NCBI GenBank assembly: GCA_001004665.1
Contig: LCRO01000006.1
Span: 444 to 64,443 of the forward strand
Direction: 5' to 3'
DNA: 64,000 bases
Source of the DNA: Candidatus Adlerbacteria bacterium GW2011_GWA1_54_10
GTDB lineage: Bacteria; Patescibacteriota; Minisyncoccia; Phycocordibacterales; SBAW01
Shown: positions 1 through 64,000 of the stretch, in pieces
How the letters are laid out: every line of letters begins with the position of its first letter
Position numbering within the stretch: position 1 is the stretch's first letter
The notes under the pieces: generated by a model
The model's database searches: none
Seen by the model: only the letters and a program-made list of their open reading frames with translations
Told to the model about the DNA's origin: nothing
Program-made: the position numbers and the translations under genes

Positions 1-59
1 AAGGCCGAAATGCGCGCGGCGCTTCGCGCCGCGCGCCTCTCCGGCGGCGAAACCCCTCT

Positions 60-330
60 TGCTTTGAAACTTGAGTCTCTATTAAAACACGCTCGAACCT
101 ATTTTAGCCAGCATCCTGACTGACTTCGCACGCACCGCGTGCATGCCCGTGCGGTACTCTGCGTCACGATTCGATTCCGTGGTCTTTCTCTCGGGCGCGC
201 GAGTACGCCGCGCCCTCGAACCCTCGCCCCGCCGCTTTCCATTCTTCCTTATTTTTCTCGCGGGGAATGCAAAATTGAATGGCGGCGGAGCGGGGGCAAA
301 CGCCAAAAATACTCAATTTTTGGCGTAGTT
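60..330. repeat. left arm of imperfect ~270-bp inverted repeat; outer 46 bp (60-105) perfectly complementary to 1737-1782
   Basis: Reverse complement of 60-105 equals 1737-1782 exactly. Similarity with mismatches continues inward for about 200 bp. Confidence 0.8.
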
Positions 331-357
331 GACAGGAATTATCAGGAATCGTATAAT
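329..357 (+). promoter_or_regulatory. sigma70-like promoter (TTGACA-17-TATAAT) for ORF 481-1110
   Basis: TTGACA at 329-334, 17-nt spacer, TATAAT at 352-357; lies just inside the inner end of the repeat arm. Confidence 0.55.
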
Positions 358-480
358 ACTGCAAGTTCTTTGAGGACGATCGCCGCAGCAGAAAGCAACC
401 TTCCAAAGGTGATTTTCTGCTGCGGCGCAATCGAATTGCTGCAGCGTAAACCCACCAACCAACCCGAGAGGAGACTTGCC

Positions 481-1110
481 ATGACGAAGAGTCATGTCCC
501 GTCTACGAAGCCGGTCACGCGCAAGCAGATCGGCAACTTGCTCGACAAAGTCGGGCAGCGGCTGAGCCGGAACAAGAACCTGATAAGCGCTCCATTCGAG
601 CGTGCGGTCAGGAAGCACTCGCCCAAAATCATCGACGAGTGTGCCGCCATTGTGTTGAAATACCACGACGCGGTCGCCGAAATCGTCCGCGTTGATCGGA
701 AGATCGCGCCCATCTATCCCGACTGGGTCGACAAACCGATGCACTCCGAACTCGAAGCGGTCGGTCCCGCTGAATACGACTTGGGCGACGTGGAGCAGTG
801 GCTCCACGAGAAACAGAAGACTGGTGTCGCGGGCGGTAAGGAGATCTACGAGCACCTAAAGAGTGCCGACGATCTCAAAGACCACCTCAACCTGCGCGAT
901 CTGCAGGCCATCCAGAAGCTCGGCATCGTCGTGTTCCGCAAGCACTTTGTGGGCAAAGCGGTGTTCGGCTGGAAGTCGGTCGTGTTGGACCGCCGCGGCT
1001 ATCTCTTCGTCCCGTTCCTCGTCGAGATCGGTGACGAGGTCAAGCTGGACTGGCGCTGGCTCGGCTACGACTGGAGCGCGAACAATCCTGCGCTCCGTTT
1101 CCGCAAGTAG
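481..1110 (+). CDS. hypothetical protein (209 aa) between the inverted arms
   Basis: ORF-track frame 139-1110 with first ATG after the promoter at 481. No family recognised from the translation. Confidence 0.55.
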   Translation: MTKSHVPSTKPVTRKQIGNLLDKVGQRLSRNKNLISAPFERAVRKHSPKIIDECAAIVLKYHDAVAEIVRVDRKIAPIYPDWVDKPMHSELEAVGPAEYDLGDVEQWLHEKQKTGVAGGKEIYEHLKSADDLKDHLNLRDLQAIQKLGIVVFRKHFVGKAVFGWKSVVLDRRGYLFVPFLVEIGDEVKLDWRWLGYDWSANNPALRFRK

Positions 1111-1519
1111 CGCTCGGCATTGGAATCTTGGCACTTGCCCTCGATTCCTTTGCCCTTGGCTCCGCGTCCGCGCGGAGCCATATTTTTTGATATAGTAATT
1201 GCGGTAGTAGGTGAATATGCGGGCGGTCACGGCTTCTCGCTACCGAATCCAGTTTTCATATATGTCGGAGTGTTCTCGGTCACGGCTTGGAACAGTGTGC
1301 TGTATGCGAACTAAAAAATGAAGATACTTGGTACAGAAGGACGTCGAGCGTTTGATATCTGAATAAAGGAGCCCGCGCCGCTCTCGCTGGTGCATTGAGA
1401 GCGGCGCGGGTCTTGCACGCGGACGGGAGGGTGGGCCAAGTGCATACTGATTTGCGCCTCGCCATTCCTTAAAGAATTTTGTATGACGAGGCACCGCTTG
1501 TATTTGAATCCCGTCCTTC

Positions 1520-1790
1520 CTTTTTCCTAAAAGGAAGCCGCCCCTCGCCTTTGCCGCCCATTCCTTTTTTCAAATCCCCCCCCCCGCGAAAAAAATAAGA
1601 ATGGAGAAGGGGCAAAAGGCGAGGGCGGGACGCGCGGTACTCCGCGCGTGGCGGGGTTCAGAGCATCACCACGCGGTCGAATCGTACGATCCGGTACAAA
1701 GCCACCTCGCACGCGGAGCGGGCGAGTCAATCGAGATGCTGGCTAAAATAGGTTCGAGCGTGTTTTAATAGAGACTCAAGAATTAAGAAA
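1520..1790. repeat. right arm of the imperfect inverted repeat; contains a C9 homopolymer (1576-1584)
   Basis: Aligns in inverse orientation to 60-330. Divergence increases away from the tip, which is perfect over 1737-1782. Confidence 0.8.
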
Positions 1791-1807
1791 GTGTATACTT
1801 ATATAAT

Positions 1808-2002
1808 ATGAAGCTTCTGGACAAAAAATTAATGCAGCGCGTGCAGAAGACCTCTAAGGAACTTGGACTTCCGGAGCAAGAGGTCATCAGTCGTGCCGTT
1901 TTTAGCTATCTGGGCAGTATTGAAGATATTGCAGTGCTCTATCGTGAACTTAGAATGTGGGACGCATTATCGGCACGCTCGATGCGAAAGCACAATTTCT
2001 GA
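1808..2002 (+). CDS. putative type II antitoxin (MazE/PemI-like partner)
   Basis: 64-aa ORF ending 10 nt upstream of the MazF/PemK toxin gene. An extended -10 (TGTATACT, 1792-1799) sits 8 nt before the ATG, so the transcript may be leaderless. Confidence 0.55.
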   Translation: MKLLDKKLMQRVQKTSKELGLPEQEVISRAVFSYLGSIEDIAVLYRELRMWDALSARSMRKHNF

Positions 2003-2011
2003 CTAATTTTT

Positions 2012-2335
2012 ATGAAACCCGGCGAAGTGTGGGTGGTCCACATTCCGGAGTTAGGTACGCATGAACAGAGCGGTACTAGACCTGCTGTAATTATCGCTCG
2101 TGTGGCAAAAACTATTGCGACCATAGTGCCGTGCACTTCAAATAAGGTAGCACTACGTTTCCCATATACCTATCTTGTAGCACCGACGAAAGGGAATGGA
2201 TTGGAGAGCCAATCTATAGCACTGGTATTTCATATTCGTGCGCTGGATATTTCCTATTTTGCGAAGAAAATTGGAACACTCGATAAAAAGACATTTGGAG
2301 AAATCCGCAAACAAGCGCGTCGTCTCATCGGATAA
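2012..2335 (+). CDS. mazF: MazF/PemK family endoribonuclease toxin
   Basis: N-terminal GEVWVV..P...[14 protein letters not shown] matches the PemK/MazF signature. Typical 107-aa size. Confidence 0.8.
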
Positions 2336-3195
2336 TGGAAAAAGAGGAGATGAAAAAAAGAATAGCGGAGTTGGAAGCCGCGATGCGGGAAGCGGATTTT
2401 TGGGCCGACAAAAATCGCGCGCAGGCGCAGATTAGGGAACTGCAGGACTTAAAACTCCGGCTCGAGAGCGGGAGCGCGTGGGAGAAGGGAGGCGCGATAT
2501 TGTCGCTTGTCGCGGGCGCGGGAGGAGACGATGCGGAAGATTTTGCGGCGATGCTTCTTGATATGTACCGCAAGTATATGGAATCGCGCGGATGGAGGAT
2601 GCGCGTACTGCACGAAAACAAGAACGACCGCGGCGGCTACCGCAATTTTGCGATGGAGATCGGCGACGGGGGCGCGTACGGTACCCTTAAAAACGAATAT
2701 GGCGTTCACAGGCTCGTGCGGATATCCCCGTTTTCCGCGACGCAGAAGCGACATACCTCTTTTGTATTGGTGGAAGTGCTTCCCATTCTGGAAAAGGTCG
2801 CCAATGTCGAAATCGCCGAAAGCGACCTTGAAATTTCAATGGCGCGTTCGGGCGGCCCCGGCGGGCAGAACGTAAACAAGCGCGAAACGGCGGTGCGCAT
2901 AGTGCACAGTCCGACCGGAATTTCGGCGCACGTCGACGGCGAGCGTACCCAGGGAGCGAACAAAGAAAAAGCGCTTGCCATAATCAAGGCCAAGCTCCTG
3001 CGCAAAATGGAGGAGGAAAGGAAGGAAAAGATATCCGACCTCTCGGTAGGCGCCGGAAAAATAGAGTGGGGCAACCAGATACGCTCCTATGTCCTGCATC
3101 CGTACCAACTTGTCAAGGACCATCGCACCGGAATTGAAGTGCGCGATGCGCAGAGTGTATTATCTGGTAATTTGGAGCCTTTCTTAGTACAATAA
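2335..3195 (+). CDS. prfB: peptide chain release factor 2; short form with no programmed frameshift
   Basis: SPF tripeptide (RISPFSATQ) and GGQ motif ([11 protein letters not shown]). Start overlaps the mazF stop (TAATG). Confidence 0.9.
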
Positions 3196-3280
3196 TATTC
3201 GTTGTGGTCCATATTCGAGGAAAGCGAGAGAAACAAAATTTTATTTTATTTCCAAGCGGCGCAGAATATATGGCATTCTT

Positions 3281-3961
3281 ATGATCTATTTTGACCGCGT
3301 AAGCAAGGTTTATGCCGACGATTCCGTAGCTCTCGAGGATGTTTCTTTCAGCGTCGAGCCGGGCGAATTTATTTCCGTCGTCGGACACTCGGGTGCCGGC
3401 AAGACCACATTGGTAAAAATGCTCCTTGCGGAGGAACATCCGACAAGTGGATCGGTGTTTTTTGAATCCATAAACATCCACGAGATCCCTCTCCACAGGA
3501 TAAACGACCTGCGGCGCAAGATAGGGACAGTGTTTCAGGACTTCCGCCTGCTACCCAACAAGACCGCATACGAGAACATCGCCTTCGCCATGGAGGCCGC
3601 GGGGCGTAGCGAGGAGGATATACACTCCGACGTACCGCACGTGCTCGAGCTGGTTGATCTAGGAGACAAGATAAACAACTTCCCCGCGCAGCTTAGCGGC
3701 GGCGAACAACAGAGAGTCGCCATCGCGCGCGCAATAGTCAACCAGCCCGATGTCATAGTCGCCGACGAGCCGACCGGCAATCTCGACCCTGTAAACACGT
3801 TCGAGATTGTGCAGATACTCAAAAAAATAAACGACCTCGGCACCACGATAATTCTGACCACGCACAACAAGGGTGTCATAGACTCACTGAAGAAGCGCGT
3901 CATCACGATGGATCGCGGCAAGGTCATCCGCGACGACAGGGAAGGAAAGTATATATTATAG
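3281..3961 (+). CDS. ftsE: cell division ATP-binding protein FtsE
   Basis: Walker [13 protein letters not shown] signature LSGGEQQR, Walker [12 protein letters not shown]. Immediately followed by ftsX. Confidence 0.9.
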
Positions 3962-3965
3962 GAAT

Positions 3966-4901
3966 ATGGACTGGACTACGGCAAAAAGGATCTTCCGCGC
4001 CGGAATGCTGGATTTCTCCCGCAACGCGTTCGTCTCTGTTGCATCCATACTGGTAATGACGGTTACTCTTTTCGTGGTCGGAGTGACTATCTTCGCCGGC
4101 GTTATTTTGAACGCTACGCTCGACGAGCTTAGGGACAAGGCCGACATCAACGTGTACTTCACCACCATGGCGCCGGAGGAGCGAATGCTCGAGCTTAAAA
4201 GCTCGCTCGAGGCTCTGCCCGAGGTGGAGTCCGTGGAGTACATCTCGCGCGACGAGGCGCTAGCGGCCTTCCGCGAGCGGCACAAGGACGACCAGCTTAC
4301 CCTGCAGGCGCTCGAGGAGCTCGAAGACAATCCTCTCTCCGCAGTGCTTAATGTCAGGGCGCGGGACATTTCGCAATACGAGGCCATTGCCGCGTTCCTG
4401 AACAAGGAACAGGAGGCCCTAACAGCGGGCGAGGCGCCCATAATAGACAAAATAAATTTTTATAACGAACAGCACAGACAGGCCCTCGCGCGGCTCGAGG
4501 TCATTACCGACTCCGCGCAGCGGCTCGGGTTTGTCGTCATCGCAATACTCATACTCACTTCGATAGCGATCTCCTTTAATACCCTGCGGCTTGCCATATA
4601 TTCCTCGCGGGACGAGATACAGGTAATGCGGCTCGTAGGCGCTGGGCAGTTCTATATCAGAGCGCCCTTTATGGTCGAGGGCACGCTTTACGGCCTTATT
4701 TCAGGCATAATAACCCTGCTCCTTTTCTACCCTCTCACGTGGTGGCTCGGAGGCGCGACGCAGGGTTTCTTTGGCGGCGTCAACATATTTGGCTATTATG
4801 TTTCTAATTTTCCGCTATTTTTTCTGATAATCGCCGGCACGGGGATGCTGCTTGGCGCCACGGCGAGTTTTCTTGCGGTCCGGCGGTATCTTAAAATCTA
4901 G
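3966..4901 (+). CDS. ftsX: cell division permease-like protein FtsX
   Basis: N-terminal TM segment, large periplasmic loop and 3 C-terminal TM segments. Adjacent to ftsE. Confidence 0.85.
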
Positions 4902-4944
4902 GAGAAAAGTCCGGCATGCGGTATAAAGGAACGTAAGGAAGAAA

Positions 4945-6579
4945 ATGGAGGAGCCCAAGTATATTTTTGTAGTCGGAGGAGTGATGTCGGGCATCGGCAA
5001 GGGAGTGGCCTCCTCATCGATAGGGCGCATCCTCAAGTCCAAAGGCTTTAAAGTCACGGCGATAAAAATAGACCCCTATATAAACGTGGACGCCGGCACG
5101 ATGAATCCGACCGAGCACGGCGAAGTGTTCGTCCTTGACGACGGGTACGAATGCGACCAGGACATGGGCAATTACGAGCGCTTTCTGGACGAGAGTTTAC
5201 CCAGCATCAACTACATGACCACCGGCCGTGTGTACCTTTCCGTCATCGAGCGCGAGCGCAACTTGGAGTACAAAGGCAAGAATGTCGAGGTAGTGCCCGA
5301 CATACCGCTTGAGGTCCTGCGCCGCATAGATGAGGCGCGGTGCGCGGCCGGCGCGGAGATAACGATAGTGGAGATAGGCGGTACGATAGGCGAGTACCAG
5401 AACATCATCTTCCTCGAGGCCGCGCGCATGCTACGACAAAAACACCCGCGCGACGTCGCGGTGGTCATGGTCTCTTATGTGCCAATTCCGCGCAACATCG
5501 GCGAGATGAAGACAAAGCCAACGCAATACGCCGCGCGCACGCTAAACTCCGTCGGCCTTCAGGCCGACATAATTTTGGCGCGCGCGGAAGTGCCGCTCGA
5601 CCAAAAGCGCAAGGAGAAGATCGCCGTCTTCTGCAACACCCTGTCCGAGCACGTCATCTCGGCTCCCGATGTGGATAGCATATACGACGTGCCGCTTAAC
5701 TTCGAGAAGGACGGCATGGGTAATATGCTCTGCGACGTGCTTTCCCTGCCGCGGCGTTCGTCCGACCTTTCCGCGTGGGAGAAATTCGTGGCGAAGAGCA
5801 AGAATGGCGGAAAGCAGGCAAACATCGCCGTCGTGGGGAAGTACTTCGACTCGGGTGAGTTCGTACTGTCCGACTCGTATATTTCGGTTTTGGAGGCTCT
5901 GCGCCACGCGGCATACAGCCAGGACCTAAAAATTTCCATCACTTATTTCGATTCCAAAGCCTTCGAGTCGGGCAAGACGCCGCTCGAAGAGCTTAAAAAA
6001 TATTCCGGCGTTCTTGTACCCGGCGGCTTCGGCGAGACTGGCATAGAAGGGAAGCTCAAGGCAATAGAGTACGTTCGGGAAAACAAAATACCGTATCTCG
6101 GCCTTTGCTACGGAATGCAGCTTGCGGTAATAGAGTACGCCCGCAATGTGGCGGGTCTTGCTGGTGCGAACACGACCGAGGTTGACAAAGATACGCCGCA
6201 TCCGGTCATTGCCATAATGGAATCGCAGAAAGAAAACGTGGAAAAGTCGCGCCTCGGCGGCACGATGCGCCTCGGCGCGTACCCGTGTTCTCTTGCGGAC
6301 GGAACCGTTGTGGCGCAGGCATACGATAAAAAAGAGATTAGAGAGCGGCACCGCCACCGTTATGAGGTAAATCCGAAATATATCGAGCAGTTAGAGAGTG
6401 CGGGGCTCAACTTTAGTGGCCGCTCGCCGGACGGCGTGCTTATGGAGATAGCCGAATTGCCTAAGGAAAAACATCCATTCTTCCTCGGAACGCAGTTCCA
6501 CCCCGAGTTCCTCTCCCGCCCGCTATCGCCGCATCCGCTTTTTGTCGCCTTCCTAAAAGCCGCCGGCGAGCGCGCATAA
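4945..6579 (+). CDS. pyrG: CTP synthase
   Basis: N-terminal synthetase domain (VTGGVMSGIGKG-like) and C-terminal glutamine amidotransferase (GLCYGMQ, HPEF). Confidence 0.95.
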   Translation: MEEPKYIFVVGGVMSGIGKGVASSSIGRILKSKGFKVTAIKIDPYINVDAGTMNPTEHGEVFVLDDGYECDQDMGNYERFLDESLPSINYMTTGRVYLSVIERERNLEYKGKNVEVVPDIPLEVLRRIDEARCAAGAEITIVEIGGTIGEYQNIIFLEAARMLRQKHPRDVAVVMVSYVPIPRNIGEMKTKPTQYAARTLNSVGLQADIILARAEVPLDQKRKEKIAVFCNTLSEHVISAPDVDSIYDVPLNFEKDGMGNMLCDVLSLPRRSSDLSAWEKFVAKSKNGGKQANIAVVGKYFDSGEFVLSDSYISVLEALRHAAYSQDLKISITYFDSKAFESGKTPLEELKKYSGVLVPGGFGETGIEGKLKAIEYVRENKIPYLGLCYGMQLAVIEYARNVAGLAGANTTEVDKDTPHPVIAIMESQKENVEKSRLGGTMRLGAYPCSLADGTVVAQAYDKKEIRERHRHRYEVNPKYIEQLESAGLNFSGRSPDGVLMEIAELPKEKHPFFLGTQFHPEFLSRPLSPHPLFVAFLKAAGERA

Positions 6580-6628
6580 AATTTTGTTTTGAATTTAGGG
6601 CGTTTTTTTGCTATCTTTCATTTGTAAT

Positions 6629-6699
6629 TGCGGGATCGTCTAATGGTAGGACAGCAGACTCTGGATCTGCTTATCTAGGTTCGAGTCCTAGTCCCGCAG
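6629..6699 (+). tRNA. tRNA-Gln (CUG)
   Basis: Manual cloverleaf: U1:A72 acceptor pair, 3-bp D stem (both typical of tRNA-Gln), anticodon loop CUCUGGA, T-loop TTCGAGT, discriminator G. CCA is not encoded. Confidence 0.8.
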
Positions 6700-6831
6700 C
6701 TCTTCGTCGCTCCGCTCCTCAGAGCCTTCGGCCTGAGGATATAAGACGTGCGCGAAGTAGATAGGTATGTAGTTCCCCTACTTGGAAGGGGGATTTAACT
6801 GTAAACACGAGCAGGTATATACTTAGAAAGT

Positions 6832-7224
6832 ATGAAAGGATTTTTTGTTGATATCGAGCAGGCGGCATTGGAGAACGAGGACTTTAGAAAAGTGCTCTAC
6901 ACCGGTGCCCGGTTGCAACTCGTCGTCATGGCGCTCAAGCCCGGCGAGGATATCGGCGAGGAGGTGCACGAACTCGACCAATTTATCAGGGTCGAGGCTG
7001 GGAGCGGCAAGGCGGTACTCGACGGAGTCGAGCATGCCATAAGCGACGGCTCGGTTGTAATTGTCCCGCAGAGCGCGCGCCACAATATCATCAATAGCGG
7101 CTACGCCGCCATGAAACTCTACACGCTTTACTCTCCGCCAAACCACAGGCACGGCACTATCCATAAAACCAAAGCTGACGCACAGGCCGACGAGGAGCAT
7201 TTCGACGGCACAGTAAGCGAATAA
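6832..7224 (+). CDS. cupin domain protein
   Basis: 130-aa protein with cupin beta-barrel motifs (G.D.GEEVHE ... G..V.VP...H.I.N). Confidence 0.7.
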   Translation: MKGFFVDIEQAALENEDFRKVLYTGARLQLVVMALKPGEDIGEEVHELDQFIRVEAGSGKAVLDGVEHAISDGSVVIVPQSARHNIINSGYAAMKLYTLYSPPNHRHGTIHKTKADAQADEEHFDGTVSE

Positions 7225-7354
7225 CGCATGGGCATCAAAGACTGGCTCGCTCTAATCTGAACTCGTGAGTGGGGCAAAACGGTAAGACTGGTTTGCCTCC
7301 AAAACTTTTTTGTTCTATAATCGGCGGGACCGCCCTTCGGGGCGTTTTACGTTT

Positions 7355-9130
7355 ATGGAAATCCGAAACATCGCTATTATTGCCCATGTTGATCATGGGA
7401 AAACCACGCTGACTGACGCCTTGCTTCGCCAGACCGGCGTGGCAGAGGTGGGTGTTAGCATGGACTCCGGCGACATTGAACGCGAACGCGCCATCACTAT
7501 TTACGCTAAAAATGCCTCTGTGTTCTATGGTGACACCAAAATAAATATCGTCGATACGCCCGGGCACGCCGACTTTGGATCCGAAGTCGAGCGCGTGCTA
7601 CGCTCTATAGACTCGGTTTTGCTTGTGGTTGATGCACAGGAGGGACCCATGCCGCAAACCCGCTTTGTATTAAAAAAGTCGCTCGAGTTGGGACTTAAGC
7701 CCATCGTCGTCATCAACAAAATAGACAAGCCAGCGGCCGACCCCGCCCGCGCCGAAGAGCAGGTGCTGGAGCTTTTTTTGGAGCTCGGCGCAAGCGACGA
7801 ACAGTCGAATTTTCCCGTCGTCTACGCAATAGGCAAGCAGGGGATAGCAAAGAAAAAGCTCGAAGATACCTCTACCGATTTAACGCCACTGCTCGACGCG
7901 ATACTAAAGCACGTACCGCCTGCCTCTTCGCCGGAGCTCGAGGCTAAGCCGCTACGCATGCAACCGTTCAATCTCGGGTACGACAATTTTTTGGGCCGGC
8001 TCGCGGTCGTGCGCGTGTACGAGGGTACGGTCCGCATTGGCGGTCGCGTATACGTCAAAAATGCCGGCGGCTCGCGCGAGGCGCAGGTAGTCAAACTTTT
8101 TACTTTTAAAGGGCTCGAGCGCGTCGAGACACCCGAGGTTGCGGCAGGAGACATCGCGCTCGTCGCCGGGCTCAAAGATATTTCGATTGGCGAGACGATA
8201 GCGGACGATGCGGGTGCGGGGCTACTCCCCATGATCACGGTGGACGAGCCGACCATCGCGCTTAATTTTTTGGTAAATTCCTCGCCCTTTGCCGGCCGCG
8301 AGGGCACGTACGTGACCTCGCGGCAGTTGCGCGAGCGCTTGGAGCGCGAGCTCGAAATTAACGTCGGCCTGCGCGTCGACTTTTCTTCCCTCGAGGCGTT
8401 TAAGGTGTAAGGACGCGGCGAGCTCCACATTTCCATCTTGCTCGAACATATGCGGCGCGAAGGATACGAGATGCAGGTATCACAGCCGCAAGTCATTTTG
8501 CGAACGCAAAATGACGGTGAGCTTGTCGAACCGTTCGAGGAGGTGGTGATAGACACGCCGCAAGCCTACCGGGGCGTCATCATCGAGCGTCTGGGAGCGC
8601 GCAAAATCGTGCTAAAGGAAGTCCGTCCGCATGCCGGCTCGGTGCGCATGGTGTTTGAGGGCCCGACGCGCGGCGTGCTTGGGTATCGCAATCAGTTTAT
8701 TCTCGACACCAGGGGCGAGGGGATCATGTCTTCCCGGTTTGTGGAATTTCGCCCGCATGCGGGCGAGATCCAAAAACGCGCCGTGGGCTCGATGGTCTCG
8801 ATGGTGTCCGGCAAGGCACTCGGCTATGCGCTGTGGAACTTGCAGGATCGCGGTGTGCTCTATATCGGACCGGGGACCGAGGTGTATGAGGGACAGGTCG
8901 TGGGCAATACCGCCAAGGGCGAAGAGATGTACGTAAACCCGACAAAAGGCAAACGACTCACCAACATGCGCGCCTCGGGCTCCGACGAGGCTATCCATTT
9001 GGTGCCGCCATTTGAGCTTACGATAGAGCGCGGGCTCGAGGTCATGAGCGACAACGAGTATCTCGAAGTGACGCCCAAGTCAGTGCGCTTGCGCAAGCAG
9101 GCGCTCACCAAAAACATGCGCGGCGGTTGA
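7355..9130 (+). CDS. bipA: translational GTPase BipA/TypA, interrupted by an in-frame TAA at 8408-8410
   Basis: G-domain [13 protein letters not shown] ... DTPGHADF ... NKID. ORFs 7310-8410 and 8438-9130 share one reading frame and are separated only by TAA, at the position where BipA has Ser in the conserved V-S-GRGELH motif. Confidence 0.85.
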
Positions 9131-9157
9131 CAAAATTGTATCATCATATATAATAGA
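9127..9157 (+). promoter_or_regulatory. sigma70-like promoter upstream of the DEAD-box helicase gene
   Basis: TTGACA (9127-9132), 17-18 nt spacer, TATATAAT. Confidence 0.45.
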
Positions 9158-9215
9158 AAATATCTGCAGTCTCCTTTTGTGCTCTATCTAAGAGCGGGGC
9201 TCTGATAGATGTCAC

Positions 9216-10409
9216 ATGCAATATAAACGTCATTTTTCGCACAAGCGAACGTCGTTTGTGCGCCAGCCTGCACAAGGCAGAAAATTTACCAAAGCTCCGC
9301 AACGGGTCCAGTTCGATCCGTCACGCTTTGTCAATAAGGCCGCCAAGCCGCAAGAAGTTGCGGTGTTTACGCCGACCCACCGTTTTGCCGACTTTCCGAT
9401 AGATGAGGCGCTTAAACGGGCCATCGCGGCAAAAGGATACACGCTCCCGACTCCCATACAGGACCAGGCTATAACACCTATATTGGGGGGCCGCGATATT
9501 GTGGGCATCGCCCAGACCGGCACGGGCAAAACCGCCGCGTTTTTGATTCCGCTCATACATAAGGTGCGTCATGACCCAGACGCGCAGGTGCTTATTGTGG
9601 TGCCGACGCGGGAGCTTGCCGCTCAAATTAGCGAGGAACTTGTCGCGTTTACTGCGGGTATGAAGATTTTTTCAGTCTGTTGCGTGGGCGGCATCAGCAT
9701 AGGCGCGCAAATGTACGCCCTGCGCCGCCGCAACCAGTTTGTCATTGGCACGCCGGGCCGGCTCAAAGATTTAATAGAGCGCGGCAAAATAAAACTTGCG
9801 GAATTCCAGACCATCGTGCTCGACGAGGCGGACCGCATGCTCGACATGGGCTTTATACGCGACATGCGCTTTGTCATGGCGGGGATGCCCTCGCCGCGGC
9901 ATACGCTCTTTTTCTCCGCGACGCTTTCGCCAGAAGTCGAAGGTTTGATCAAAGACTTTTTGCACAACCCGGTGCGCGTTCAGATAGCAAACCGCCGGAC
10001 TGCCGAGCATATCAGCCAAGATGTCGTGCAAATTCCGCGCGGCGCCGACAAGCTCGCCGTACTCCATGACCTTTTGATCCAGCCGGGGTTTGACAAGGTG
10101 CTCGTATTCGGCCGCACCAAGCACGGCGTGGAGCGGCTTTCTAAAAATCTTGTCGCCCGGGGCTTTAAGGCCGAGTCTATCCACGGCAACAAGACCCAAA
10201 ACAGGCGGCAAAAGGCGCTCTCGCTGTTTAAGCAGGACCATGTTCAGATTTTGGTGGCGACCGATGTGGCGGCGCGCGGGCTCGACATCAACGGCGTCTC
10301 GCATGTTATTAACTACGACCTCCCCGCCACCCACGACGACTACATCCACCGTATCGGCCGCACCGGTCGGGCGGGCAAACCGGGCAAGGCTCTCACCTTT
10401 GTCGGATAA
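9216..10409 (+). CDS. DEAD-box ATP-dependent RNA helicase
   Basis: Motifs I AQTGTGKT, II DEAD (VLDEADRML), III SAT, VI HRIGRTGRAG, and a Q-motif region. Confidence 0.9.
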   Translation: MQYKRHFSHKRTSFVRQPAQGRKFTKAPQRVQFDPSRFVNKAAKPQEVAVFTPTHRFADFPIDEALKRAIAAKGYTLPTPIQDQAITPILGGRDIVGIAQTGTGKTAAFLIPLIHKVRHDPDAQVLIVVPTRELAAQISEELVAFTAGMKIFSVCCVGGISIGAQMYALRRRNQFVIGTPGRLKDLIERGKIKLAEFQTIVLDEADRMLDMGFIRDMRFVMAGMPSPRHTLFFSATLSPEVEGLIKDFLHNPVRVQIANRRTAEHISQDVVQIPRGADKLAVLHDLLIQPGFDKVLVFGRTKHGVERLSKNLVARGFKAESIHGNKTQNRRQKALSLFKQDHVQILVATDVAARGLDINGVSHVINYDLPATHDDYIHRIGRTGRAGKPGKALTFVG

Positions 10410-10427
10410 CCGGCAAGTGGTCCGTAT

Positions 10428-10559
10428 TTATTTTTTCGAAATATTTTGCCAGAGCCAGATGCCGGCAAGAACCAATACGACAAAGACCACCAGAGAGGTG
10501 ATACTGCCGAGCAGGCCCGCGCCGCCCATCATGCCGCCCCAGTTTCCGTAATTCATCAT
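10428..10559 (-). CDS. small hydrophobic protein (43 aa), hypothetical
   Basis: Manual translation of the minus strand gives MMNYGNWGGMMGGAGLLGSITSLVVFVVLVLAGIWLWQNISKK: a Gly-rich N-terminus plus one TM helix. Below the ORF-track size cutoff. Confidence 0.3.
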   Translation of the reverse strand: MMNYGNWGGMMGGAGLLGSITSLVVFVVLVLAGIWLWQNISKK

Positions 10560-10689
10560 GAGTTTATTTTAGCCTATCTTTTGATCCTATTCCACAAGGC
10601 TGTGGACAGCCACACGGCCAGCACGGTGATTGTTCGATCATAAAATTTTTAAATGGCTAATAATTTCGAATTATACCCGAAGATAGAAC

Positions 10690-10719
10690 TTGACGCAATA
10701 TACCCTATGGGGGTATTGT
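10690..10719 (+). promoter_or_regulatory. csoR-copA promoter with CsoR operator ATACCCTATGGGGGTAT (10700-10716)
   Basis: -35 TTGACG at 10690-10695 and -10 TATTGT at 10714-10719. A GC-rich pseudopalindrome between them closely resembles the B. subtilis copZA CsoR operator, as I recall it. Confidence 0.65.
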
Positions 10720-10728
10720 GGACTGCGT

Positions 10729-11001
10729 ATGCGTCCGGACATAAAGAAAAAGACGCTCCGGCGCTTGAACCTGGTGAGAGGACAGCTCGGCGGACTTATA
10801 AAAATGGTGGACGCCGAGCGCTATTGCGTGGACATAATCACGCAGTCGAGCGCGATAAAAGAGGCGCTCTCCGGCGTCGAGAATCTCGTGCTTGAGAATC
10901 ATCTTGCGACGCACGTTCTGCGGCAAATGCGCGGCGGACGGGAGAAAAAGGCCTCCGCGGAGATACTAAAAATTTACAAGCTAGCGCAAAAGAAAAAATA
11001 A
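10729..11001 (+). CDS. csoR: copper-sensing transcriptional repressor CsoR (CsoR/RcnR family)
   Basis: About 90 aa with the conserved C..H..C metal-ligand arrangement (YCVDIITQ ... H..) and the helical bundle pattern. Directly upstream of copA. The start was moved from the ORF-track 10690 to the internal Met at 10729. Confidence 0.8.
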   Translation: MRPDIKKKTLRRLNLVRGQLGGLIKMVDAERYCVDIITQSSAIKEALSGVENLVLENHLATHVLRQMRGGREKKASAEILKIYKLAQKKK

Positions 11002-11004
11002 CAT

Positions 11005-13203
11005 ATGGACTGCTGCCACGACGACTTCCATAAGTCCAAAAATCCGACAGATGCGGAAGTTATCTACACCTGCCCCATGCATCCGGAGGTGGTCAAAAAC
11101 GCGCCGGGCAAATGCCCGGGATGCGGCATGGATTTGATACCCGTGGAATCCGGGTCGCACGCCGGCCACGACATGCAGAAGATGAGTCATGAGGATCATG
11201 ACGCGGCGATGACCAATCCGCAGATAGCCAAGAAGATGGAAAAAGACATGCGGCGGCGATTTTTGATTTCACTCCTGCTTTCAATCCCCATTTCCCTCTA
11301 TTCGCCGGCTGCCATCAATTTTTTTGGTCTGCATTTGCCGTCGCCGATTCCGGTGAATTGGCTCCTCCTTATTCTCACCACTCCGATCGTGTTCTGGACC
11401 GGCTCCATCTTCATCACCGGCACGTACTATTCTCTCAAGGCGAAGAAGCTGAACATGGCGGTCCTTATTGCCACGGGCGTGCTGGCCGCATACCTTTTCA
11501 GCGTCCTCATTACGGTTATCAGGCCCGGTTCGGAGACGTTTTATGAGGCGGCGGCTCTTTTGGTCACATTCGTACTATTTGGTCACTGGATGGAAATGCG
11601 CTCGCGCCGCGGAACGTCCGACGCCCTGCGCGCCCTCTTCGATCTCGTGCCGCCGAAGTCCATGGTCGTCCGCGACGGCAAAGAGGTGAGCGTCCCGAGC
11701 GCGGAAATCGTCCACGGCGACATTGTTGTTTTGCGTCCGGGTGACAAAGTGCCGGTCGACGGAGAAATAGTCGAGGGCGAAACATCCATCGACGAGTCAT
11801 TGGTGACCGGTGAGTCCATGCCCGTCAACAAAGCCGTAGGCGCGAAAGTGGTGGGAGGGTCGGTGAACATCACCGGCATGGTGAAGTTCAGGGCGACGAA
11901 GGTGGGGTCCGAGACAGTATTGGCGCACATCATAAAAATGGTCGAGACCGCGCAAAATTCCAAAGCGCCCGGCCAACGCATTGCAGACAGGGCGGCGGGG
12001 TGGCTGGTCGTGATTGCCATAGGTTCCGGACTTCTTGCCTTCTTCGGTTGGTACTTCTTTGCCGCCGCGGGCCTTCTTACCGCGCTAACTTTTGCCGTCT
12101 CTACTGTAGTAATTGCGTGCCCAGACGCACTCGGGCTCGCTACGCCAACGGCGGTCGCCGTCGGCACTGGCATTGGGGCAAAGCACAACATACTAATTAA
12201 AGACGCGACGACTCTTGAAAACACATCCAGACTGACAGCGATAGTGCTCGACAAGACCGGTACTCTAACGGAAGGAAAACCCAAGGTGACTGAAGTCGTC
12301 GCGGGGCCGGGGTACGAGCGGCGCGACATATTATCGTTTGCCGCCGCGGCCGAGAAGGGCTCCAATCATCCCGTAAGCGCCGCAATTCTGGAGGAAGCGC
12401 AAAAAAGCGGTGCTATATCGGACGAAAAAACGGAGAAATTCGAGTCAATAAGCGGTCACGGCGTTAAGGCCGTCGTCGGCGGCAAAAAAGTGCTCGCGGG
12501 CACGGAGAGGCTTATGCGGCAGGATGGCATAGACCTTTCGCCCATACAGAAAGAAATTGGCCGACTGCTTGCAAGCGGCAACACCATCAGTATTGTCGCC
12601 GTGGAAGGAAAAGCGGCGGGCGTAATTGGCGTAGCTGACACCATCAGGCCGACGGCCAAAAAGTCCATTGCCGCGCTCAAAGCTCTCGGGCTTGAGGTCG
12701 CTATGATAACCGGAGACCACGAGCAGGTCGCAAAGGCAGTTTCAAACGAGCTCGGCATAGACCGATACTTCGCGCAGGTGCTCCCCGAGGACAAGGCCAA
12801 GTACGTCAAAAAACTCCAAGACGAGGGCAAGTTCGTGGCGATGGTGGGGGACGGCATCAACGACGCGCCGGCGCTGGCGCAGTCGGACATAGGCATCGCA
12901 ATTGGCGCGGGTACTGATGTCGCCATAGAGACCGGTAATATCGTTTTAATGAAGTCTGACCCGTACGACATAGTTGCCGCGCTCCGCCTAAGCAAGGCTA
13001 CGGTCGTCAAAATGAAGCAGAATCTTTTCTGGGCGGCAATCTATAACGTCCTTGCGATTCCCGTTGCGGCTGGCGTGTTCTATACTTCTTTCGGCTGGTC
13101 GCTAAGGCCGGAGATAGCGGCCCTACTTATGTCCGCGTCGTCAATAATCGTCGCCTTGAATGCGGTCCTGCTAAAGCGCGTTGAACCGCGCCTCAAGGTA
13201 TAG
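11005..13203 (+). CDS. copA: copper-translocating P1B-type ATPase
   Basis: N-terminal Cys-rich metal-binding domain (CPMHPE ... CPGCGM), TM CPx motif (CPDAL), DKTGTLT phosphorylation site, HP motif (SNHPVS), GDGINDAP hinge. Confidence 0.9.
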   Translation: MDCCHDDFHKSKNPTDAEVIYTCPMHPEVVKNAPGKCPGCGMDLIPVESGSHAGHDMQKMSHEDHDAAMTNPQIAKKMEKDMRRRFLISLLLSIPISLYSPAAINFFGLHLPSPIPVNWLLLILTTPIVFWTGSIFITGTYYSLKAKKLNMAVLIATGVLAAYLFSVLITVIRPGSETFYEAAALLVTFVLFGHWMEMRSRRGTSDALRALFDLVPPKSMVVRDGKEVSVPSAEIVHGDIVVLRPGDKVPVDGEIVEGETSIDESLVTGESMPVNKAVGAKVVGGSVNITGMVKFRATKVGSETVLAHIIKMVETAQNSKAPGQRIADRAAGWLVVIAIGSGLLAFFGWYFFAAAGLLTALTFAVSTVVIACPDALGLATPTAVAVGTGIGAKHNILIKDATTLENTSRLTAIVLDKTGTLTEGKPKVTEVVAGPGYERRDILSFAAAAEKGSNHPVSAAILEEAQKSGAISDEKTEKFESISGHGVKAVVGGKKVLAGTERLMRQDGIDLSPIQKEIGRLLASGNTISIVAVEGKAAGVIGVADTIRPTAKKSIAALKALGLEVAMITGDHEQVAKAVSNELGIDRYFAQVLPEDKAKYVKKLQDEGKFVAMVGDGINDAPALAQSDIGIAIGAGTDVAIETGNIVLMKSDPYDIVAALRLSKATVVKMKQNLFWAAIYNVLAIPVAAGVFYTSFGWSLRPEIAALLMSASSIIVALNAVLLKRVEPRLKV

Positions 13204-13224
13204 TATTTTGTAAATAATGGAAAA

Positions 13225-13728
13225 ATGAGATATCCTGATACAATGAAATATTCTGCGGCGGTGCTCATTATTGCGCTTCTTTTCGTCGGCGTGGCGGGTC
13301 CTTTGGGAATAGGTCCCTCGATGTGGGGCCATAGTGAAGGCTGTTTCGCATCCATTGAGACACCGTGCCCCATGGAGCTGTTCGCATCCGCGATACACCA
13401 TGTCTCGGCGTTCACGGCGCTTGCAAGCGTACCGCTTTTCCTCGCGCTTACTCTACTGCTTCTTTTTGCGCTTGTGTTTTACGCGAAGTTTTTGGAAATT
13501 CCGCGGCTTTCTCCCGCTTCCGCGCCGCTCTGGAGAGCAATAGACTATAGTTTCGGCACGCCGCGTGCGCTTTTGCGCGCGCTCGCACGCCTCGAGCACA
13601 GCCCCCCCGCCGTCAGTAACGGGCTGTTATTCGTCTATGTAGAAAACAAAAATGAACAAAACGACAATAATCACAGGCATACTGGCCACGCTCGCTATTG
13701 CGGGGCTCCTGTTCTGGGGACGCACTAA
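13225..13728 (+). CDS. hypothetical membrane protein with a Cys/His-rich N-terminal region
   Basis: Signal/TM segment followed by HSEGCFASIETPCPMELFASAIHH. It overlaps the next gene by about 77 nt, so the 3' end is uncertain. Confidence 0.4.
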   Translation: MRYPDTMKYSAAVLIIALLFVGVAGPLGIGPSMWGHSEGCFASIETPCPMELFASAIHHVSAFTALASVPLFLALTLLLLFALVFYAKFLEIPRLSPASAPLWRAIDYSFGTPRALLRALARLEHSPPAVSNGLLFVYVENKNEQNDNNHRHTGHARYCGAPVLGTH

Positions 13729-14155
13729 CGGGGCCTTCACCGGCCCGCAATCCGGAATAAGTTCAGGTGCCGCCGTTCTTACCGCAGAAAAGAACTTCTA
13801 CGACTTCGGTGTCATCTCGATGAAAAACGGCGTCGTAAGCGCCACCTTCAACGTCAGCAACAAGACAAGTGCGGACGTGCTTGTCACCGACATAGTAACC
13901 TCGTGCATGTGCACTGCCGCGTATGTCGTGGGCGAGGGCGAGAAGATAGGGCCGTTCGGCATGCCGGGGCACGGCGGGCCGGCGCCTAAAGCCAATGTGA
14001 CCATTCCTGCAGGCGGTAGCAAAACAATAGAGGTCCAATTCGATCCTAACGCTCATGGCCCATCGGGCGTGGGGCTGATACAGCGCGTTGTCTCCTTGAC
14101 CGAATCGGGCGGCGGTACGCTCGAGCTCGGCATCAAGGCCAACGTGACTCCATAA
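13652..14155 (+). CDS. DUF1573 domain protein (exported, Ig-like fold)
   Basis: Signal anchor, then FYDFGVI..G..V...F.V.N.G...L.I..V.TSCMCT, which is the DUF1573 pattern. Confidence 0.65.
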   Translation: MNKTTIITGILATLAIAGLLFWGRTNGAFTGPQSGISSGAAVLTAEKNFYDFGVISMKNGVVSATFNVSNKTSADVLVTDIVTSCMCTAAYVVGEGEKIGPFGMPGHGGPAPKANVTIPAGGSKTIEVQFDPNAHGPSGVGLIQRVVSLTESGGGTLELGIKANVTP

Positions 14156-14162
14156 TTGAACT

Positions 14163-14945
14163 ATGAAGAAGATACTGATAATGGGCGGAGTCGTACTTGC
14201 GGCCATAGTCGGCATACTTGCGCTTAAGTACGCCCCGCAGACCTCGCAGTTAATATGGGACGCAAGCGGCGGCGGCGCATGGCTCTTGCCTCTTGTACTT
14301 GTGGCCGCTTTGCTCGACAGCGTGCCCCCGTGCTCGTTCTCCATCTTGCTCATTACTATCGCGTTCCTCTTCGGGATGCAGTTAAGCCGCGGGCACATTC
14401 TGCGCATCGGCGGCGCGTACGTTGCGGGCATATTTGCCTCTTACCTGCTCATAGGGCTCGGCGCTCTGCAGGTTCTGCACTTGTTCAATACGCCGCACTT
14501 CATGGGCAAACTGGGCGCGGCACTTCTTGTTGCGTTTGGCATTATCAACTTAATAAACGCGCTCTTTCCGTCCTTTCCGCTAAAACTGAAGATACCTTCA
14601 GTGTCGCACGGCGCGATGGGAAAGCTGATGGAGCAGGCGTCCCTGCCAGCGGCATTCCTGCTCGGCGGCCTTGTCGGCATATGCCAGTTCCCGTGCATGG
14701 GAGGCCCATACCTAATGGTCATAGGGCTCTTGCACGACCAATTAACTTACTTCGCGGGCGTCGGATATCTTGTACTCTATAACCTCATCCTTGTCCTGCC
14801 GCTCGTTGCGGTGCTTTGGTTCGCCGCCGACAAAGCGGTGGTGGACAAAGTTGCGGAGTGGAAGCGTATAAATCTGCGGCAGGTGCGGCTTTGGGCTGGA
14901 GTCGCGATGCTTATTCTCGGCCTCCTTATAATATTCATCATTTAA
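14163..14945 (+). CDS. CcdA/DsbD-like thiol-disulfide transporter membrane protein (putative)
   Basis: Polytopic membrane protein with Cys inside TM segments (VPPCSF and CQFPCMGGPY), as in the cytochrome c biogenesis/DsbD family. Confidence 0.5.
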   Translation: MKKILIMGGVVLAAIVGILALKYAPQTSQLIWDASGGGAWLLPLVLVAALLDSVPPCSFSILLITIAFLFGMQLSRGHILRIGGAYVAGIFASYLLIGLGALQVLHLFNTPHFMGKLGAALLVAFGIINLINALFPSFPLKLKIPSVSHGAMGKLMEQASLPAAFLLGGLVGICQFPCMGGPYLMVIGLLHDQLTYFAGVGYLVLYNLILVLPLVAVLWFAADKAVVDKVAEWKRINLRQVRLWAGVAMLILGLLIIFII

Positions 14946-14954
14946 CAGAAAACT

Positions 14955-15122
14955 ATGATCGTCAGATCACGATTCAAATTGGGAGACGCGATCGCGAGGG
15001 TCGCAAAGATTCTCCGCATCCCGCATTGTCAAAATTGTGAAAAGCGCCGGCTCATTCTAAATGAAATTCAAACGCTGGGCGTAAAAGAAACAATCAAAAG
15101 ACTAGAGGATTGCTGCGAATGA
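14955..15122 (+). CDS. small Cys-containing protein (55 aa), hypothetical
   Basis: Manual translation gives MIVRSRFKLGDAIARVAKILRIPHCQNCEKRRLILNEIQTLGVKETIKRLEDCCE. It fills the gap between neighbouring genes but is below the ORF-track cutoff. Confidence 0.35.
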   Translation: MIVRSRFKLGDAIARVAKILRIPHCQNCEKRRLILNEIQTLGVKETIKRLEDCCE

Positions 15123-15126
15123 AAAT

Positions 15127-15807
15127 ATGAGAACGGACATAATATTGCCGACGGCAATTCTTGTTTTTGCGACATTGGCGCTCGCGGTCTTCGCTCCGCC
15201 TCCACAACCCGCAGGTGTTGCCCATGCGCAGGAAGTTACTTTGCCCGCAATTTGGGGCAATTTGGGCGCGCGGCTTGTCGAGCTTGGGATTATAGACCCT
15301 CAAAAAATGAGAGAGTTGTATGGTACAAGCTGGAACGAAGAGTATGAGAGATTGCTTACTGGGGAGAGCGGCGCGCTTGTGATGTCGCAGGAAAATTCGG
15401 GCTACCTGCTTAACCTGCTGTGGGCGCTCGGGCTCGCGAACAAAAATCCGATACTCGAGGATGAGACCGAGATGATGAACCCGGCCTATGGGTCCCCAAG
15501 CCGCTTTGCCTCGACCGGCGGATGGACCCTTGCCGCAGGAGACGCGATGGATCATTACGACATACACGAGTTTATAATCCTGACGCAGGAGCAGCAGCGG
15601 CTAGTAGATAAAATCTCGCGAAAGGTCTTCCGCCCGTGTTGCGGCAACTCCGCGCACTTTCCGGACTGCAATCACGGGATGGCAATGCTCGCACTGCTCG
15701 AGCTTATGACATCGCAGGGAGTACAGGAGAGGGAGTTATATAGCACTGCAAATATCGTAAATTCATTCTGGTTTCCGGAGGAGCACCAAAGCTCCTGCAG
15801 TGCATAA
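15127..15807 (+). CDS. hypothetical exported Cys-rich protein
   Basis: Signal peptide, then a domain with CCGNSAHFPDCNHG and a C-terminal SSCSA. No family recognised. Confidence 0.5.
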   Translation: MRTDIILPTAILVFATLALAVFAPPPQPAGVAHAQEVTLPAIWGNLGARLVELGIIDPQKMRELYGTSWNEEYERLLTGESGALVMSQENSGYLLNLLWALGLANKNPILEDETEMMNPAYGSPSRFASTGGWTLAAGDAMDHYDIHEFIILTQEQQRLVDKISRKVFRPCCGNSAHFPDCNHGMAMLALLELMTSQGVQERELYSTANIVNSFWFPEEHQSSCSA

Positions 15808-15836
15808 CCACGCATTGCATGGTTTATACTTGACGC

Positions 15837-16916
15837 ATGGGACATACTCCGTCCGCTTGCGGCAATTTGCGTGCGCGCGGCTTCACTCTTATAGAGCTTT
15901 TGGTCGTAATATCCATAATTTCTCTGCTTGCCGTCATACTTACCGCCTCTCTTATGACCGCGAGGCAGAAAGCTCGCGACACGCGGCGCCTTACGGATAT
16001 AAAGACCATAGCGAACGCACTCGAATTCTATAACATGGACGAGGGGCACTATCCGATAGCGACGGAGTGGGCTACCGGTTGCGGACACGCGGGCTCCAGC
16101 TGGATTCCGGACGGGGATAATTACGACTGGAGCACCGAATACCTGCCCGATATGCCGCGAGATCCGTCCGAAAACTGCTCTGCGCTCAATCAGCATACCT
16201 ATGCGTATTGGAGCGACGGATCGAATTATCAGATAACCACCCAGCTTGAGAGTTCCGTTCCTCCCGACACCGGCGGTAATAATTATTCTTTCGACGGCAC
16301 CTCGTTCCAGCCGTTTATCGATACGGCGCCATTTACGGCGGCTTTTTCCTCGCTGGCTCCGGATCCTACCAATCAATCGCCCATACCCATAGTTGTTTCT
16401 TTCGCGCGGTCGGTAGTAGACTTTACGCAATCCAGCGTTTCCGTTGTGCGCGGGTTCGTCAGCGGTTTTTCTCCGGTACTCGCCACGCTGTATAATATCT
16501 TCGTCACTCCGACCGACAACGACCCCATAATAGTGAGCCTAAGCGGCGGCGCAGTGCACGACGAAAGCGGCGTCGGCAACGCCCCGGCGCAGTTCACTAT
16601 CACGTTCAATTCGCTCCTGCCTCACCCGGCGCTTTCTCCGGACCCTTTTCCGATGACGGTTTCGGCGCCGTTTTCGGTAGACGTCAACTTCACCTTGCCG
16701 GTTGTCGATTTTTCCGCGGGAGACATAAACGTGCAAAACGGAACGGTCGACAACTTCTACGAGACCGCGCCGATGGACGGCACCAATTACACCTTGACGA
16801 TCACTCCGACGAGCGCCGGAGAAGTTGCCGTGTATATTCCGTCTGATGTCGCCCATAGCGCCGCTGGGAACGGCAATGTCGCCTCAAACACCATCAGTAC
16901 GGATTTCAACCCCTGA
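15837..16916 (+). CDS. type IV pilin-like protein (prepilin N-terminal cleavage/methylation motif) with a large Ser/Thr/Pro-rich C-terminal domain
   Basis: GFTLIELLVVISIISLLA class III signal peptide followed by a ~300-aa non-globular/beta-rich region. Confidence 0.75.
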   Translation: MGHTPSACGNLRARGFTLIELLVVISIISLLAVILTASLMTARQKARDTRRLTDIKTIANALEFYNMDEGHYPIATEWATGCGHAGSSWIPDGDNYDWSTEYLPDMPRDPSENCSALNQHTYAYWSDGSNYQITTQLESSVPPDTGGNNYSFDGTSFQPFIDTAPFTAAFSSLAPDPTNQSPIPIVVSFARSVVDFTQSSVSVVRGFVSGFSPVLATLYNIFVTPTDNDPIIVSLSGGAVHDESGVGNAPAQFTITFNSLLPHPALSPDPFPMTVSAPFSVDVNFTLPVVDFSAGDINVQNGTVDNFYETAPMDGTNYTLTITPTSAGEVAVYIPSDVAHSAAGNGNVASNTISTDFNP

Positions 16917-16920
16917 CCTT

Positions 16921-17400
16921 ATGGCGGTCATAAGCGCGGGACTCTTGATGTACCGGATGCGAAGCGGGCCCGAAATTTTGCTCGCGCACTATGGTGGCCC
17001 CTACTGGATAAAAAAAGACAAAGGCGCATGGGGCATACCCAAAGGACAAGCAGAAAGCGGCGAGAAGTCGCTGGAAGATTTACTGCAAGTTGCAAAGCGT
17101 GAGTTCGAGGAGGAAACAAGCTTCGAACCCCGCGGCGATTTTGAGTACCTAACCACAATTGAGCGTAGTGACGGTAAAAAAGTGCATGTTTGGGTGTTCG
17201 AGGGCGATGCCGATCTCTCGAAATTCAAAAGCAACACCATTGTAATGGAGTGGCCGCCGCGCTCTGGAAGGAAGATAGAAATTCCGGAGGTCGACAAAGG
17301 AGCCTTCTTTCGACTGGAAGAAGCCAAAGAGAAAATAATCCCATACCAGCTCGGCATCCTCGCCACCTTCGAGGAGTGGATAAAAAAGAAAGTGGTATAA
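16921..17400 (+). CDS. NUDIX hydrolase
   Basis: Nudix box GIPKGQAESGEKSLEDLLQVAKREFEEETS (G.5E.7REU.EE.GU). Start taken at the internal Met at 16921 rather than 16825. Confidence 0.8.
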   Translation: MAVISAGLLMYRMRSGPEILLAHYGGPYWIKKDKGAWGIPKGQAESGEKSLEDLLQVAKREFEEETSFEPRGDFEYLTTIERSDGKKVHVWVFEGDADLSKFKSNTIVMEWPPRSGRKIEIPEVDKGAFFRLEEAKEKIIPYQLGILATFEEWIKKKVV

Positions 17401-17407
17401 TACGAAA

Positions 17408-17677
17408 ATGCCGGTGCAGGATTATTATTGGAAGGGGTGGGAGATGGGATTCGGATTTCCCCTCTGGATTGCGCCCTTATTCCTTGCATTTATTTTGTGG
17501 AGTTTGTTTTGGAAGGGACTCGCTCTTTGGCATAGCTCGAGGCGTGGGCAGAACTGGTGGTTTATAGTCATGCTCGTAGTGAATACCGCCGGAATTTTGG
17601 AAATAGCTTATTTATTTGCAATTATCAAGCTTAAATTCGGAAAGCTCTTTAATCCGGAGCACCGCCGTTCGCATTAA
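17408..17677 (+). CDS. hypothetical small membrane protein (Trp-rich, 2 TM)
   Basis: 89-aa ORF with two hydrophobic helices. Confidence 0.45.
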   Translation: MPVQDYYWKGWEMGFGFPLWIAPLFLAFILWSLFWKGLALWHSSRRGQNWWFIVMLVVNTAGILEIAYLFAIIKLKFGKLFNPEHRRSH

Positions 17678-17696
17678 TCTTAAAATTATTTTTAAC

Positions 17697-17867
17697 ATGG
17701 CTAAGAATGGTCCGCGGGGCAAGGGGCGCGCAGGCGGGATAAAAAATCGCTCGCAGGTTCTCTCGCCGCGCAACAAGCGCTGGACCAAGGTTAATAACAA
17801 ATCCGGCAAGTTTATTGACCAGATGTCACGCAAGGGCAAGGCGTTCAAGAGCGTCAAGATGAAGTGA
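17697..17867 (+). CDS. small highly basic protein (56 aa), hypothetical
   Basis: MAKNGPRGKGRAGGIKNRSQVLSPRNKRWTKVNNKSGKFIDQMSRKGKAFKSVKMK. Lys/Arg-rich, possibly a nucleic-acid-binding or ribosome-associated protein. Confidence 0.4.
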   Translation: MAKNGPRGKGRAGGIKNRSQVLSPRNKRWTKVNNKSGKFIDQMSRKGKAFKSVKMK

Positions 17868-17887
17868 CAGTTTTATAAAATATCTTC

Positions 17888-18529
17888 ATGTTTAAGGACA
17901 GAGAGGATGCCGGCAAGCGCCTTGCCGAGCGGCTTTTAAAGTACGAGGGCGCGAATGCGACAGTGCTTGCGTTGCCGCGTGGCGGGGTGATCGTAGGCGC
18001 GGAAGTGGCGCGCGCTCTTGCACTGCCGCTCGATATAGTTGTGCCGCGCAAGGTGGGGTACCCCGGCAATCCGGAGTACGCCGTGTGCGCTACCGACGCG
18101 GAAGGCACCCTCGTATGCAATGAGCGCGAGACGGCCGACATAGACAAGGGGTGGTTAAAAAAAGAAATTGAGAAGGAACAGGAGGAAGCACGGCGGCGCA
18201 TCAGGTTGTATCGGGTGGATAAGGACCCGTTGGATATAAGAAATAAAATAGCGATCATTGTTGACGACGGCGTGGCGACCGGCCTTACCATGCGGCTTGC
18301 GGTGATGGCGGTAAAAAAACAGCACCCGCAAAAAATAATCGTTGCAGTTCCAGTTGCACCGTTTGAGGCCGTGCGCGCCCTGCGCGAAGACGCGGAGGTT
18401 ATCGTGCTTGAGCCGCCAGAGGACTTTTTGGGTGCCGTAGGCGCACATTACGGGTACTTTCCGCAAGTTGAGGACGCAGAGGTAATGGCTCTGCAACAAC
18501 AAAAAACGGCGGTACAATTTAAGCAATGA
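17888..18529 (+). CDS. phosphoribosyltransferase domain protein
   Basis: PRTase type I PRPP-binding motif IAIIVDDGVATGLTM, and an N-terminal region like predicted PRTases (ALPRGGVIVGAEVA). Confidence 0.75.
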   Translation: MFKDREDAGKRLAERLLKYEGANATVLALPRGGVIVGAEVARALALPLDIVVPRKVGYPGNPEYAVCATDAEGTLVCNERETADIDKGWLKKEIEKEQEEARRRIRLYRVDKDPLDIRNKIAIIVDDGVATGLTMRLAVMAVKKQHPQKIIVAVPVAPFEAVRALREDAEVIVLEPPEDFLGAVGAHYGYFPQVEDAEVMALQQQKTAVQFKQ

Positions 18530-19074
18530 AATACCACCGGCACGTAATGCAGGACTTGCTCGCCATTGTTGCGAGCATTGCGTTTTCCGTTGTCATAGTG
18601 CAGTACAGTCTGGTAGAGGTCGCTCTTGCGGCATCGGGCGGTGGGACCATTATTGCCAGTTTTGTCGCGGGGATGTTCTTTACCTCCGTTTTGACGACCG
18701 CGCCCGCGATTGCCGTACTCGGCGAACTCTCGTTGAAGGGAAATTTTTTATTGGTCGCGCTCATTGGGGGCGCGGGCGCGGTCGTCGGCGACTATTTTCT
18801 GTTCGCATTCGTACGCGACCGCATTTCGGGCGATGTCGCCCACCTGCTCAAGCGCAGGGCGCTCGGGCGCCTGCATGCGGTATTCCGCCGACCGACATTT
18901 AAATGGCTTCTGCCGTTCCTCGGCGGGCTTATAATAGCATCGCCCCTGCCGGACGAGATAGGGCTGGCTCTCCTTGGTTTCGCGCGGCTTACGACGCGCA
19001 TTTTTATACCCCTCTCTTTTGCATTTAACGCTTTTGGAATAATTCTAATATCACTGGTTGCGCGCTCTTTTTAA
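18526..19074 (+). CDS. hypothetical membrane protein
   Basis: Four or five predicted TM helices. No family recognised. Confidence 0.45.
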   Translation: MKYHRHVMQDLLAIVASIAFSVVIVQYSLVEVALAASGGGTIIASFVAGMFFTSVLTTAPAIAVLGELSLKGNFLLVALIGGAGAVVGDYFLFAFVRDRISGDVAHLLKRRALGRLHAVFRRPTFKWLLPFLGGLIIASPLPDEIGLALLGFARLTTRIFIPLSFAFNAFGIILISLVARSF

Positions 19075-19171
19075 TCCAAAAATCAAGAGATTGTCCGCAA
19101 TTGGATAGGGGAGGAGGAACCCGAGATGGAAGAATAGGTAATATAGATGGTATAGTGGCGTCATAGAAAAT

Positions 19172-20338
19172 ATGAGACGCGCATTTTTTGCAGCTGTTTT
19201 TATTTTGCTTTTTCCGTTTCCTGTCCTCGCGCAGTATAAACCCTTCGAGTTCTCCGGCTGGATACCTTATTGGAAGTCAGAGGCTGGCGTCGCCGAAGCG
19301 CGCGCGCATTTAAGAGAGCTCACGGAAATCAACCCTTTCGGTTACAGCATCAAGGCCGACGGCACCCTGCAGGACCTCGCGGGGCTCGACAAGGAATACT
19401 GGCAAACGCTTTTTGCCGACGCGCGCGTGGGGAAGGTGCGCATCATTCCAACTGCAATGTGGAGTGATGGCGCACAGATGGACAAGCTATTGCGCGACCC
19501 GGAATGGCGCAAAAACCACATACAAAATTTGTATGACCTGGTAACGCAAAACAACTTCGACGGGATAGACATAGACTACGAGGGCAAATGGGCGGAGACC
19601 AGGGTCTACTTTTCCGCATTTCTACAGGAGCTGTACAAGAAGATGGGGAATAAGTGGGTTATGTGCACCATAGAGCCGCGTACGCCGCTTGAGGCGCGCT
19701 ACGACACCGTACCGAAAAATATCGAGTATGCCAACGATTTTAAAGTCCTGAATAAAAATTGCGACCGCGTGCGCATAATGACGTATGACCAAGGCACAAT
19801 AGACATAAGGCTCAATCGCGCGCAAAACGGCAAGCCGTATATCCCGCTCTCGGACCCAAAGTGGGTGGAAAAGGTCATACAGCTTGCCGCGAAAGACATC
19901 TCCAAGAAAAAGATCGTAATAGGCGTCGGCACTTACGGCTATGAGTACGCTATTACGCCTCAAAGCTCCAGCTACGTATACGACAAGCAGTGGTCGCTCT
20001 CTCCGGCGTACGCTCTCGACTTGGCGCGCCAACTAAATCTCACTCCCCAGCGCAACAGCGCGGGTGAGATGAGTTTTACTTATCTTCCGGCGCTCGCGGG
20101 GCAGATCAACGCCGCGCAAACCCTGCCAAACCCCGAGCCGTTCAATCTTTCCACCTCGACGACGCCGCAGGCGGCGGCCGTGGCGCTCGCGTTCGAGAAG
20201 ATACGCATAATCTGGTGGAGCGACGCGCAGGCGATAAAGCAAAAAGTAAACTTGGCACGCAAGCTCGGGGTGCGCGGGGTGGCAATATTCAAGCTCGATG
20301 GCAGTGCGGACCCGCAGACGTGGAGCGTGCTAAAATAG
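19172..20338 (+). CDS. secreted glycoside hydrolase family 18-like protein
   Basis: Signal peptide plus the GH18 catalytic motif FDGIDIDYEG (DxxDxDxE). Confidence 0.7.
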   Translation: MRRAFFAAVFILLFPFPVLAQYKPFEFSGWIPYWKSEAGVAEARAHLRELTEINPFGYSIKADGTLQDLAGLDKEYWQTLFADARVGKVRIIPTAMWSDGAQMDKLLRDPEWRKNHIQNLYDLVTQNNFDGIDIDYEGKWAETRVYFSAFLQELYKKMGNKWVMCTIEPRTPLEARYDTVPKNIEYANDFKVLNKNCDRVRIMTYDQGTIDIRLNRAQNGKPYIPLSDPKWVEKVIQLAAKDISKKKIVIGVGTYGYEYAITPQSSSYVYDKQWSLSPAYALDLARQLNLTPQRNSAGEMSFTYLPALAGQINAAQTLPNPEPFNLSTSTTPQAAAVALAFEKIRIIWWSDAQAIKQKVNLARKLGVRGVAIFKLDGSADPQTWSVLK

Positions 20339-20449
20339 GGCTTGTCACGTTATAATCGGAACTCTAACGGAGCTCATCGCTTCTTCATTGCTCGTGTATA
20401 TCTTATATGGTTATAAATTTTTAATCGTTAATTTTTTTCATATAATCAT

Positions 20450-20901
20450 ATGACTAACACAAGTTGGGCGATAGTAATTATTGTCGTTCTCGTTCTAGCT
20501 GGGCTGGTTTGGTGGTACTACCAGCCGGCTGAGTCCGCGCCCACCCCGGCAACTACGAGCTCCGTAAACGCTCCTCCCGCAAACTCGGCTCCAGTCGGCG
20601 CCACGGTGACCCATGGCTCGTTTCTCCGCAGGAAGTCACGATCGCGCGCGGCGGCACGGTTACCTGGGTCGACGATGGAGACAACGAGATGGAAGTCGCT
20701 TCGGCACAACATCCCACGCATTCCGTGTATGACGGGACAACAAGGGACCAGCATTGCGCCGCCGGATACACAGGCGTAAAACCCCTTGATCAGTGCACCA
20801 AAGGAGATACCTATTCCTTTACCTTCGACAATGTGGGCACGTGGGGGTACCACAATCACAGAGATGTAAGCCACTTCGGTAAAGTTATTGTAGTTGAATG
20901 A
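20450..20901 (+). CDS. membrane-anchored cupredoxin-like protein, frameshifted near 20621-20624 (TTT run)
   Basis: ORF 20450-20779 carries a signal anchor and a Thr/Ser/Pro/Ala linker. In the +2 frame downstream (ending 20901) lies a cupredoxin-like block VSPQEVTIARGGTVTWVDDGDN ... H..H ... C ... H. One extra T at 20621-23 would join them as ...SF-SPQEVTIA... Confidence 0.5.
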
Positions 20902-21272
20902 GCGATTTTGTTTTTCGCGCCGCGGCCGCGTTCGCCTTTCTTTACCCGGCGACTTCCGCATTGTTTGGTCCGAACGCGTGGCTGGGATACGTGCCGGAGT
21001 TCGCGCGCAAGGCCGCGGAGAGTGTTGGAGTCTGGGAGCTGGCGCTTTTACACTCATTCGGCGCCGTCGAGATCGTTATCGCACTCTGGCTACTCTCCGG
21101 ATGGAGGATATTCTGGCCCGCGCTCGCGGCTACGGCGATTCTGGTCATTATAGTCATCGTCAATCCGCACGAATTCCCCGTCCTATTCCGCGACCTATCC
21201 ATCGCGGGCCTGACATTGGGACTCGCGCTTAAAAACTCTCCCTGGAACCTGCGAAGAAGGCCCGCAGTTTAA
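20898..21272 (+). CDS. hypothetical membrane protein
   Basis: 124 aa with three hydrophobic segments; overlaps the preceding stop (ATGA). Confidence 0.5.
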   Translation: MSDFVFRAAAAFAFLYPATSALFGPNAWLGYVPEFARKAAESVGVWELALLHSFGAVEIVIALWLLSGWRIFWPALAATAILVIIVIVNPHEFPVLFRDLSIAGLTLGLALKNSPWNLRRRPAV

Positions 21273-21279
21273 AAAGCAT

Positions 21280-21438
21280 ATGAGCCAAAACCCGTTTGCA
21301 AACGCGCTTGCGGCACTGCTACTGCTTGCAGGCGAGCAAAAAAGTGGAGTAAGGCTGTTTTTGCAGACTTTGGGCATATTTGCATGCATTACAGTCGCCC
21401 TCCTCGCGTCCCTATTTCTGTTCGCCGGCGTTAAATAA
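21280..21438 (+). CDS. small membrane protein (52 aa), hypothetical
   Basis: Manual translation gives MSQNPFANALAALLLLAGEQKSGVRLFLQTLGIFACITVALLASLFLFAGVK. It fills the intergenic gap. Confidence 0.3.
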   Translation: MSQNPFANALAALLLLAGEQKSGVRLFLQTLGIFACITVALLASLFLFAGVK

Positions 21439-21469
21439 AAACGTCCCGATTTGTTATAATTATCTGTCA

Positions 21470-21913
21470 ATGGAGCTCACGAGTACGGAGTTTGGGAATA
21501 ATGGAATAATTCCTGCAAAATACACCTGCGACGGGGAGAATGTGAGCCCGCCGCTTGAGATTGCCGGCGTGCCCGAGGGAGCGAAAAGCTTGGTATTAAT
21601 CGTCGACGATCCGGATGCGTCAAACGGCACTTGGGTGCACTGGACACTCTGGAACGTCGGGCCTGATATGTTGGAAATTATGGAGGACAGCGTCCCTGAC
21701 GGATCCGTGCAGGGGGCGACAAGCTTTGGCGGCACGGGATGGGGCGGCCCATGCCCGCACTCCGGCGTGCACCGGTACTTTTTCAAACTTTATGCGCTAG
21801 ATGCGACTCTCGATCTTGCGCCCGATTCGAACAAGGCGACTCTCGAGGCCGCGATGGATGGGCATGTGTTCGCGCAATGCGAGCTTGTCGGCCGTTACAG
21901 CCGGAAGCAGTAA
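21470..21913 (+). CDS. YbhB/YbcL family (PEBP-like) Raf kinase inhibitor-like protein
   Basis: Motifs DDPDA, HW (VHWTLWN) and GVHRYFF, as in the bacterial phosphatidylethanolamine-binding protein family. Start at the internal Met 21470, preceded by TATAAT. Confidence 0.8.
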   Translation: MELTSTEFGNNGIIPAKYTCDGENVSPPLEIAGVPEGAKSLVLIVDDPDASNGTWVHWTLWNVGPDMLEIMEDSVPDGSVQGATSFGGTGWGGPCPHSGVHRYFFKLYALDATLDLAPDSNKATLEAAMDGHVFAQCELVGRYSRKQ

Positions 21914-22172
21914 TCACGATACTACATGTCCGACTTCATCGTAAATTGGCAAAACATCCGCTAAAGTGACGGTAATGGATCGGCAAAAACTGCGGCACAG
22001 TATCTCGCGCGGAATTGTCCGTTGGCAGGCACCGCGCCTTAAGCCCGTGGTCAAGGAGCGTGGGGTGCAAAAGATAAAGAAACCGAAGGAGACTTAGAGC
22101 CAAAGAGATAGGTATCCACAGAATTTGTGTATTTTGTGTATTTTGCGGCAAGATTTGTGCTACTGTTAGTGC

Positions 22173-22850
22173 ATGGATAAATTCACAAAAATTCTTACAG
22201 GCAAGCAGAAACGGGTACTCGATAATATTAAGCTGTATCTGGATGCAAAGGGCATACCCCCGACGCTCGACGAACTCCGTAAAAATCTGGGCTTCAAATC
22301 CCTGCGCACGGTCACGCAATATCTTGAGATATTGGAGCGCAAGGGACACATCGTGCGGCGCAAAAACGCGCGCCGCAATATAGACCTGCGCGCGGTAGAC
22401 GCCGCGGGTACCTCGGCGACCCTTGTGTCGGTTCCGGTAGTCGCGAACGTCGGTTGCGACAACTTGAGCGTATTCGCGCAGGAAAATTCTGACGAGTATC
22501 TGCAGGTTGATAAAAAAATAGTAGACGTCGCCGGCGATATCGTTGCGGTTCGCGCCGTGGGGGAGAGCATGGCGGATGCCGGCATTGGGAGCGGAGATTA
22601 TATTCTGGTGCAGTTTACCGACAGGGTAGAGAGCGGGGACAGGGTTGCCGCGATAGTAGGCGACATGATTACGGTCAAGCGCCTAATTCGGCAGGGCGGA
22701 GTGACTGTTCTTTATCCGGAATCCAAAGACCCAAAGTACAAACCGATAGTTCTGCGCGAGGACTTTAAGATAGCTGGGAAGGTCTTGTGCGTCATATCCG
22801 CATCTCTGGCCGAGGCGCCCGAAGTTCTGCCGGAAGAGGACTGGAGGTAA
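22173..22850 (+). CDS. lexA: LexA repressor
   Basis: N-terminal winged HTH (LT.KQ..VL..I......G.PPTL.EL) and C-terminal S24 peptidase with catalytic Ser (GESM) and Lys (VKRL). Confidence 0.9.
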   Translation: MDKFTKILTGKQKRVLDNIKLYLDAKGIPPTLDELRKNLGFKSLRTVTQYLEILERKGHIVRRKNARRNIDLRAVDAAGTSATLVSVPVVANVGCDNLSVFAQENSDEYLQVDKKIVDVAGDIVAVRAVGESMADAGIGSGDYILVQFTDRVESGDRVAAIVGDMITVKRLIRQGGVTVLYPESKDPKYKPIVLREDFKIAGKVLCVISASLAEAPEVLPEEDWR

Positions 22851-22889
22851 AAACTTCGCAAAATAAGTTTGCGCCGTCCCGTGTTATAA

Positions 22890-23681
22890 TTGCTCGCAAT
22901 GTTAGAACTCCTGTTCGCCTCGTTTTTTGTGATGCTCGCCTCGCTTGCGGGCGTTATTTCGCTATGGGGCTGGGCCAGAGGATTTATCGAACGCAATCTT
23001 CACCTGCTCCTCTCTTTTGCAATCGGCGTTTTTGTAGTTTTTGCGTATCAGCTTGCAGGCGAGGCTCTTGGACACGGCGGGGTTATCGCGTGGCTTATGT
23101 GGATCGTTGCCGGAGCGGTCGTGATATCGCTTGTCTGCGCGCTTTTGCCGCACGGCCATAAACACGGCGAGCATGAGCATGCGCATATTGACGCGCATCG
23201 CATGCTAGTGACTGACGGCATCCACAATGCCGGCGATGGTATTTTTTTGGCGGCAGCCTTTGCCGTGAGCCCGGTTCTCGGATTTGCCTCCGCTATCAGC
23301 GTTTTTGTGCACGAGTTTTTGCAGGAAATAGCGGAGTTTTTTGTCCTGCGTGACGCAGGATACGGTGTGCGCAGGGCTCTCGGACTTAATTTTTTGGTTT
23401 CTTCGACGATTTTGGTCGGCGCCGCTGGAGGATACTTTTTGCTTGATACATTTGCCGCGATGGAGGGTCCTTTGCTTGGCATCGCGACGGGCGGGATGCT
23501 TGTCGTGATATTTTATGACCTTCTTCCGCACGCTTTGCGCGACGTATCGCGTACGAGGCATTATTTCGAGCACCTGTTGTCGTTTTTGCTCGGCGCCATG
23601 CTTATGTTTTTGCTCGTCACTACCCTGTCCGAGCCGGAGGTCAAAGTTCCGGCGGATATTGCGCCCGGAGAGGCACTGTAG
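22890..23681 (+). CDS. ZIP family metal transporter (ZupT-like)
   Basis: TM4 HNAGDGIF and TM5 HEFLQEIAEF signatures; His-rich loop HGHKHGEHEHAH. Confidence 0.8.
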   Translation: MLAMLELLFASFFVMLASLAGVISLWGWARGFIERNLHLLLSFAIGVFVVFAYQLAGEALGHGGVIAWLMWIVAGAVVISLVCALLPHGHKHGEHEHAHIDAHRMLVTDGIHNAGDGIFLAAAFAVSPVLGFASAISVFVHEFLQEIAEFFVLRDAGYGVRRALGLNFLVSSTILVGAAGGYFLLDTFAAMEGPLLGIATGGMLVVIFYDLLPHALRDVSRTRHYFEHLLSFLLGAMLMFLLVTTLSEPEVKVPADIAPGEAL

Positions 23682-23693
23682 TAGTGTAGCCGC

Positions 23694-24533
23694 ATGTCGG
23701 CTTTTAAGTATTTGGGCGTGGCCGTTTTTACGCTTATTTTAAGCGCTTTTTTAGTCGCACCGGCGCAGGCTCAAAGCTCCTGCAACGTTTATAATTGGAA
23801 CCCATCCTGCCCAAGTGGCCTGCTTAACGTTTTTGTGCAGGTAGAGAACAACGCTCCCGGCGTCTTCCATTACCCGCACGAGTTCCAAATTTCTGTGCAG
23901 GGGCAAAGCCCCAATCCGTCGAGCTTTATGGGCAGTCAAAACGGCACTCCTGTCCAGCTCTTGCCCGGAGCATACTCGGTTTCCGTATCGAATAATCCGT
24001 TCGGATATATCATGACCTCCAGCAACGCGTGTAGCGGCGCAATTTTGGCGGGGCAAACGCAGACCTGTGTCGTAACCTTCACCGCGACGACCAGCTATCC
24101 ATATCCAACGCCAGCATATCCACCGCTTATCTGCGCGCCGCAGTTCCAAAGCGCCGCGCTGGGGCAGGCCGTGAACTTTTACGCCTCGGGCGGAACAGGC
24201 TCGTATAATTGGTCTATGTCGGACCGCTCCTTCACTAACATCGGTCCGAAGCTCTCGACCGGCTTTACGCGCTCGGGAGTGCAAAACGTTACAGTGACAA
24301 GCGGCATCCAGAGCGCGATCTGCACCATAAACATTGCAGGCGGCTATGTGCCGAACCCGTTCTACCCGCCTGCGCCGCCGGCTCTGTATGCATCTCCGGC
24401 CCCCCGCCTGCCCAACACCGGTGTAGAGCCCATGAGCGCCGCGGGTATTGCCTTTGCCGCCCTTTTGCTGGGGGGTACGGCGTTCGCTCTACGGCGCCAT
24501 GTCAGAGAGGCCCTTGCTGCTACAGTCAGCTAA
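23694..24533 (+). CDS. cell-surface protein with C-terminal LPXTG-type sorting signal (LPNTG)
   Basis: Signal peptide, then LPNTG + hydrophobic stretch + RRH tail at the C-terminus. Confidence 0.75.
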   Translation: MSAFKYLGVAVFTLILSAFLVAPAQAQSSCNVYNWNPSCPSGLLNVFVQVENNAPGVFHYPHEFQISVQGQSPNPSSFMGSQNGTPVQLLPGAYSVSVSNNPFGYIMTSSNACSGAILAGQTQTCVVTFTATTSYPYPTPAYPPLICAPQFQSAALGQAVNFYASGGTGSYNWSMSDRSFTNIGPKLSTGFTRSGVQNVTVTSGIQSAICTINIAGGYVPNPFYPPAPPALYASPAPRLPNTGVEPMSAAGIAFAALLLGGTAFALRRHVREALAATVS

Positions 24534-25197
24534 AAGCGGTGTGATCGTCAAAGGGAAGTCCAGCGCATGGATACGCCGGACGGCCGTTGCCGTTGGACTT
24601 GTCGCCGTGCTTGTCGGATTTGCCGATGTCGCCACGCGCATCGCGCGGAGGGCATTTGGCGAGGAAGTGAATTTTTTTATCTTCGGCTCTCCCGCTTCCG
24701 CGGTCGAGTCTGTAATAGCGCCGGCTCCGCCCGCCGCGACTGCAGCAGGCGCTATAGTGCCGGCGCGCCTGCGCGTGCCGTCGCTCGGCATTGACGCCGG
24801 CGTCGAGCAGGTAGGCAAGCGGGGTGACGGCGCGATGGGAATTCCGCAGGACTATGACGATGTCTCGTGGTATATGTTTGGGGGCAAGCCCGGCGGGCAG
24901 GGTAATGCGGTCTTCGCCGGCCATATCAACAACTCGCGCACGCGCTCCGGGGTCTTTGCCAACCTTTCGCGGATTGGCATCGGAGATTACATAATGATAA
25001 CCGACGCCGAGGGGAAGACTCTTATATACGTCGTGCGCGAGATACAGGTGGTGCCGGCCGACAATGCTCCGGCGGAGGAAGTTTTTAAAACATCGGGACC
25101 TTCGCAGGTTGTCCTTATCACCTGCGAGGGAGACTGGATGCCGGAGGAGCGCACTTTCGACAAAAGACTGATAGTTATTGCGCGTCCGGCGTATTAG
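24448..25197 (+). CDS. sortase (transpeptidase)
   Basis: Catalytic His region FAGH and TLxTC-type motif VLITCEG. The start may be the internal Met at 24499. Overlaps the 3' end of its likely substrate gene. Confidence 0.8.
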   Translation: MPLPPFCWGVRRSLYGAMSERPLLLQSAKSGVIVKGKSSAWIRRTAVAVGLVAVLVGFADVATRIARRAFGEEVNFFIFGSPASAVESVIAPAPPAATAAGAIVPARLRVPSLGIDAGVEQVGKRGDGAMGIPQDYDDVSWYMFGGKPGGQGNAVFAGHINNSRTRSGVFANLSRIGIGDYIMITDAEGKTLIYVVREIQVVPADNAPAEEVFKTSGPSQVVLITCEGDWMPEERTFDKRLIVIARPAY

Positions 25198-25381
25198 GCT
25201 TCGCAAAAGTCCTCTGCTCCGGAGAGATGAACACGACCCCAACTCCTCCGCAGAAGACTTTTGCTTTGCTATACAAGATATGTTACGCTTTGAATTGTTC
25301 GGAGTAAGTCTCCATGTGCCTTGTAGGCGGCAGGAGGGTCGCCTTACGAGGAACCTAGTTAGTTAGTGAATTTCGCGTTAT

Positions 25382-25630
25382 ATGGCACGCAAACTCTTTG
25401 TCGGCGGTCTTCCGTACCGCACGACGAATGATGAGCTCCGCGACGCTTTCGCCCAGGCGGGCGAGGTCGTGAGCGCATCCATTGTGACCGATCGCGAGAC
25501 CGGCCGCTCGAGGGGCTTCGGCTTCGTCGAGATGGGCGATGCAGACGCCGATGGCGCCATTTCCATGTGGAATGGCAAAGAATTCGGCGGGCGTATGCTC
25601 ACGGTTTCCGACGCACGCCCGAAGACGTAA
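25382..25630 (+). CDS. RNA-binding protein (RRM domain)
   Basis: RNP-2 LFVGGL and RNP-1 RGFGFVEM. Confidence 0.9.
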   Translation: MARKLFVGGLPYRTTNDELRDAFAQAGEVVSASIVTDRETGRSRGFGFVEMGDADADGAISMWNGKEFGGRMLTVSDARPKT

Positions 25631-25644
25631 GGTCGCAAAAACAA

Positions 25645-25674
25645 AAAACCTCCCGAAAGGGAGGTTTTTTGTTT
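25645..25674 (+). terminator. rho-independent terminator
   Basis: CCTCCC-GAAA-GGGAGG hairpin followed by TTTTTTGTTT. Confidence 0.8.
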
Positions 25675-25690
25675 GATTGCTTCGTATTAT

Positions 25691-26056
25691 TTACATTCCA
25701 CCCTGCGACTGTCTTTCCGAACGTCCCGTAAAGCCGAGGACGAGGAAAACGATCGCAATCGCCGCATGAAGCCAGTTGTCCTCGGTTGTGTTGTCAATGA
25801 CCCCGAGTATGTCGCCGGAGACAGTAAAGCCCAGGACCACTATGACCGCGTACACGGCTCCAAGTACGATAAGGATCAGTCCTGCGCTCTCCGCCCACCA
25901 CATCGCCGTCGCGAGGAGCACCAGGCCGGAAATAAGGTGCACCAGAGAATGGATGGTATTCGAGGCGAAGATGTCGAGCACCGGATTCTGTACGAAGCCC
26001 CAGAGTCCGACGACGGCGAGTATCGCGCCAAATACCCAGCACGCTGTTTTTGCCAT
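25691..26056 (-). CDS. DUF4383-like membrane protein
   Basis: Four TM helices with Trp/His-rich loops. Start taken at the internal Met (MAKTACW). Confidence 0.5.
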   Translation of the reverse strand: MAKTACWVFGAILAVVGLWGFVQNPVLDIFASNTIHSLVHLISGLVLLATAMWWAESAGLILIVLGAVYAVIVVLGFTVSGDILGVIDNTTEDNWLHAAIAIVFLVLGFTGRSERQSQGGM

Positions 26057-26120
26057 ATTAAATAATAAAAAATTGATAATGAAACCCACCTTATTATAGC
26101 ACAGGAAAGTTATACCGGGT

Positions 26121-27953
26121 CTAGACTCCCAAAATGACAGGGATGACTATGGGGCGCTTGTTGGTTTTTTCGAATAGGAAGCGGGATATCGTGTCCGTTA
26201 CGTTGTTTTTGACGAAATCGAAGTTGACCGGCTGTTGGCCGCGGGCGCTGTCTTCTATGGTTTTTTTGATAAGCAGTCGCGCTTGCTGTAATAGATCTTG
26301 AGACTCGCGCAAGTAGACGAACCCGCGCGAGATTATATCCGGGCTCTTGCGGAGCCGCCCGTTGCGCGGATTGACGGTCGCGATAATGACGAACATTCCT
26401 TCCTGCGCGAGGACATTCCTGTCGCGTATGACAACTTCTTGTATATCGCCGACAGAAAATCCGTCCACGAGGCGCAGGCCCGAAGGCGCGTTTTCCTTGA
26501 GCCGCACTATCCGCTGTCCCTCGTCCCTAATTTCGATTACCGCGCCATTGTCGGGCACGACCACTTCCTCCTCGGCGCGTCCGCACGCCTTTGCTATGTC
26601 GGCGTGAACGCGAAGCATATAATGGTATCCGTGCATGGGGATGAAGAAGCGCGGATTTATCTTCTGATGTATCCAGAACGTTTCGTCTCGGTTGGCGTGG
26701 CCGGAGGCGTGAACGTCCATGGTGTCGCGATGGATTATCTTGGCACCCTGCCGCGAGAGGTTGTCCTTGAGCTTTTGCACGGCACGCTCGTTGCCCGGCA
26801 CTATGGATGAGGAAAGCACTATGGTGTCGCCCTTTTTTATCTGCACGTATTTGTGAGTCTTCATCGCAATGCGCATGAGCGCCGCAAACTCATCACCCTG
26901 CGCACCGGTCGCCAATATTACCACTTTATTATCCGGTAAACCGGCCAGTTCCTCCGGGCCGATAAAGGTCTTCTCACGAACCTTGAGCATGCCGAGGCGC
27001 TTTACTATCTCGACATTGACCTTCATGCTCCGGCCTTCGACGAGCACCTTCTTGCCGCAGTTCTCCGCCGCCTCGAGCATCCGCATGATGCGTTCCAGCT
27101 GACTAGAGAAGGTTCCGATGATAAGCCTTCCCTTGGCCTCGGTTATTATTTCATCGAGATTTTTCTGCACGACGCGCTCGGGTATCGAGAATCCCGGTTT
27201 CTCGCAGTTGGTCGAGTCGGCCATGAGAAGCAGGACACTCTCTTTTTTAAATATTGCGAATTCCCCTTCCTCTTTTTCCGACGGGATGCCGTTCTCGTGC
27301 TCGAGCCGCAGGTCGCCGGTGTGTACAATGAGCCCGTACGGCGTTTCAACGATGATGCCCATAGAGTCGGGGATAGTGTGCGTTACGGAGAAAAAGCGCA
27401 CTTTCGTTTTGCCTGCGCGGATGCTTTTTTCCTTCTCGACTTCGTGTATATCAAGCGGCTTCAGGTGGGGAAATTCCTCCTGGCGTTTTTTTATCATTAC
27501 TGCGGTCAATTGCCGCGTGTATATGGGCGGGTAGCCGAGCCTGTCGATTATATAAGGGATACCCCCGATGTGGTCGAGGTGCCCGTGGGTAACGAAGATA
27601 CCCCGTATCTTTTCGCGCCTGTCCTCGAGATATTTGGTGTTGGGGAGTATATAGTCTATGCCTGGGGTGTCCTCCTCGCGGAATTGCAGTCCGCAGTCAA
27701 CGACTATGATGTCGTCGCCCATCTCTATGGCGGTCATGTTGCGCCCTATCTCCTCGACTCCGCCTAGCGGCACGATGCGGATGTTGCCTGCTTCGAGCGG
27801 CGGGATTGGCTTTTCCTCGCCGTTTTGCGAAGCAAATTCCGGCAAGGTGCGGGGCGGATGGGGCTGGTGGGGGCGCGGGCCGCCGCGCCGCAAAGCGCGG
27901 CTCCTAGGCTTTGCGTTGCGATTGGCGGCATAGCGATGTCTTTCGGTGGGCAT
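26121..27953 (-). CDS. rnj: ribonuclease J
   Basis: Metallo-beta-lactamase motif VTHGHLDHIGG, beta-CASP and RNase J C-terminal region. Arg-rich N-terminal extension. Confidence 0.9.
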   Translation of the reverse strand: MPTERHRYAANRNAKPRSRALRRGGPRPHQPHPPRTLPEFASQNGEEKPIPPLEAGNIRIVPLGGVEEIGRNMTAIEMGDDIIVVDCGLQFREEDTPGIDYILPNTKYLEDRREKIRGIFVTHGHLDHIGGIPYIIDRLGYPPIYTRQLTAVMIKKRQEEFPHLKPLDIHEVEKEKSIRAGKTKVRFFSVTHTIPDSMGIIVETPYGLIVHTGDLRLEHENGIPSEKEEGEFAIFKKESVLLLMADSTNCEKPGFSIPERVVQKNLDEIITEAKGRLIIGTFSSQLERIMRMLEAAENCGKKVLVEGRSMKVNVEIVKRLGMLKVREKTFIGPEELAGLPDNKVVILATGAQGDEFAALMRIAMKTHKYVQIKKGDTIVLSSSIVPGNERAVQKLKDNLSRQGAKIIHRDTMDVHASGHANRDETFWIHQKINPRFFIPMHGYHYMLRVHADIAKACGRAEEEVVVPDNGAVIEIRDEGQRIVRLKENAPSGLRLVDGFSVGDIQEVVIRDRNVLAQEGMFVIIATVNPRNGRLRKSPDIISRGFVYLRESQDLLQQARLLIKKTIEDSARGQQPVNFDFVKNNVTDTISRFLFEKTNKRPIVIPVILGV

Positions 27954-27955
27954 CG

Positions 27956-29680
27956 TTATTTATTTATGAATATCGGCCATACAAAATCCACTTCCCTGTG
28001 CCAGCGTGCGACACTTAAAAACCGGTCGCTCGGCGACTCGACAAAGCCCAAAGAGAGTCCGTAAAGGCTATCAGGCACAGTATACACGAAATCCGGCGCG
28101 TACAAAAATACGGCAGGAATGTCTTTTTGGATCTCGCGCTCGAAGGCCGCATAAAGATTATCCCGCTCCGTGCCGTTGGCCGTCGCGCGCAGTCCCTCCA
28201 GAGCCTTGTCCGCCGCCGTGTTGGCGTACATCGCTATGTTAAGTCCGGGATCGTTGCGCTGGCTCGAGTGCCAGAAGGCGAAAAGGTCGAGTTCGCGGCC
28301 CACGACTTCGCCGAAGAGCAGAGCCTCATACTTGCGCGGACGAATTATGTTTTGAGACAGATCGCCCGGCTCGTATATTTTTATCTCCACACCTGCACCC
28401 ATCTTCTCCCAGCTTGAGCGGGCAAATTCCGCCGCGGCGCGCAGCTCCGGCACATTCGCCGTCGCCAGGTCGAGGGAAAGCGCAATGATTTTGGCGCTCT
28501 TGCCGGAGCCCGTCTTCTTTTGAAGAACGCCGCTCTCGTTTGCCTTCCACCCACGCGACTCCAAATATGCGCGCGCAGATGCCGCGGCGTCGTCTACTCC
28601 GGAAGAAGTGTTTTTCAAAATCCGACTGTTTTTGGGCGACAGCGAAGGAGGTACCGGCAAGTCAAGCGGCGTGCCGTAGCCGCGCAATATGTCTTTAACC
28701 AGCTTGTCGCGGTCTATCGCCATGGAAAGCGCGGCGCGAACGTCTTTGTCCCGCAAGACCTCGGAATTGTTCTGATTGAAGAAGATACCAAAAACGCGGC
28801 TAAGCGGCGAGACCGCCGTCTTTGCGTCGGGCAGATTGGCGGGCGATATGCCGCTTGCGCTTTCTATCTCGCCGCTCTGGAGCGCATTTATAAGTTCCGA
28901 CTCGCTGGGATAAAAATTGAGAGTAAGGATGGAGAGGAAAGGCTCGCCGAGAGCGTAGCGCGAGAAGCGCTCGAGCGTGTAGGAAGAAGGAATTCCTCCA
29001 GCCGTTTGCGAGAGCGCCCGCACCTTGAATGGTCCCGAGCCGACCGGCCTTGTGTTGAGTTCGCTCCAGGGAAACGCCTCGTCGGAAACCTCTTCCCATA
29101 AGTGCTTAGGCAGTATGCCGAGCGCAAGATTGCCGACAAAGGGCGCGTACGGCGAGCGGAGCGTAAAGCGCACCGTGCGCTCGTCCGCGGCCTCTACGGC
29201 GACGCCGTCCCAGTTGGCCCGCTCGGGACTCTTTAGCGCGGGCGTCTGGGTTTTCTGCACTGTAAAAACGATATCCTCCGCCGTCACGGGCGCGCCGTCA
29301 TGAAATACGGCCCCTTCGCGCAAAGTCGCAGTGTAGATTTTTCCATCCTCGGAGACGGAATATTCGGACGCCAAGTCCGGCACGTAGCCGCCCTCCGGCG
29401 TCGCCCTCAAAAGACCGGAGTAAACGAGCGCAGTTAAGTCGCGATCGGCATCGGAGAGCGCCAGAATGGGGTTGATGAAGCGCGGACTGCCGACGATGCC
29501 CTCTGTGAGCGAGCCGCCGCGCGCGGGCGACTCGACCAAAAGCGCGCTCTCGAGCGCGTATACAAGCCCGACGGTCGAGACGACGAGCATGGCGGCAAAA
29601 AACAAAAACAACGCGCGCCCTACCTTGCCCATGGAGCGCAGAGTCTCCTCCGTCTTGATGAGGATGGGGAACCTTTTCAT
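27956..29680 (-). CDS. extracellular solute-binding protein, family 5 (peptide/nickel ABC-type SBP-like)
   Basis: Signal anchor, then a ~540-aa domain with the SBP_bac_5 pattern. The ORF-track span 27956-30022 is split here at the Met at 29680 because secG lies upstream. Confidence 0.6.
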   Translation of the reverse strand: MKRFPILIKTEETLRSMGKVGRALFLFFAAMLVVSTVGLVYALESALLVESPARGGSLTEGIVGSPRFINPILALSDADRDLTALVYSGLLRATPEGGYVPDLASEYSVSEDGKIYTATLREGAVFHDGAPVTAEDIVFTVQKTQTPALKSPERANWDGVAVEAADERTVRFTLRSPYAPFVGNLALGILPKHLWEEVSDEAFPWSELNTRPVGSGPFKVRALSQTAGGIPSSYTLERFSRYALGEPFLSILTLNFYPSESELINALQSGEIESASGISPANLPDAKTAVSPLSRVFGIFFNQNNSEVLRDKDVRAALSMAIDRDKLVKDILRGYGTPLDLPVPPSLSPKNSRILKNTSSGVDDAAASARAYLESRGWKANESGVLQKKTGSGKSAKIIALSLDLATANVPELRAAAEFARSSWEKMGAGVEIKIYEPGDLSQNIIRPRKYEALLFGEVVGRELDLFAFWHSSQRNDPGLNIAMYANTAADKALEGLRATANGTERDNLYAAFEREIQKDIPAVFLYAPDFVYTVPDSLYGLSLGFVESPSDRFLSVARWHREVDFVWPIFINK

Positions 29681-29688
29681 TTGGAAAT

Positions 29689-29937
29689 TTATTGGATAAG
29701 CACCGCCGTGAAGGAAGAGAGCGCAAACAAGACGGCAAGCACCATGGTCGCCCAGAAGAGAAATTTTTCCGATCCGCGCCGCGTGTGATAAGCGGCCGTG
29801 AAGTTGTCTCCGCCGAAAGCCCCTCCAAGCGACGCTCCCGTCTGCTGGAGCAGGACGCATATAACCAAGGCCGCCGAGAGGATTATTTGTATGTAGGGGA
29901 GTACCCCCGCTATGACCATTGCGTAAAATCCTATCAT
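29689..29937 (-). CDS. secG: preprotein translocase subunit SecG
   Basis: 82 aa, two TM helices and the LLQQ.GASLGGAFGG motif characteristic of SecG. Confidence 0.75.
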   Translation of the reverse strand: MIGFYAMVIAGVLPYIQIILSAALVICVLLQQTGASLGGAFGGDNFTAAYHTRRGSEKFLFWATMVLAVLFALSSFTAVLIQ

Positions 29938-29993
29938 AGCATACTTGACTAGGCAAGAGGATTTGCCTATACTCGAGCCGAGTTATAAAAATC

Positions 29994-32001
<2,008 letters not shown>

Positions 32002-32024
32002 GGCAGGGGTGCTACAATGAAACC

Positions 32025-32585
32025 ATGACGGCATTTTATGTAACGGCGGCTCTTTTGGTGGTGCTCGTTATATGGGCAATAGCCGCATACAACAGCCTTG
32101 TTCGCATGGTCAACCGCGCCAAAGAGGCGTGGGCCGACATAGACGTCCAGCTCAAGCGTCGGTACGACCTTATTCCGAATTTGGTGGAGACGGTCAAGGG
32201 CTACATGCAGCACGAGCGCACAACGCTAGAGAAGGTAACATCCGCGCGCGTCGCCGCTATGGACGCGGGCGGGGTAGAGGCCAAGGGCAAGGCCGAGAAC
32301 ATGCTGACTGGCGCCCTTAAAAGTTTGTTCGCAGTCGCGGAGGCGTATCCGGACCTGAAGGCCAATCAAAATTTCCTTGAGTTGCAGCGCGAGCTTAGCG
32401 ACACTGAGAACAAGATCCAGTCGGCGCGGCGCTTCTACAACACCAATGTGCGTGACCTCAACACCAAAATACAGAGCTTCCCCAGCAATGTCATTGCGGG
32501 TATGTTCCGCTTCGAGCCCCGCGAATTCTTCGAGCTTGGCGGGAGCGAGGCGGCGGCGCGCGAGCCGGTCAAAGTTAGTTTTTGA
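32025..32585 (+). CDS. lemA: LemA family protein
   Basis: N-terminal TM helix, then YNSLV ... W.DIDVQLKRRYDLIPNLVETVKGY, typical of LemA. Confidence 0.85.
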   Translation: MTAFYVTAALLVVLVIWAIAAYNSLVRMVNRAKEAWADIDVQLKRRYDLIPNLVETVKGYMQHERTTLEKVTSARVAAMDAGGVEAKGKAENMLTGALKSLFAVAEAYPDLKANQNFLELQRELSDTENKIQSARRFYNTNVRDLNTKIQSFPSNVIAGMFRFEPREFFELGGSEAAAREPVKVSF

Positions 32586-32902
32586 TGATGAAAAAGAAAT
32601 CTGTAAAGAGAGGGCGAAAGGTTGTAACACTCGACAGTCTGGCTATTATGGTGCAAAAGGGATTTGTGGAGGCGCGCGATCAATTAGAAGAACATAAAGT
32701 TGAATTCAAACAATTCAAGGAATCTACTAACAAATCGCTTTTTAAACTTCATTCCCAAACGGCTGTTGTAAACCAGCGGCTCGGAAATATCGAGAAGGTT
32801 CTGGGTCCATGGGTGTATGTGATTGATGCGCTTAAAGTAAATTTCCGCGACCACGAACTCCGCATTGCGCGTCTTGAGCGCAACGCTGGTTTGAAGAAAT
32901 AG
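32582..32902 (+). CDS. hypothetical protein (106 aa, Lys-rich N-terminus, coiled-coil)
   Basis: ORF overlapping the lemA stop. No family recognised. Confidence 0.4.
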   Translation: MMMKKKSVKRGRKVVTLDSLAIMVQKGFVEARDQLEEHKVEFKQFKESTNKSLFKLHSQTAVVNQRLGNIEKVLGPWVYVIDALKVNFRDHELRIARLERNAGLKK

Positions 32903-32919
32903 ATGGCGGATACCGCTAG

Positions 32920-33810
32920 ATGGCATCCAATCTTTACACGCACCAGGACCAAAACATCGCCAAGACATGGCTCCTAATGGCCATGTTCGCGCTTGTCGCA
33001 ATAGGCATAGGCTGGGCGGTGTCGTGGTACTTCGACAGCCCCGGCGTGCTTGCGGTAGCTGTTATTTTTGCCGCCGCAATGAATGTCGCGAGCTACTGGT
33101 TTAGCGACAAAATAGTAGTGGCAGCAGCGCGTGCGCGGCCTGCCGACGAACGGCAATACGCCGACTTGCACAATATCATCGAGAATCTCTCGATAACCGC
33201 CGGCCTCCCCAAGCCGCGCGTATATATTATCGAGGACCCGGCGCCAAACGCCTTCGCCACGGGACGCAACGCAAAACATGCCGTCGTGGCGGTAACAACA
33301 GGACTACTACAAACGTTAGATAAAAACGAGCTTGAAGGCGTTATTGCCCACGAGCTCTCGCATGTCGGCAACAAGGACATGCTCGTCTCGACTGTTGTTG
33401 TCGTGTTGGTTGGAGTCGTAACCATTGTCTCGGATATATTTTTGCGGACGAGCATTTTCGGGCGAGGCAATAGGGAAGAGCGCGGCAATCCCATATTAGC
33501 CGTGATAGCCATCGCGTTTGTCGTACTCGCGCCTATTGTTGCGACACTTTTGCAACTTGCAATATCGCGCAAGCGCGAGTTTTTGGCCGACGCGTCCGGC
33601 GCGCTCCTTACGCGCTATCCGGAGGGGCTGGCTAATGCATTGCGCAAAATAAGCGGCTACAATGCTCCCATGCTCCACGCGAACACCGCAACGGCGCACC
33701 TTTACATTTCGAACCCGTTCGGCCCGCGCGCCGCGGCAGGCGGCCTCGCCAAGCTGTTTATGACCCACCCGCCGATAGAAGAAAGAATAAAGGCGCTCCT
33801 CGGCCAATAA
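32920..33810 (+). CDS. htpX: M48 family zinc metalloprotease HtpX
   Basis: HELSHV (HExxH), downstream E for the third ligand, four TM segments. Confidence 0.9.
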   Translation: MASNLYTHQDQNIAKTWLLMAMFALVAIGIGWAVSWYFDSPGVLAVAVIFAAAMNVASYWFSDKIVVAAARARPADERQYADLHNIIENLSITAGLPKPRVYIIEDPAPNAFATGRNAKHAVVAVTTGLLQTLDKNELEGVIAHELSHVGNKDMLVSTVVVVLVGVVTIVSDIFLRTSIFGRGNREERGNPILAVIAIAFVVLAPIVATLLQLAISRKREFLADASGALLTRYPEGLANALRKISGYNAPMLHANTATAHLYISNPFGPRAAAGGLAKLFMTHPPIEERIKALLGQ

Positions 33811-33832
33811 TTATGTTATATTTTCTGCGCAC

Positions 33833-33919
33833 GGAAGGGTGGCTGAGTGGTCGAAGGCACCGGTTTGGAGTACCGGCATGGGGGAAACCTCATCGGGAGT
33901 TCGAATCTCCCCCCTTCCG
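33833..33919 (+). tRNA. tRNA-Ser (GGA)
   Basis: Manual fold: acceptor GGAAGGG/CCCTTCC, anticodon stem CCGGU/ACCGG with loop UUGGAGU, long variable arm, T-loop TTCGAAT. Confidence 0.8.
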
Positions 33920-33921
33920 CA

Positions 33922-34185
33922 ATTTTTCGAAAAGGGTTTCCGAACCAAAAATATGGTCGGCGCGAAGCGCCGTCTGTTCTGCATTCCCCCCCGCCAAATC
34001 AGAAATGCATGGAGCGTTTTTCTTTCGGGGTTGCCGTCGTACTCGGCGGCGGGCGGGGCCTCGGTCGCACTGGCACGGAATCGGAGCGTACAGCGTCGTT
34101 TAGCGCCACCACGCGCTCGGCGCGCGCGAAGTCAGTCCTCCTCCGGATGCTCGCCAAAATAGGTTCGAATGTTGTACAGTAAAGA
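33922..34185. repeat. third diverged copy of the ~250-bp repeat arm family (same orientation as 1520-1790); contains a C7 tract (33996-34002)
   Basis: Shares blocks with the arms at 60-330 and 1520-1790, e.g. GCGAAGTCAGTC, CCACCACGCG and GATGCT.GC.AAAATAGGTTCGA. Directly follows tRNA-Ser. Confidence 0.65.
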
Positions 34186-34191
34186 CCGCAA

Positions 34192-34635
34192 ATGACGGTA
34201 GTCGCTCGATATCTGATAGTTTTAATACTTATGGCGGCGGTAATTGCGGCGGCTATTGTTTTCTCAAATTACCAGCAAGGTCGAATCTTGATTAGTATCG
34301 GCGGTGCAAAGGTTGAAGTGGAAATCGCGGATTCGACAGCGGAGCGTATACGGGGCCTCTCGGGCAGAGATCCGTTGCCCGAGGGCAAGGGAATGCTTTT
34401 TATTTTTGAGAGCGATGGCTATCACGGCATCTGGATGAGGGACATGCGCTTCGCGCTGGATATAGTTTGGGCCGATGCGAAAGGAAAAATAGTGACCGTT
34501 GCGCGCAATGTAGCGCCGGAAACTTATCCGAAAGTGTTCGAGCCTTCGGCGCTTGCGCGCTATGTTCTGGAAGTTCCCGCGGGATTTGCTAAGAGGAACA
34601 GCATTGCGGAGGGGGATAAAATTGTGCTAAAATAG
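34192..34635 (+). CDS. DUF192 domain protein
   Basis: TM anchor, then GLSGR ... GMLF ... W.D..F.LD..W.D..G.IV..., the DUF192 pattern. Confidence 0.75.
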   Translation: MTVVARYLIVLILMAAVIAAAIVFSNYQQGRILISIGGAKVEVEIADSTAERIRGLSGRDPLPEGKGMLFIFESDGYHGIWMRDMRFALDIVWADAKGKIVTVARNVAPETYPKVFEPSALARYVLEVPAGFAKRNSIAEGDKIVLK

Positions 34636-34998
34636 CGTCAGCGCGTCGAGTAGTAGCTCCGTGCCGAAAAGGTGCGGGGAGGAAAGTCCGAACACTCAGC
34701 CCAGTTTTACCGGGCAAAGGTAGTGGGTAACGCCCATCGTGCGCTCTCTGCGGGCGCAAGAGGTGCGAACAGAGACGAGTCCCGCCGCAAGGCGGGGGTG
34801 AAACGGCTAAATCCTTACCCGAGTGCAAGGCCGTGCCCGACACACTGCAAGTATGTCGGGAGTGCCGCTCGAGCCTTGCAGTAATGCAGGGCCCAGATAA
34901 ATTACTGCTTAGTCTCGCCGAAGCTTCAGCGAAGGCGGACCCGCCTCCGCCAGGGCTATGGCGCGGTAAAACAGAATTCGGCTTACAGACGCGCGCGC
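34636..34998 (+). ncRNA. rnpB: RNase P RNA (bacterial type A)
   Basis: P4 strands GGAGGAAAGTCCGAACAC (34676-) and ACAGAATTCGGCTTACAG (34971-), conserved AGGGCAGG-like and GGTAAACGCC-like blocks, P1 pairing GCGCGTC/GACGCGC. Boundaries are approximate. Confidence 0.8.
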
Positions 34999-35007
34999 AG
35001 AATATGT

Positions 35008-35033
35008 GAAGGCCCGGCCAACCGCCGGGCCTT
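35008..35033 (+). terminator. rho-independent terminator after rnpB
   Basis: GGCCCGGC-CAAC-CGCCGGGCC hairpin followed by TTTGCGTTT. Confidence 0.7.
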
Positions 35034-35148
35034 TGCGTTTGCAAATCCACAATTTTTTGAAGAGCGGCTGAAAAAAGTGGTATATTGGTAATAGGTTCCC
35101 TAATTAATAGAACAGGGGCATTGTGCCTCTGCAGTTATTGTAACGACT

Positions 35149-37458
35149 ATGAATTCTGTTTTAATATCGTGGTCTCGTCTCGTCTATCTGGCTGGACTGG
35201 TGCTTTGTCTCGTACTTGTCGTTCCTTTAGTATGGTTTCCCTTCGCGCTCGGAAAGACGGCTCTTTTCGCGCTCGCAATGCTCGCAGCTGCCATTCTTTT
35301 TGTTTCTGGCGGCGGAACCGCCGCGCTCTCTCGCTCGCGCGGGTTCTACATAGCCCTATTCGTCTGTCTTATACCGCTCGCATATTTGCTCTCTACGGCC
35401 TATTCCGTAAATCCAGCCGTCGCTTTTTTGGGTCAAGGAGTTGAGGTAGATACAATACTCTTCACGCTTTTGGCGTTTCTGGCCTTTATTTTATCCTTCG
35501 CGCTCTTTAGAACCTTAAGAACCGTTCGCATACTGCTCGCGACGCTTACGACGGCGCTCGTCGTCGCCGCCGCGTTCCAGTCCGCAAACATCTTTATCCC
35601 GTCCATGCCGCTCCAGTCCTTTGCCGACCAATCGGCGAATTTAATAGGCAAATGGAACGATCTCGGCATCCTGCTCGGGCTCTTGTTCCTGCTCCTTCTC
35701 TCGCGCCTCGAATTAATGAGTACGCCGCGGATTGGCGCGCGCCTGTTGTGGGCGGGACTTTCCGTTTTGACCGTCGTTCTGCTCGGGTTCGTCAACTTTG
35801 CCCTGGTGTGGTGGTTTATACTTGCAGGATCCGTCGTCATAGCCGCGACATCTTTGCTGGAGAGGCGCGGTACGGAAGCCTCTCTCCGATCAAATGGCGT
35901 GCCGTGGTTTGCCGCCGCGGGTGCAGCGCTCTCCATCGCCTTCCTCATATATGGCGGCGCCGTCAACGCAGCGCTCACGAGCTTTTTCCCGGTGTCCTCG
36001 CTTGAAGTACGGCCCTCGTACATCGCGACGCTCGAGATAGTTTCCACCGCGCGAGACGGCAAGATAAAGCCGCTCCTCATAGGTACTGGGCCGAGCACTT
36101 TTCTTCAAAATTGGCTCCTGCATAAACCCGCCGAGGTCAATCAGTCAGTCTTTTGGAATCTGGACTTCCTTGTCGGCTTTTCCACGCTGACTACCGCACT
36201 TCTCACGGTCGGCGTAATCGGGGTGCTCGCCTGGCTCGTGCCTATATCTCTCGTTTTGCTTGCGGCCGCCCGCGCCCTCCGGCAGAAATTCCTGACCAGG
36301 GAGGATATCGGAGAGGCCACAAGTATTGTGCTCTCGAGCTCGTTCCTTTTTGCGGTGCTTCTTTTGTACGTGCCGAGCCCCAATATCGTGCTGGCGGCCT
36401 TTATCTCGGCCGGCGCGGCGTTCGGCTTTTTGTGGCGTCAGGGCCGGCCGCGCGAGGAGGCCGCAAATACGGGTTTTAACCGGCTCGCGGCCGCCGCGGT
36501 CGCGGTCTTGCTTGTCGCGCTCTCGATTGTTCCGGCTATATTCGGAGCCAAGCGCCTTGCGTCGAATGCATTCATTGCATACGGCCAGGCGGCTCTCGCG
36601 CAGGGCGACGAGGACTCGGCGCTTGCCGCGTCGGCTCGCGCCGCAATATTCGAGGAGACCAGCGACTCGCTCATGCTGAAGACTGGCGCTGGTATGGAAA
36701 AGCTCGTTTCTATCGCCGCCACAGTGGGAGAGCCGACGGATGATGTCCGCCGACAGTTTACCTCTCTCGTTCAGGAAAGCATCGCGGCGGGGCAGAGGGC
36801 CCACGACCAAAATCCGGCCGACTATCGTCCGGATGTGGCGCTCGGGAAAATTTATGACTTTCTTGCCGGTCTCCGCGTTCAGGGCGCGGAGGATAGCGCC
36901 CGCGCCGCTTACGACGCAGCCGCAGAGCGCAACCCGACCAATCCGCAGATACCGCTCTTGCGCGCGGTCTTTGAAGCGCGCGCGGGCAATATGCAGCAGG
37001 CGCAAGTTTTTGTCTCGCAAGCATTGACGCAAAAGTCCAACTACACCGATGCGATGCTGTTCGTCGTGCAGACCGCGGCTGCAAGCAACGACATGCCTAC
37101 GGCCACGCGCGCCGCGCAGGCGGCGGCGCAAACAGCGCCCGGGGTCCCGTCAATCTGGTTCCAGCTGGGGCTCCTGTATTACTCGCAGGGGATGATGAGC
37201 GAGTCCATTACTTCGCTCCGGCAGGCGATCTCGCTCGCGCCCGACTATGCCAACGCGAAGTATTTCCTCGGCCTCGCGCTTGCGGCGGAGGGGCAGAATG
37301 AAGAGGCGTTGAATCTTTTTGCAGACCTGCAAAAAGGCAATCCCGATAACGAGGAGGTGCTGTCAATAATAAATAACCTACAGCAAGGAAATGAGCCGTT
37401 CGCAGGCGTAAAAGATGAAAAACCGGAGCAGCGCGCAACTGCGCCGATAGCGGAGTAA
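35149..37458 (+). CDS. polytopic membrane protein (O-antigen ligase/Wzy_C-like, putative) with C-terminal TPR repeats
   Basis: About 12 TM helices in the first 430 aa. C-terminal ~300 aa has TPR-like repeats (YANAKYFLGLALAAEGQNEEAL...). Confidence 0.5.
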   Translation: MNSVLISWSRLVYLAGLVLCLVLVVPLVWFPFALGKTALFALAMLAAAILFVSGGGTAALSRSRGFYIALFVCLIPLAYLLSTAYSVNPAVAFLGQGVEVDTILFTLLAFLAFILSFALFRTLRTVRILLATLTTALVVAAAFQSANIFIPSMPLQSFADQSANLIGKWNDLGILLGLLFLLLLSRLELMSTPRIGARLLWAGLSVLTVVLLGFVNFALVWWFILAGSVVIAATSLLERRGTEASLRSNGVPWFAAAGAALSIAFLIYGGAVNAALTSFFPVSSLEVRPSYIATLEIVSTARDGKIKPLLIGTGPSTFLQNWLLHKPAEVNQSVFWNLDFLVGFSTLTTALLTVGVIGVLAWLVPISLVLLAAARALRQKFLTREDIGEATSIVLSSSFLFAVLLLYVPSPNIVLAAFISAGAAFGFLWRQGRPREEAANTGFNRLAAAAVAVLLVALSIVPAIFGAKRLASNAFIAYGQAALAQGDEDSALAASARAAIFEETSDSLMLKTGAGMEKLVSIAATVGEPTDDVRRQFTSLVQESIAAGQRAHDQNPADYRPDVALGKIYDFLAGLRVQGAEDSARAAYDAAAERNPTNPQIPLLRAVFEARAGNMQQAQVFVSQALTQKSNYTDAMLFVVQTAAASNDMPTATRAAQAAAQTAPGVPSIWFQLGLLYYSQGMMSESITSLRQAISLAPDYANAKYFLGLALAAEGQNEEALNLFADLQKGNPDNEEVLSIINNLQQGNEPFAGVKDEKPEQRATAPIAE

Positions 37459-37468
37459 TATATGTTCT

Positions 37469-39019
37469 ATGAGTCCCAAAGAAGCAGCCTCTAGCGGGGT
37501 GGGGCTTTTTGCGCGCCTCGCGGCTCCGGTGCGTGGCCTGCATCAGGCTGCGTACCTGCTTGCGCTCTTTGCACTGCTTTCTCAAATACTCGCGCTGGTG
37601 CGCGATCGCCTGCTTGCGGGATCCTTCGGCGCGTCGGAAACTCTTGACCTGTACTTTGCAGCCTTCCGCCTTCCGGATCTCCTGTTCGCCTCCATTGCGT
37701 CTTTGCTCTCGCTCTACGCGCTGATGCCCGCGCTCTCGCGGCTCGAGAGTGAAAGCGAGGGCTACGCGGCGTCTTTTTTACGCCGGAGCCTACTTGTTTT
37801 CTTTGCCGCGATGGCGGCCGCAAGCGCCGTCGCTTTTGTTTTTGCACCGGAGCTGGTTGCGCTCATAGCTCCCGGCATCGCGGGCCCCCACGCCAATGAC
37901 GTTGGCGTGGGGGCCGGAGAAAAACTTGTGTCACTCACCCGCATTCTACTGCTCCAGCCGATACTGCTCGGCGCATCCAACATTGTCGCGGCGCTGACAC
38001 AGTTTAGACACCGCTTCGTGCTCTATGCTCTCTCGCCTCTGCTTTATAACCTCGGGATCATATTCGGACTTGTTTTCCTTTATCCGGCCTTGGGGCTTAC
38101 GGGACTTGGGATCGGGGTAGTGATGGGCGCCGCTCTGCACCTTTGCGTACAGCTGCCGTTTTTTGCAGGCGAGCGCGGCAGGGCATTGCCCTGGAAAAAG
38201 GCTGGAGGGGAGCTTGCTGGGGCTCTTGCGCTGTCTGTTCCGCGCACGCTCACGCTCATGGGCGGACAATTTGCACTGCTTGTGCTTACTGCGCTGGCTT
38301 CGCTTGCGGAGAGGGGCTCCATTGCGGTTTTTACGTTCGGGTTCAACCTGCTTGGCGTGCCGCTTGCGATTATCGGCGTTTCATATTCGGTGGCGGCATT
38401 TCCTACACTGTCGAATCTGCACGCCAGTGGCCGGCGTACTGAATTTCTGCAGCACATAAGCACGGCTCTGCGGCACATCCTGTTTTGGACGATACCCGCG
38501 ACGGTTTTCATCATTGTTCTTCGCGCCCAGCTCGTACGCGTCATTTTGGGCTCGGGCGCTTTCGATTGGGATGCAACGCGGCTTGTCGCCGCGTCACTCG
38601 CGCTCTTTGCGCTGGCTCTCGCCGCACAGTCAATAACACTGCTTGCCGTGCGTGCATATTATGCCGCCGGGCAGACGGCGCGCCCGCTGATTTTCTCCGC
38701 CGTGTCGGTCGCGGCGACCGCCGCCTTCGCGATGCTCCTTTCGATGCTCTTTGGAGCGAGTCATTTCATGCGCGACTTTTTGGAATCTATTTTGAGGGTT
38801 CCCGATATCCCCGGAACCGAAGTCCTGATGCTCCCGCTCGCTTATGCGCTCGGCGCAATTTTGCAGGCGGCTCTTCTGCTTTATTTTTTCGCGCGCGATT
38901 TTGCGCTCCCGCTCCGGCCGCTGTCGCGGCTTTCCCTGCAGAGTTTCAGCGCCGCCGTACTCTTTTGGGTCTTGTGGCGACGACTATTGTGCTTGTCGCC
39001 ATGCGCAATAATGAAATAG
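37469..39019 (+). CDS. murJ: lipid II flippase MurJ (MviN family)
   Basis: N-terminal MurJ signature (LSQILALVRDRLLAGSFGASETLDLYFAAFRLPDLL) and 14-TM topology. The extreme 3' end may continue in the overlapping frame 38485-39093 (not resolved). Confidence 0.8.
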   Translation: MSPKEAASSGVGLFARLAAPVRGLHQAAYLLALFALLSQILALVRDRLLAGSFGASETLDLYFAAFRLPDLLFASIASLLSLYALMPALSRLESESEGYAASFLRRSLLVFFAAMAAASAVAFVFAPELVALIAPGIAGPHANDVGVGAGEKLVSLTRILLLQPILLGASNIVAALTQFRHRFVLYALSPLLYNLGIIFGLVFLYPALGLTGLGIGVVMGAALHLCVQLPFFAGERGRALPWKKAGGELAGALALSVPRTLTLMGGQFALLVLTALASLAERGSIAVFTFGFNLLGVPLAIIGVSYSVAAFPTLSNLHASGRRTEFLQHISTALRHILFWTIPATVFIIVLRAQLVRVILGSGAFDWDATRLVAASLALFALALAAQSITLLAVRAYYAAGQTARPLIFSAVSVAATAAFAMLLSMLFGASHFMRDFLESILRVPDIPGTEVLMLPLAYALGAILQAALLLYFFARDFALPLRPLSRLSLQSFSAAVLFWVLWRRLLCLSPCAIMK

Positions 39020-39111
39020 CGGAAGTTTGGAGCGCTCTCCATGGGCGGCTCGTAAAGGGACCGCCGGCGCTCGAGTCGACCGAAGTTTCATAACGTGATA
39101 CCAATATACGA

Positions 39112-40960
39112 ATGCAAAATGATATATATGTCCGCAACTTCAGCATCATAAGTCATGTTGATCATGGCAAATCGACCCTTGCCGACCGGCTTCTTGAGCT
39201 TACGGGCACCATAGAGAAGCGCAAAATGCGCGAACAGGTTCTCGACTCGATGGAGCTCGAACGCGAGCGCGGCATTACGATAAAAATGCAGCCGGTGCGC
39301 ATGCGGTATGAGGAGTATGTGCTGAATCTTATAGATACACCAGGGCATGTAGATTTTTCCTACGAAGTTTCCCGCGCGCTTTCCGCCGTCGAGGGCGCAC
39401 TGCTCTTGGTGGACGCTACGGAGGGCGTGCAGGCGCAGACACTCTCGGTTTTGCGCTTAGCGCAGGCTCAAGGACTCGCCATCGTTCCGGCCATCTCCAA
39501 AATAGATTCGCCGCTGGCGAAAATTGATGACGTAAGGCGCCAAGTGGCAAAACTGCTCGCGATTATGGAAGAGGAAATTTTATTATGCTCAGGCAAAACC
39601 GGGGAGGGAGTTGAAAGCGTGCTTAAGGCAATAGTCGAAAGAATTCCGGCTCCAAAACCTGCCTCGGCAAAACCAGCAAATTCCGGGTACGGCGATTGCC
39701 TCGCCGTCGCTCGGCAAACCCCCTCCATTTGCTGTTTTGCCTCTGCAGGCTCTCATATTCGACTTTCAGTATTCCGACCATCAGGGCGTAATAGTGTACT
39801 TGCGTGTCTTTGGCGGCAACATCAAAAAAGGCGACACACTGGAGTTTGCGATGAGCGGTCGCGCATTTTCCGCACTTGAGGTGGGAATATTTGCTCCTGC
39901 TCCGCAACCTGTCAGCGAGCTCTCTGCCGGTTCTATAGGCTATGTAGTGACTGGTATCAAGGAAGCTGGTTTCGCACGCGTGGGCGACACTATACGGCAA
40001 AAAGGCTCCAAGACGTCAATTCTGCCCGGTTATGCCGAGCCGCACCCCGTTGTCTGGGCAAGCTTGTATCCCGAAAGCCAGGATAACTTTACCGCCCTGC
40101 GGCAGGCCCTTATGCGCCTAAGGCTTAGCGACTCGGCGCTGTCGTTCGAGGAGGAGTCCTCGGGCATTCTCGGCCGCGGATTCCGGTGCGGCCTCCTCGG
40201 CATGCTTCATCTTGAGATAGTTACCGAACGTCTGCGGCGCGAATTTAATTTAAGGCTTATCGTAACCATGCCGACCGTGCATTATGAGGTCGAGCTTAAA
40301 AACGGTAAACGCATTACGATATACTCGCCCGCGCTCTTTCCGGAGCATGGAGATGTTCAAAAAGTGTATGAGCCTTACGTGGAAGCTGAAATCATTTTGC
40401 CCGCCGAATATCTTGGCGCACTCACTACTTTGCTGTACGAGCATGAGACAAAGGCCGCATCAACCGACACCTTCAGCGAGGGTCGGATGATAATAAAGGC
40501 AATAATGCCCCTGCGGGAGCTTATGCGTAATTTCTTTGACAAAGTTAAGAGCATTTCACAGGGATATGCGTCTGTGGCATGGGAGATGCGCGACCTGCGC
40601 GAGGCGCAAGTTACCAAGCTCGACATATTGATTGCGGACGAGAGCATACCGGCTTTCGCCCGTATAGTCTCCGAGCATCGCGCGCAAGGCGAGGCGGTAA
40701 GCGCCGTGGAGAAGCTCTATAAAATTTTGCCGCGCCAGCTATTTGCGGCAAAAATACAAGGCAAGGCTCTGGGGCGCATACTGTCATCGCGCACCCTGCC
40801 GCCCCTGCGGAAGGACGTTACCGGGTACCTCTATGGCGGCGACAGGACCCGCAAAATGAAGCTCTGGGCAAAGCAAAAACGCGGCAAGGAAAAGCTAAAA
40901 GAGCGCGGGAAAGTGAATATCCCAGAAGAAGTGTTCTATAAAATGATCAAGAGCGAATAG
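39112..40960 (+). CDS. lepA: elongation factor 4 (LepA), +1 frameshift between ~39665 and ~39736
   Basis: ORF 39112-39879 holds the LepA G-domain ([15 protein letters not shown] ... DTPGHVDF ... IVERIPAPK), then loses similarity. ORF 39737-40960 resumes with [13 protein letters not shown] ... through the LepA C-terminal domain. A C5 run sits at 39717-39721. Confidence 0.85.
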
Positions 40961-41083
40961 CCCTTAGAAAAGATAGATAAAATAGGAGAATATCAGCGAC
41001 ACTATCATAAGAACGGCCACGACGCCGAATGCCTTTGTTATACGCTCCCTGTTCTTTCCAAACATGAAGGTATACTAGCAAAT

Positions 41084-41467
41084 ATGCAGGAGTTTCGCCA
41101 GCGCCGCGCGAACAAGGCAAGCGTGCCCCGAGTGCTTATGCGCATGGCCGGTGCCGCGCTCCTGCTTTTTTTGACTTTTACCGCGGCGCGCGCGACGTAC
41201 GGCATGTACGGGAGATTCAGCGGCGCAAGCTCGCACAACGCGGCCTCAACCGCAAAACAGAGCGAGCTCGAAAGTGAGCTCGCGCGGCTTAAAGACAGTG
41301 TCGGGGAGTTGCAAAGCGAGCGCGGGGTCGAGGAGGCCTTGCGCGAGCGCTACGGGCTTGCGAGGCCGGGCGAGGGCGAGATACGTATAGTACGGCAGGC
41401 GCCGCTTCGGGGTGGCGAGGAGCCCGGTTTCCTCGAGCGCGTTTGGAACAGGTTGTTCGTATGGTAA
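41084..41467 (+). CDS. ftsB: septum formation initiator (FtsB/DivIC-like)
   Basis: N-terminal TM anchor followed by a coiled-coil (ELESELARLKDSVGELQSERGVEEALRERYGL). Confidence 0.65.
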   Translation: MQEFRQRRANKASVPRVLMRMAGAALLLFLTFTAARATYGMYGRFSGASSHNAASTAKQSELESELARLKDSVGELQSERGVEEALRERYGLARPGEGEIRIVRQAPLRGGEEPGFLERVWNRLFVW

Positions 41468-41489
41468 AATCTTTTTCGCGAGCGCGAAA

Positions 41490-41563
41490 GCGGGATTAGT
41501 TTAATGGCAGAACTTCTGCTTCCCAAGCAGGTGGCGCGAGTTCGATTCTCGCATCCCGCACCA
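41490..41563 (+). tRNA. tRNA-Gly (CCC), CCA encoded
   Basis: Manual fold: acceptor GCGGGAT/ATCCCGC, anticodon stem UCUGC/GCAGG with loop UUCCCAA, T-loop GTTCGATTC, 3' ACCA. Confidence 0.8.
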
Positions 41564-41597
41564 ATACAGAACTCAACGGCTTTTTCAAAGCCAAAAG

Positions 41598-41630
41598 GTG
41601 GGACGCGCGAAGCGCGTCCCACTGATTTTC
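41598..41630 (+). terminator. hairpin terminator after tRNA-Gly; first of four hairpins in 41598-41850
   Basis: GGGACGCGC-GAA-GCGCGTCCC followed by ACTGATTTTCCCCC. Confidence 0.55.
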
Positions 41631-42369
41631 CCCCATTTTTCCAAACGAATTCAGAATTTTTGGCGCGCTTGCGCGCACCTGTTTTTCGCCGAGGAGGAGG
41701 TTCGAGCCAAAGATTTCTTTGGCACAGACCTTTTTCGCAAAAAGGTCTGAATCAGAAGCGGATATAGATGAGATTGGCCGGATGCTCGGCGGCTGGATCC
41801 GTTCAAGCAAGGAGCGATAAGGGAAGCGCCCGCACAAGGGCGGGCGCTTCCGTGGATAGTGGGATAACTGCCGAGCGGCACCGGAACCCACGTCGTCGAC
41901 GCGGTAGCCGTAACAGTAGCTGACGCTGAGCCCGACCTCGTCGAAGCTGCCGACTACCGACGGGTACTCGCCCGAGCACTTATCGGTCTTGATCGTCGTC
42001 TCGGCGCAGTGGGCCCACTTCGAGCCGTTGGGACGCTTGCCGGTCTTGCGGAAGACGAATTGGTTTTTCGTGGTCTCGGCGACCGTCGTCGCCAACCCGT
42101 ACTCCGGCGGGAGCATCTTCACGTGTTCGTCGGGCAACTTGCCCGTCGAGCCTGGGACGATTTCGATGCGCAGCAGATGCCAGCGCGGCGCAAGCGTTGT
42201 CACGTGGACATGCGGCTGGCCGTCGTGCCACGAAGTCGGGTAGAAATTCGGCGATCTCGAACAGCGAGTTGCCGAACACGAGGCGAGCGATGCGCGTGTC
42301 CGTTTTAGGCAGATGGAACCAGCCGTTTGTCCCATTTCCGAACGAAAAGCGAACACTCAAAATACCCTG

Positions 42370-42570
42370 TTTTTGTGTTCGGTTTGTTCGGTTTTAGACA
42401 CAAATCGGCGACATTAAGGGGTGTCTAATATGTCTAATCTGACACCTGATTGGCTGTCAGATTTGTAAGGTTTTGGCCTGTCGGGTGTCGGATTTGTCGG
42501 ATTTTGCTCTAAAATTGCGCGCGTGCAATATATCGCTTTTAGTGTGCAATTTGTGCAATTTTGACCCTGA
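42370..42570. repeat. cluster of short iteron-like direct repeats and small palindromes
   Basis: TGTTCGGTT x2, TGTCTAAT x2 inside the GGTGTC...GACACC palindrome, CTGA..TCAG, GTCGG x3 (GTCGGATTT x2), GTGCAAT x3. Confidence 0.7.
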
Positions 42571-42674
42571 CTAGGATACCTCGGCCTGCTATACTGAAAT
42601 CTCCAGAACGATCCTTACGGTGCCTTGCGTGGCAGGGTCTGAGACTAGGATGGGGCACCAATATTTGATACACT

Positions 42675-42923
42675 GTGACTCATATGAAAACCGTAACCAT
42701 TTACTCGACGCCGACGTGCCATTTCTGTCACATGGCGCGGGACTTTTTCAACGAGAAGGGAATATCATACATCGACCATGACGTGGCGGCCGACGGGGCG
42801 AAGCGCCAGGAAATGATACAAATGACAGGTCAGCTCGGCGTGCCGGTTATCGTAATAGACGGCGACATTATGGTCGGCTTTGATCGCGCCCGTATTGCTG
42901 ATAAATTGGGGATTGCCGCATAA
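42675..42923 (+). CDS. glutaredoxin-like protein (CxxC = CHFC)
   Basis: 82 aa with TPTCHFCHMARDFF ... GVPVIVIDG, the glutaredoxin/NrdH fold pattern. Confidence 0.8.
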   Translation: MTHMKTVTIYSTPTCHFCHMARDFFNEKGISYIDHDVAADGAKRQEMIQMTGQLGVPVIVIDGDIMVGFDRARIADKLGIAA

Positions 42924-42942
42924 TAAGTCTGCGGCGGCGCGG

Positions 42943-43014
42943 GCCCCCGTAGTTCAATAGATAGAACAGCCCCGTCCTAAGGGGTAGATGTGGGTGCAAT
43001 TCCTGCCGGGGGCG
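42943..43014 (+). tRNA. tRNA-Arg (CCU)
   Basis: Manual fold: acceptor GCCCCCG/CGGGGGC (7 bp), D stem GTTC/GAAC, anticodon stem GCCCC/GGGGT with loop GUCCUAA, T stem GTGGG/CCTGC (two G-U pairs) with unusual T-loop TGCAATT. CCA not encoded. Confidence 0.65.
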
Positions 43015-43038
43015 CAGATAATACAGAGTACACAATCT

Positions 43039-44844
43039 ATGGATGGCCGGAAACAAGAAGCTGTACTTACTTCAAGGAAGCTTGTCGCGGACGGCGCGTA
43101 TGAGGTTTCTTTCGAGCTTTCCGAGTCTATCCAATTTGCGCCGGGACAATATGCCTGGGTAATACTGCCGGAGCTTGCGCATCCCGACCGCCGCGGGAAT
43201 CGCCGGTCCTTCTCTATCATTTCAACGCCTTCCGACGCCAAAAACATTCGCTTTCTTTTCCGTGTTCATTCTCCAAACAGCGGGTATAAAAAGACTCTTC
43301 TTGAGCTTCCGCTCGGCTCGCGCGCGCAAATAGATGCGCCGTTCGGATTACACACTCTGCCCAATGCCACCACAATCATAATGGTGGCCGGAGGCGTGGG
43401 GATTTCCTCTTTCTTAAGCATTATCCGCGACATGGAGGAGCGCGGTGCATGGAGACAACTGACGCTTATTTTCGGCAACTCGTCGCAAAAATCGGCCCCA
43501 TTCCTCGATGAGCTTAGGATGTATGCAAAAAACCGTCCGATTTTTGAACTGCGCGAGGTAGAGGGTTCGATATCGAAAGAACATCTTCCCGTCGGCACGA
43601 CGCCCAAAGACACTCGATGGCTTTTGGCCGGTCCAAAGGAAATGACCAACAAAGTCGCCGCCGTGCTTACGGCCGCGGATATTGACCCTGGCCGCGTGTT
43701 GTGCGAAGAATTCCCTCCGCCGGCTCTCGACAAAGGACTGCCGGTTATCGACGAACAGACTATGTCGGATTCCAATTTTTATAAACTGGCTGTCGAGAAC
43801 GCCTCTAATCACGTAATTTTTACCGATATCGAAGGCACCATAGTGTATTGCAACAAGGCGGCCGAGCACATAACCGGATACACGTTTGAGGAAATGCGCG
43901 GCTCGACGCCGCGCCTGTGGGGAGGTCTTATGGATAAAAATTTTTACGAGCATTTATGGCGGATAATAAAGCGCGAACGCAAGCCGTACTCCGGCAAGAT
44001 AAAGAACAGGAGAAAGAACGGCGAAGTATATACGGTGATCGCACGAATTTCGCCTGTCTTGGGCAGAGACGGCGATCTTATAGGTTTCCTCGGCACCGAA
44101 GAGGACATAACCGACCTGGAGAAAATAGACCAGGCGAAGACCGAGTTTGTCTCGCTTGCGTCGCATCAATTGCGCTCGCCGCTCTCCGTAATCAACTGGT
44201 ACACCGAAATGCTCCTTGGCGAGGGAGTCGGAGGGCTGAACGAGAAGCAAAAGAGGTATTTATCGGAAGTCAAAAATGGGAGCCGGCGAATGACCGAACT
44301 CGTAAAGGATCTGCTTAACGTGTCGCGCCTTGAGCTTGGGACTCTTGTCATAGAACCCCGGCCCGTAAGCCTGCCTGCGCTTATTGCGGAAGCGGTGCAG
44401 GAGCAAGCGCCGGATTTGCATAAGAAAAACATAAAGCTTAACGAATCGTACGCGCCGCAGGTTTCTACATTTCCCGCGGACCCCAAGTTTCTGAAGATAA
44501 TAGTGCAAAACTTGCTGTCCAATGCGGTGAAGTACACCCAGGATGGAGGAGAAGTCAGCGTGCGTACCGAGCTTGCGGACGGGAAGATGGTTCTTTCGGT
44601 TTCAGATACGGGGTATGGCATACCGGAAGATCAACAGCGGAAAATATTCACTAAGCTTTTCCGCGCGCGCAACGTCGTCAAAAAAGACACGGAGGGCTCC
44701 GGCATAGGACTGTATCTGGTGAAGTCCATAGTAGAGCGCTCCGGCGGCTCTATATGGTTTACTTCCAAAGAAGGTGCGGGGACGACGTTTTTTGTGGCGT
44801 TTCCTGCGGAGGGGATGCGCGCTCAGCGGGATGATATAATGTAA
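43039..44844 (+). CDS. sensor histidine kinase with N-terminal FNR-like FAD/NAD(P)-binding oxidoreductase domain and PAS domain
   Basis: First ~235 aa resemble the ferredoxin-reductase type FAD-binding fold: RRSFSIIS (RxYS-like), MVAGGVGISSF (NAD-binding glycine loop), C-terminal ...EEF. Then PAS (IFTDIEGTIVYCNKAAEHITGY), HisKA H-box (ASHQLRSPL) and HATPase_c (G1 DTGYGIP, G2 GSGIGL). The ORF-track start at 42988 lies inside tRNA-Arg, so the start is set to the Met at 43039. Confidence 0.75.
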   Translation: MDGRKQEAVLTSRKLVADGAYEVSFELSESIQFAPGQYAWVILPELAHPDRRGNRRSFSIISTPSDAKNIRFLFRVHSPNSGYKKTLLELPLGSRAQIDAPFGLHTLPNATTIIMVAGGVGISSFLSIIRDMEERGAWRQLTLIFGNSSQKSAPFLDELRMYAKNRPIFELREVEGSISKEHLPVGTTPKDTRWLLAGPKEMTNKVAAVLTAADIDPGRVLCEEFPPPALDKGLPVIDEQTMSDSNFYKLAVENASNHVIFTDIEGTIVYCNKAAEHITGYTFEEMRGSTPRLWGGLMDKNFYEHLWRIIKRERKPYSGKIKNRRKNGEVYTVIARISPVLGRDGDLIGFLGTEEDITDLEKIDQAKTEFVSLASHQLRSPLSVINWYTEMLLGEGVGGLNEKQKRYLSEVKNGSRRMTELVKDLLNVSRLELGTLVIEPRPVSLPALIAEAVQEQAPDLHKKNIKLNESYAPQVSTFPADPKFLKIIVQNLLSNAVKYTQDGGEVSVRTELADGKMVLSVSDTGYGIPEDQQRKIFTKLFRARNVVKKDTEGSGIGLYLVKSIVERSGGSIWFTSKEGAGTTFFVAFPAEGMRAQRDDIM

Positions 44845-44855
44845 ACCGTTAAACG

Positions 44856-45239
44856 ATGGAATCCGACAAAAATAAAGTCCTGCTTATTGCCGAAGACGAG
44901 CCGTCTCTGCGCTATATATTGCGCGATAAATTGTCCAATATCGGATTTACGGTTTTTGAGGCGGCCGACGGGGAAGAGGGACTTGCGGTGGCCATGAAGG
45001 AACACCCGGACCTTATTTTGCTCGACCTTGTAATGCCGAAGATGGACGGCATCTCGATGCTGAAGAAATTGCGCGAGAGTGATTGGGGCAAGTCGGTCAA
45101 AGTTCTTGTGCTGACGAACCTGGACGAAACGGGTAAAATTTCCGAGGCTGTCGAGCACGGCGCGGAAGAATATTTGATAAAAAGCGACTGGTCCATAGAG
45201 TCAATAGTGGCAAAAATCCGGGAGAAATTCGGCATGTAA
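44856..45239 (+). CDS. single-domain response regulator (CheY-like receiver)
   Basis: DD pair (EDE), phospho-acceptor D in LILLDLVMPKMDG, T/K residues conserved. 127 aa with no output domain. Confidence 0.85.
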   Translation: MESDKNKVLLIAEDEPSLRYILRDKLSNIGFTVFEAADGEEGLAVAMKEHPDLILLDLVMPKMDGISMLKKLRESDWGKSVKVLVLTNLDETGKISEAVEHGAEEYLIKSDWSIESIVAKIREKFGM

Positions 45240-45244
45240 AGCAA

Positions 45245-45496
45245 TTGCGCATGGACCCAGAGATAGAAGAGCTTAAAGAGCTTGCGCGCGCGCAGAGCAG
45301 GATCGCGGAAGACACTAACCGCATCGTGCACAAACTCCATCGCGGCGTCTGGTGGGGAAGGATATGGACATTGCTTTGGTGGGCGGCGGTGCTCGGTATA
45401 GGCGGAGCCACATATTACTACTATCTCGCGCCATATGTGGACCAGATACAGGCACTTTACGGCAACGCCCGCGGAATTTTTGAGAATTTTAGGTAA
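45245..45496 (+). CDS. hypothetical small membrane protein
   Basis: 83 aa: coiled N-terminal half and one Trp-rich TM helix. Confidence 0.45.
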   Translation: MRMDPEIEELKELARAQSRIAEDTNRIVHKLHRGVWWGRIWTLLWWAAVLGIGGATYYYYLAPYVDQIQALYGNARGIFENFR

Positions 45497-47033
45497 CTGC
45501 CGCGTAGTGATATACTATAAAAAACCGCTTGGGTAGCTCAGTTGGTAGAGCATCTCCCTGAAGAGGAGGGGGTCGCCGGTTCGAGCCCGGCCCCAAGCAC
45601 CACGTTGGAAATGTCAAAGATTCAGATGTCGCCTCGCTTCGCTCGGCGACCAAATCGTATGGATTTTTCGGGGCAAAAAGAAATTCCCGATTCCATGTTG
45701 GCAATTCGGAAAGATTATCTGTCTGAAGGAGATTTGCGGCTTGATTCAAGGATTTTACGAACTCACGAGCCGGTTCGAGCCAAGACAACCCTTTTGTCTC
45801 AAAATCGGTGATTTTCTCGGAAAGCGCGACTTTTTGGAAAATGAGAATATCTTTTTTGGCAGCGTATTCTTTTTGTGTTAGCGTGTCGTCAAGATAGACA
45901 TCAAGTAGCTTTTGAATTCTTGTCTCTACTTGCGATAACTGCTCTTTGAGATTTACCACTTCACTTTGCGCCTGTTCTTTTGCTTGATTTTCTTCCGTAT
46001 CCAAAGCCACCAAAACTTTCTCGGTGTCTTGGCTCGACAAAGAAACTTTTTGAAGGAAGGTTTTGATTTGGGAAACTAACTGATTTTCACCGAGATACTT
46101 TTCTTGGCATACGCCTCGCTTTTTGGTACAGCGATAGTAAGTGTAAATACCGCCATTTCCCTTTGCATATTGAGCAGTAATTGAGCAACCACACGAGGCG
46201 CATTTCATAAGGCCAAGAAAAGCAAAACTATGTTTTCTATCGGGACGTACTTTCCCACGCTTCGTCATAACTTCCTGACATTTATCAAAAAGTTTCTTTG
46301 ATATTAACGGCTCGTGCATTCCCTCAAAAATTTCCCCTTTGTATCTCATCAGTCCAATGTAGAAAGGATTTTGTAGAATATGCTGAACATTGCTCAAGGA
46401 TATTTTGTTATCAGCATTAGTGAGCAGTTTCTTCTTCTCACACCAATTTGCAAGAATGTTGAGAGAATATGCTCCGGTAGCGTACATTTCAAATATCTTT
46501 CTTACTTTAGGAGCTTTTTCTTTATCAACATCGATACCTCTCGTTTTGGCGTTATTTAGATAGCCAACCGGAGCCCAACTTGGCCATACCCCATTTCGTA
46601 TTTTTTGCCGTAGTCCACGCTTCACATTCTCTCGCAAATTGTCCACGAAGTATTTACTTTGCCCAAAAGCAATGTTCAGCATGAATAATCCTTGCGGTGT
46701 AGGTTCAAACCAGAAACAGGGAAATTTGAGAGCACGAATCAAGCCGCGATCCACAAAATGGATAATCTTTCCGCCGTCTACCGAATTTCTTGCAAGACGA
46801 TCCGGATGCCAAGAAACAATGCCATCTGCTTTTCCTTCCTCAATCAATGACAACATTTCTGCGAATTTCATTCGTCCGGGTTCTTTTGCGGTTTTGGCCT
46901 CTTGGAAAGAGGCGACAATTTCAAGTTTTTCTTTTGCGGCAAATTCTTTGAGCTCAACAAGTTGAGCTTCAATCGATAGAACTTGTCGGTCATCTTCTTC
47001 GGTGCTTTTGCGAGCGTATATTATGTATTTCAT
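45489..47033 (-). CDS. large serine recombinase (resolvase/invertase catalytic domain + recombinase domain + zinc ribbon)
   Basis: N-terminus MKYIIYARKSTEEDDRQVLSIEAQ carries the catalytic Ser motif. Central recombinase domain, Cys cluster CASCGC...YYRC, coiled-coil. The ORF continues with no stop through the left inverted repeat and antisense through tRNA-Phe to 45489, so the true C-terminus is uncertain. Confidence 0.8.
   Translation of the reverse strand: MKYIIYARKSTEEDDRQVLSIEAQLVELKEFAAKEKLEIVASFQEAKTAKEPGRMKFAEMLSLIEEGKADGIVSWHPDRLARNSVDGGKIIHFVDRGLIRALKFPCFWFEPTPQGLFMLNIAFGQSKYFVDNLRENVKRGLRQKIRNGVWPSWAPVGYLNNAKTRGIDVDKEKAPKVRKIFEMYATGAYSLNILANWCEKKKLLTNADNKISLSNVQHILQNPFYIGLMRYKGEIFEGMHEPLISKKLFDKCQEVMTKRGKVRPDRKHSFAFLGLMKCASCGCSITAQYAKGNGGIYTYYRCTKKRGVCQEKYLGENQLVSQIKTFLQKVSLSSQDTEKVLVALDTEENQAKEQAQSEVVNLKEQLSQVETRIQKLLDVYLDDTLTQKEYAAKKDILIFQKVALSEKITDFETKGLSWLEPAREFVKSLNQAANLLQTDNLSELPTWNREFLFAPKNPYDLVAERSEATSESLTFPTWCLGPGSNRRPPPLQGDALPTELPKRFFIVYHYAAVT
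45527..45602 (+). tRNA. tRNA-Phe (GAA), CCA encoded
   Basis: Manual fold: GCTTGGG/CCCAAGC acceptor, D-loop AGCTCAGTTGGTAGAGC, anticodon loop CUGAAGA, T-loop GGTTCGAGCC. Preceded by a TATACT -10 element. Confidence 0.9.
45619..45693. repeat. left terminal inverted repeat, 75 bp perfect
   Basis: ATTCAGATGTCGCCTCGCTTCGCTCGGCGACCAAATCGTATGGATTTTTCGGGGCAAAAAGAAATTCCCGATTCC. Confidence 0.9.
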
Positions 47034-47079
47034 AGTTTTTGTTAGTTAATGATTGAAATTTTTCTTTTCTGCTTCTAAC

Positions 47080-47154
47080 GGAATCGGGAATTTCTTTTTG
47101 CCCCGAAAAATCCATACGATTTGGTCGCCGAGCGAAGCGAGGCGACATCTGAAT
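47080..47154. repeat. right terminal inverted repeat, 75 bp perfect
   Basis: Exact reverse complement of 45619-45693. Confidence 0.9.
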
Positions 47155-47356
47155 GCCGCACGAATCAAAACCGCAAAAGAACTTGTTAAAAACATCGGCT
47201 CGAACCATATTTTGTAGAAGCAGAAAAGAAAAATTTTAATCATTTGATTTTTGTTCTCAAGAAGCGGCTTTTAGCCGCTTCTTGACTTTATATATTATTC
47301 TGGTATCATGTGTCATAGTGTTCGGGGAATGAACTGACCTTTGAAAGGAGAATGCG

Positions 47357-47833
47357 ATGGAATACGTGTTTTGGTGGTTTCTTCTCGCCATTCCGTGCTT
47401 TTTTGTTGCTTACTGCAATGGCGCAGACATGAACTTCAGGTTGAACTCTCCCAGCTATGAGGAAGGCTTCTGGAAGTTCTACAAGAACTTCTTCAGTGAT
47501 GGTTTTCGCCTCCTTGTCCACGACTACTTCGGGGTTTACTGTCCATGGAGTTGGGAAAGGGCAAAGAGGCATCGCCTCGCAGATATGCGCACGTATCTCG
47601 GGGCAGACGGACGTTGTCATGATCGCCTTGGCCACATAACCGCGGGGGATTGCGACAATCCCGAAAAACAGGAGGCAATCGCTCGCCACGCCTACATCAG
47701 CCGAACGAAGCAATGGACTGGCGGCGCGTTCAACTTTCTCATCGCACCAATACCAGGCTCGTTCATCATCATCGGCACCGTGATAGCAGGCGTTGTCGAA
47801 CTGGGACGACACCTTATCAACAAGGGTGCGTAA
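47357..47833 (+). CDS. hypothetical membrane protein (158 aa) in an AT-rich segment
   Basis: Strong Shine-Dalgarno AAAGGAG 7 nt upstream, which is unusual in this window. N- and C-terminal TM helices; Cys/His/Trp-rich middle. No family recognised. Confidence 0.5.
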   Translation: MEYVFWWFLLAIPCFFVAYCNGADMNFRLNSPSYEEGFWKFYKNFFSDGFRLLVHDYFGVYCPWSWERAKRHRLADMRTYLGADGRCHDRLGHITAGDCDNPEKQEAIARHAYISRTKQWTGGAFNFLIAPIPGSFIIIGTVIAGVVELGRHLINKGA

Positions 47834-47916
47834 CGCTCACGGTGAGTTTCTCATCAAGGCGCACGACCTACGGGTACGGCGCTTTTCTTTTTTATAAATC
47901 AAAGAACAAAGAATTT

Positions 47917-47981
47917 GCCGCCAAAGCAGTAAATTTTTCAATCCATTTTTAATTGAAAAATTTACTGAAATGAGTTAATCT
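47917..47981. repeat. two adjacent perfect palindromes: 16-bp arms CAGTAAATTTTTCAAT/ATTGAAAAATTTACTG with 9-bp spacer, and 10-bp arms AATGAGTTAA/TTAACTCATT
   Basis: Read directly from the sequence, in the AT-rich spacer between the hypothetical gene and hsp20. Confidence 0.85.
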
Positions 47982-48107
47982 TAACTCATTAGAAAAACTT
48001 GAAATTGTCAGCGGTGCGGCTCCGCCGCCTTTCCGGATTTTCGCGGGGGAACTTCCTCGCCGCCGCAGGCGGCGAAAGCGGTTCGGACTAATTCAAGAAT
48101 AGAGCAC

Positions 48108-48614
48108 TTAATTTGATTTGACTTTGAGTTTTGCCTGGCGGCCCTTGTCGACTTTAGGGAGTCGGATGACAAGGAGGCCATGCTTTTCGCTTGCCTCGGC
48201 GTCCTCTATCTCGACCTCCTGCGGCAGGACTACCGTGCGGGTGAACGAGCCCCAGTAAAGCTCCTGGAAGAAAAAGTCGCCGTTCGTGCCCTCGGTATGG
48301 CGCTCGCGCTTGCCGCGTATGGTAACCATGTCGCGCGTTATCGAAATATCAAGGTCCTCGGGGCGGACTCCGGCTATCATGGCCTTTATGACTATATGCG
48401 TCGGCGTTTGATAGACATCCACGGCAAGTTCTCCCGCCAGGTCCTCCTCTTCTATCTCCGCAGGCGCCGGAGCGGCCTTTTCTTTTTTTGTTCCGCGCGC
48501 GGGCGCCTGGGGCGTCCGCGCGAAAGACGAGCCGCCCTGCTCGAGCTCGTCGAGCCCCCAGTCATCGTCTCCCTGGCTCCCTGTCAGCCACTCGAATAAA
48601 GATTTTCTCGCCAT
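48108..48614 (-). CDS. Hsp20/alpha-crystallin family small heat shock protein
   Basis: Alpha-crystallin domain (AVDVYQT ... V.KA...GV..EDLDI.I....V.I.GKRE) and C-terminal LVIRLPK. Confidence 0.85.
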   Translation of the reverse strand: MARKSLFEWLTGSQGDDDWGLDELEQGGSSFARTPQAPARGTKKEKAAPAPAEIEEEDLAGELAVDVYQTPTHIVIKAMIAGVRPEDLDISITRDMVTIRGKRERHTEGTNGDFFFQELYWGSFTRTVVLPQEVEIEDAEASEKHGLLVIRLPKVDKGRQAKLKVKSN

Positions 48615-48621
48615 AAAATTG

Positions 48622-49326
48622 TCAGCAGTAGTCTCGGCTTGGCTGTTTGATCCGTTCCGTCATCAGAAATACTCCGACGATCCCGACCCAGATGACCAAA
48701 AACATCCAGAATGTCGCGCCGCTACCTTCTTGAAGTATAAAAAAATTAAAGACGAGGTGCAAGAAAATCGCTAGGATAACTCCTGCGAGCGCATAGAGTT
48801 TCCGCTCTAAAGCAGGCTTGTAATAGGAGAGTGCGAGAGAAAGCCCGACTGTGGCCGATGCCAGCGTATGGAGGAGCGTCGCGCCGACGAAGCGCAGATC
48901 GCCCATTACAACGGAACGCAGAATATCGCCTTGCTGGAGCGGCGTAATAAGAAAAAACGTGTTTTCCAGCGCAGCAAACCCAAGTGCCGCCGTCACCAGG
49001 TAGATGAGCGCGTCCAGCGGCTCGTCGAAAGCCCGCGAGCGCAGTGCCCCTATATAGGCCGCGCCGAATTTAAATATCTCCTCCAGCGCCGCCCACGCCA
49101 AAAGAAGCACGGTGCCGGAATAATATTGCATAGCCTGCCGCTCGAGTGGTAATACGAGCGGCACCGCCGCCATGCCTGCGAGGAACGCAAAAATTATGTA
49201 GCGCCGCGGCTCGGGCTCGCATCTGTCCTCGCGGAGCCAGAAAAAGAGCCAAAGAAGCGCGGGAAGCACTCCTCCTATCACGGCTACAAAGATCAGCGGA
49301 TCGGCCACCTTTACAGTATAGGCCAA
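48622..49326 (-). CDS. PrsW family intramembrane metalloprotease
   Basis: Motifs EE..K (LEEIFKFG), FA.LEN..Y-like (FAALENTFF), HTL and further C-terminal His residues across the TM helices. Confidence 0.7.
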   Translation of the reverse strand: MAYTVKVADPLIFVAVIGGVLPALLWLFFWLREDRCEPEPRRYIIFAFLAGMAAVPLVLPLERQAMQYYSGTVLLLAWAALEEIFKFGAAYIGALRSRAFDEPLDALIYLVTAALGFAALENTFFLITPLQQGDILRSVVMGDLRFVGATLLHTLASATVGLSLALSYYKPALERKLYALAGVILAIFLHLVFNFFILQEGSGATFWMFLVIWVGIVGVFLMTERIKQPSRDYC

Positions 49327-51371
49327 GATTCAATCATGAGGAGGCGTTTATCCTCTGAAGCCTTGGCGAAGGAGGACCATATCTCCTCCGTTACGAACGG
49401 CATGAATGGGTGAAGTAGCTTGAGCGAGTTCTCCAGAATGTAATACAGAGTTTCGCCATACTCGGGCTTGCCCTTGCTGTCCTCGATTATTTGCGCGGCA
49501 AATCGGTCCCAAACGTAGTGATACAATTTTTCTGCGGCCAGATAGACCCTATAATGCTCGATATCTTCTGTTACGTCTTTGGCTAATGCATTGAACTCCT
49601 CTTTAATCTCCAGATTTATTTCGCCGTTTCTCTCTCGCGAGAGCACGAATCGGGCAATATTCCAGATTTTATTTGCGAATAATTTGTATGCTTTTATTTT
49701 ATTCTCTGCGAGCGCCGTGTCTTGTCCGGGAGTGTTCCCCACAAGCAGTGCCATGCGCAGCGCGTCCGTTCCATAGGTCTGCGTCACATCAAGCGGGTTG
49801 ATTACGTTGCCTTTGCTCTTGCTCATTTTTTTCTTTTCGGCATCGCGCACGAGACCGTGAAAATACACGTCCTTAAAGGGAACTTTGCCGGTGCGATAGG
49901 TTCCAAGCATGATCATTCTCATCACCCAGAAAAAGATAAGGTCATACCCCGTTTCCATTACCGAGGTGGGGTAGTAGATCTTAAAATCGGACGAATCAGG
50001 GTAGCCAAGCACGGCGTAAGGCCATTGTCCGGAGGAAAACCACGTATCAAAAGTATCGGGATCTTTTATCCAGCCTTCGCCCGGAGATTTTTCACTAATT
50101 TGAATTTCATCGCCTTTGAACCAGGCGGGTATGGGTATGCCCCAGACTATCTGGCGGGATATATTCCAGTCGCGCAAATTATCGAGCCAATGAAAAAAAA
50201 CCTTTTCATAATGCTCGGTAACAAAACGGATTTTTCCGCTTTGCACCGCCTCCCGCGCTAGTTGGGCGAGCGGCGCCATTTTGACAAACCACTGCGGCAT
50301 AACCCGCGGCTCGAGTACGTCGTTCTCGTTTTTGTAATTGACGAGTATCGTATGGACGTAATGGTTGTCAATTTTTTCCATAAGACCTTTCTCCTGCAAG
50401 TCTGCGACTACCTCGACGCGGGCCGCCGGCACCTTCATGCCGGAATACTTGCCTGTTTTTTCGTTCAATTTGCCGTAGCGGTCGATTACTTCATCAAGCG
50501 GCAGCGAATGTCGCAGGGCGATCTCAAAGTCGTTCGGGTCGTGCGCCGGTGTAACTTTAACGACGCCGGTGCCGAACTCTGGGTCTACGAACTCGTCGGC
50601 GACGACCGGTAGGGTCTTTTTTCCGATCGGATTTTCCACTTCTACGGTCTTTCCGACCCAGTCTTTGTATCTGGCATCGTTCGGGTTGACGGCTATTGCG
50701 GTATCGCCGAACATCGTCTCCGGACGCACGGTGGCGATGATAAACGGTCCGTATTTTATGTAATACAACGAGTCCTTGCGCTCGATATTTTTGGTCTCAA
50801 GGTCGGAGAGCGAGGTTTGGTACTTGGAACTCCAGTTGACGGGGCGCGAGCCGCGGTAGATGAGGCCGTCGTTGTATAATTTTTTAAAAGTGTCATATAC
50901 GACTTTTATAATGTCTGGGTCGAGGGTAAACTTCTCGCGGCTCCAGTCGCAAGAGGCGCCGAGCTGGCGGAGCTGGCCTTCCATAAACTTTTTATTCTCG
51001 AGAGTAAAGGACAGCATCCCTTTATAAAACTCTTCGTGCTCCATATTAAAGCGGGAGAGGCCCTCTTTCTCCAATTTTTTCTCGTACACCAATTGCGTTT
51101 CAAAACCCGCATGATCCGCGCCGGGGAGCCACAAAGTTTTATAACCTCGCATGCGCTTGTAACGGACGAGTAAATCCTGGATTGTTACAAACAACGCATG
51201 TCCAACATGCAACGAGCCGTTGGCATTCGGCGGCGGCATGATGATGCAATAGGGCTCCTTGTGCCGCTCGGGGAGGTTGTCCGGATTAAAGTACCCGCTC
51301 TCCTCCCATTTTTTATAAATTTCCGGCTCAACCGCCTGTGGGTCGTATGGCTTAAGGAATTTTTCCGGCAT
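49311..51371 (-). CDS. valS: valine--tRNA ligase (short form, 686 aa)
   Basis: HIGH region PPPNANGSLHVGHAL, ValRS-type editing/CP1 region, KMSKS (KMSKSKGN). Lacks the long C-terminal coiled-coil. Confidence 0.85.
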   Translation of the reverse strand: MPEKFLKPYDPQAVEPEIYKKWEESGYFNPDNLPERHKEPYCIIMPPPNANGSLHVGHALFVTIQDLLVRYKRMRGYKTLWLPGADHAGFETQLVYEKKLEKEGLSRFNMEHEEFYKGMLSFTLENKKFMEGQLRQLGASCDWSREKFTLDPDIIKVVYDTFKKLYNDGLIYRGSRPVNWSSKYQTSLSDLETKNIERKDSLYYIKYGPFIIATVRPETMFGDTAIAVNPNDARYKDWVGKTVEVENPIGKKTLPVVADEFVDPEFGTGVVKVTPAHDPNDFEIALRHSLPLDEVIDRYGKLNEKTGKYSGMKVPAARVEVVADLQEKGLMEKIDNHYVHTILVNYKNENDVLEPRVMPQWFVKMAPLAQLAREAVQSGKIRFVTEHYEKVFFHWLDNLRDWNISRQIVWGIPIPAWFKGDEIQISEKSPGEGWIKDPDTFDTWFSSGQWPYAVLGYPDSSDFKIYYPTSVMETGYDLIFFWVMRMIMLGTYRTGKVPFKDVYFHGLVRDAEKKKMSKSKGNVINPLDVTQTYGTDALRMALLVGNTPGQDTALAENKIKAYKLFANKIWNIARFVLSRERNGEINLEIKEEFNALAKDVTEDIEHYRVYLAAEKLYHYVWDRFAAQIIEDSKGKPEYGETLYYILENSLKLLHPFMPFVTEEIWSSFAKASEDKRLLMIESWPIL

Positions 51372-51381
51372 ACTTTCGATT

Positions 51382-52590
51382 CTAGCCTGCTATCGAAAGA
51401 TTTCCAATGGCGCGGATATCGAGGTCCAATCTTAACAAAGACCAGTCGCCGGAGAGCAGGTGGGTGAGAGCACATTGCGCTATCATGACGGCGTTGTCGC
51501 CGGTGATGGCAAGCTCGGGGAGACGGAATTCGACATCGGGATAGTTTTCCAATACCAATTGCTGGAGGCGCTCGCGCAGGTAGCGATTAGCGGCCACTCC
51601 GCCTCCGATGACAAATGTTTGCGCGCCAGTTTCGTTAAGCGCGCGTTTTGTTTTACTTACAAACACGTCCGCAACCGCATCTTCAAATTCTGCCGCGAAC
51701 GCGGCTTTTTCCTCTTCTGTTAAAGGCGACTCCTTAGCTTTGGAAGGTGTCCCCTTGGCGTGTTCGCGCAGCATATAGAGAGCCGCGGTTTTAAGGCCAG
51801 AAAAGGATACATCGCACGTGCCGCTTTGTAACATTGGTCTGGGCAGACGAAGCGGAGAGGAAACAGCAGGTGGAGTGGGTTCGCCGAGTGACGACGAGGC
51901 AACTTCAGGCGATTTCGCTGCTGCGAAATCGCCGTACCCGGAACCTGCTGTTTTTCTCGCAGCGTTGCGCGCTTCGTCAGCTAATTTTGAGATCTCCGGG
52001 CCGCCGGGGTAGGGGAGTTTGAGCATCCGCGCCACTTTGTCGAAGCACTCTCCCACGGCGTCGTCGAGAGTCTGACCTATGACTTCGTAGTTAAACCATT
52101 CCCGCATCAGCACAAATTCCGTATGCCCGCCCGAGACAAGCAGTGCCAACGCCGGTAATTTAACATTTTTGAGCTCAAAGGTCAGACCTTGGGAATCCTG
52201 GTTTAAGGTCTGGCCTTGAGTCTGGGCGAGAGATGAAATCAAGTGGGACTCCATGTGATTGACCCCGAAGAGCGGCAAGTTTCTCTCTTTTGCGATTTTT
52301 TTTGCGAACTCGATACCCTGCCAGAGCGCGGGCTCGAGCCCAGGCCCATGCGTAACGGCAATGGCGTCAAACTCGTCGTTTTTGAATTGCTCGTACAGAA
52401 CGGGCAAATTTTTTTCATGCTCGCGCTTAGCAAGGTTGGGGTAAACGCCCCCATAGGGCGCGTGCAAATGCGCCTGCGAAAGCAAAGCGTCTTTAATGGT
52501 GGTAAATACAAAACCGTTTTCGGTTTTTTTCCCTTCTACGAGCGCGATGCCGGTCTCGTCGCAACTTGTTTCAATAGCCAGAATTTTCAT
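51382..52590 (-). CDS. tsaD: tRNA N6-adenosine threonylcarbamoyltransferase TsaD (Kae1/Gcp family) with internal insertion
   Basis: MKILAIETSCDETGIALV N-terminus, HMESH metal site, GGVAAN. Carries a ~55-aa low-complexity insertion (GSGYGDFAAAKSPEV...). Confidence 0.9.
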   Translation of the reverse strand: MKILAIETSCDETGIALVEGKKTENGFVFTTIKDALLSQAHLHAPYGGVYPNLAKREHEKNLPVLYEQFKNDEFDAIAVTHGPGLEPALWQGIEFAKKIAKERNLPLFGVNHMESHLISSLAQTQGQTLNQDSQGLTFELKNVKLPALALLVSGGHTEFVLMREWFNYEVIGQTLDDAVGECFDKVARMLKLPYPGGPEISKLADEARNAARKTAGSGYGDFAAAKSPEVASSSLGEPTPPAVSSPLRLPRPMLQSGTCDVSFSGLKTAALYMLREHAKGTPSKAKESPLTEEEKAAFAAEFEDAVADVFVSKTKRALNETGAQTFVIGGGVAANRYLRERLQQLVLENYPDVEFRLPELAITGDNAVMIAQCALTHLLSGDWSLLRLDLDIRAIGNLSIAG

Positions 52591-52612
52591 CTTGCGTTAC
52601 AGTGTAGTATAC

Positions 52613-52688
52613 GCACGGTTAGCTCAGTTGGTAGAGCATCCCCTTGACGTGGGGAGGGTCGCAGGTTCGAGTCCTGCACCGTGCACCA
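52613..52688 (+). tRNA. tRNA-Val (GAC), CCA encoded
   Basis: Manual fold: GCACGGT/ACCGTGC acceptor, anticodon loop UUGACGU, T-loop GGTTCGAGTCC. Confidence 0.9.
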
Positions 52689-52903
52689 AAACTAACTTTG
52701 TCGGAATTGACTGCTCCGCGCGGCGAGTACGCCGCGCTCCGCAGGGCAAAATCCGCTTTTGTTTTCGCCGTAAAATCCCGCCTTCGGCGCGCCCAGATTT
52801 TGCGCTCACTTCCGACGAAGTTTCAGTTTGTGACCCCACGGGGAATCGGACCCCGATTTGCGCCTTGAAAGAGCGCTGTCCTAACCGTTAGACGATGGGG
52901 CCG

Positions 52904-52989
52904 CGGAGGAGGTGGGATTCGAACCCACGATGCCTTACGGCATACCGGTTTTCGAAACCGGCGCACTAGACCAACTATGCGACTCCTCC
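52904..52989 (-). tRNA. tRNA-Ser (CGA)
   Basis: Reverse complement folds with GGAGGAG/CTCCTCC acceptor, anticodon stem CCGGU/ACCGG with loop UUCGAAA, long variable arm, T-loop GGTTCGAATCC. Confidence 0.85.
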
Positions 52990-53031
52990 ACAACAACATT
53001 AAAATAACATTTTTGAAAGCCGATCGCAAAA

Positions 53032-53445
53032 ATGTGCTATACTTACGAACGAACCATGAGTGCGATCAAAAAAATAATCGGGTTTTTTGACAAGCTGGAA
53101 GATAAAATACGCAGTGTCCTTTCACATTCGCCAATTATTTACGCCCTAATTGGCGCCATAGGGATTATTTTAATGTGGAAAGGAGTCGAGGAAACTGCAG
53201 GATTGTTGCCAATCCTGTTTGGTCCGGGGTCCTTTATACTTGGCGCGCTCATACTCTTGCTTACCGGCCTGCTCGTATCTTTCTTCATTGGCGACAGCAT
53301 AATCATCTCGGGATTTAAGAAAGAAAAAAAATTGGTTGAAAAGGCCGAGAGCGAGGTGCGCTCGGAGCAGGAGATGATAGAGGATCTCGAAAAAAAGGTT
53401 GAGCGTCTAGACAGTGACGTGAACAAGCTCGCTGCGCGCCGGTAG
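53032..53445 (+). CDS. hypothetical membrane protein with C-terminal coiled-coil
   Basis: Two TM helices, then a charged helical tail. Start may be the Met at 53056. Confidence 0.45.
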   Translation: MCYTYERTMSAIKKIIGFFDKLEDKIRSVLSHSPIIYALIGAIGIILMWKGVEETAGLLPILFGPGSFILGALILLLTGLLVSFFIGDSIIISGFKKEKKLVEKAESEVRSEQEMIEDLEKKVERLDSDVNKLAARR

Positions 53446-53448
53446 ATC

Positions 53449-54390
53449 CTAAGCCGCGCCGGAGAGATAATAGTAAATATCCTCGACGGCCTTTACCGCA
53501 TCGCCCGCGGCGATGTTGTTTTGATGATACAGCCCGTCAGAGCAGTCTCCGGCGGCCCAGATACCGGGGGTGGAAGTACGCTGGCTCTTGCCGTCGACTT
53601 TTATACGTCCCCATTCGTCAAATTCGACTAGACCTTTTACCAAATCGGTCGAGGGGATCATTCCTATCTCCACAAAAATTCCCGCGGCCGGAACTTCCGT
53701 AAGGGCGCCGGTCGCGCGATTTTTTATGATGATGCTTTTTACAAAATTATCACCCTTAACTTCAACAGGCTCGCTTTCTTTTATCGTTCGCATTTTCGAG
53801 TTATCTAATATTGTCTTGACGGTCGATGCATCCGCTTTTAGAAAATCCGACCCGCGATGAACCAAAGTTACGGATTTTGCGTAAGCCAGAAGCTGGGCCG
53901 CGGTTTCGAAGCCCGCGTTCCCCCCACCGACAACAACAACGTCCTGATCGGTAAAGAGCGGACCGTCGCACGAGGCACAGTAGGTAACACCCTTGTTCTC
54001 GAACTCCGCCGCCCCCTTGGCCTGCAATTTTTTGCGGGAACCGCCGGTCGCGACAAGCACCGTCTTAGCGGAATAAGAACTCTTTTCGGTCTGTATTTGA
54101 AACCCGCCGGTCGGCGAACCTTCCGCCGCTCTCTCGACTCTTTCCGCGCGCTCGCCGATTTTCAGATTTACCGAATCTCCCGCATATTCCCGCAAATGCG
54201 CCTCGAACGCCTTGGCAAGCTCCGGTCCCGCAATATGCGGCGTGCCTATCCAGTTTTGTATATCGCTCGACTCCGTAGACTGCCCGCCGATGGCGCCCGC
54301 GATAAATATAGTCTCAAGGTGCTTGCGCGCGGCATACACGCCGGCCGCGACGCCCGCCGGCCCGCCACCGATAATCGCAAGATCGTACAT
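53449..54390 (-). CDS. trxB: thioredoxin-disulfide reductase
   Basis: FAD motif DLAIIGGGPAG, redox-active CASCDG, NADPH motif VVVVGGGNAG, GD motif AAGD. Start at the Met of MYDLAIIGGG. Confidence 0.9.
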   Translation of the reverse strand: MYDLAIIGGGPAGVAAGVYAARKHLETIFIAGAIGGQSTESSDIQNWIGTPHIAGPELAKAFEAHLREYAGDSVNLKIGERAERVERAAEGSPTGGFQIQTEKSSYSAKTVLVATGGSRKKLQAKGAAEFENKGVTYCASCDGPLFTDQDVVVVGGGNAGFETAAQLLAYAKSVTLVHRGSDFLKADASTVKTILDNSKMRTIKESEPVEVKGDNFVKSIIIKNRATGALTEVPAAGIFVEIGMIPSTDLVKGLVEFDEWGRIKVDGKSQRTSTPGIWAAGDCSDGLYHQNNIAAGDAVKAVEDIYYYLSGAA

Positions 54391-54489
54391 AACGTTTAGC
54401 ATATCAACGCCGCAGCTACGAAGCAAAAACCCTTTGCGGAGGAGTAGGGGTCGTGTTCGTCTCTCCGGAGCAAAGGGTTTTTGCGGAGT

Positions 54490-55638
54490 TTATTTTATTT
54501 TTCCGCGGCGCAGAAAACTAGGCACCGCGCCCCATTCGTCTTCTTCCGCTGCCTTTAGGTCCTGCTCTTTCGTCTCCTCGCCCGCCGAAGTGCTCTTTGT
54601 CGAGCCCAATATCTTGCTTAAGGGCTTCTCCTCCTCTTTGTCGCGGAAGCCGAAAAGCGGCGTCCCGCGCGGCGCGAACCCCGCGGCAGGAAAACCGGTC
54701 GCTATTACCGTCACGCGCACCTCGCCTTTCTTGAGCTTCTCATCCTTTACCGCGCCGAAGATTATCTTCGCGTTCTGGTCCACGGACTCGGTTATTATCT
54801 TCGCCGCCTCGTGCACCTCGAGCATGCCAAGATCGTCGCCGCCCGCTATGGCGAAGAGCACTCCCTTCGCGCCGTTTATAGAGAGCTCGAGGAGGGGAGA
54901 GGAAACGGCCGCTTTGGCGGCGACTGATGCGCGATTTTCGCCGCTTGAAGTCCCGATGCCCATAAGGGCCGATCCGGCGTTCTCCATGACCGCCCGTATA
55001 TCGGCAAAGTCCACGTTTATTATGCCGGGGTGGGTGATAAGGTCGGAAATTCCCTCAACAGCTTCTTTAAGGACATCATCGCACATTGCAAACGCGGCTT
55101 TGAGGGTCGTGTCTTTGGCTACCGTGGCAAGCAGGCGGTCGTTCGGGATGACGATAAGCGCGTCCACTTCTTTGCGCAGTTCTTCGAGTCCGCCCTCGGC
55201 TAGGCGCATGCGCTGGGCGCCCTCGAAGGAGAACGGCTTAGTGACGACACCGACTGTAAGCGCGCCGAGCTCCTTCGCAGTGCGGGCGACCACGGGCGCC
55301 GCACCGGTGCCCGTGCCGCCGCCCATGCCGCATGCGACAAAGACCATGTCGCTTCCTTTGAGCGACTGCTGTATCTCCTCTTTTGTCTCTTCGGACGCGC
55401 GCTTGCCGAGCTCCGGATTCATCCCTGCGCCGAGCCCCTTGGTCAAATTTTTTCCGATGTGTATCTTTTTCTTGGCGTTGCTGTTATGCAGATCCTGCGC
55501 GTCGGTGTTGATGGTAATGAAGTCAACGCCGCGGACCTTGCTCTCGATCATGTGGTTGACCGCATTCTTGCCCGAGCCCCCGACGCCCACGACCCGTATC
55601 CTCGCGAACGCTTCTACCTCCGGCTGTAGCTGCGGCAT
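54490..55638 (-). CDS. ftsZ: cell division GTPase FtsZ (short form)
   Basis: Tubulin signature GGGTGTGAAPV, T7 loop NVDFAD. Start at MPQLQPEV. C-terminal Lys/Glu-rich tail. Confidence 0.95.
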   Translation of the reverse strand: MPQLQPEVEAFARIRVVGVGGSGKNAVNHMIESKVRGVDFITINTDAQDLHNSNAKKKIHIGKNLTKGLGAGMNPELGKRASEETKEEIQQSLKGSDMVFVACGMGGGTGTGAAPVVARTAKELGALTVGVVTKPFSFEGAQRMRLAEGGLEELRKEVDALIVIPNDRLLATVAKDTTLKAAFAMCDDVLKEAVEGISDLITHPGIINVDFADIRAVMENAGSALMGIGTSSGENRASVAAKAAVSSPLLELSINGAKGVLFAIAGGDDLGMLEVHEAAKIITESVDQNAKIIFGAVKDEKLKKGEVRVTVIATGFPAAGFAPRGTPLFGFRDKEEEKPLSKILGSTKSTSAGEETKEQDLKAAEEDEWGAVPSFLRRGKIK

Positions 55639-55842
55639 AGTGATTTTTTTATTTTTTGTAAATGCTGCCCGTCCGAAGCCTTGGCAAAGGAAGGCCGCAT
55701 TACTGTACACCGCCGGTTTGCAACAATGCAAATAGCGGGTAGTCCACAGGATAAGGCGCGCGATAATGCCTCCTAAAATCTTTTCTTTAAGCCGTTTTTA
55801 TCTTCTTCCATAAAACTCTTGACTCCTTGTCCTTTTGTTCTG

Positions 55843-57012
55843 TTAAGGCAAAAACTTTTTGAGCCAGCGCCACAGTGACCGCAACGGGTCGAGCCAATCG
55901 GATGAGTTATTTCCCTCCAAGTCGCCGCCCGAAGTAAGTCCCCAGATGGTAAGACCGTACGCGACCGTCCAGGTCGAGTCCTGCAATTGCATGCGCTGGG
56001 GCCCATGGGACTCCGCGAGTCGCGAGGGGAGGCGCAAAACCGCCTTTGCCAAGTCGGCGGCACTCTGCAGGGCGGAACTGCCGCCTGTCAAAATAACGCC
56101 CGCAGGAAGTAACTCATTCTTGCCGATTTTTTTAAGATGAGCCTCGACGAGCTTGAACATTTCCGTCATGCGCTTTGCCGCGACGTCCTCGACCTTGCGC
56201 TTGGGGTAGGGGGTTCCCAATATGGCCCCGTGCTTAAGCTGTTCAGCCTCCTCGGGTGGGATGCGCAGGGAAAGCGCGAGGTCATTCGTGATGTCCGTGC
56301 CGCCTACGGCAAAAACTTTTACCGACATCGGCACGGCGTCTTCGAAAACTATCAGGGAAAGAGTCTCGGCGCCTATGTTTGCCAGGACGCACCCGACTCT
56401 TTTTTGCATTTTGGAGAGTGCTACGAACGAAGCCGCTATGGGTGCCGCGACGATATCCTCGACCGCAATGCCCGCCTCCTCGACCGCCTGCACAAGATCG
56501 CCCACATGGCGCTCGAGACAGGTGACGAAAAGCGCCTCGACGCCTATTCTCTGGCACTTCATCCCGACGGGGCTTCGCCCCAGGACGCGGGTACCGTCTA
56601 CAAAATAGCGCAAAGGTATCTGGTGCAGTATGCGACGGTTAAGAGTGGCGGATGGGGGCAGGGCAGCGGCAGCCGCGGCAAGGGCGCGCGGCAGGTCGCG
56701 CTCGCTCACCAGAGAGTCGCCGCGTTCCACAACGGTTTCGCCACGAGCGGTATATTCGTCTAGCCCAGCGCCGCCAATGCCTATATACGCGCTCTTGACT
56801 CGCACCCGCGCGGCCTTGGCGGCCTGCGCGGCGGCCGCCGCTATGGACCGCGCCGTCTCCCCGGGCGCGGTGATATAGCCATGCCGCATTCCCCGCGATT
56901 CCGCATAGCCGGTACCGAGTATCCTCGGAGGCCGTTCATCATCGTTCCTCTGCGCTATTACGACTTTTACGTGGTATGTCCCGACGTCGATACCCGTGAC
57001 TGTTGTTTGCAT
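55843..57012 (-). CDS. ftsA: cell division protein FtsA
   Basis: Actin-like ATPase fold (GIDVGTYHVKVVIAQ ... DIGGGTT-like AVGGTD). Directly upstream of ftsZ. Confidence 0.85.
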   Translation of the reverse strand: MQTTVTGIDVGTYHVKVVIAQRNDDERPPRILGTGYAESRGMRHGYITAPGETARSIAAAAAQAAKAARVRVKSAYIGIGGAGLDEYTARGETVVERGDSLVSERDLPRALAAAAAALPPSATLNRRILHQIPLRYFVDGTRVLGRSPVGMKCQRIGVEALFVTCLERHVGDLVQAVEEAGIAVEDIVAAPIAASFVALSKMQKRVGCVLANIGAETLSLIVFEDAVPMSVKVFAVGGTDITNDLALSLRIPPEEAEQLKHGAILGTPYPKRKVEDVAAKRMTEMFKLVEAHLKKIGKNELLPAGVILTGGSSALQSAADLAKAVLRLPSRLAESHGPQRMQLQDSTWTVAYGLTIWGLTSGGDLEGNNSSDWLDPLRSLWRWLKKFLP

Positions 57013-57329
57013 AAAAGTTTGAGCCCGAATTTCTTCAAAATTTGGCGCTCTTCGCGCTCCATTATAACCCCATGTTTAAGCCCTTTGATGTGCAACAACC
57101 CGTGGATAAAAAGATATTCGACGGTAAAAGGCTTAGATGCGGACTTGCAAAGCAGAATTTCTCCAGAAGTTTTGGAAAGCGGGAAGGCGAAGACGTTCGA
57201 TGCCTTGTCTCTGCCTAGCGCGCGACGCGCCACCTTGCGCATTTCCGCAGGCGGTAAAAACGCCACCGATAATTCGTAGCGCTTTCCGAGAACTGCTTCT
57301 TTGATTTTTTGATAATTAACGCCTACCAC
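56967..57329 (-). CDS. ybeY: rRNA maturation endoribonuclease YbeY
   Basis: H..LH..G.KH zinc motif (IHGLLHIKGLKHG); ~120 aa. Confidence 0.8.
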   Translation of the reverse strand: MVGVNYQKIKEAVLGKRYELSVAFLPPAEMRKVARRALGRDKASNVFAFPLSKTSGEILLCKSASKPFTVEYLFIHGLLHIKGLKHGVIMEREERQILKKFGLKLLCKQQSRVSTSGHTT

Positions 57330-57576
57330 CGCGTCTTTTTGGAGCTTCTATGATCTTGCCGAGCTTGATTAGCTCCTCAATATGCACTCTGCGGGAAATT
57401 CGCTTTAGTGCCTGCTTGCGCTCGACGGAGCGCGACTTTACCCGCGCGAAGTAGCGCCGACCGCGCATGCGCGATATCACTCCGGCGCCTTGCACGCGCT
57501 TGCTAAAGCGGCGTATCAAACTGATCGTCGTTTCTCCATCGGTTTTCTGCACCGCGGCGTTCGTTGCCATTGTCAA
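57316..57576 (-). CDS. rpsU: 30S ribosomal protein S21 (probable)
   Basis: Small basic protein with an S21-like pattern (LIRRFSKRVQGAGVISRMRGRRYFARVKSRSVERKQALKR). Confidence 0.55.
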   Translation of the reverse strand: MTMATNAAVQKTDGETTISLIRRFSKRVQGAGVISRMRGRRYFARVKSRSVERKQALKRISRRVHIEELIKLGKIIEAPKRRGGRR

Positions 57577-57625
57577 AAGAGGGTAGCACGCTCTTGCCGT
57601 ACAGGCAAGAGCGTCTGGCCATCGG

Positions 57626-58498
57626 CTATTCGCTCAAATTTTTGAGGTATCGGGTCAACTCGCGGTGGGGGACTATCTCCTGCGCGCTGTCCGCGACGGA
57701 GCGGACTATGACCGTGCGGTCGAGAGCCTCGCGCTGTCCCATGATGATGAGGTGCGTAACGTGGGCCTCTCGCGCCGCCTGCAGCTGCGGCGCGAGGCGC
57801 GAGGAGTCGAAGGACTGCAGGACGGGAATGCGCGCGCGGTAAAGCGCCTCAAGCATGTTCAGCCCCTCTAGCCTTGCGCGGAGCCCGAGCTGGACAAAAT
57901 AAAGCCGTGCGGGCCGCACCGGTGCCATACGCTGTTTTTGCAGAGGGCCCTTCCGGCGGAAGAACAGCCGCGCGTGCGAAAGCTCCATCTCTTTTCGGTT
58001 TACATGCCGGCGCGCGCACTCGAGCCGGCCGCCGAGGGCGCAGACAATAATCGAACCTTCATCCTCGATATCGAGCGCGAACGCGCTCTGCGCGTCGCGC
58101 TCGTCGGAGATAAGCATGTCGTCAAGCTCATAGGGCAGAGCGAGGCGATCCAAATGCTCGAGCATTTCGCGGAAATGCACGCGGCTTTTTTCGGAAAGGA
58201 AGTTGACCGCATGCGGCCCTTCCTGCAGAACTTCGCGGCAGGCGCTGGAGCCGCATAGGTAGGGTGAAAGCGGATTCTCGCAAATTTTTTGCCGGCAGGA
58301 TTCGTCAAGTTTTTCCGCCTGCCGCCGCAGGTACGAAGAAAGCTCGCGCGTGAATCGCAGTTTGGAATCCTTGTCTCCGATGGCATTCACCCGCACGCGG
58401 GTGACTCCGGCCCCATATTCCGTCGCTATCGCCGCGAGAACCTTTATTAAGACTATTTCGCCCATAGACCCCTGCGGGCCCGCTATGACGAACCCCAT
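57626..58498 (-). CDS. histidyl-tRNA synthetase-like protein lacking the motif 1/2 region (truncated, frameshifted or HisZ-like paralog)
   Basis: Begins in the region after class II motif 2 (GPQGSMGEIVLIKVLAAIA ... VRVNAIGD), then an insertion-domain-like stretch and a C-terminal HGTP_anticodon-like domain (THLIIMGQREALDRTVIVRSV). About 45 nt upstream there is an in-frame TAG. Confidence 0.55.
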   Translation of the reverse strand: MGFVIAGPQGSMGEIVLIKVLAAIATEYGAGVTRVRVNAIGDKDSKLRFTRELSSYLRRQAEKLDESCRQKICENPLSPYLCGSSACREVLQEGPHAVNFLSEKSRVHFREMLEHLDRLALPYELDDMLISDERDAQSAFALDIEDEGSIIVCALGGRLECARRHVNRKEMELSHARLFFRRKGPLQKQRMAPVRPARLYFVQLGLRARLEGLNMLEALYRARIPVLQSFDSSRLAPQLQAAREAHVTHLIIMGQREALDRTVIVRSVADSAQEIVPHRELTRYLKNLSE

Positions 58499-58652
58499 CT
58501 CGCGGAGCTCTCGCGCGGGGACGGGAAGCGGGCGGTTTCCAGACAGCTATCGAAGTCGCGCACGGGCGCAAAACCGTAAAACCTCGCGACATCGGAAACA
58601 ACCGACATGAATGATGGGACGCTTTTTGGTCGCACCTGCGCGCGCGGAGCCG

Positions 58653-59238
58653 TCATGGCTTTTCACTGACCGACCCCGGGAAAATTCCAAAATCTCGCAA
58701 GGGGAAAAGGCGCAGAAGAGCACGGCCCGTAATATTTTCCCTCGGCAGGGTGCCCCACACGCGCGAGTCACTGCTCGCAGGGCGGTTGTCGCCCATGACG
58801 AAGTATTCTCCTTCCCCGAGATTTACTACGGAGGCTCCGCCGTTGCCCTTGTTACGCACGTATCGCTCGTCGAGTGCAATATTCGCGCCGTCCTTTCGCG
58901 TTACGGACACTTCCGTTTCGTTGATGTGCACCGTCTCGTTCGGGAGACCCACGATCGTTAAAACGGTACGAAAGCTCGTCGACGATTAGATATTCGCCGT
59001 TGTCGAAAGTCGGCTCCATACTGGCTCCGGAGACGATAAAAGGCTGCGCGACGTATATGCGCACGGGGATGACGATGGCCGCCGCGATGATTATGAATTT
59101 TAGGAGCTCGGTGAAAAAATTTTCTCCACGCTCCTCCGACATGTGGGTATTGTACGCGCGCTCATGTACAATGCAAGCATGAAGTGGATTATCGTTGGCT
59201 TGGGAAATCCGGGCAAAGAATATTTCGGTACCCGTCAC
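58653..59238 (-). CDS. lepB: signal peptidase I (LepB), frameshifted near 58935-58945 (TTTT run)
   Basis: ORF 58852-59238 has the TM anchor and catalytic Ser box (SGASMEPTF). ORF 58653-58952 in another frame has VGLPNETV ... VMGDNRPASSDSR (boxes D/E). Confidence 0.75.
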
Positions 59239-59712
59239 AATATCGGAAAAGAAGTTCTGGAGGCGCTAAAGGAGAAGCTGTCGCGGGATACAAAAATAGC
59301 GGAGCTCAATGTCTATATGAATAACTCGGGGGCGGCGATACGCAAAGCGGTCCCGTCAAAGAAGGCCGCGGAAAGGCTGATAGTCCTGCATGACGACCTC
59401 GACCTGCCGCTCGGCTCCGTAAAACTGTCCTTCGGCTCGGGCTCTGGAGGGCACAGGGGAGTGGAGTCTGTAATAAAAGCGCTCAAAACGCGGGATTTTG
59501 TCCGCGTCCGCATCGGCATCTCGCCCGCCACGCCCAAAGGCAAAGCAAGGCGCCCGGATCCGAAAAAAATAACGGATTTTGTTTTAGGAAAATTTAGGAC
59601 TCCTGAACTTGCGAAACTAAAAAAATCGAAAAAAACGGTTTTGGAGGCCTTGGAAATTTTGATGACAAAAGGCCTAAGCGCCGCGATGAATGAGATTAAT
59701 TCAAAACGCTGA
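59179..59712 (+). CDS. pth: peptidyl-tRNA hydrolase
   Basis: MKWIIVGLGNPG ... TRHNIG N-terminal signature. Start at the internal Met 59179. Confidence 0.9.
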   Translation: MKWIIVGLGNPGKEYFGTRHNIGKEVLEALKEKLSRDTKIAELNVYMNNSGAAIRKAVPSKKAAERLIVLHDDLDLPLGSVKLSFGSGSGGHRGVESVIKALKTRDFVRVRIGISPATPKGKARRPDPKKITDFVLGKFRTPELAKLKKSKKTVLEALEILMTKGLSAAMNEINSKR

Positions 59713-59801
59713 AAATCAAGGGTTTGACATTTAAAAACTTCAGAGTAGATTCAGATTCAGAAGTTCGTCTAATTTTTTCTTGCAACGACTAGGGGGACCC
59801 A

Positions 59802-60581
59802 ATGCGCGTTCTTATGATAGAGCCGGACTCGGCGACGTCTCAATCTTTGGAATTGATGTTGAAGTCAGAGGACTTCAACGTCTACACGACCGGCCTCGGC
59901 GAGGAGGGGGTCGATCTCGCCAAGCTCTACGACTACGACATCATCTTACTCGATCTCAACTTGCCCGATATGTCGGGCTTCGAGGTGCTACGCTCGTTGC
60001 GCGTCTCGAAGGTCAAGACCGGGGTCCTGATCCTCTCCGGGCTCGCCGGTGTGGAGGACAAGGTCAAGGGTCTTGGCTTCGGCGCCGACGACTACATGAC
60101 CAAGCCGTTCCACAAGGACGAGCTGGTGGCGCGCATACACGCCATCGTGCGCCGATGCAACGGCCATGCCCAGTCGGTCATCCAGACCGGCGACCTCGTC
60201 GTCAATCTCGGCCAGAGGACCATCGAGGTGAAGGGAAAGAGAGTGCATCTCACCGGCAAGGAGTACCAGATAATGGAACTCCTCACGCTACGCAAGGGCA
60301 CGACAATCACCAAAGAGATGTTCCTCAACCACCTCTACGGCGGCATGGACGAGCCGGAGCTGAAGATCATCGACGTGTTCATCTGCAAGTTGCGCAAGAA
60401 ACTGCGCAAAGCCAATGAAACCGACCCGATTGGGACTATCTGGGGCCGCGGCTACGTTCTGCGTGACCCCGACAGGTCCGAGGCGGACCAGATAGTCGCA
60501 CCACCGCCGGTGCCAAACGGCGGAGTGTTCGAGGAGTTCGACAGGCCTGATTCTCTGGTGCGCAGGACACGTACAGTTTAA
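59802..60581 (+). CDS. ctrA: OmpR-family response regulator with very high similarity to alphaproteobacterial cell-cycle regulator CtrA
   Basis: Receiver ([30 protein letters not shown]) plus winged-helix output (HLTGKEYQ ... [31 protein letters not shown] ... [10 protein letters not shown]). These blocks match CtrA as I recall it, over most of the length. Codon usage is strongly GC3-biased compared with neighbouring genes. Confidence 0.8.
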
Positions 60582-60708
60582 CGTTTCAATATGTTACGAC
60601 CGCCGCCGGGAGCAATTCCGGCGGTCTTTTTTGTTGTATAGGACGGTTTTGAATGTTATAGTGACAGAAGATGTTCGCTAACAGTCCATCAAACCCGAGG
60701 GGGATTCC

Positions 60709-61461
60709 ATGGATCAGAAAGTGCAAACCACCGAACTCCATTTCGGCGAGCGGAACGAGATCTCGTTCTTCCCGGAGAAGTGCGTCGTCATCTGCGGAGA
60801 CTCGACGGTGGCGCTCACTTCGCAGGAAAGCCTCTTCCTGCAGACAATCGCGGAGAATCGCGGGCGTATAACGAAAAAAGAGGAGATACTTCGCGTCTTG
60901 CATAAGCATAAGAGGCTCTCGAAAAAGAAGAAGCAATACGACGTGCTTGCCCACCGGACCCGCAAAAAACTCGGCAGGCAAGGCCAGCGTACACTTGTCA
61001 CGCATAAAGGTGGATACTCGCTGAGGATCCCCGAGGAAGAGTACTCGAGTAGCGTCCGTTTCGGGGACTTCCGGTACTTCCCAACCGTCGCGCTTGTGAA
61101 ATGCGCAGATAGGGAGCGCCGTCTTGCACCTGAGCGCAATGCGCTCCTGCGGGAGCTCGCAGAGTGCAAGGGAGAATTCGTCTCCAAGCTCGCACTCTTC
61201 CGCATAACCCTCGCCATGGGGCGAGGCCGGGCGAGGTCGAAGATGGTTGATGTGGTTTTGTGCCATCTGCGAGAGATACTCGACGATCTCTCGCACGACG
61301 GCGGCGATCACATCCACACCAAATGGGGGAGTTCCTACGGACTTTTCGAGGAGCGCCAACCGCGTCTGCATGCGGCCAAAAACCCGCGCGGTCCGCACAC
61401 CGGAATCCTCGAGCATATGGGGGCATTGCGAACCTTCATAATGTCCGAGGCGCGAGCGTAA
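60709..61461 (+). CDS. orphan OmpR-type winged-helix (trans_reg_C-like) DNA-binding protein with unknown C-terminal domain
   Basis: Residues ~10-105 show the trans_reg_C pattern (V.L...ESLFLQTIAENRGRITKKEEIL ... RTRKKL ... GGYSLRIP) with no receiver domain. 145-aa C-terminal region unrecognised. GC3-rich like ctrA. Confidence 0.55.
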   Translation: MDQKVQTTELHFGERNEISFFPEKCVVICGDSTVALTSQESLFLQTIAENRGRITKKEEILRVLHKHKRLSKKKKQYDVLAHRTRKKLGRQGQRTLVTHKGGYSLRIPEEEYSSSVRFGDFRYFPTVALVKCADRERRLAPERNALLRELAECKGEFVSKLALFRITLAMGRGRARSKMVDVVLCHLREILDDLSHDGGDHIHTKWGSSYGLFEERQPRLHAAKNPRGPHTGILEHMGALRTFIMSEARA

Positions 61462-62492
61462 ATTTCGGTCTGGCGCATTAGCGTAGAACCGCCGGTCGTA
61501 ATGACCGGCGGTTTTTTTGTTTTTGACATGCCCTCCTCTATCGAGGCAAGCGCGCCGTGCTTGTTGAATTTTATTACCACGCCCTCGACCTTGTCTCCTT
61601 TATTGTACTTGCCCGCCGCCGTAAGCCACGGATTTTCCTTAAGCTGTTTTACCGAGAGCGATATCTTGCCTTCTTTAATGTCTATTATCTTTACTTTTGC
61701 CCTGTCGCCCACCTTAAAGAAGTGCCTCGGGTCGTCCACGAGTCCCCAATCTATCTCGGAAATATGGACGAGACCCTCTAGGCCTTCCTCAAGCTTGACG
61801 AAGACGCCGAAGTCCACCATGCCGGTTACCTCGCCCTCTACGGTGTCGCCAACTGAATAGTTGGCTATAAGCTCGCGCTTTTCTTTGTCGTCCTGCCCCT
61901 TCTCGCTGAAAATAAGCTTGCCTTCCTTGGGGGTCGCGCCGATCATCGTTACCACGAATTTCTCTCCGACAAGCTTACGCAGTTCCTCGAGAATTTTGTC
62001 CTTGTCACCGTCTGGTATGCGTGGATAGTGCTCGGGCTTCAATTGGCTCGCCGGGAGGAACCCCTGCAGGCCCTGCCATTCGAGTATCAGCCCGCCCTTG
62101 TTAGCCTCTTTGACCGCAAGCTCGAACTGCGCCTTTGTCTTGACCGCCTCCTCCGCCTCGGCCCACAGCAAGGCCTGTCGCGCCTCCTTGAGCGAAAGCT
62201 CGATATAGCCCTCCTTGTCCGTGCCTATTACCTTGGCGGCGACGACGTCTCCGATGTTGGTGCGCTTGATAACTTCGCGCGCGTTCAGGTACTCACGCCC
62301 GTAAATAACGCCGGTGCCCCATGGCGGCAAGTCTATATAGAGTTTTGCGCGGTCGAGCGCGAGGACCTTGCCCTCGACTATATCGCCCTCTTTGGGCGGC
62401 TCTTGCGCCTGCGCGGCAAGGGCCTGCATTACCGACTCGGGTACGTCGGCTACATTCAAAGACTCCTCTTTTTCGAGTTCAGCAGTTTGCAT
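61335..62492 (-). CDS. rpsA: 30S ribosomal protein S1 (short, ~4 S1 domains); 3' end uncertain
   Basis: Repeated S1 domains (GDIVEGKV ... , GDTVEGEVTGMVDFGVFVKL, GDKVEGVVIKF...). The ORF runs with no stop through the terminator hairpin at 61488-61520 and 126 nt into the convergent gene, so the real stop is probably near 61470-61520. Confidence 0.8.
   Translation of the reverse strand: MQTAELEKEESLNVADVPESVMQALAAQAQEPPKEGDIVEGKVLALDRAKLYIDLPPWGTGVIYGREYLNAREVIKRTNIGDVVAAKVIGTDKEGYIELSLKEARQALLWAEAEEAVKTKAQFELAVKEANKGGLILEWQGLQGFLPASQLKPEHYPRIPDGDKDKILEELRKLVGEKFVVTMIGATPKEGKLIFSEKGQDDKEKRELIANYSVGDTVEGEVTGMVDFGVFVKLEEGLEGLVHISEIDWGLVDDPRHFFKVGDRAKVKIIDIKEGKISLSVKQLKENPWLTAAGKYNKGDKVEGVVIKFNKHGALASIEEGMSKTKKPPVITTGGSTLMRQTEIYARASDIMKVRNAPICSRIPVCGPRGFLAACRRGWRSSKSP
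61488..61520 (+). terminator. rho-independent terminator
   Basis: ACCGCCGGTC-GTAAT-GACCGGCGGT hairpin followed by TTTTTTTGTTTTT. Confidence 0.8.
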
Positions 62493-62602
62493 GTTTGGTT
62501 GTTGGACGGAGATCCCTGCGGGATTTACTTCCGCGCCATTAATAAAAGCCCGAAGCTCCTATTAACACTACTATATACAAAAGGGTGTTTGTTTGCAAAT
62601 TT

Positions 62603-62640
62603 TAAAAAAGTACCCCCTCACCATAGAGATGGTGAGGGGG
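62603..62640 (-). terminator. rho-independent terminator (minus strand)
   Basis: CCCCCTCACCA-TAGAGA-TGGTGAGGGGG perfect 11-bp stem, followed on the minus strand by TACTTTTTTAAAA. Confidence 0.7.
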
Positions 62641-62685
62641 CTTGGGCCCGAACGGGGACGCCAACAGGGTTCGGACCTTAGCTGG

Positions 62686-62919
62686 TTAAAATGTCGGCGG
62701 GCGGGCGCCGGGGATCTTCATCTCGGGCGGCTGGCGCCCGAGGTCGGCAGGACCTGCGCCGTTGCGCAGGCTGTCGGCCGGAGCCGGGTCGTTGAAAGTA
62801 GAAGACTGCATCTCCGGATGTGGAGCGCCCTTGGACGCGGGCAGTTTTCCATCCGCCGGACGGAAAGGCCTGGGATGTTTTAAGTTCCTATTTTCTTCGA
62901 CTTTGCTCTGACTTCTCAT
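62686..62919 (-). CDS. small Pro/Ala-rich hypothetical protein
   Basis: Sits between a divergent promoter region and the minus-strand terminator. Low complexity, so the call is weak. Confidence 0.25.
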   Translation of the reverse strand: MRSQSKVEENRNLKHPRPFRPADGKLPASKGAPHPEMQSSTFNDPAPADSLRNGAGPADLGRQPPEMKIPGARPPTF

Positions 62920-63036
62920 AGCCAGAATTCTCCTCAATTTGAAGTTGGAGGAAGTACTCGTCATCCTGCGCAGAACATGCGCGCAGGCACGAAAAACACC
63001 ATAGCACAAAAGGCTGATTTGTGCTAACATTAGAAG

Positions 63037-63654
63037 GTGGTAATCAGCTATTTAGGAGGGCAGTGCTTTAAGGTGAGTCGCGGCGATCTCACTATTTCTT
63101 ATAATCCACCCGGCAAGGAGTCTAAACTGGCCTCCGCGAAATTCGGCGCTGACATTGCGCTTATAAGTCTCGACCACGAGGACTTCAACGGCATAGAAAA
63201 CGCCTCGTACGGCGAGCGGGCGCCGTTCGTCATATCCGGTCCCGGCGAATACGAAATAAAAGGAGTCACGGTGCGCGGGTTCGGCGCGGAAACCGAATAT
63301 GGCGGGAAAAAAAGCATTAATACGATCTACAATGTTGCGCTCGAGGGCATGAATCTTTGCTTCCTCGGCGCGCAAAGCGCGTCCACGCTCCCGCAGGCGG
63401 CAAAGCAGGAGCTCGACGATATTGACATACTCTTCTTGCCCATAGGGGATGAAGGGGTGCTCGACTACGACGACGCGTACAAGCTCGCTGTACAATTGGA
63501 GCCGAAGGCGATCGTCCCGATGCACTACACGCAAGAGAGCTTGAAAAAGTTCATCAAGGAAGCCGGCGAGGAGACAAAACCGCAGGAAAAGCTTACGGTC
63601 AAAAAGAAAGACTTGGAGGGAAAGGAAGGAGAGATTATAGTGCTTACGCACTAA
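63037..63654 (+). CDS. MBL-fold metallo-hydrolase-like protein (putative)
   Basis: 205 aa with a beta-lactamase-fold pattern (ISLDHEDF ... GMNLCFLG ... DILFLPIGD ... VPMHY). Motifs are degenerate. Confidence 0.45.
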   Translation: MVISYLGGQCFKVSRGDLTISYNPPGKESKLASAKFGADIALISLDHEDFNGIENASYGERAPFVISGPGEYEIKGVTVRGFGAETEYGGKKSINTIYNVALEGMNLCFLGAQSASTLPQAAKQELDDIDILFLPIGDEGVLDYDDAYKLAVQLEPKAIVPMHYTQESLKKFIKEAGEETKPQEKLTVKKKDLEGKEGEIIVLTH

Positions 63655-63674
63655 GTATCAGGTATCAAGCAAGT

Positions 63675-63923
63675 ATGAAACGTTACCTGGAGCGCATGAA
63701 AAGCAAGGACCCGCATGAGCGGCGCGCGCACGCGATGCACATGGCCGGAGGGATGACGGCGATTATTTTTGTCGTGTGGCTTGCGACGCTTGGAGCGCGG
63801 CTTGCATCGGAAGACGGAAATCAGATAGCGGAAAACGGAGGAGAGAATCAAGTCGCAAATATTCTAAGCGGAATCGCGTCCGGAGAAAATCAGCTTTTTG
63901 TCGCGACATCGACTAGTTACTGA
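63675..63923 (+). CDS. hypothetical small membrane protein
   Basis: 82 aa, basic N-terminus, one TM helix, Gly/Asn/Glu-rich tail. Confidence 0.4.
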   Translation: MKRYLERMKSKDPHERRAHAMHMAGGMTAIIFVVWLATLGARLASEDGNQIAENGGENQVANILSGIASGENQLFVATSTSY

Positions 63924-64000
63924 CAATGGCGGACCGGAAAAGAGATAATCCGTCAACCGGCGGACGAGACGAAGAGGTCGCAGACGAAAGAGGCGGCATA

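Follow-up and report, generated by a model that had tools for sequence, protein, structure and literature searches.

How does a gene for CtrA, the cell-cycle response regulator that ends the CckA-ChpT phosphorelay of Alphaproteobacteria, come to lie between pth and rpsA in the very small genome of a Candidate Phyla Radiation (CPR) bacterium from groundwater, and what might it do there? CtrA is regarded as an alphaproteobacterial hallmark; as the phosphorelay-driven controller of replication and division it is essential, and its circuit is among the best studied in bacteria. To our knowledge, almost nothing is known about gene regulation and division control in CPR bacteria, and a literature search found no paper on CtrA in CPR, Patescibacteria, Parcubacteria or Adlerbacteria. 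The stretch of DNA analyzed, here called the window, comprises 64,000 nucleotides from Candidatus Adlerbacteria (Patescibacteria/Parcubacteria). Its CPR identity, proposed in a preliminary description made from the letters and open reading frames, agrees with GenBank, where the identical proteins KKW35593.1 and KKW35594.1 are filed under Candidatus Adlerbacteria. Another gene of the window is also encoded on LCRR01000004.1 (79,791 bp) of assembly GCA_001004755.1.

The open reading frame at 59802..60581 (plus strand; 259 residues) is a true CtrA of alphaproteobacterial origin in a CPR genome, as judged from the reading frame itself, Pfam, NCBIfam, a structure match and a phylogenetic tree. Pfam places a receiver domain (Response_reg) at residues 3-112 (59808-60137) and an OmpR-type winged helix (Trans_reg_C) at residues 145-220 (60234-60461), both on the plus strand. 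The protein scores 382 bits against the NCBIfam CtrA equivalog NF045991, whose cut-off is 350, with model positions 1-224 fully covered; the runner-up family, PmrA, scores 166 bits. The receiver aligns to Brucella CtrA (4qpj) with E=5e-62. All of the CtrA-like blocks quoted in the preliminary description are present in the translation, and the best matches exceed the identity of more than 70% to alphaproteobacterial CtrA that it anticipated: among the matches listed, Hyphomicrobiales CtrA reaches 81-84% (highest in Pseudolabrys), Caulobacterales CtrA 72-76%, and that of Rhodobacterales and Sphingomonadales 68-72%. PhoB is 28% identical. A scan of genome contigs with CtrA, which gave the donor range, returned Alphaproteobacteria only, among the matches listed. 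In a neighbor-joining tree built from the three CPR copies (those of the window and of two related loci, L091 and L095), 79 CtrA sequences of Alphaproteobacteria and a PhoB outgroup, the CPR copies form one clade within alphaproteobacterial CtrA, sister to Pseudolabrys, with moderate bootstrap support (72% for CPR monophyly, 60% for the nesting). For each CPR CtrA, the Pseudolabrys protein is a nearer match, at 83-84% identity, than the other CPR copy is, at 77%.

Since ctrA and the gene that follows it, gene 2, are taxonomically incongruent with their neighbors, and the third-position GC content (GC3) of ctrA stands out, an alphaproteobacterial fragment might have been joined to a CPR contig through misassembly or binning contamination. 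The exact CtrA protein is found on 22 contigs. Megablast shows 100% identity to the window over both borders of the island in ten contigs that come from various samples, studies and assemblers, among them IDBA scaffolds, MEGAHIT k127 and k141 contigs and JGI assemblies, and diverged relatives have the same gene arrangement. Because the joins between pth, ctrA, gene 2 and rpsA recur base for base in at least ten independent assemblies, a chimera, the artefact for which the preliminary description had proposed to check these borders, is excluded for practical purposes. The same ten contigs, together with gene calls, reveal a gap in the window itself: 176 nt that every other assembly has are absent at 61528..61529. 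Because the genuine 3' end of rpsA lies in this piece, the C-terminus of the rpsA reading frame seen here (61335-62492, minus strand) is false.

Gene 2 (60709..61461, plus strand) encodes 250 residues with two OmpR-type winged helices, no receiver and a disordered tail, according to Pfam, AlphaFold2 and Foldseek. The preliminary description correctly saw one OmpR-type winged helix here, but the 145-residue domain that it called unknown is, by Pfam and AlphaFold2, a second one. The first occupies residues 33-104 (60805-61020) and the second residues 133-210, approximately (61105-61338), both on the plus strand and located with Pfam, whose Trans_reg_C model (PF00486) matches in two stretches with 55 bits against a cut-off of 26.2. 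The AlphaFold2 model (mean pLDDT 72) repeats a beta-sheet, three-helix and hairpin arrangement at residues 10-105 and 116-212, and Foldseek matches it to the DNA-binding domains of YycF, PhoB and VicR with E-values from 4e-6 to 1e-3 and a target TM of about 0.8 per domain. In sequence gene 2 is close to an orphan. An exhaustive HMMER search of 1.84 billion proteins gave 22 matches, only four of them below E=1e-10, and a word-indexed search found nothing besides gene 2 itself; neither search found an alphaproteobacterial homolog. A homolog of 254 residues follows ctrA in L095, and gene 2 is absent from the closest relative, L091.

Where gene 2 came from is suggested by its receiver-less relatives. 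CtrA is the best OmpR-family model for eight of ten (the 110-residue protein of L118, a fragment in L110, and P0137, P0140, P0141, P0142, P0144 and P0147), leading by 2-24 bits, and by 10-24 bits in the six clearest cases. The single-domain relatives are 110-172 residues long, and one sits between ftsZ and ftsA; the contigs of P0138, P0140 and P0147 are too short to give an informative gene context. A cysteine in the recognition helix (ICKLR) is invariant across the aligned receiver-less relatives. For gene 2 itself the CtrA model yields 27.3 bits, compared with 28-35 bits for four or five other OmpR-family models, so the argument for its descent from CtrA comes from these relatives. Taken together at the sequence level, gene 2 appears to derive from the DNA-binding domain of CtrA and to have originated within CPR.

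When did ctrA arrive? The preliminary description suggested a possible recent inter-phylum transfer in which an alphaproteobacterial neighbor or host supplied both genes as one module, and noted GC3-rich codons in both. The codon observation holds for ctrA, with a GC3 of 0.81 (+2.2 SD) that is the highest of 51 ORFs and lies inside the range of alphaproteobacterial ctrA, 0.74-0.95; it fails for gene 2, whose GC3 is an ordinary 0.71 (+0.9 SD). The high protein identity to Hyphomicrobiales CtrA might also seem to speak for recency, but CtrA evolves so slowly that such identity is no sign of a recent event. Nucleotide identity to every sampled donor-type gene is only 75-79%, and dS to the sampled ctrA genes of Alphaproteobacteria is in every case 0.7-1.3, near saturation. 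Between the CPR copies of the window and L095, dS is 0.91, and in L095, a GC-rich relative, the codon usage of ctrA is indistinguishable from that of its neighbors (GC3 of 0.87 vs 0.76-0.91).

Position tells the same story. The window, L091 and L095 represent three diverged Adlerbacteria lineages that share the gene order Pth-CtrA-(gene2)-RpsA-LactB3-GyrA, with ctrA at the same pth-rpsA site although the flanking housekeeping proteins are only 44-82% identical. A transfer both recent and of two genes at once is highly improbable in the face of these divergences, the common insertion site, and a gene 2 that is missing from L091, has no alphaproteobacterial counterpart among the proteins searched, and looks CPR-born. 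In about 11 related loci pth lies directly beside rpsA, that is, the site is empty, and in others it holds unrelated cargo; the many empty or differently loaded sites identify the pth-rpsA interval as an insertion hotspot, about 2.8 kb from the division genes ftsA-ftsZ. The RpsA tree is poorly resolved, and the patchy distribution of ctrA could reflect repeated loss or lateral spread within Adlerbacteria.

Patchiness and empty sites might instead suggest that ctrA is a decaying passenger, a neutral remnant at a hotspot that is functionless in the CPR cell and on its way to loss. L118 and L110 have versions that are truncated, lack the receiver and have diverged strongly; in L091 CtrA the DNA-binding domain has diverged, its recognition helix included; and dN/dS is higher than among Alphaproteobacteria, at 0.12-0.43 compared with 0.06-0.15. 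A dN/dS of 0.12-0.21, however, indicates purifying selection, and the frame is intact in three lineages at a dS of about 0.9. In the window and L095 the recognition helix shows 100% conservation. The gene also has expression signals of its own. A predicted sigma-70-like promoter, TTGACA-16-TAGATT, lies at 59724..59751 (plus strand; a consensus match, 10/12), in a stretch that is identical in L091, and is followed by a ribosome-binding site read from the sequence, AGGGGGA, at 59791-59797 (plus strand). Scanning and folding predict an intrinsic terminator 3' of ctrA at 60602..60635 (plus strand), with a 10-bp GC-rich stem and a T run; the hairpin has a folding energy of -19.1 kcal/mol (z = -2.9), and equivalent hairpins occur 3' of ctrA in L091 and L095. 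A second predicted intrinsic terminator, with a 14-bp stem and a T run, was found by scanning 3' of gene 2 at 61485..61525 (plus strand). With intact frames, selection and signals combined, decay appears very unlikely as a description of the window gene.

The C-terminus of the window protein is peculiar to its lineage. Alignment delimits a tail of residues 233-259, approximately (60498-60578, plus strand), an extra 27 residues ending in ...RRTRTV, with a homologous tail in L091; L095 CtrA ends in ...ERVPA, as in Hyphomicrobiales. In Caulobacter, the short CtrA C-terminus of small non-polar residues is a ClpXP degradation signal. A motif of the tail (G, hydrophobic, three residues of any kind, hydrophobic) recurs in the receiver-less family. 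The notion that the tail is a fossil terminator was rejected: the tail DNA forms no significantly stable hairpin (z = -1.4), the hairpin is absent from L091 (z = +0.6) though the peptide motif is kept there, and no homology could be aligned in the 3' flanks of ctrA from 79 Alphaproteobacteria sequences. Many database proteins of 280-330 residues labeled CtrA are alphaproteobacterial genes read past their stop codon, and several of these contain an in-frame NGGVF like that of the window tail.

Is the regulator still under the control of a phosphorelay? In Alphaproteobacteria DivL, DivK and CpdR act together with the CckA-ChpT relay. The phosphorylation pocket of CtrA consists of Glu7, Asp8, Asp51, Ser/Thr79 and Lys101. 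All 79 alphaproteobacterial sequences have Asp at position 8, which is changed in all three CPR copies, to Pro in the window and L091 and to Gly in L095, leaving the pocket of the window protein incomplete. The window Pro8 aligns with CtrA Asp8 and with CheY Asp13, a direct Mg2+ ligand. The acceptor at position 51, Asp in the same 79 sequences and in the window, is Glu in L095 (D51E). The immediate neighbors of ctrA are pth, gene 2 and rpsA, and the preliminary description rightly saw no kinase, ChpT-like or DivK-like gene adjacent; no CckA-, ChpT- or Hpt-like gene or hybrid kinase was found in the 64-kb window plus about 6 kb beyond it. The loss of Asp8 from every CPR copy, the D51E change in L095 and the lack of a CckA/ChpT/DivK-type partner nearby lead us to infer an orphan, atypical regulator, and on residues and gene context the window CtrA is probably independent of phosphorylation.

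A canonical, phosphorylation-controlled CtrA is the competing possibility, one that we consider unlikely yet worth keeping in mind. Under it, the change of Asp8 to Pro is tolerated and Asp51 is served by a CckA/ChpT pair elsewhere in the genome, of which the kinase search covers 64 kb and about 6 kb, or by the single kinase in the window. The protein retains Glu7, Asp9, Asp51, Ser79 and Lys101, and with Asp51, Ser79 and Lys101 in place some kinase could still phosphorylate it. Family models identify a PAS-HisKA-HATPase kinase at 42988-44844 which, with a stand-alone single-domain receiver, makes up a pair at 42988-45239, 15 kb from ctrA. This kinase does not qualify as a CckA homolog: it lacks a receiver domain and is not of the hybrid type, its best models are PnpS, PhoR and WalK, and its partner is the receiver encoded beside it. 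The substitution of an otherwise invariant residue in three of three CPR copies, and the replacement of the acceptor itself in a sister lineage, weigh against this possibility.

The output side of the protein is better preserved, with a DNA-binding domain that has not changed. The recognition helix and the wing (WGRGYVLR) are identical in the window, in L095 and in alphaproteobacterial CtrA. From this we infer that the window CtrA still recognizes CtrA-type sites, for which the consensus box is TTAA-N7-TTAA (PMC7200025). Counts of boxes have low power here: the window contains no exact box where 0.93 are expected and 15 one-mismatch boxes where 21 are expected, no exact box occurs in L001, L095, L091 or L118 (zero in about 90 kb of Adlerbacteria sequence in total), and the half-site TTAACCAT, likewise a low-power test, is not enriched. 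Alphaproteobacterial ctrA loci themselves contain only 0.9 TTAA-N7-TTAA sites per 64 kb, the same density as chance.

The reading that we prefer, with a probability of roughly 0.7, is that the window carries an old, domesticated ctrA xenolog, an orphan and atypical regulator, accompanied by a tandem winged-helix gene derived from it. We count family identity, phylogenetic placement, linkage, age, conservation of the site, residue changes and the tandem fold as its demonstrated parts. A Hyphomicrobiales-like alphaproteobacterium would have been the donor, and ctrA may have entered the ancestor of a subgroup of Adlerbacteria, or have spread early among its members, to be held thereafter under purifying selection, which would make it an old and domesticated gene rather than a recent island. 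The parts that go beyond this evidence are its DNA specificity, its independence from phosphorylation, what gene 2 descends from and does, and a connection with cell division, if there is one. Freed from the canonical phosphorelay, CtrA might be constitutively active, or have its activity set by abundance or by partners. Gene 2, presumably built from a duplicated CtrA DNA-binding domain, could act as a covalent "pseudo-dimer" on paired half-sites, with no phosphorylation signal, either alongside CtrA or in competition with it.

A bolder and tentative proposal, which we hold to be possible but short of probable, is that a CPR subgroup has domesticated CtrA as a kinase-independent regulator of division or surface genes and has elaborated it into a family of receiver-less CtrA DNA-binding domains, comprising the single-domain proteins of 110-172 residues, with one between ftsZ and ftsA, and the tandem gene 2. 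If this is right, the Candidate Phyla Radiation would have its first identifiable cell-cycle-type transcription circuit, and nature would have run an experiment in separating CtrA from its phosphorelay. The stable inheritance in CPR of a CtrA that has lost an invariant pocket residue suggests that the DNA-binding output of the circuit can be moved to a new host and retained there with its input left behind. The single and tandem receiver-less forms would illustrate how a two-component regulator turns into one-component DNA-binding proteins. CPR ctrA thus offers a testable handle on gene regulation, and possibly on division control, in these bacteria; because the predicted binding site is already known, the regulon would be open to direct readout by DAP-seq.

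Compared with CtrA of Caulobacter, Brucella, Sinorhizobium and Hyphomonas, the window protein has the same layout of receiver and OmpR-type winged helix, and its 81-84% identity extends over residues 1-224. It differs in its host, a CPR bacterium, in having a conserved tail of about 27 residues where theirs is a short C-terminus ending in ...IPA or ...NAA, and in having no CckA, ChpT, DivK or SciP nearby. Helicobacter HP1043, Chlamydia ChxR and actinobacterial GlnR are atypical, phosphorylation-independent OmpR-family regulators; such proteins are orphans, often in small, kinase-poor genomes, whose acidic pocket is incomplete or whose acceptor position has a Glu. The Pro8 of the window and the Gly8 and Glu51 of L095, with no cognate kinase gene alongside, match this degenerate-pocket pattern, a likeness read from sequence; there is no specific sequence relationship to these regulators, the CPR protein being CtrA by descent. 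Both halves of gene 2 share the fold of a stand-alone OmpR/PhoB-type domain (Trans_reg_C, PF00486), with a four-stranded sheet, three helices and a hairpin, but its chain holds two such domains and no receiver, whereas every Foldseek PDB match spans one. Finally, D51E has served as a phosphomimetic allele in CtrA experiments, and the engineered CtrA(D51E) of Caulobacter and Rhodobacter genetics (PMC6363796) has a natural parallel in L095, where the same change is paired with Asp8-to-Gly, while the window copy retains Asp51.

The open reading frame at 59802-60581 (+), 259 amino acids in length, contains every one of the CtrA-like peptide blocks quoted in the preliminary description, which had taken the protein to be more than a generic OmpR-family regulator, and this assessment holds. 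Pfam models place a receiver domain at residues 3-112 and an OmpR-type Trans_reg_C winged helix at residues 145-220. The NCBIfam CtrA equivalog model, NF045991, is matched along its full length with 382 bits, against a curated cut-off of 350 bits, while the runner-up family, PmrA, scores only 166 bits; the receiver matches the solved receiver of Brucella CtrA (4qpj) with E=5e-62. On these sequence comparisons the protein is CtrA rather than a generic member of its family. Both its ancestry and its curated score make it a CtrA, and its sequence lacks two features of the canonical protein, namely a complete acidic pocket and a short C-terminus. Identical GenBank entries, KKW35593.1 and KKW37732.1, carry a generic label, and full-text literature searches found no paper that links CtrA with CPR, Patescibacteria, Parcubacteria, or Adlerbacteria.

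The remainder of the window has the CPR character ascribed to it earlier, with FtsZ, FtsA, TsaD, RNase J, a sortase, N-methyl pilins, and T4SS-type pilins in the precomputed annotation. GenBank assigns the product of a gene adjoining ctrA to Candidatus Adlerbacteria, placed by NCBI taxonomy in the Parcubacteria/Patescibacteria group, and another window gene is also encoded on contig LCRR01000004.1 (79,791 bp) of assembly GCA_001004755.1. An assembly chimera at the borders of ctrA and its downstream neighbor, gene 2 (60709-61461, +, 250 amino acids), would be a rival explanation for CtrA in such a genome. It is excluded, because the exact window CtrA protein is encoded on 22 contigs, and ten of these, which differ in sample, project, and assembler, are 100% identical to the window through all three joins, pth|ctrA, ctrA|gene 2, and gene 2|rpsA. 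The window does lack 60, 68, and 176 nucleotides at 58531, 58955/58956, and 61528/61529, respectively. The missing nucleotides are identical in the other independent assemblies covering each position (up to ten), with all flanking blocks at 100%, and the three losses have the look of scaffold gaps collapsed in the source record. As a result, the frames for a HisS-like protein and a signal peptidase are corrupted, as is the 3' end of rpsA, whose frame in the window (61335-62492, -) has a false C-terminus and seems to overlap gene 2.

A scan with CtrA against one genome per GTDB species returned at least about 600 matching stretches, from which 80 loci were kept, essentially all of them alphaproteobacterial by record title among the matches listed. 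Within those matches, window CtrA is 81-84% identical to CtrA of Hyphomicrobiales (Pseudolabrys, Xanthobacteraceae, Bosea, Methylobacterium, Bradyrhizobium, Rhizobium, and Brucella), in line with the identity above 70% that had been anticipated, 72-76% identical to that of Caulobacterales, and 68-72% identical to that of Rhodobacterales and Sphingomonadales. Neighbor-joining trees with PhoB as the outgroup unite the CPR sequences in a single clade inside alphaproteobacterial CtrA, with Pseudolabrys as its sister. Bootstrap support for the monophyly of that clade (72%) and for its nesting apart from Rhodobacterales and Sphingomonadales (60%) is moderate. By identity and placement, the transfer ran from Alphaproteobacteria to CPR, and the donor was Hyphomicrobiales-like. 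Many database proteins of 280-420 amino acids called CtrA (P0002-P0024, P0059, P0088) are artefacts; some are alphaproteobacterial ctrA read through the stop codon into the 3' flank, and others come from short contigs with internal duplicated segments (P0002-P0006), so their lengths are not to be taken as natural C-terminal extensions.

The transfer had been proposed to be recent, and this part of the proposal fails. Against every sampled alphaproteobacterial ctrA, the window gene shows 75-79% nucleotide identity and a dS of 0.7-1.3, which is near saturation and in the same range as among alphaproteobacterial families. Furthermore, three diverged lineages of Adlerbacteria share the location of ctrA: the window, locus L091 (pth-ctrA-rpsA-LactB3, with gene 2 absent and a CtrA 78% identical to that of the window), and locus L095 (62.5% GC), ordered FtsA-YbeY-S21-HisS-like-SPase-Pth-(272-aa ORF)-CtrA-tandem wHTH-RpsA-LactB3-GyrA. 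The extra 272-residue frame of L095, at 4216-5034 between pth and ctrA, has no Pfam match and no window counterpart. CtrA proteins of the window and L095 are 75% identical (dS 0.91, dN/dS 0.21), and flanking proteins are 82% (GyrA), 81% (RpsA), 71% (FtsA), 60% (Pth), and 44% (HisS-like) identical, a divergence consistent with vertical inheritance from a common ancestor under purifying selection. In L095 the GC3 of ctrA, 0.87, is indistinguishable from that of its neighbors (0.76-0.91). The conspicuously GC3-rich codons described for both window genes are confirmed for ctrA (0.81, +2.2 SD, highest of 51 window ORFs) and not for gene 2, which is ordinary (0.71, +0.9 SD); the raised value for ctrA does not date the transfer. 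Divergence between L091:1-1176 and window 59446-60631 is mosaic. Identity is 100% in Pth (88 residues) and in the ctrA promoter, dS is 0.13 in the receiver (5') half of ctrA, and in the DNA-binding (3') half dS reaches 0.59 and dN 0.22, with an altered recognition helix (GFSVIRSFIFHLRKKF). The mosaic may have arisen by recombination among lineages, or the assembly may mix strains.

Scanning metagenomes with RpsA yielded 40 related loci (L099-L138), all keeping the order GyrA-LactB3-RpsA-Pth-SPase-...-FtsA. The site is empty in about eleven of them, with a pth-rpsA gap of 20-52 nt, while in other relatives the spacer holds 360-1,380 nt of unrelated cargo, including an IS200-like transposase (L104), a zeta-toxin-like ATPase (L113), a pilin (L123), and a GNAT acetyltransferase (L121). 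By this comparison of gene order, the short spacer is an insertion hotspot in Adlerbacteria relatives. Two loci carry receiver-less winged-helix genes there: L118 encodes a 110-residue protein ending in ...NGKNYISTVYGYGYVLRDP, and L110 a fragment containing ...VDIFICHLRKRL...IETVPGKGY. CtrA is the top OmpR-family model for both (54 vs 30 bits in L118, 39 vs 33 bits in L110). The distribution of ctrA among Adlerbacteria may reflect several losses or lateral spread, the RpsA tree being poorly resolved.

Gene 2 had been read as one winged helix fused to an unknown 145-residue domain. Instead, Pfam finds two Trans_reg_C stretches, and an AlphaFold2 model (mean pLDDT 72, pTM 0.48) predicts a disordered tail preceded by two repeats (residues 10-105 and 116-212), each made of a sheet, three helices, and a hairpin. 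Every PDB structure that Foldseek matches to the model is an OmpR/PhoB-type DNA-binding domain and covers one half of it, with target TM about 0.8. A word-indexed search found no relatives of gene 2; an exhaustive HMMER search gave 22 matches. Apart from a 39-residue fragment with no difference from the query, these include P0137 and P0138, both tandem forms, and a group of shorter proteins (about 140-170 residues) that cover the second winged helix and tail only. In L095 the gene that follows ctrA encodes P0137, so the pairing of ctrA with gene 2 is conserved despite just 32% identity between the gene 2 proteins. CtrA is the top NCBIfam model for eight of ten receiver-less proteins, by margins of 2-24 bits, and their alignment shows no variation at the Cys of ICKLR; window gene 2 itself scores 27 bits to the CtrA model vs 28-35 bits to others. 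We consider it somewhat probable, at a little better than even odds, that duplication of the CtrA DNA-binding domain gave rise to gene 2 and this small family, in which case the tandem form would be a covalent dimer on paired half-sites. The gene for one receiver-less protein, P0141 (141 residues; JGI 3300045391), separates ftsZ from ftsA and lies on the strand opposite to both, a position that suggests a link of the family with division genes; the top family model for P0141 is CtrA, 49.5 bits vs 26.9 for the next.

The CtrA proteins of the window and L091 carry about 27 extra C-terminal residues with a conserved motif, VP(N/D)GG(V/M)FEEF, and tails of the receiver-less family have a similar one (G, hydrophobic, x-x-x, hydrophobic). 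L095 CtrA ends in ...ERVPA, as in Hyphomicrobiales. The idea that the tail preserves, in translated form, the terminator of the donor gene was tested and rejected.

The published CtrA consensus is TTAA-N7-TTAA(C) (PMC7200025). Recognition helix and wing in the window and L095 copies are identical to those of alphaproteobacterial CtrA, and the same sequence is the predicted target in CPR on that basis. The window contains no TTAA-N7-TTAA site vs 0.93 expected, and other Adlerbacteria loci contain none; alphaproteobacterial loci themselves carry only 0.9 per 64 kb, a density so low that this absence carries little weight. One-mismatch boxes are not enriched in the window (15 vs 21 expected). The sole one-mismatch box near division genes, TTAAGCCGTTTTTAT at 55787-55801 in the ftsA-ftsZ spacer upstream of ftsZ, is alone not statistically meaningful. 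A promoter-like site, TTGACA-16-TAGATT, and a ribosome-binding site, AGGGGGA, precede ctrA; ctrA and gene 2 each have a terminator and are probably separate transcripts.

In CheY, Asp13 is a direct Mg2+ ligand needed for phosphorylation. The residue aligned with it, and with PhoB Asp10 and CtrA Asp8, is Pro8 in the window receiver, which keeps Glu7, Asp9, Asp51, Ser79, and Lys101 in the same alignment. All 79 alphaproteobacterial CtrA sequences compared have Asp at position 8, where the three CPR copies have Pro, Pro, and Gly; Asp also occupies position 51 in all 79, and L095 has Glu there. CtrA alleles in experimental use include D51E as phosphomimetic and D51A as non-phosphorylatable (PMC6363796).

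The absence of a ChpT-like gene beside ctrA, noted from the start, extends across the 64-kb window plus 6 kb beyond (about 70 kb of genome), where no hybrid kinase or Hpt/ChpT-like gene was found. In the sole kinase, at 42988-44844 (+), HisKA and HATPase_c come after a PAS domain (residues 264-376), and the top family matches are of PnpS, PhoR, and WalK types; its N-terminal part matches FAD_binding_6 (below the Pfam cut-off) and NAD_binding_1 weakly, and a 127-residue single-domain receiver lies directly downstream. The pair (42988-45239, +) sits between tRNA-Arg (42943-43015) and tRNA-Phe (45527-45602); the kinase frame as listed overlaps tRNA-Arg, so its true start is further downstream. 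Only six short contigs include the kinase, vs 14-22 for other window genes, which suggests that the region is strain-variable. A low-GC segment at 45489-47900 (41-44% GC) encodes a large serine recombinase on the minus strand (Resolvase, Recombinase, and Zn_ribbon_recom domains; GC3 0.39), whose 3' end runs over tRNA-Phe; the segment is probably a mobile element integrated at the tRNA. On contig L094 the recombinase is reversed relative to the kinase.

From the pocket changes, together with the lack of any hybrid kinase or Hpt/ChpT-like gene in those 70 kb, we infer that CtrA here would act as an orphan, atypical regulator. A phosphorylated mode is unlikely for the window protein, and keeps some chance because Asp51 is retained. 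What appears new is CtrA in a new phylum, putatively uncoupled from its relay and accompanied by receiver-less derivatives. HP1043, ChxR, and GlnR are orphan atypical regulators, and CPR CtrA would resemble them in its mode of working.
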